A DNA stretch of 64,000 nt from Anolis carolinensis. Taxonomy: Eukaryota. Below, piece by piece: positions 1-64,000 of the stretch. Location of the stretch: NCBI RefSeq assembly GCF_035594765.1, contig NW_026943824.1, positions 8,574,317-8,638,316 of the forward strand. The letters run 5' to 3'. Within the stretch, counting starts at the first letter, position 1. Each line of letters starts with the position of its first letter. The translations under genes were made by a program, and so were the position numbers. The notes under the pieces were generated by a model, which ran no database searches, was not told the origin of the DNA, and saw nothing but the letters and a program-made list of their open reading frames with translations.

Positions 1-11272: not shown

Positions 11273-14051
11273 TATGCTGATGCCTCCCTTTACTATATAG
11301 TGATATAATGTTGTTTGGGCTATACAAAAACTAATATTCCGTCAACGTACAGCTATTAGAGGATATGATTCTGAACAAGAGAACCCTGAACACTTTAACT
11401 CCTTATATCTTTTAGGTAGTCTTCTTCATCTTTTCCAGGATCTTCTTCGAACCTAACTGGAGTAGATCTGGACCACTGAATCAATGTTAATTGTTCCACA
11501 TTTGATTTTAATGTAGGGCAAACATCAATAAATGAAGAAGAACGTGAGACAAATGTTTATTTTCAGTCTACAATGATAATGTATAATAATAAAATACATA
11601 GTGACTAACATATATGATGGAAATAGATATATGGAATGTAATGCAAATGTTTAAATCCTTCCAAATAATTGTAAATGTAAATATAAATGTAGGGCGTATT
11701 GGTGACCTAGATTCTAGGACCTAGAATCAAAACCGGGTTGATTTTTCCTTTCAGATTTCCATTTAAAGTCAGATGTTATTCATCCCCTCTGATGTGTCAT
11801 GGAAACATAGTGATAAAGTGTAGTACTCATAATGTTTGAAGTATGAAAACATAAAAATAGCTAGAGAAGCTACTATGAAATGAGCTTCTCCAATCGGATT
11901 ATAAAACTAGAAACACTAACTTTGTGCATTTTAAATAGACTATAATCTCTTTTATCTGTTTTTCATCAGTAATTGATCTGGGTGGAATTTAAGACTCTTC
12001 AGAAGCAAACTGGGTCATTTTATTCTGTTTAGCAGATAGGCCTTAGTACTTAGTGGCGTATCAACATCAAATGCATAAAACTTTTATAATTTGTGTCCCA
12101 ATGCATAACAAAAGGTCATTTATACTACTACAGCCAGGTTGCTCCAGCCAGAATTGGCTAGGGAATTTAGGGACTTGTATACACTAAAGCAGAGCTTTCC
12201 AAACTGTGTGTCACATTACGTTAGTTTGTTCCCTGCAGTGTGTAGCTGTGTCACATGAACATAACAAGACACGTATGGTGTTACCATAAAGCCACAGGTT
12301 GCTTGAAGGCACATATATCCACATATGCTAAAAACGTATTATTCCCCACATACTCGCTTTTTCATCCAAGTAAAGAAGTGGCAACTTTTCTTACACACAT
12401 CTACACACCCAAACAGTCACAAAAATCACATCTCCAAGACCGGAGATCAATACCAGGCCTTTAATGATAATTAAAGTCCTTTTCTCATCTCCCTCCTCAC
12501 CCATCAGGTCCTTCAGGCAAAACCTTGGCAACAGTCTTATTAAAGCTAATTGAGTCAGTCAGACTCGTAATACCACAAGAAGAACTGGCTTTCATTAATT
12601 AGCCAGATGTCTCGATGTTGGAGGAAGTACATTGGCAATTTAACAAGCCTACTTTTACACAATGTTGTAAAGAGCAAATACAACTTCTGAGGATAGATCT
12701 TTCAAAGCACTGTGAAAATAATAAACATAAAATATACATGTTGAGTTGCTACTTCACCACAGCAATATAAATCCAGGGCTTAGTTTCCGGTAAACATTTA
12801 AAATGATATTGAAGGCTCATTAAGTATCCATAAAGAGAATAAAACATTAATTCACAGCACTGAGTATGTACACAACATAAACACAGGCAATGTTATCTAC
12901 AGAGCTCAGAAAATTTGCCTTTTAAATGGATTGCTCTTAAACTTATTTGGTAGTCCAGGAATGATAATTCCAAGAAGGTAAATTTTCAAAGATCCATTTG
13001 TGTCAGAATTAGTGTATCAGTGTTATAAGAATAAAAGCGGAGCACAACCTCTCTCCTTTCCCATTCCTTTTTGTTTTAGAAGGTAATCTTGATTAATCAT
13101 ACCTTGTAATATTTCACAGATTAAAACAGGGCCATTTGTGGCCATGCATCATTGGTCAAGACACAGATATTAATAGGAAAAAAACACACAAGCTAGGAAA
13201 TAATCTAGAAGTCGGCTTTTGTTTAGTATGAATGCTGAAGGTGCATCCACACAATTGTCCATGGTTACCAAAGGTGTTTCAAAATGCGCCAGCAATGAAG
13301 AGGTTCCACAAATCTTTTCCCACCCCTTGTGGTTTTGATGGCCACAGTTTTCAAAGGATGACTCACCATCTGTTGAATTTAATAACTGGAGAACTGTACG
13401 CAACATTGGCATATTACTGTAACTTCACAGCCTCTCTTTTCCAGTCAATGTTACTTCAATTATATGAACTGTATCACATTAAAACAATGCAGATTCAAAG
13501 ATGCTCCAAAAAAAAAAAGCTATGACCTTTTTGGGATGATTCTAATACAATTCAACAATTGCTACTCCATCTCAAATGAATGCTGCAGGTGCATCCACAC
13601 CACGCAACTGTAGTACTTTAATATCACTTTAAGTGCCATGGCTCTGTCCTATGAAACCGTCAGTCGTTTGGTGAGGGCTTAGACTCCTCTATCAGAAAGC
13701 TATAGTCCTACAGTTCCCCAGGAGCAAAGAACATAATTTTTTTGTACTGCACCAAACTACAGATCTCATGTTTCTACGCTGTGGACATTCACTGCTGGAC
13801 TTCATTCATTCCAGCCTGTGTCTGTTGCTGTCATCAAACTCAGCATGGAAAAGCAGGACAAGAAAATCAGGAACCAAAGCATTTGAAATGGAAATGGAGT
13901 AAATAGCTCAAGCAGCACTGCTGTAAAAAATGCCATCCTTTTAATAACGAAAGCACTAGAACTTCCCAGATTTGGGAAATACATATTTAATTTAAAAATG
14001 AGAATGGTTACATTAAAATAAACTCTACAGAATTGTCATTAGTAAAGTAGA

Positions 14052-14221
14052 TCAGGCAAACAGTTTATTTTCAAGCTTAAATTTCCTCACATGCATTTTT
14101 ATAAGGCCAATTATAGTTTCATTACCAAACATTTCTGCAAGTTGCAATGGTGTTAATCCTCCCATTGGACTTTGTACATCAGCAGTGGCATTCAGCAATA
14201 AATAGCAAATTCCCAGATGCC
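14052..14221 (-). CDS. Terminal ankyrin-repeat exon (GHLGICYLLLNATADV...GLTPLQLAEMFGNETIIGLIK...FA*)
   Basis: CAG acceptor in phase 1; GHL..LL and TPLQLA motifs; TGA stop. Confidence 0.87.
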
Positions 14222-17200
14222 CTGAACGGATATGAAACAAAGAAAGTGAGAGAGGGACAGATTGATTAACTTTTAAAATATAATGTATTTTATGAAGTAA
14301 TAGGGTTTCCCAACACATTTTTTGTCCATCTAACATAGAGGGCCTAAGGATTCCCAAACGGAATATTAAGATATTTACCCAAACTGTTGGGGAGTCCAGA
14401 AGAACCTCAAATACATCTGAAATTGTTACACTACATCCGAGGTCCTAATGCAATTATAGTTGTGTGCTATAGAATATTCTGCCAAATGGTTAATTATCCC
14501 TGACCCCTTATTCCATTTATTTCTGGAAAAACCTCTATCTCCACATTCTTAAAGTTCCCATTAGTCTTATCAAATAAAAATACCTGGATACTGATATGCA
14601 TAGGTCCCCCATCAGGAAAAAGCCAGAGTATAATTGAATAAATAAATAAGGTCTCCTTGAAATGACAAACAGGAGCTAGAGGGAATAGTTTTCATCCAGT
14701 ATAATAAAAAATACTTGATTTCCCAAGTCAAAGTACTGCCCTTGCAGTCAGAAGTGTGTCCCCTCAAAAAGACATCGATTGTATCCCATTGAAAAGCTCT
14801 ATCAACTTGTCTAATCTAGCCTTTAAAAAAGACGATGGTGCAATCTATGCACTCCTTTGTTACTGCAAAACTAAAGTGCTGGCCTAATATTTAATCTGTT
14901 AAAATATTTATATTCCAGCATTCTGCCTAACAACCAACCTCCAATAAGGGAGATTAAATGTACAACAACATAGGAAGTTCTTTTTGAAAGGAAGTGATGA
15001 CTTAAAAAGCTCTGAAGAAGTAAAGATGAAACATGTCCATGACCTTGGGCCTCAGATAAATAAAAACGTATTGGCAAGTAATACTAAATGAAATAAAATG
15101 GCCCAAAATATTACCATAAACAATAGCAAAATGTAGAGGTGTTGCTCCATCACACTGTGGATTTTGGACATTCACATTTATACCAGGGTAATGCAAAAGC
15201 AAAGAGACGAGATGCATTTTCCCAGTGTTTACAGCGGCATGAAGAGGTGTGTTTCCATTTTCTGATGCTTGGTTTACATCAGGTATAGGAAATGCCTAGA
15301 GGAAGAGAAGGAAGAGAAAGGGACAAAGCAAGAAATACATACAATGTTGTTCCTTAACCCGCTCCTAAACCCCTCCTTGGGTTCCCTCCAGAAGCTCATT
15401 TCGTTCCCATTATTCTTTGGTGATTATATAATACAATAAAAGTACCCTAAAGGGCTCACAAGTCAGTGCCACTGTGTCCTATGGGATTTACATGCAGGTA
15501 AATGTGTATGCAGCATTAATACATTTAATTCCTCCTAATATTAGCAGAGATCGAAAAGGGTAAATAGAACAAAATCTACACTACTGACCATTTCCAGGAA
15601 ATAATCCAAAATCTTAGACTGATCATATATAGTGGCTAAAAATAAAAGGTTTCTGTTTTTTTCATCCACAACACCAAGATCCAGCTTTTGGCTTCTAACA
15701 AGATAATCCAAGACATCCGGGTATCCCAGCTGAACTGCCTGGAGAGCTCTGAGGAGAAACAAAGCAAATATGCCAACAGTTAACCCTGGATGGAACAGAA
15801 TGCCAAAAAAGCAAAAGACTTTGCATAATTTACTTTTCTAAAGAGATTGATTGGCAATGGCCATTTACATTTCTAAGATCTTTACTCAGAAGCAAAGAAT
15901 ACCAAGGACAGTGAGACCGAAACCCTCGGTCAGAGGAAGAGCTAATCTAACTAAAAGAATCAGATTGAGATAACCTGTTGCGATTGGTCATATTCATAGT
16001 ATCATGTCTTTCTAAGGCTTCAAGGTACCAAATATCAGTTTAGAAGAGGCATTCTTCTTTGTCCCACATAATAGACAAAAGACCCCTTAAAGGCACTAGA
16101 TCATGTCTGTTCTTAGACATACACACAAAAATAAATGTGCATCTTCTAAAAAGAAAACCAGTATCCAAATAATAATTTTTATTCACCAATTAATCCGTTC
16201 TTTAACTGATCAAGTCAGATTTCTTGGTGCTGGCAACAGTTTCTTCCATTTTGCATCTGAGAATCAGACAAAACATCCTTGGCTGCAATGCAGCACCTCA
16301 GATACAGTTCCCTAATAGACTTGTCCATGAACAGAGGGATCTTTCTGAACATGTAGAGTATTTTTGGTTACAAGAAACAGCAAGAAGCCCCCATCCAGTC
16401 AGCTCTGGAGTGTTCCCCAGACACCTGGCTCAGCCTCCTTTCTTTAAGAGTAGATCGTCTTTTCCCTGGTGTGATATGATGCAAGCTTATGGCAAGACTG
16501 AGCAACATCTGGGGGTGGTAAATAAGTTTGTGTATACACACAGTATGCCAGTTGCAGAATGCTAAGGCAGCTCTGTTTTCCAAAGAAAAATGTCCTGAGA
16601 GGGCACACACTGGCCAAACCATTAAAAGAATGCCCACTGCTAAATATGCTAAAATTTAATGAGATCTGTAGGCGGACTCAAATACTAAAACACTGGTATT
16701 TGGGCAAGCTACATCAGACTAAATAGCCTCTTTGTCAGATTAATGGAATATTCAAACAAATACTAATTTGGTCTTTCATAAGTTCAACCCTCAGAGATCC
16801 CAGTAAGCACAACAAATGAATAGTGAGACTGAGTTGGAAGTCCCAAACATTGAAAATCTGTGATATCGACTATAAACCAGTAGCTAGGCAGAACAAGAGT
16901 AATTTTTCAACTTGCTACATAGTTCTGAAACAATGGCTCCCCTCCCAATATTATTGGACTGCAACATGCATCAGCCTTAGTAGTATCAATGTTGAGCCAG
17001 CATTTAACTATTGCTGGAAAGCCACATTTTCTACCCTGATGCAGCTCTTACATGGCCATGCTCTCTTTGACCTCATTGACCTTGTGCCATAGATCTTGCA
17101 AGCCCTAGTCACTCTCACTATCTGAATGTCCAATGTTACATGAAAGCAGAAGGAAAAATCAGAACAAAATAGATTCTTGTGTCCAGTTACACAAGATAAG

Positions 17201-20200
17201 ATCAAAGAATGACAAAGGTGAGAAGCAAGATAGAAAAAGGCAAGATTGTTTAGTGTTCATCAAGATTTTATTTTTTCTTCTTTTCAATAGTTTATTTTAA
17301 AAAATAACAGTAGCACAAGCAAATATGTAGTTTCTACAGCTCATACATCATGCTGACCATTCTAATAGTAAGAGAAAGGTTTTGGATTAAGATATATTTT
17401 AGGTGACATTGGAATGTTGGGAAACTGAAAGACATTTCTTTTAAAAACCCAATATTGAAATAGACTTCAAACTTTTGGCCTCTATCTCCCTCCTGTGGTG
17501 CAAGTAGGCAATTCCCAGACCGGTTTCAAAAAACTAGTAGTTCTGTAGATTCCGAATTTGTTCCCATTTGCTACTGCTTGACTGAATTGAAAAATGCAAC
17601 TGTTAATATAGTTTCCCATGACGTATAAATGTTGACCACATTTGCACAGCAAAACAAGTCATGGTGTGGTTTGCTAACAATTGACATGTTATGAAATACA
17701 AATCTTTCTCTGCTAACAAAACATTTTTCTAGCACTCACAAACCACAATCTGAATCCATAGTTAACGGTGAGCTTACAAAGGATGGCTTATGATCCAACC
17801 CACAACTGTGGCTTTTTTCTTTTTCTACTCAAGTCAGAAACATAGGCAGGCAAAAGAGACAGGAGATGAACAAATAGAATCATATAGTGTTTGCCTGTCT
17901 GTCGTGCAATTTGGGATATAAAAACACAAACCATGGATTATCAAGACATGCAAATGTTGAAATGAAAGAGCCATGTTCACCCAGAGCTAGATGGAGACAA
18001 TTAGCAAAACATAACAAATGACCAGATTTATGGAGCAAGAGGTGAATGGTAGATTACTGTATTAAAGAAATGTTTTCACTGCTGAAGGGGTTGTATGTCG
18101 TGTGTTAGGATCAAGGCAATTATGATCTTTTTAAAAAATCAGTGTAGACAAGATCTCAGTTACGTATGGCAAAGTAGCTTCAGTCTCATGCAATCTTATA
18201 GTGATTTAGCTATGCTGATCCCAGAAGCATCAACAACTATTAAGGATATGTAAAAATCTCAGTTTTTCTACTGCCTGGAGTATATATTTTTTATAGAAGA
18301 GAAAACCTAACAAATGAAACTAGCAATGAAAATAAAAACATTGATAGTGTATTGTGACCTTTAGTGTTACATACAAAATTGAGTACAGGCACATATTTAG
18401 TTCAAGGTTATTTGAAAGTATTAATTTGCAGATAATGTCCACAATCCAACAAAAGTCACTCCCTTGTGCAAGTTCTGTAGAAAAGAATTGATTTTAATGC
18501 ATGTCCCCAGTGATTTCATAAAGCAGTGTAACATTTGTATCAGTTCTATAATAAGGAAATAAGGAAAACACACTACTTAAGGAATTCCTTTTCTAAAGTA
18601 TGCTTACCTTTCTTTAACCACTTCATTGGATTGCTTTCTATTGGCAGAAACAGAACTCTTGTCAGGTTGTTCAGAAGACTGCTGGGTATGGACCAATGTC
18701 TTATAGAACTGAATTTTAAAAAGCACGACATTTAGTGAGCAATCTTATATCTTAATTCCAATTCTGTCAATACTTTGGAAACATACACTTAAAAAAAATA
18801 AAACCACTGAATGCTTTTGCATCATTTTATATAAAGAAATCCCCTTTATCTTAAAATTATATGCAGGCTTGCTAAGGAACCATTTTGTTGTATTTTGATA
18901 GAATCTTAGCTTGACAGTGTAATAAAATTGATTTTATGAAATACACACAGATGTTCCAAAAGTAGAAGGTGCCAGCTTTACAAGTACGTTATAATCTAAT
19001 CCATAACTTAATTAAATTGAACCATCTGAAGTTTTGTTGACAATATATAACTCTTTTAACATAGCAGGATTTGAAGGTGAGCATTCAAAGAACCTGGAGA
19101 CCTGGTTGAGATTCAACCATATACTTTGTCTCCCAACTGGTTTCTAGTTATTTCAGCATCAGCCATTGATGTGAAAAGGTTTTGAGAAGAGTGAATAAGT
19201 ACAGTTTATAAACAGTAAACAAGGAAACTGGCTTACTACCATTATAGCCAAACAAACTGTTAAAACAACTTGCACAAGATGAGGTTGAATACAGCACTTC
19301 CCTTAAATTCTTCAGTTTAAAAGTGATGTTAAGTCATACTGTCACAAATTTCAGCAAATCCATTCCATTCAGCTCTACTGGAATATTTCAAGTGTTTAAT
19401 CATCAAATTCAAGTCAAGGATACAGTTTGCATTAAAATACAAGTACATCAAATCCATTCATCAAGACACTTTTGAAAGAAATGCTATAAAGTTACATATG
19501 TATATACACACAGATTTTAAGCAAAGCCAAGAGAGTCATTGCAAGCATACCCAGCAGTCTTCGAATCCATTTTAATATGAAGACAGGTGTGCTGTGTAGC
19601 ACTGCTTTTCAAGAAAAAGAAACTCAAAGTCCCCTGGCTTGCAGAACAAACTGTGTCATTCACTGGATTCCAGTCCTAATAATTCATTGCACAGATCTTT
19701 AAAAGCTGTTGCAGCTCAAATTCTATTTTTCACAGCAAAACACTAAAGACCAAGAGCCACCTCCTTTTCCCCAAATGCTTGAAGACAGGGCTTTGGAATA
19801 CATGATGTTGTAGTTTCTAATTTCACTATGTTCTAACTGGACAGGCCCACTTCTGAGGAATTATGGGAACAGCAGATCACCAACATCTGCAGTTCCACAG
19901 ATCCCCCAGTCCTGATTCAAGAGGTAAATATTCCCATTGGCTCCTGCAGTCTAGGTCTCCATCTTCAGAGGTTTTGTCAAATACAATTTAATACAACAAG
20001 CACACAGGTTTTTTTCAAGCAGAGATGCCATTCAGGGAGAGATGAGGTGCTTCAACTGACATCCAATACTGTAAAATACATGTGATTATTCTTTAGAAGC
20101 ACTTATGCCACACTTATGAAGAGGCACACAAGAACAGCAGACACTGAAAGCTGACACTTTAGAATATAAAATAAACAGCCACCCTGGAATCTTAACTCCA

Positions 20201-22144
20201 GACCCCTACTGAAACTGACAAAGGTGCCTCTTCTTAAGCAATACCTAAATGCATCATGATGATGTATCTGTTTGTGAATATCAAATGACTTAACACCAAG
20301 TAATAGTTATAAAGCCAGTTATGTTTTGCAGAAAACAGGATTATGTGATCATGCCTTCAGCATATTACAAGAAGTTTCTTGAATATTCTTCAAAAAGAAA
20401 TTAATTAGTGAAGACAGTTAACAGCATTGTCAGGATCTACACAATAAGCAGAGAAGAGATTTCCAGATAATTTTACTATCACAGCTCTATTAAGGAATAG
20501 TGCTTGGGAAGGCTATTTTTAGCCCCCAGAATTTCCAAACCATCAGAATGTGCAGTTGTTACCACTAAAAAATCTCACAGTGTAAACAAAGGCAGCTACA
20601 TTTAGAAATGACCCTTCAACAACAGCCAAAATCAGAGATACACGTCATGTTTATAAGTCCCTAAATTACTTCAGGAATGGTAGTATATGCTCACAGTAAC
20701 ATGCACAACAGGGTTGCACAGAACAGAAAGCAGGAATTTGGTGTTTTTTTTTTACCATGTGTAAATATGATGAAAAATTGATATGTACTACCATCACATG
20801 CATGAAACAGATCACAGTACTGCAGCATTCAAATACATCCCTGTAATATGATGTATATTCTATGTTAATTCACAAGTGATTCTACAGAGAGGGCAATCTA
20901 TGGCCCCACAGACATTTCAGATTTACCCATCCAGCCAAGCTATTGGGAAAAAAGTATGGAGGCTACTGCTGAAACCCCATTGAGGGCCATAAGCTCCCAC
21001 CTAATGATAGCAGGATGGGGTCCTAAAGACTGTTTTCCAGTCTCCAGTCATTTTGTAACCCCAATGTTATCCAAAAGGCTTGAAAAGCAACCAAAATATT
21101 TCCATAATATCTAACAGCTAAAAAGTATTCTGACATTTCACTGTAATGCTAACTTGGTAATGCTATTCAATCTCAATTGTCTAGGTTCTTAATAAAAACA
21201 CATTACCAAATAAAAATAATTAAAGTACTTCATCTTGGCACCTGGTGGATTTTAAAACAACCTTGCAGGGAATACATAAAATAATCATAATTAGCATTTC
21301 TGAACTACTGTGTTTTTACCTTCACTATTGCTTGCCAAAGACTGGCGAGTGCAAATGCTCGTATAGCTAGCAACCACTGAGTTATTTGAGGGTTCTTGAT
21401 TGTGTACTGTATGTTTGAAAGCATTTCCTTATATTCAGATGCATCTACTGAAGACATGAGGTTTAAGTAGTCAAGAAAAACTAATGCATTCTGGTTGTTC
21501 AGAAGTCCCATGTGATATTCACTGAGTGAAGCAGCAAGAATAGAGTTCAACTCTGAAGGCTGGATTTCATTGGAGTCTGGTCCCTCAAGAAACGCAAGGC
21601 GAACTTCATCCTCGATAACTCCCATTTCCAATTCCAACAGTTGTTGTTTTTGATTTAACTGGAGCTCAGACAGCCAGAAATGTGCAAAGTGAACAAAGTT
21701 GTCTCCAGAACAACTCCATTCCCCCATCTCACTAATGAGGTTTTGGGCTGTATCCAGCCAGCCCGCCACTGCAGTACTATCAAAATTATTAAAGTGCTTC
21801 TCAAATAGATCTTTTTCTGGGGAAAAAAGCACACCAAGTGATTCCTTGGAGAAAGCAACTCCACTTGCCCCTCCACTCTGATGGGGTGATGCTTTTTTGC
21901 CAATATGAGGCAGCGGGACAGCTTTAAAAAGAGAACAGTTCCTGATCTTGAGAGAGAAGAACTCCTTTTGCAAATGATTATTATCCACTTGAGAGCTTTT
22001 CACTAATGAACAGATATTTGGAAGATGAAGGATCTCATTCTGTTGATTCAGGGCATTTTTATGTAGCTGCTGATGTCCTAAATCATCTTCCTGTTCCATA
22101 TTAAAACAGATATGCATCATTCGCCTGTCCTCCAAGCTCTGCAT
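14052..22144 (-). CDS. FAM220A: FAM220A-family protein with C-terminal ankyrin repeats, 478 aa; join of 22144-21320, 18708-18608, 15748-15589, 15295-15115, 14221-14052
   Basis: All four introns are GT-AG with compatible phases (0,2,0,1); CDS is 1437 nt with no internal stop; first coding exon C-terminal half (EIQPSELNSILAASLSEY...VFLDYLNLM...EYKEML...LLAIRAFALA) matches recalled human FAM220A; syntenic position. Confidence 0.8.
15115..15295 (-). CDS. Ankyrin-repeat exon (DVNQASENGNTPLHAAVNTGKMHLVSLLL...DGATPLHFAIVYG)
   Basis: Long polypyrimidine tract + TAG acceptor, G|GTAATA donor; two canonical G-x-TPLH motifs. Confidence 0.9.
15589..15748 (-). CDS. Ankyrin-repeat exon (ALQAVQLGYPDVLDYLV...NRNLLFLATIYDQSKILDYFLEM)
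   Basis: TTTCTCCTCAG acceptor, GTCAGT donor; degenerate ankyrin consensus. Confidence 0.82.
18608..18708 (-). CDS. FAM220A-ankyrin linker exon (FYKTLVHTQQSSEQPDKSSVSANRKQSNEVVKE-R)
   Basis: TTCAG acceptor, AG|GTAAGC donor; phases 0/2 bridge the neighbouring exons. Confidence 0.72.
21320..22144 (-). CDS. FAM220A: FAM220/SIPAR-domain coding exon (275 codons; unspliced read-through gives 279 aa ending at 21305)
   Basis: Long ORF with FAM220A-like C-terminal motif; AAG|GTAAAA donor at 21320/21319. Confidence 0.88.
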
Positions 22145-22200
22145 TGTATTGAACCACAGTATATGGTAGAAAGCCTTTTAGTTGCAGCATGAATTATGAG

Positions 22201-24650
<2,450 letters not shown>

Positions 24651-24745
24651 TGCTTTGCTTTCCTCCAATGACACCTGCCCCAGTTTGGCGCCTAAAATCT
24701 CCTCCCCTTTGCATGAATTGGCCCTTTTGTACATTAATAATAATA

Positions 24746-25066
24746 CAGTAGAGTCTCACTTATCCAACACTCGCTTATCCAAGGTTCTGGATTATCCAAC
24801 GCATTTTTCTAGTCAATGTTTTCAATATATCGTGATTTTTTGGTGCTAAATTCATAAATACAGTAATTACTACATAGCATTACTGCATATTGAACTACTT
24901 TTTCTGTCAAATTTGTTGTATAACATGATGTTTTGATGCTTAATTTGTAAAATCATAACCTAATTTGATGTTTAATAGGCTTCTCCTTAATCTCTCCTTA
25001 TTATCCAACATACGTATTCGCTTATCCAACGTTCTGCCGTCCCGTTTACATTGGATAAGTGTACTG
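24746..25066. mobile_element. Tc1/mariner-type MITE (about 320 bp)
   Basis: TIR CAGTAGAGTCTCACTTATCCAA (right TIR partly deleted), TA TSD; 5 copies in window. Confidence 0.85.
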
Positions 25067-25262
25067 TAATAATAATAATATCAATATTAATATTACAGTA
25101 TAGTGTCATAGTACAATATAGTAATATATAATGCTCATATTGTGCTATGTTAATCATATAGCATATTGTATATACATATAATTTGTAAGCTGCTCTGAGT
25201 CCTCTTCAGAGTGAGAAGGGCGAGATATAATTGTAGAAAATAAATAAATAAGAATACTAATA

Positions 25263-25503
25263 AGGAAGCAGCCAGGCTTTGAAGCTGCAAGGCTATTCAA
25301 TGCTACTCAAGCTAGCCAATTGCAACATTCACAGGCAGTCAAGAGGTCTTTCTCCCACCCTTGACATTCCACAGATAAATAAACCCCACTTGCCTCGTTT
25401 CCAACACAACCCCTGAGGATGCCTGCCATAGGTGTGGGCAAAACGTCAGGAGAGAATGCTTCTGGAACATGGCCAGACAGCCTGGAAAACTCACAGCAAC
25501 CCA
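25263..25503 (+). mobile_element. Penelope-like repeat fragment (GAAA box mutated)
   Basis: Homologous to the 8300-8453 unit. Confidence 0.6.
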
Positions 25504-25790
25504 ATAATAATAATAATTGATTACCTGCCTCTCCTCATAGATTGAGGCAGGTTACAACATACTAATAATAATAATAATAATAATAACAATAATATATCTG
25601 CCTCTCCTGATAGCTTGAGACGGGTTATAACAAAATCGTAATAATAAAAATAATTATTTATTGCCCACCTTTCCTGATAGCTTGAAACAGGTTACAGCAA
25701 AGTAGTTAATAATAATAATAATTTTTTACCTACCTCTCCTGATAGCTTGAGGCGGGTTACAGTAAATAATAATAATAATAATAATAATTT
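25504..25790. repeat. Minisatellite of four hairpin + (AAT)n units
   Basis: Unit approximately ACCTGCCTCTCCTGATAGCTTGAGGCAGGTTACA separated by AAT repeats. Confidence 0.75.
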
Positions 25791-26259
25791 ATTGGGTTGC
25801 TGTGAGTCTTTCAGGCTGTATGGCCATATTCCAGAAGCTTTCTCTCCTGAGAAATTTAAGGACCAAAAGGCCATGAAGCCCAGTTTTTCACAGTTTGCCA
25901 CTTTGTGTCTCTTTAAGAAATTAAAAAGAGACATTATAATAGCAATAACAACTAATAATGTTTATAGTGAAGGTGGTGGCAACATGCCATATATCATCAG
26001 ATATCTTTTACTTCGTACTATTTAAAAAATACAACAAATAAAAAGGGTGGGGGTGTTGTATTCATCACCATGGACATTATTGCTCTGATCTTGTATATTC
26101 TCTGTCGTTCTGTCTCAGATTTTCCAGAATGACATCAGCATGATTCTTCTTGCAATCCACACCCACATACAGTAATTTTGCTGCTTTCCTGCCAAGATAC
26201 ACAATGCAAAGCCAATATAAAACTAAACTTCCTCAACTACACTCCTGCTCACTTCAAGC

Positions 26260-26739
26260 GAGGCTCGAGGATTGCCGGAAACACACGAAGAGCCGTACAA
26301 TTCCGGAGGAAAAATCCCCCCCCCCCCATCCTGAATATTCCTGGCACAGAAAACGCACGGCGGCCGAATCTTTCCGAACATTGACGAACGCCGCCTTAGG
26401 CCAGGATCTGCCTGAACGGAGGAGAGACTTGGCTTCCGGATATGACCGAACTCTCCCGAAGGCCTTCATCGAAGGGGCGGGGATTAAACGAAGAGGGGCC
26501 GAGTGTTTCCGAAGCTCTCCCATCCCTCCTCAGCGGCCTGGAAGACTAGGCCGGAAAGTGGAGCTCGAGCCGGAAGTGAGCGGGGCGGCCGCTTCCTGTT
26601 TCCTTTCGAGCGCCACACTCCTCCGCCCCGCGTTTAGGGTGGTGGCTGTTCCCTCAGCAGGGCTTTCGGCGGTTATTTGCCCCTCAGCCGCCTCGAGGCC
26701 CACACTCTTCTCGACGAAGCCTCACAGAGAGCCGCCCCG
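26260..26739 (+). promoter_or_regulatory. RAC1 CpG-island promoter and 5' UTR
   Basis: CpG-rich; ETS-type CCGGAAGT near 26570 and CCGGAA near 26551; GGGGCGG GC boxes; leads into the RAC1 ATG. Confidence 0.75.
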
Positions 26740-42043
<15,304 letters not shown>

Positions 42044-43513
42044 TGATGCCCCGACCCCTTCTCCGAACCTTCTGTGCTTTGCTTGGAACAATGGAGCATT
42101 CACATCAATGCCAAGTTCTTCAGTTTTTAAAAAAATTAATTCTCTTCCATCAAATTTTTTCAACCCGTCATCAATTTCATATGCCCCTTTGTTTAAAAGG
42201 TTAGATTCTTCTTTCTTCTACTAAAGAGATCCTAAAAAAAAGACAAACCTATATAAAAGCCTTATTTTCTTTCCATGTCCTTTTTGCTCAGATTAATCAA
42301 GTGTTGCCAAATTATATGCTCATTACTATGTTGCATTGTTGTGCTTTGTTATATGGAGCACAAAACCTGTTTTTTAAAGTCAAACAGGTGTCTTTAAAGA
42401 TACTAATGTTTATTAGGAATTGCAGAACTTTATAGTTTTTTTTCCAGATATCGTATCAGTAGGAAAACGCTGCTGTTTTAATGCATTCACATTCAACCAA
42501 TGAGAATAGTATCCTTTCTCATGCTTGAACAAATGCAATAATTGACGACATCCAGATTCCACTTTTTTGAGGGGGAAAAAAACTTTCTTGCTTCTATGGA
42601 CTGTAACTAAACTGTTTTTCCTTGAAGTGTATTGTCTTCCTTGACAGCAGCGTATTGTTTTGATGGGTGAGAAGTTATCTTGTTCAAGGGAGATTTCCCA
42701 ACAGTATTTTGACACTGTTAAGATCAATTTACACTACATTGTCAATGCTAGTTCAATCAAATGCATTTTTCTCGTGTGTATTAAAACCAGTAAGACAAAA
42801 CCCTCTGTTGCAGCAAAATAATAGATGAAGAGATGGTTGGTGTTTTTATAGATCACCTGTTTGCATTTCCCAGTAGGGCATTCATTTACTACAATTTTGA
42901 ACTGGTCATTCCCTCCCACGTCCTTGCTATATAGATGCTTTTATTCTGGAAATCTCTTCCTTCTGAGCAATATATCTTGTATTTTAAAACCTGAGTATAT
43001 TTGCATTTTTTGTAGACTAGAATATTCAAGCATAGCCTTGTTTCTGTCTTGTTTTCCCTCCTTCTACCTTGATATTCCTGCTTTTGAGAAGCTTTTTTTC
43101 AGTTGTCTGGTGACTTGGTGTAAAAATCACGTGCAGCAGATATATACCACTTCTAGTAACCTTTTTTTATATGTATATTTCACACCACCTTAATGACCTT
43201 TCTCTAATGTCACCATTTGCCAGGTGTTCTGACGCTGTAACTTTACTAATGCTGACAATTGCCCTCTTAACCTTGCCATGAACATGTACTTCCTGTTGGT
43301 TGATCTAGTTGCGGTAATTGGGTCTGTAACGTAGTACTAACTAATCATGTTCCCTACATCCCAGAGGCTGGCAAGAACACACTGAATGACGACAACCTGT
43401 CAACTACTACTAGAACAAACAAAACATTTAAAAATGCGAGTGCAAGATTATGAAGTTTTTACATTGATCTTTTTGGTAATGCAATTTAGCAGTATGTTTT
43501 GCATGTATGACTT

Positions 43514-43519
43514 AATAAA
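43514..43519 (+). terminator. RAC1 distal polyadenylation signal (3' UTR about 1.5 kb)
   Basis: AATAAA in GCATGTATGACTTAATAAAT context with upstream TGTA and downstream GT-rich tract; resembles the recalled mammalian RAC1 3' end. Confidence 0.75.
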
Positions 43520-44663
43520 TTCTTGAATCACACTCGTGGTGGGACTTGGATTTCTAAAGTTGTATTGATATATGGCCTGTATCCCTATAGATGACACAAA
43601 ATCTGCTGATGCTGCAAATGCTGATTAGTTATCAGTAAATGATTTTTATATCTATTTTATATACTTATATACACCTGGGGCTGCGTAAACGTTTCTTGGG
43701 CAGAAAGGGGTCACAAAAGGAAAAAAGTGAAGAAGTCATGGGCTAGAGAATAGGAGTTGCTTAATTCTGGGTTTGCCTTTAAAGGAACACACTATTCCAA
43801 ACTCAGTTTGCCTTAAATAACTATCCCTCCTTCAGAAAGGAAGTGTTGATATTCCAAATCCTTTATAAGACCTTCCTTACATGACTAGAATCCAGGTTAG
43901 ACTGTGGCCAGGAGGAGTCGTTCATTTTTAGCGCAACACACAGGATTTTGTAATACAGGCGAAAAGGAACTTGCCTACTTTCTTTGAAAGTGAATCAGGA
44001 ACTTAATCTATTAAAAGCATTAGCTAGAATTCTATTTAAGTTCTGCATTTTCTTGAAGACTTTTCTCAAAGTCTTCAAGAAGAGCCACAATGCAGTTGGG
44101 AGCCCCCCCTTCCCCCAAAATACTTTAAAGGGACTGGGATGAAGAGGGAAGCTTTCTGTCAGAAATAACAGACTCATGATCATCATTTTGATTTTAAAAA
44201 CAGAAAAAGTCTTACGAACATTTTATCACACCATAGTTCTAGCGCCACCACAAAATGGCTTAAGTCCCAGTAATAAATAATCTTCATTATGAGAATGTTT
44301 CCCGTACACACACATTTTCACTGTACATGGGCATGAAATGCTTTTAAAACCACAAAGTTTTGATTAGACTAAGCTCTTCGGGGTTCTCCTCATGAAGCAC
44401 ATCCCTGCTTAGAATAAGGGGTTTCAACCCTTTTAAAATTAAATATGTATTTATCAGGGCTGAAGACCTGTAAACAAAAATCACAAGTATTGCATATGTA
44501 TCCCAAGTATTACTTAAGCAGGAAAGTAAACCAAACGTTCCTAACATCCATGATAGTGCAATGAAAGGCGCAAAGCCCAGCTCACCTTACTAGGACCTTT
44601 GTGTCTATCCAGGCAGTCGATGAGTTGTCTTGAATTTAAATGTTCTTTCCCTGTTAGTGGTTT

Positions 44664-44669
44664 TTTATT
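44664..44669 (-). terminator. Candidate DAGLB polyadenylation signal
   Basis: AATAAA on minus strand about 420 nt after the stop codon. Confidence 0.4.
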
Positions 44670-45087
44670 TCCATGTTGACAAGCACCTATTAAACCTGCA
44701 GGCCTGTCCAGTTCTATCAGGGAAGCATAAATGAAAGGAGGCCCAATGCCTTCTGCCTCACAACTGCCTCAAAGCGAAGTCCGGAGTCCACTGTAACCAC
44801 TCTTTTCTAGCTTCCCGCTCATCAAATTCACTCCTGCAGAGCTCTGGATTATGCTTAAAATCCACGATTGGCTCCTTTGCTCCAGTGAAACTGAAGGGTG
44901 TCATCTTCAAAATGACATGATACATTGAACAGTCCACAACGCCAGCCACAGCGTGAAGTGTTGTGTGCTCGTCATCCTGGGAATTATAAAAACACAGCTT
45001 CAACCTCTATGTTAGGCATGATTTCAGTACAGAGGGGCTGCTGCTCTCACAAACAGATACATGGCTGCTGTTTCCCTAAGTCTACAG

Positions 45088-45283
45088 TTATACAATGTTC
45101 ACAGATGAGTCTCCTTGTGCTTGACAGGAAAGGAAAGACGTGTTGGCTTCAATAAGACTGTTGAGGGCTTTGAGGACGACATCTGGCATGTGATCCGTCA
45201 ACATCTTGGGGCTGATTAAAATGTTACCAAAGGCAGTTTCTTTTGACCAGTTGGCAGTGTACCTGACGTCTGAAGTGCACCAC
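45088..45283 (-). CDS. DAGLB: DAGLB coding exon 15 (stop)
   Basis: [15 protein letters not shown]...[20 protein letters not shown]...VNIV*. Confidence 0.95.
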
Positions 45284-48200
45284 CTGCAAAAAGGGACAAG
45301 AGATGTAAGATGTGAGCATCTATATCACACTATTATTATTACTACTACTACAGCTACTATTACTATCATTATATTTATATCCTGCTGTTTCTACAAAAGA
45401 GACTCAAAGCAGCTTACAGTAAAACCAAAGGAAATACAATTTAAAACCTAAAAACATTTAGCTATTAAAAAGTAAACAGTTAAAATCCTTAAAGACATAC
45501 AGTTCAGAGCAGCAAGAAGCAGGAACAAGCATTTACCTATTCTAAAGTAAGGGCTCACTACACACAAGTGCTCTTGAAAGGCCACCATATTGATCCTCAA
45601 ACTCTTAACTGCTCTGTGTTGGAAAATTAACCTGTCTGCCTGGGGGATTATGAGGGTTTTTCTGATGGCTAACACACATCCAAAAGGTCCCAGGTTCAAA
45701 TCCCAGGAGCGGCGTGAGCGCCCGCTGTTAGCTCCAGCTTCTGCCAACCTAGCAGTTCGAAAACATGCAAATGTGGGTAGATCAATAGGTAACCTCCGGC
45801 GGGAAGGTAACGGCGCGCCATGCAGTCATGCCGGCCACATGACCTTGGAGGAGTCTACGGACAACGCTGGCTCTTCGGCTTAGAAATTGAGATGAGCACC
45901 AGCCCCCAGAGTCAGACATGACTGGACTTAACATCAGGGGAAACCTTTACCTAACACACATCCACACTCCCTTAATTTTTCTAACAGTTGTTAAAAAATA
46001 TCAAAACTCCTTGAATGCAAAATATTAATTCAGGGATCAAAAGAGCAGCAGGAAGCCTCCAGGCGCCAGTAAACAAAATGACCCAGCAATTTACCTTCTT
46101 GTGCTGTTTTCCTCCACAATGTGAATGATTCTCCCAGGGAGAAAGAGGTGAGGATACTGAGGTGGAGAGTTTAAAGGTGAGTCGTCATCCAGACTGTTGT
46201 AAGAAGGTGACCGGTGGACCATGAGGCTTTCTTCGGCCAGGAGAGGCTGAGCCAAAGCTACCTCGTTCCGACCATCCAGTTCAGTGGGGAAGTTATCCGG
46301 TTCCCCTCCAAACACTTCGTACCAACAGCCGTGCAGCAAGATCTGATACTGTGTGGCACCAAACAAGGGAATAAACAGAACAGATGGTAAGTGGTGAAAC
46401 CATTTGGCTAAGTGGGATCACACCCAAATCAGGACGAATACTGGCACCCACAACGGCTGAGGGGGAAAAGGAAGGGGCCTGAGGCTGTTACGAACCGGTG
46501 GGAGTTGTAGTTCAAAATACCTGGAGGGCCCACGCTTGCCCATGCCTGAACTAAGCCCTGCTTTAATGCCTCACCGTGGCAAAACCCCTGTCGTATTGTT
46601 GTAGTGTTTACCTTGGGTCTGTTACAGTTGGCCACAATTCTAATGATCCTTCTCTTCAGGTCTTCCATGTTGGGCATACTTAACCTAGAAGGCAGAAAAA
46701 GCAAAAGCAGTGCTCAGGTTCTCCACCAAAAAAAAAAACAAAAACACACATTTCAAGTTGGATCACATAATAAACTGTGCACATTCTTACCTTGGAACGA
46801 CGTCTTTTCCAAGAATGATGGAAACAATGAACTGCTTACTGTAGTCCGCAAGCGATTTACTTAAAAAGAATAAAAGAGAATCAACAGAACCAAGTAAATG
46901 GTTAGCAGGCTTCAGTAACTAAAATACTCATTAAACACAACAGCCTCTTTTCCAAGTGTTATTTTTGAGCCAATTTTTTTACCATTTTCTCCTGACGTAT
47001 ACACAAGTACAGTAGAGTCTCACTTATCCAACACTCGCTTATCCAACGTTCTGGATTATCCAATGCATTTTTGTAGACAATGTTTTCAATATATCGTGAT
47101 ATTTTGGTGCTAAATTCATAAATACAGTAATTACTACAAAGCATTACTGCACATTGAACTACTTTTTCTGCCAAATTTGTTGTCTAACATGATGTTTTGG
47201 TGCTTCATTTGTAAAATCATAATCTAATTTGATGTTTAATAGGCTTTTCCTTAATGCCTCCTTATTATCCTACATATTTGCTTATCCAACATTCTGCCGG
47301 CCCGTTTATGTTGGATAAGTGAGACTCTACTGTATATACAGTAGGGTTGTTTTCTCCTGACGTATACACAAGTATATATAGTAGGGTTCTCTCCTGACGT
47401 TTAGCCCACATCTATGGCAGGCATCCTGAAAACGTCAGGAGAGAATACTTCTGGAACATGACCATACAGCCCGAAAAACATACAACAACCCTGTGATCCC
47501 AGCCATGAAAGCCTTTGACAACACATATATACAGTAGCTCCAGCTAGAACAGACCCACAACACTGCTTCTGATCCAAATTTCCCCAGTTTAACAAAGTTC
47601 ATTAAATTAAGCAAACCTATGACTCTCCACCCTCAGTGGATTTCTGCTTTTGAACAAAGATAAACAACTGTTTATGATGTACCTTAACAGACCTCCTGGT
47701 GGAGAAAAAGCATAACACTTCAGGTTTGGGAAAGCGTTTTTGAGCATGATCGCCAATATGGAGGCCGTTCCTCCTCCTAAACTGTGTCCCACGACAACCA
47801 GTTTATATTCCTAGAGATGGGAGGAGAAAAAGAAAAGTGATAGTAGACATCCGCACGAAATCATCAGCTCAAGTCTTTTTATCGGGACTATGTGACGACA
47901 TCGGCAAGGCCACAACTTACAGGAGCGATGGTGAAGGCTTGGTTCAAAATGCCATCGTTGATTAGTCTCTGGTAAATGTAGTTGGCAGCCTGGGTTATCC
48001 CCTAGGAGGGAAGAGTGAGAGAACTCACAAGCTGTTTCTCCAGTTGACAAAGCTGGTGAAGGTTCTGCATTGCCAGACATAAATACAACGCTGCCTACAC
48101 AGTAGAGTTAATTCAGTTTGACACTACTTTAGCTCCCGGTGCTCAATCCTATGGAATCCTGGGAACTTTAGTTTTATGAGGACTTTGATGCTTTCTATCA

Positions 48201-51200
48201 AAGTGTCTCAGCAAACTACAAATCCCAGGATTCCACAGGATCAAGCTATTAAAGTGGTGCCAAACTGCAGTCATGCCACAGTGTAGGGCAGGCCTGGACA
48301 AACTTGGACCCTCCAAACAGACAAGAGTTCTTTCTCCCACAATGAACTTTCCACAGATGTATAAACCACAGATAACAAAAGACCTCACAACCTCTGAGAA
48401 TGCCTGCCATAGATGTGGGCGAAACATTAAGAGAGAATGCTTCCTGAACATGGCCATACAGCCCGGAAAACTCACAGCAACCCAATCCCACAATTTCTTA
48501 TTTCACTTAAGAACATTCATTTTCCCCTAGTCAAAATGCAAGAATATATACTGGCTGACCTGCCCAAAAGATCAGAGCTAAGGTAGCAAAATCCATACTT
48601 GAGGTCAGAAATGGAAATGGCGATGGCTTGGGATGATACAAATCAGACACTGTCATTGTTATGTTGCTGCTATCATAATTTTAAAGAGCTAGTTTTAATT
48701 TTTGAATAAGTTTTAATGTTTTTATTGGAAAGTGTTTATAAAGGTTGTATACTACTGATGTCATGCCCTATTGCTAGTAAAATAAACAATTCATTCATTC
48801 ATTCATACTGGCTGACCTTATGTACAAGACCGTTTTCCAGGACATCTTCTAAAGTTAAATTTTCACAATCCGCTGACAGGTCTGTGAGGACGTCCTGAAA
48901 ATAAAAAAAAAGGAAGCAAAGGTCAAGCTTTTTCATTGCTTGGCAGACACCTCAACTGCAAAAGTCTGCTGTCAACAGTTATCTTTCCAGAGATTTCATC
49001 TGTCATAAGAAGACAGAGGGTTCTAATAGCAAGATATTCTCTGGGAGCAAGTTTAAAAAATAAGAAAGTAAGTACGTATATACTTGAGTATAAGCCAACC
49101 CAAATATAAGCCGAGGCACCTAATTTTACCACAAAAAAACTGGGAAAACATTGACTCCAGTATAAGCCGAGATACCAATAAAATTACATTAATTGAGGCA
49201 TCAGTAGTTTAAATGTTTTTGAATCTTTACATCAAACTGTAATTTAAGATAAGACTGTTCAACTCTGATTAAATCATTATTTTCATCTTCTTAAATGTAA
49301 ATGTGCTTATGTATCCTTTTAATAATAATAGAGTGAAATAATAAATGCAATAATAAATGCAGTAAAATAATAAATGTAATAATAAATAGAGTAAAATAAT
49401 AAATGTATTAATAAAAATAGAGTAAAATAAATGTAAAAGTAACAATAATAGCGTAAAATAATAAATGTAACAATACCAATAATAATAGAGAAAAATAATA
49501 AATATACCATATATACTTGAGTATAAGCCCACCAGGACCCTCACTCGAGTATAAGGCGAGCAGGTTTTTTTTTTCCAGTCCTAAAAAGGGCTGAAAAACT
49601 AGGCTTATACTTGAGTATATACAGTAATATATATATGTAGTGGTTTCCCCAAGTGATTCAATTATCTAACATTTTTTTCATCTGCAAACGTCTATCCAAA
49701 ACAGTAAGTGCAAAGAAGCATAAAACATGCAAATGAATACTACCTCAAATGACAAGGTTCCTCTCACAGCTACAACAATGGCCTCTTTTTTGTGATCCAA
49801 AGCAACAAAGAACGGTATCTCATAAATCTGGAAACAGAAAAAGCATGATATAAAGGGCCAGGCTTTAGCACAGCAGGTTAAACCACAAGCAGCGGTAAAT
49901 CTTGTCAATCAAAAGGATGACTGTTCAAAGCCCAGGTCAGGGTGAGCTCCTGATCTTTAGCCCAGCTTCCACCAACCCAGTGGTTCGAAAGCAAAATGTG
50001 AGTAGATAAATAGGTACTGCTTAAAAGCAGGGAGGTATTTTAAAGCTCCCATAAGAAAAATGCCAGCAGTTCAATCAAGGCGGAAGTTTACAAACAAAGC
50101 TCTTCAGCAGAGAGATGGAGCGACAGCCCCCCACCCCACCACCCAGGCACAAAAGCCTCCAAGATGCCGAAGATGGGAAAAGCCTATATATACCTTTATC
50201 TATGTACAATTATCTGTCTTGTCAGTAGATAAATGGCATTGAATGTTTACCGCATATGTATGCTTTGGCCAAATGGCTCACATCAAAGTCCCAGAGAGAT
50301 TAGAGTACAAGTAGGATGTTTCTAAGAAGGAACGTGCTAGAATGTTTACCTTATTGTGAAAACTGATGTGAATGAAATCTCTGTATTGCAGCCCTGTCAT
50401 TTTTAAGATGGATCCAAAATGCATGTTGAAACGGTCATCACCGATGATATCCGTCTCTACTGGGCTCCTTCTGCAGCTTAAGAGGGAAAAACAAGATGTG
50501 CAAAAATTAAAACATTATAGCAAAGAGCAGCCTTGTATTATTTTAAGGAAAAAAATCAGTGACTATATCATAGAAATTCCTTATTTCTCTGTTAAGAGAA
50601 AAAGAGGCACAACAACATCTACTGAAATTATTTTTTAAGAAAAGCTTAAGTCTTAATACACTCATAAACAACAGTTAATATTACCAATAATATTACCATA
50701 TAATTATATAGTACAATATAGTAATTTAATGCTTATATTGTGCTATGCTAATAATATATTGTATGTACATTTGATTTGTAAGCTGCTCTGAATCCCCTCC
50801 AGGGTGAGAAGAGCGGGATATATATATATATAGTAAGTAAATAAATAAATAAATAAATTCATCTAAACACATACAGTAGAGTCTCACTTATCCAAGCTAA
50901 ACAGGCCGGCAGAAGCTTGGATAAGCGAATATCTTGGATAATAAGGAGGAATTAAAGAAAAGCCTATTAAACATCAAATTAGGTTATGATTTTACAAATT
51001 AAGCACCAAAACATCATGTTATACAACAAATTTGACAGAAAAAGTAGTTCAATACACAGTAATGTTATGTTGTAATTACTGTATTTATGAATTTAGCACC
51101 AAAATATCATGATATATTGAAAACATTGACTACAAAAATGGCTTGGATAATCCAGAGGCTTGGATAAGCGAGGCTTGGATTAGTGAGACTCTACTGTACT

Positions 51201-54200
51201 TTAAAATGGGATTTCATCTGCTGAATTATGGAAAATGAATTCTAGCAGGCAAATCCTCAAGCAGATCCTTTTCAAATGTTACATGGCATGCAGCAGTGTT
51301 ATTGCTCAATAGGCTTCTACAGTGAACATTAATACTAATGTTTTATGTAGTTTAATAGATTTGTTGAATGGTTTTATTGGTTTCGACTATGTATCTTTAA
51401 TATTTCTATGTTAATGTTTATATGTGTTAGGTTTTAATTCACACATTGTTATGGTTTCCGTGATAGTTGCTTTGAGTCTCCTTTGTCAGAGAAAAGGTGG
51501 GGGTATACATATTAATAATATAAATGTTACTACTGTTGCTAATAACTTGCTATATTTTTTTAATGTATAGGCCAACCTACCAGTCACCTTTAAGCTTACA
51601 GAGTCCTGTAAAAGGGTTTGTCATGATATAATAGGGCCAACCATAGGTAGCCGCAGCAAACTTCATATAATGAGCAGCATTTTCCAGTTCTTCATCCAAA
51701 TCATTTGCCTGGGAAATGGAGACAAAATGCAATCTGTAGCAGCCTGCTGTTTCTGGTTCAAAATCAGTCTGTTATGTCAACAATGTGGCCATAAAATGCT
51801 AAAAGGGGGAGAATCCTGCAGCCGATGGCACATTTATCAGACCCAAGGTCTGTAGGCCAAATCCAGCCCACCCTGTCCTCCTCCAGATGCTGGACTACAA
51901 CTCCAATTCGACCTCATGACTAGAGTGGGTGGGAGTTGGGATACAGGAATATCTGGGAGGCTGCAGTGTGTTCTGTTTAGTCAGGAAAGGGGGGGTTGCA
52001 TTTAGATACAATATAAATAAATATAAATATATTTATATATTTATATAAATACTGTAAATATATAATATTTACAAATATAAATACTGTAAATAAATAAATA
52101 AAATAGATATAAGGCTTATGGGTATGATGTCTGACATTAAAATCCTCCTCAACCTTTCCCCAACCTCAGAGCTACATGTGCTGTTGGGTTGCCATTCCCA
52201 TCATCCCCAATGCACATGGAGAATAATCATGGAACCTATGGGCTCCATGTTGCCCTGAATCCACATTGCCATATAACACGGTTCAATGTGGATTTTATAA
52301 ATCTGTGTGGAAGGAGCCTTTGTTTTCTGAAGCAGCAAATGCTGGGAGGCAGCAGGAATTGGGAGGAAAGAGCTCTCCATCCCTTTAAGGAAGGCAACTG
52401 CTCTCATGCAAAGTGAATGGCGCAGTCCCATCTCCAATATCAGAAAAGGAGAAGATTCAACAGTTCAGCCCAGTGGGGTGATGCCTGGAGATGGCCCTGA
52501 GGAACGTACCACAGGAGACAGTGGCGACTGCGTGAGAACATCATCAGGCTCTTTAGGGCAGTTTTCCACTTTATCTTGCTCTTGGTGAAGCAGAGTCAGG
52601 CCTGCTGCCACATCGCTAGGCACCAAGTCAGTATCCTGCAGAGAAAAAAGAAACACATTACTGTAGGATTGGGGGGGGGGGTGGATTCAAAGCATTCTGT
52701 GCAGCTTCTTGGAGACAGCAAGAATCTTTTTGGTTGGAATGTGTTTTATACACAGGCATACATAAACAAATATAACAAATATACCAAATAATTGCTGTAT
52801 ATACTCGAGTATAAGCCTAGTTTATCAGCCCTTTTTTAAGATTGAAAAAGCCCCCCTTGGCTTATACTTGGGTGAGGGTCTTGGTTGGCTTATATTTGGG
52901 TCAGCTTATACTCGAGAATATATGGTACATTTATTATTTTTCTCTATTATTGTTGCTACTATTACATTTATTTTACTCTAAGGTAAAAAGGTAAAGGTTT
53001 CCCCTGACGTTAAGTCTAGTCATTTCCGACTCTGGGGGTTGGTGCTCATCTCCATTTCTAAGCTGAAGAGCCGGCGTTGTCCGTAGACACCTCCAATGTC
53101 ATGTGGCCGGCATGACTGCATGGAACGCCATTACATTCCCGCTGGAGCGGTACGTATTGATGTACTCACATTGGCATGTTTTCGAACTGCTAGGTTGGCA
53201 GAAGCTGGAGCTAACAGAGGGCGCTCACTCCACTCCCCGGATTTGAACCTGGGACTTTTCGGTCTGCAAGTTCAGCAGCTCAGCGCTTTAACACACTGAG
53301 CCACCGGAGGCTCCTTTTATTTTACTCTATTTATTATTACATGTATTATTTTCCTGTATTTATTATTATTATTATTACATGTATTATTTTACTCTATTAT
53401 TATTAAAAGGATACATAAGCACATTTACATTGAAGATGATGAGAATAATGATTTGATCAGAGTTGGACAGTCTTATCTTAAATTTGAGCTTTATGTAAAT
53501 ATTCAAAAACATTTACCCTACTGATGCCTCAGTTAATGTAATTTTATTGGTATCTATTTTTATTTCTGAAATTTACCCCCCCCGGTTTATACTGGAGTCA
53601 ATGTTTTCCCAGTTTTTTGTGGTAAAATTAGGTGCCTCAGCTTATATTCGGGTCGGCTTATGCTCGAATATATACGGTATTTTAAAAACGTCTTCCTTCT
53701 TACTGCAAAATAGCTGCGGAAAAGCTCAGCGATGCTTGTAAAAGCCACTCGGTGGTCATCATCCTGCACGATGCAGCAACACAGCAAGCGGATTCTTTTC
53801 TCCCAGACGCGAGTTGCTGTCTTCTTGACATTGTAAAAGAGCTGGTCGGACTGACTGCTCTCCAGGTTGCGGTTGGGGCAGTGAGCCACGTAGAGCATCT
53901 TCTTCCCACCAAGAGGATCAAAGACGACCACAATGGCCACCACAGTGAAGACAATGATCACCCAGCTGCCAAGGAGAACAGGACATCAGAGCCAGTCAAG
54001 GAGGACATACGGGCACCCCCCCCCTCCATTTTTTGGGTGTCAAAATTGCATTTTTGTTTTCCTTGCCTAATAGTTTCACCCCCATTTGAAGCTGATTCTC
54101 CCTTCCTTCTCCAAAGGCAAGGCAGTTTAAAAACTACAAACTCTGATGGGCGTCTACGAGATGGGAGTCTCCTTACCTGGCAATGACTGTTCCAAATATA

Positions 54201-55525
54201 GCACTGATCATTGTCTTTTCACAGTTTATTCTGCCATCTGAGACCCAGACAGCACCCACAACAGCCCAGACCAGTTCGGGCAAAAAAAGACCGAGGCGCA
54301 GGTACAGCAATTTTGGAAGAGTCTTCCTTGGCCCAGGGTTGGAAATTGTTCCTGGAAAAAAATGGTTGAAAGCTACTACATCTGCTGTATTAACTAATCC
54401 ATCTAAATGGGATTACTATAACACAATATGAAATCTAAAGAAGCTTCAAGTGAAGATATTAATACATGAGTTTGCCAAACTGAGTGGTCTAGATGCCTTC
54501 CAGCAGGCATCCTCAAACTGCAGCCCTCCAGCTGTTTGGGCCTCCAACTCCCAGAAGTCTTAGCCAGCTTGTTGAATAGTCAATAGCTGGAGGGCCTCAG
54601 TTAAGGATGTCCGCCCTAAAGGTATCGGCTCCTGTTTGATTTTGGAAGCTAAGCAGGATCAGCTCTGGTTAGTATGGGAAACTGCCAACAAATGCCAGGC
54701 ATCACAGGCTCTGTTTCAGGGGAATAAACTGGCAAAACCACCTCTGAGTATTTCTTGCCGAGGGAAATCCTACAAAATTGCTATAAGCATTGCATAACAT
54801 AATGTAAAATGTCATTTACCTTGCATGCTGATGTACAAAATAGAAGATAAAGCACATATTACAGCCGCCAGGAGAATAAGGAGGACAAGAAGGTAGCTGT
54901 GCAACAGTCCTCCTCCATCACAATTAAATTGTCCTTTGTGAATAGAATACAACACCAAAATCCCAATCCACCTGCAGGGAAGACACAGAAAACACACAAA
55001 TTATTTATTTATTTTTATTACAATATTTATATCCTGCCCTTCTCACCCAATAGGGGACTCAGGACGACTTACACTAAAACACATATATAAAATTGTGCAA
55101 TACATTGTGAATCAATTAAAAAGTTATTAAATTACATCAGACATTCTTAAAAACACTTATAAAATACAGATGGGCATGTTCGAGTCTAAAAGACTGGGTC
55201 TGTCAATTGAGTTCCAGCATACATAACCAGCTGAAGAATGTTGGGGCACACTGTGGTTTCACATGGGAGACAAACTCTCTGAGGAGAGCCTTTTACCCCT
55301 ATATAGGCCTTTCTGGATGCTGCGAACTTTGCAAGAAGCCCTTCTCTTGGTCCTGCCCACTTCAAATGCAGATCTGGGAGAAACATGAGAAAGAGCCTTC
55401 TTGGTGGCTGTTCTCATAAGGCTAGAATGGCTCCCTCCTTTCCTCTCTAGAAGCTGATGATGGCATTTTTATTCCAGTAAATATAAGGTGTTTCAAAATG
55501 TGGGCCCTATTTCAAAGCAGTATAT

Positions 55526-55576
<51 letters not shown>

Positions 55577-64000: not shown

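Follow-up and report, generated by a model that had tools for sequence, protein, structure and literature searches.

Background

Human FAM220A is a protein of ~259 aa that is encoded by one coding exon and is not known to carry ankyrin repeats. Truncated isoforms that arise by read-through of a weak donor followed by intronic polyadenylation are familiar from soluble FLT1 and secreted IgM. FAM220A of human and mouse (SIPAR, ACPIN1) has been described as a STAT3 repressor that recruits TC45 (review, PMC6032216) and, going by a title (Ueda 2009) listed in PMC12807706, as an acrosomal protein. In both species its mRNA is bicistronic, with the SMIM10L3 frame in the 5′ part (PMC12807706).

The gene analyzed here lies in a stretch of 64,000 nucleotides of Anolis carolinensis DNA (the window). 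It shares with human and mouse FAM220A the Pfam family and the bicistronic SMIM10L3 mRNA (PMC12807706). Its short product would resemble soluble FLT1 and secreted IgM in the composite last exon, the stop just inside the intron, the downstream poly(A) signal, and the removal of C-terminal domains; unlike in these two systems, however, it is a helix of an intracellular domain that is cut, and several lineages seem to have been left with the short form as their sole one. RefSeq and UniProt FAM220A "isoform X1" proteins have domains, length, exon structure, and CYTH3/RAC1 neighborhood in common with the window gene and show no difference of substance. Examples combining FAM220 (PF15487) with Ank are the 478-aa Anolis sagrei protein, Pelodiscus XP_025034302, Petaurus XP_068941006, and Latimeria XP_005998434. 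Our literature search returned nothing on FAM220A with ankyrins.

Results

The FAM220 frame continues into four ankyrin-encoding exons

We confirmed that five exons on the minus strand (Table 1) are real and join in one FAM220–ankyrin frame. As a preliminary description of this DNA had proposed, a phase-0 donor precedes the stop of the FAM220 ORF by four codons (donor 21320, then VKTQ, stop at 21305), and four further exons follow in frame to give 478 aa. All four introns are GT..AG with pyrimidine tracts, the exons end in phases 0, 2, 0, and 1, and the joined ORF of 1437 nt, when its frame was checked, contained zero internal stops. The model is not a product of chance, because a RefSeq A. 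sagrei protein of 478 aa matches all five exons at 89–95% and because intron positions, phases, and splice sites are conserved: positions and phases are identical for 4/4 introns in A. sagrei and the Tasmanian devil, and the Sceloporus locus possesses the corresponding exons and splice sites. The window contains no N letters.

Table 1 Features of the FAM220A locus, in window positions
Feature	Position	Strand	Remarks
SMIM10L3 (SAGSIN1) microprotein, upstream coding exon	24292..24486	minus	first 65 codons; Pfam DUF4560 E=3e-34; phase-0 donor
SMIM10L3, last 6 codons and stop	22201..22221	minus	located where the FAM220 exon begins; the FAM220A ATG follows after 56 nt
Coding exon 1	22144-21320	minus	825 nt; aa 1-275; disordered N-terminus with LP-x-I motif (motif count), then helical FAM220 core; Pfam FAM220 E=1e-59; AlphaFold of orthologue
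Weak donor AAG|GTAAAA and VKTQ-stop	21305..21319	minus	read-through gives the 279-aa short form
Probable 4-kb 3′ UTR of the short form	17267..21304	minus	retains intron 1, exon 2, and part of intron 2; contigs cannot prove the RNA end
Coding exon 2	18708-18608	minus	101 nt; end of the long core helix (F276) and polar linker
Coding exon 3	15748-15589	minus	160 nt; ankyrin repeats 1-2
Coding exon 4	15295-15115	minus	181 nt; ankyrin repeat 3 and start of 4; Pfam Ank E=2e-12; dN/dS 0.057
Coding exon 5	14221-14052	minus	170 nt; end of repeat 4, repeat 5, stop
ATTAAA signals	13986 and 13940	minus	downstream of exon 5

The anticipated domain order—FAM220 domain, linker, about five ankyrin repeats—was borne out when Pfam was searched exon by exon, with FAM220 in exon 1 (202.7 bits against a gathering cut-off of 27) and Ank in exons 3–5, strongest in exon 4 and weaker in exons 3 and 5. 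Five modeled helix pairs and matches to DARPins likewise identify the C-terminal part as tandem 33-residue helix-turn-helix repeats of the ankyrin type. For the pooled ankyrin exons, comparison with A. sagrei gave a dN/dS of 0.106 and comparison with Sceloporus one of 0.116; a ratio of ~0.11 indicates purifying selection. That annotation might miss such a model holds for Ensembl A. carolinensis (P0001, 268 aa, without ankyrins); RefSeq has the full model in many relatives.

The locus is shared with other tetrapods

A 71-aa SMIM10L3 frame lies upstream of FAM220A on the same mRNA, its upstream exon contained in a CpG island (24001–24750) and arranged head-to-head with RAC1, of which the window holds an exon at 34719 (plus strand); a DAGL-like exon follows at 53922. 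The anole layout recurs in newt RNA, where contigs L001 and L005–L008 have SMIM10L3 spliced ahead of FAM220A, and the devil and platypus show the same SMIM10L3 tail and acceptor. CYTH3 itself was not found in the window and lies downstream in Sceloporus. The gene thus has, via RAC1, SMIM10L3, and Sceloporus CYTH3, the CYTH3–RAC1 position and the SMIM10L3-bearing leader of a FAM220A orthologue. It also falls with mammalian FAM220A in a single vertebrate clade (support 100; mammals 97) of a quick tree in which the A. sagrei row stands for the window sequence.

Proteins annotated as SMIM10L3–FAM220 fusions (P0021, P0024, P0048) were set aside as gene-model artefacts, because all RNA contigs observed have the SMIM10L3 frame end in the following exon; the FAM220–CYTH3 fusion P0049 was likewise dismissed as an artefact.

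A weak donor probably yields long and short RNAs

For the anole, RNA evidence came from contigs of four runs/studies and covered junctions 1–3. Among the junctions that the preliminary description had proposed for an RNA check, 18608>15748 was seen in runs X1 and X8 and 15589>15295 as a loose end in X1 and X14, whereas 21320>18708 was not seen in contigs of the four runs, which show presence, not absence. The deepest contigs pass unspliced through donor 21320, and those bearing 18608>15748 also include the end of intron 1. Unspliced contigs end at 17281–17457 in four runs, 10–170 nt from a pair of AATAAA signals (17291 and 17267), with the proviso that contigs cannot show RNA ends. Run X1 also pointed to a possible earlier end of the RNA at 21117, which we discarded because contigs can be interrupted by the SNP at 21116.

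In newt RNA, a full-length spliced contig (L001) encodes the long form and bears the junction corresponding to 21320>18708, and read-through contigs (L005–L008) encode the short one. Overall, 16 newt contigs carry the short protein and one the long. A stop lies 3–5 codons past the same donor in A. sagrei, Sceloporus, devil, and newt. The short form is a read-through RNA already present in anole and newt, and it looks commoner than the long form in both, contig depth being a poor measure of expression.

The unseen junction 1, the unspliced deepest contigs, and the intron-1 sequence in exon 2–3 contigs would also fit a vestigial long form in Anolis, or a FAM220A of a single coding exon next to a separate ankyrin-only gene, with 478-aa models over-joined. 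We consider this highly improbable: no start codon or CpG island serving exons 2–5 was found in the window, intron 1 is conserved in frame, donor, and acceptor between newt and marsupials, and the joined mRNA is present in the newt. Contigs, moreover, drop minor isoforms, and a chimeric X1 contig gives weak evidence by linking exons 1 and 3 at a microhomology, the two points being separated by 196 nt on spliced RNA and by 2807 nt on unspliced RNA. F276, encoded by exon 2, completes the core helix, which argues in the same direction.

Core and ankyrin repeats as a probable structural unit

Full-length structural work used A. sagrei P0003 as a stand-in for the window protein, whose exons were searched one by one. 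The AlphaFold model (pTM 0.76 despite 99 disordered residues) has one helix at 252–284, spanning junction 1 as had been predicted from the letters, a low-confidence linker at 285–301, and five helix pairs at 302–477, and it suggests that core and ankyrins hold a fixed geometry. F276 is 96–97% conserved across animals. Starting with a disordered N-terminus that contains short docking motifs, the product continues through an all-helical FAM220 core into five ankyrin repeats; a literature search returned nothing on an LPPI-type motif.

The five-repeat ankyrin stack superposes on DARPins at about 2.2 Å over 160 residues. What sets the anole protein apart from DARPins and ankyrin-repeat adaptors is its N-terminal partner domain, which has no solved relative. 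The core is modeled confidently (pLDDT 93), and a fold search gave no Foldseek hit at E≤0.001, a best VIA Z of 6.3, Atlas TM≤0.37, and no PDB sequence-profile match; an Atlas feature search returned nothing for the core and ankyrins alone for the whole protein. Weak matches to filovirus VP30 and HEPN were rejected as generic helix bundles.

A confident fold without a match in PDB or Atlas, together with three charged residues (E173, E209, R262) that are 99–100% conserved across 122 cores and lost in birds, monotremes, and the placental-like P0231, might betray a new-fold enzyme or ligand-binding domain to which the ankyrins recruit substrate, short-only lineages then having a dead enzyme. This strikes us as decidedly unlikely, given that there is no His/Cys/Asp cluster or known catalytic motif, that most conserved core positions are hydrophobic, and that buried salt bridges explain the Glu and Arg residues equally well. 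The most likely function would be that of an adaptor without enzymatic activity that links two partners, with core and ankyrin stack acting as one unit.

An ancient architecture, probably truncated and eroded in several lineages

The FAM220–ankyrin architecture is animal-wide rather than lizard-specific, because it is annotated in lizards other than A. carolinensis, snakes, turtles, newt, coelacanth, and six marsupials, and extends to amphioxus, molluscs, cnidarians, and a sponge. An ankyrin-tail profile matched 60/73 homologues in which 100 aa or more follow the core, among them those of Corticium, Nematostella, Hydra, Brachionus, Lingula, amphioxus, and coelacanth. In amphioxus, core end, linker, and first ankyrins share one exon, and intron 1 is absent. 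The window gene descends from a single ancient animal gene, of which it is the anole orthologue, and the distribution indicates that FAM220 with ankyrin repeats is ancestral and short FAM220A a derived remnant. Retention as a special trait of lizards, as first proposed, does not survive this range from sponge to marsupials; nor does a loss of ankyrins in mammals at large, the six marsupials keeping forms of 478–480 aa.

FAM220A is short in monotremes and palaeognath birds and long in the six marsupials, and therefore several separate losses have occurred. In the platypus, a frameshift lies near the end of exon 1, and an exon-2 relic carries a frameshift and a donor changed from GT to TT; for birds, the evidence is a gapped 7.4-kb stretch of tinamou DNA together with three proteins that are short and degenerate. 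Ankyrins appear to have been lost in both groups, leaving a remnant eroded as well as truncated. Long-form vertebrates retain 25–29 of the 33 positions conserved in the core, birds 17–19, monotremes 18–19, and P0231 14; short-only lineages form long branches in the tree. Placentals probably also keep just a worn-down short form, although no placental homologue was reached by word search or among the top 150 representatives. The earlier view of mammalian FAM220A as a truncated remnant of a FAM220–ankyrin ancestor thus stands as regards the ancestral long form and the platypus decay, but truncation is only part of it, the remnant being eroded too.

Alternatively, the short form may be a selected tetrapod product—such as the STAT3/TC-PTP adaptor SIPAR or an acrosomal protein—to which short-only lineages have adapted. 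Conservation of the weak donor and its adjacent stop extends from newt to marsupial, birds, monotremes, and P0231 retain an open frame of 250–280 aa, and SIPAR reportedly binds STAT3 and recruits TC45 (PMC6032216). Yet F276 and the final part of the main helix are missing from the stump, the invariant residues that have disappeared differ among short-only lineages, and neither the FAHFWL core motif nor the last helix remains in P0231. In addition, base composition makes intronic stops near a GTAA donor common, and the SIPAR evidence cited is overexpression in a melanoma line. We regard such selection as possible but somewhat unlikely.

Discussion

We favor, with a probability of about 0.7, an ancient adaptor gene whose weak donor yields long and short RNAs, whose ankyrins were lost separately, and whose human form, FAM220A/SIPAR, is an eroded stump. 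In vertebrates, an intron would have come to sit within the last core helix and the SMIM10L3 frame upstream on the mRNA, as seen in tetrapods. With a weak donor and a stop just behind it, two RNAs are therefore made: a spliced RNA would give the 478-aa protein, and a commoner read-through RNA, polyadenylated in intron 2, the 279-aa stump. Both were observed in newt; for the anole, contigs attest the short form together with junctions 2 and 3, and we infer junction 1. Nonsense-mediated decay should favor the short RNA, since SMIM10L3 stops before four junctions on the long RNA and before none on the short. Monotremes, birds, and probably placentals would then have lost the ankyrin exons separately, with decay of the core thereafter and a fixed, eroded stump in human.

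A more far-reaching version is, in our judgment, unlikely: the core would be an undescribed fold, possibly an enzyme, its promoter taken by the microprotein gene, and a decay-driven preference for unspliced RNA would have led to parallel ankyrin loss in three warm-blooded lineages, leaving human FAM220A/SIPAR a decaying passenger frame on SMIM10L3 mRNA and not a true STAT3 regulator.

On the favored reading of an eroded stump, FAM220A/SIPAR work has used what looks like a clipped remnant, which changes how this little-studied human gene is read; knock-down of its mRNA hits SMIM10L3 as well. The original function would best be studied in the intact protein of lizards, turtles, marsupials, Nematostella, or Hydra, and the FAM220 core offers a confidently modeled domain without a solved relative. 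The locus may further exemplify an RNA isoform that existed first and later became the sole form, more than once. The full architecture is already in databases for many species, which limits the surprise; those entries carry either no name or a wrong one (SAGSIN1, SMIM10L3, "RIPK4-like"), and the literature searched does not describe them.

Five exons join a FAM220 core to ankyrin repeats

The preliminary description read a FAM220 domain and ankyrin repeats as one spliced gene. Its five-exon observation was borne out, with all exons at the proposed minus-strand positions, GT-AG introns and 478 codons without internal stops; its interpretation held in part. Searches were run one exon at a time (the 478-aa Anolis sagrei protein P0003 served for full-length work, and exons were joined in a script for frame only): exon 1 matched Pfam FAM220 (E=1e-59), and exons 3–5 matched ankyrin (best E=2e-12). 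Without splicing, exon 1 extends by four codons (VKTQ) to a 279-aa form. Automated annotation did miss the model, as anticipated: the closest protein (97%) is a 268-aa Anolis carolinensis model without ankyrins. The FAM220-ankyrin architecture is known to databases and is discussed in no paper found by our literature search; what is new here is the apparent history, namely a protein found across animals, with a read-through isoform already in place before its stump was fixed and eroded more than once.

Features of the FAM220-ankyrin locus and its surroundings (window positions)
Feature	Position	Strand	Following intron (nt)	End phase
SMIM10L3 frame, overall	24486-22201	-		
SMIM10L3 upstream exon (splices to 22221)	24486-24292	-		
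29-codon out-of-frame ORF	22190-22101	-		
FAM220 exon 1	22144-21320	-	2611	0
Codon 211	21514-21512	-		
Stop of 279-aa form	21305	-		
Exon 2	18708-18608	-	2859	2
Exon 3	15748-15589	-	293	0
Exon 4	15295-15115	-	893	1
Exon 5	14221-14052	-		
Two CpG islands	within 24001-26750			
LINE-type reverse transcriptase fragment	62098-63060	-		

Annotated FAM220-plus-ankyrin proteins of 445–496 aa, matching all five exons, occur in A. sagrei, Sceloporus, Pogona, lacertids, snakes, a gecko and several turtles. Broken ankyrin exons in close relatives, which would point away from a single gene, were not encountered in A. sagrei or Sceloporus, as splice sites are intact and dN/dS of the pooled ankyrin exons is low (0.106 and 0.116, respectively). 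Core dN/dS is higher (0.28–0.38 versus 0.11), so the FAM220 core may be loosening in iguanians. Codon 211 encodes His in the window, Pro in A. sagrei and 96% of animal homologues, and Arg in Sceloporus. Six marsupials (koala, devil, opossum, possum, glider and wallaby) also have ankyrin forms, 478–480 aa long in four, and the devil gene shares all four introns and their phases with the anole. Further splice forms appear in turtle and marsupial models (P0013, P0042, P0035, P0039, P0044), joining exon 1 to exon 4 or earlier exon 1 donors to exon 2.

An animal-wide protein with apparent repeated losses

A core profile search matched 215 representatives, and the ankyrin-tail profile matched 60 of the 73 that have at least 100 residues after the core. 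Long forms were present in a sponge (Corticium), Nematostella, Hydra, Hydractinia, a soft coral, a jellyfish, a rotifer, molluscs, Lingula, a nemertean, an acorn worm, a crinoid, amphioxus, coelacanth and newt. A quick tree suggests that the homologues are all orthologues, with the vertebrates in one clade. Amphioxus encodes residues 241–368 (core, linker and into the ankyrins) in a single exon and shares only the last two introns with the anole; together with the animal-wide spread, this argues that the joined protein is ancestral and that the intron enabling truncation was, most simply, a vertebrate gain. The proposed ancestry therefore stands, but not as a lizard peculiarity, with long forms reaching from sponge to marsupials.

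Human FAM220A is, we presume, a protein of ~259 aa with a single coding exon. That mammals carry a truncated remnant applies to monotremes but not to marsupials: platypus and echidna proteins are short with a common odd end, and at the platypus locus exon 1 is frameshifted close to its end and exon 2 has decayed (frameshift, GT to TT). The placental-like homologue P0231 (252 aa) falls within the mammal clade, apart from marsupials and monotremes, and lacks the FAHFWL motif and last helix. If P0231 is placental, then with marsupials intact and monotremes short the ankyrins would have been lost at least twice in mammals, and once in birds. Proteins are short in ostrich, tinamou and a third bird-like sequence, and a 7.4-kb stretch of tinamou DNA, with gaps, yielded no trace of exons 2–5; a crocodile model is also short, possibly because it is incomplete. 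Short-only lineages (monotremes, birds, P0231) have long branches and keep 14–19 of 33 conserved core positions, versus 25–29 in long-form vertebrates.

Short and long RNAs from one donor

Four anole runs were placed on 15510-21500 as assembled contigs whose RNA status is a guess. The predicted junctions were recovered in part: two runs contain 18608>15748, two show exon 3 running on into exon 4, and 21320>18708 was unseen in all four. The deepest contigs pass unspliced through the 21320 donor, and all four runs end at 17281-17457, near AATAAA at 17291 and 17267, a pattern suggesting that the 279-aa form has a common RNA whose 3′ UTR spans 4 kb. Because minor forms are lost from contigs and RNA ends cannot be placed with them, neither the missing junction nor these ends are proof. 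One contig of run X1 joins exon 3 (15681) to 17 nt of exon 1 (21346-21362) in opposite sense, through a nearly matching stretch of 12 nt; the join is probably an artefact of fold-back in the library.

Among newt RNA contigs, L001 carries the complete spliced long frame and L005–L008 read through the same donor, stopping three codons on; 16 contigs encode short proteins and one a long protein. Both this weak donor (AAG|GTAAAA) and the stop close behind it are conserved in anoles, Sceloporus, devil and newt.

The anole mRNA also carries a 71-aa SMIM10-family frame (SMIM10L3) ending 56 nt before the FAM220A ATG. It is spliced ahead of both newt forms, recurs in platypus and devil, and was not found near the amphioxus FAM220 gene. 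Exon junctions downstream of a stop favour RNA decay. For a ribosome ending at the SMIM10L3 stop, four junctions would lie ahead on the long RNA; on the short RNA there would be none, and decay should thus leave the short RNA at an advantage. In human, SMIM10L3 is placed by HGNC inside the FAM220A 5′ UTR, with reference to a study of two reading frames on mouse Acpin1 mRNA (PMC12807706). A 29-codon ORF, opened by an out-of-frame ATG between the two anole frames, runs across the FAM220A start and could reduce translation from it; this ORF is not conserved in another lizard's contig. SMIM10L3/FAM220A probably lies head to head with RAC1; the two CpG islands are about 1.5 kb apart. Elsewhere in the window, an Rfam search of 7900-8600 gave no match at E≤1, a result that says little for or against minimal hammerhead ribozymes there.

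Structure and possible function

AlphaFold predicts for P0003 a disordered stretch (1–105), a helical core (112–284), a short linker and five ankyrin repeats (pTM 0.76). The last core helix crosses junction 1, in agreement with the continuity previously proposed. F276, 96–97% conserved, is the first exon 2 residue, so the short form is missing a conserved piece of the core. Modelled alone, the core is confident (pLDDT 93), and its fold had no convincing match in the PDB or the Atlas.

Our best guess, at a probability of about 0.7, is a putative adaptor, based in part on two short motifs conserved in the disordered stretch. An enzyme using the invariant E173, E209 and R262 of the core seems unlikely. 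DLRxxIxxSR, within the first 20 aa, occurs in 78 homologues and is of invertebrate type; LP[PHS][ILV] lies 20–65 aa before the core in 63 of 119 homologues, versus 3.7 by shuffling. Published roles concern the short protein: SIPAR is reported to act in STAT3/TC45 regulation (PMC6032216), and mouse ACPIN1 is acrosomal, going by the title of a study cited in PMC12807706.
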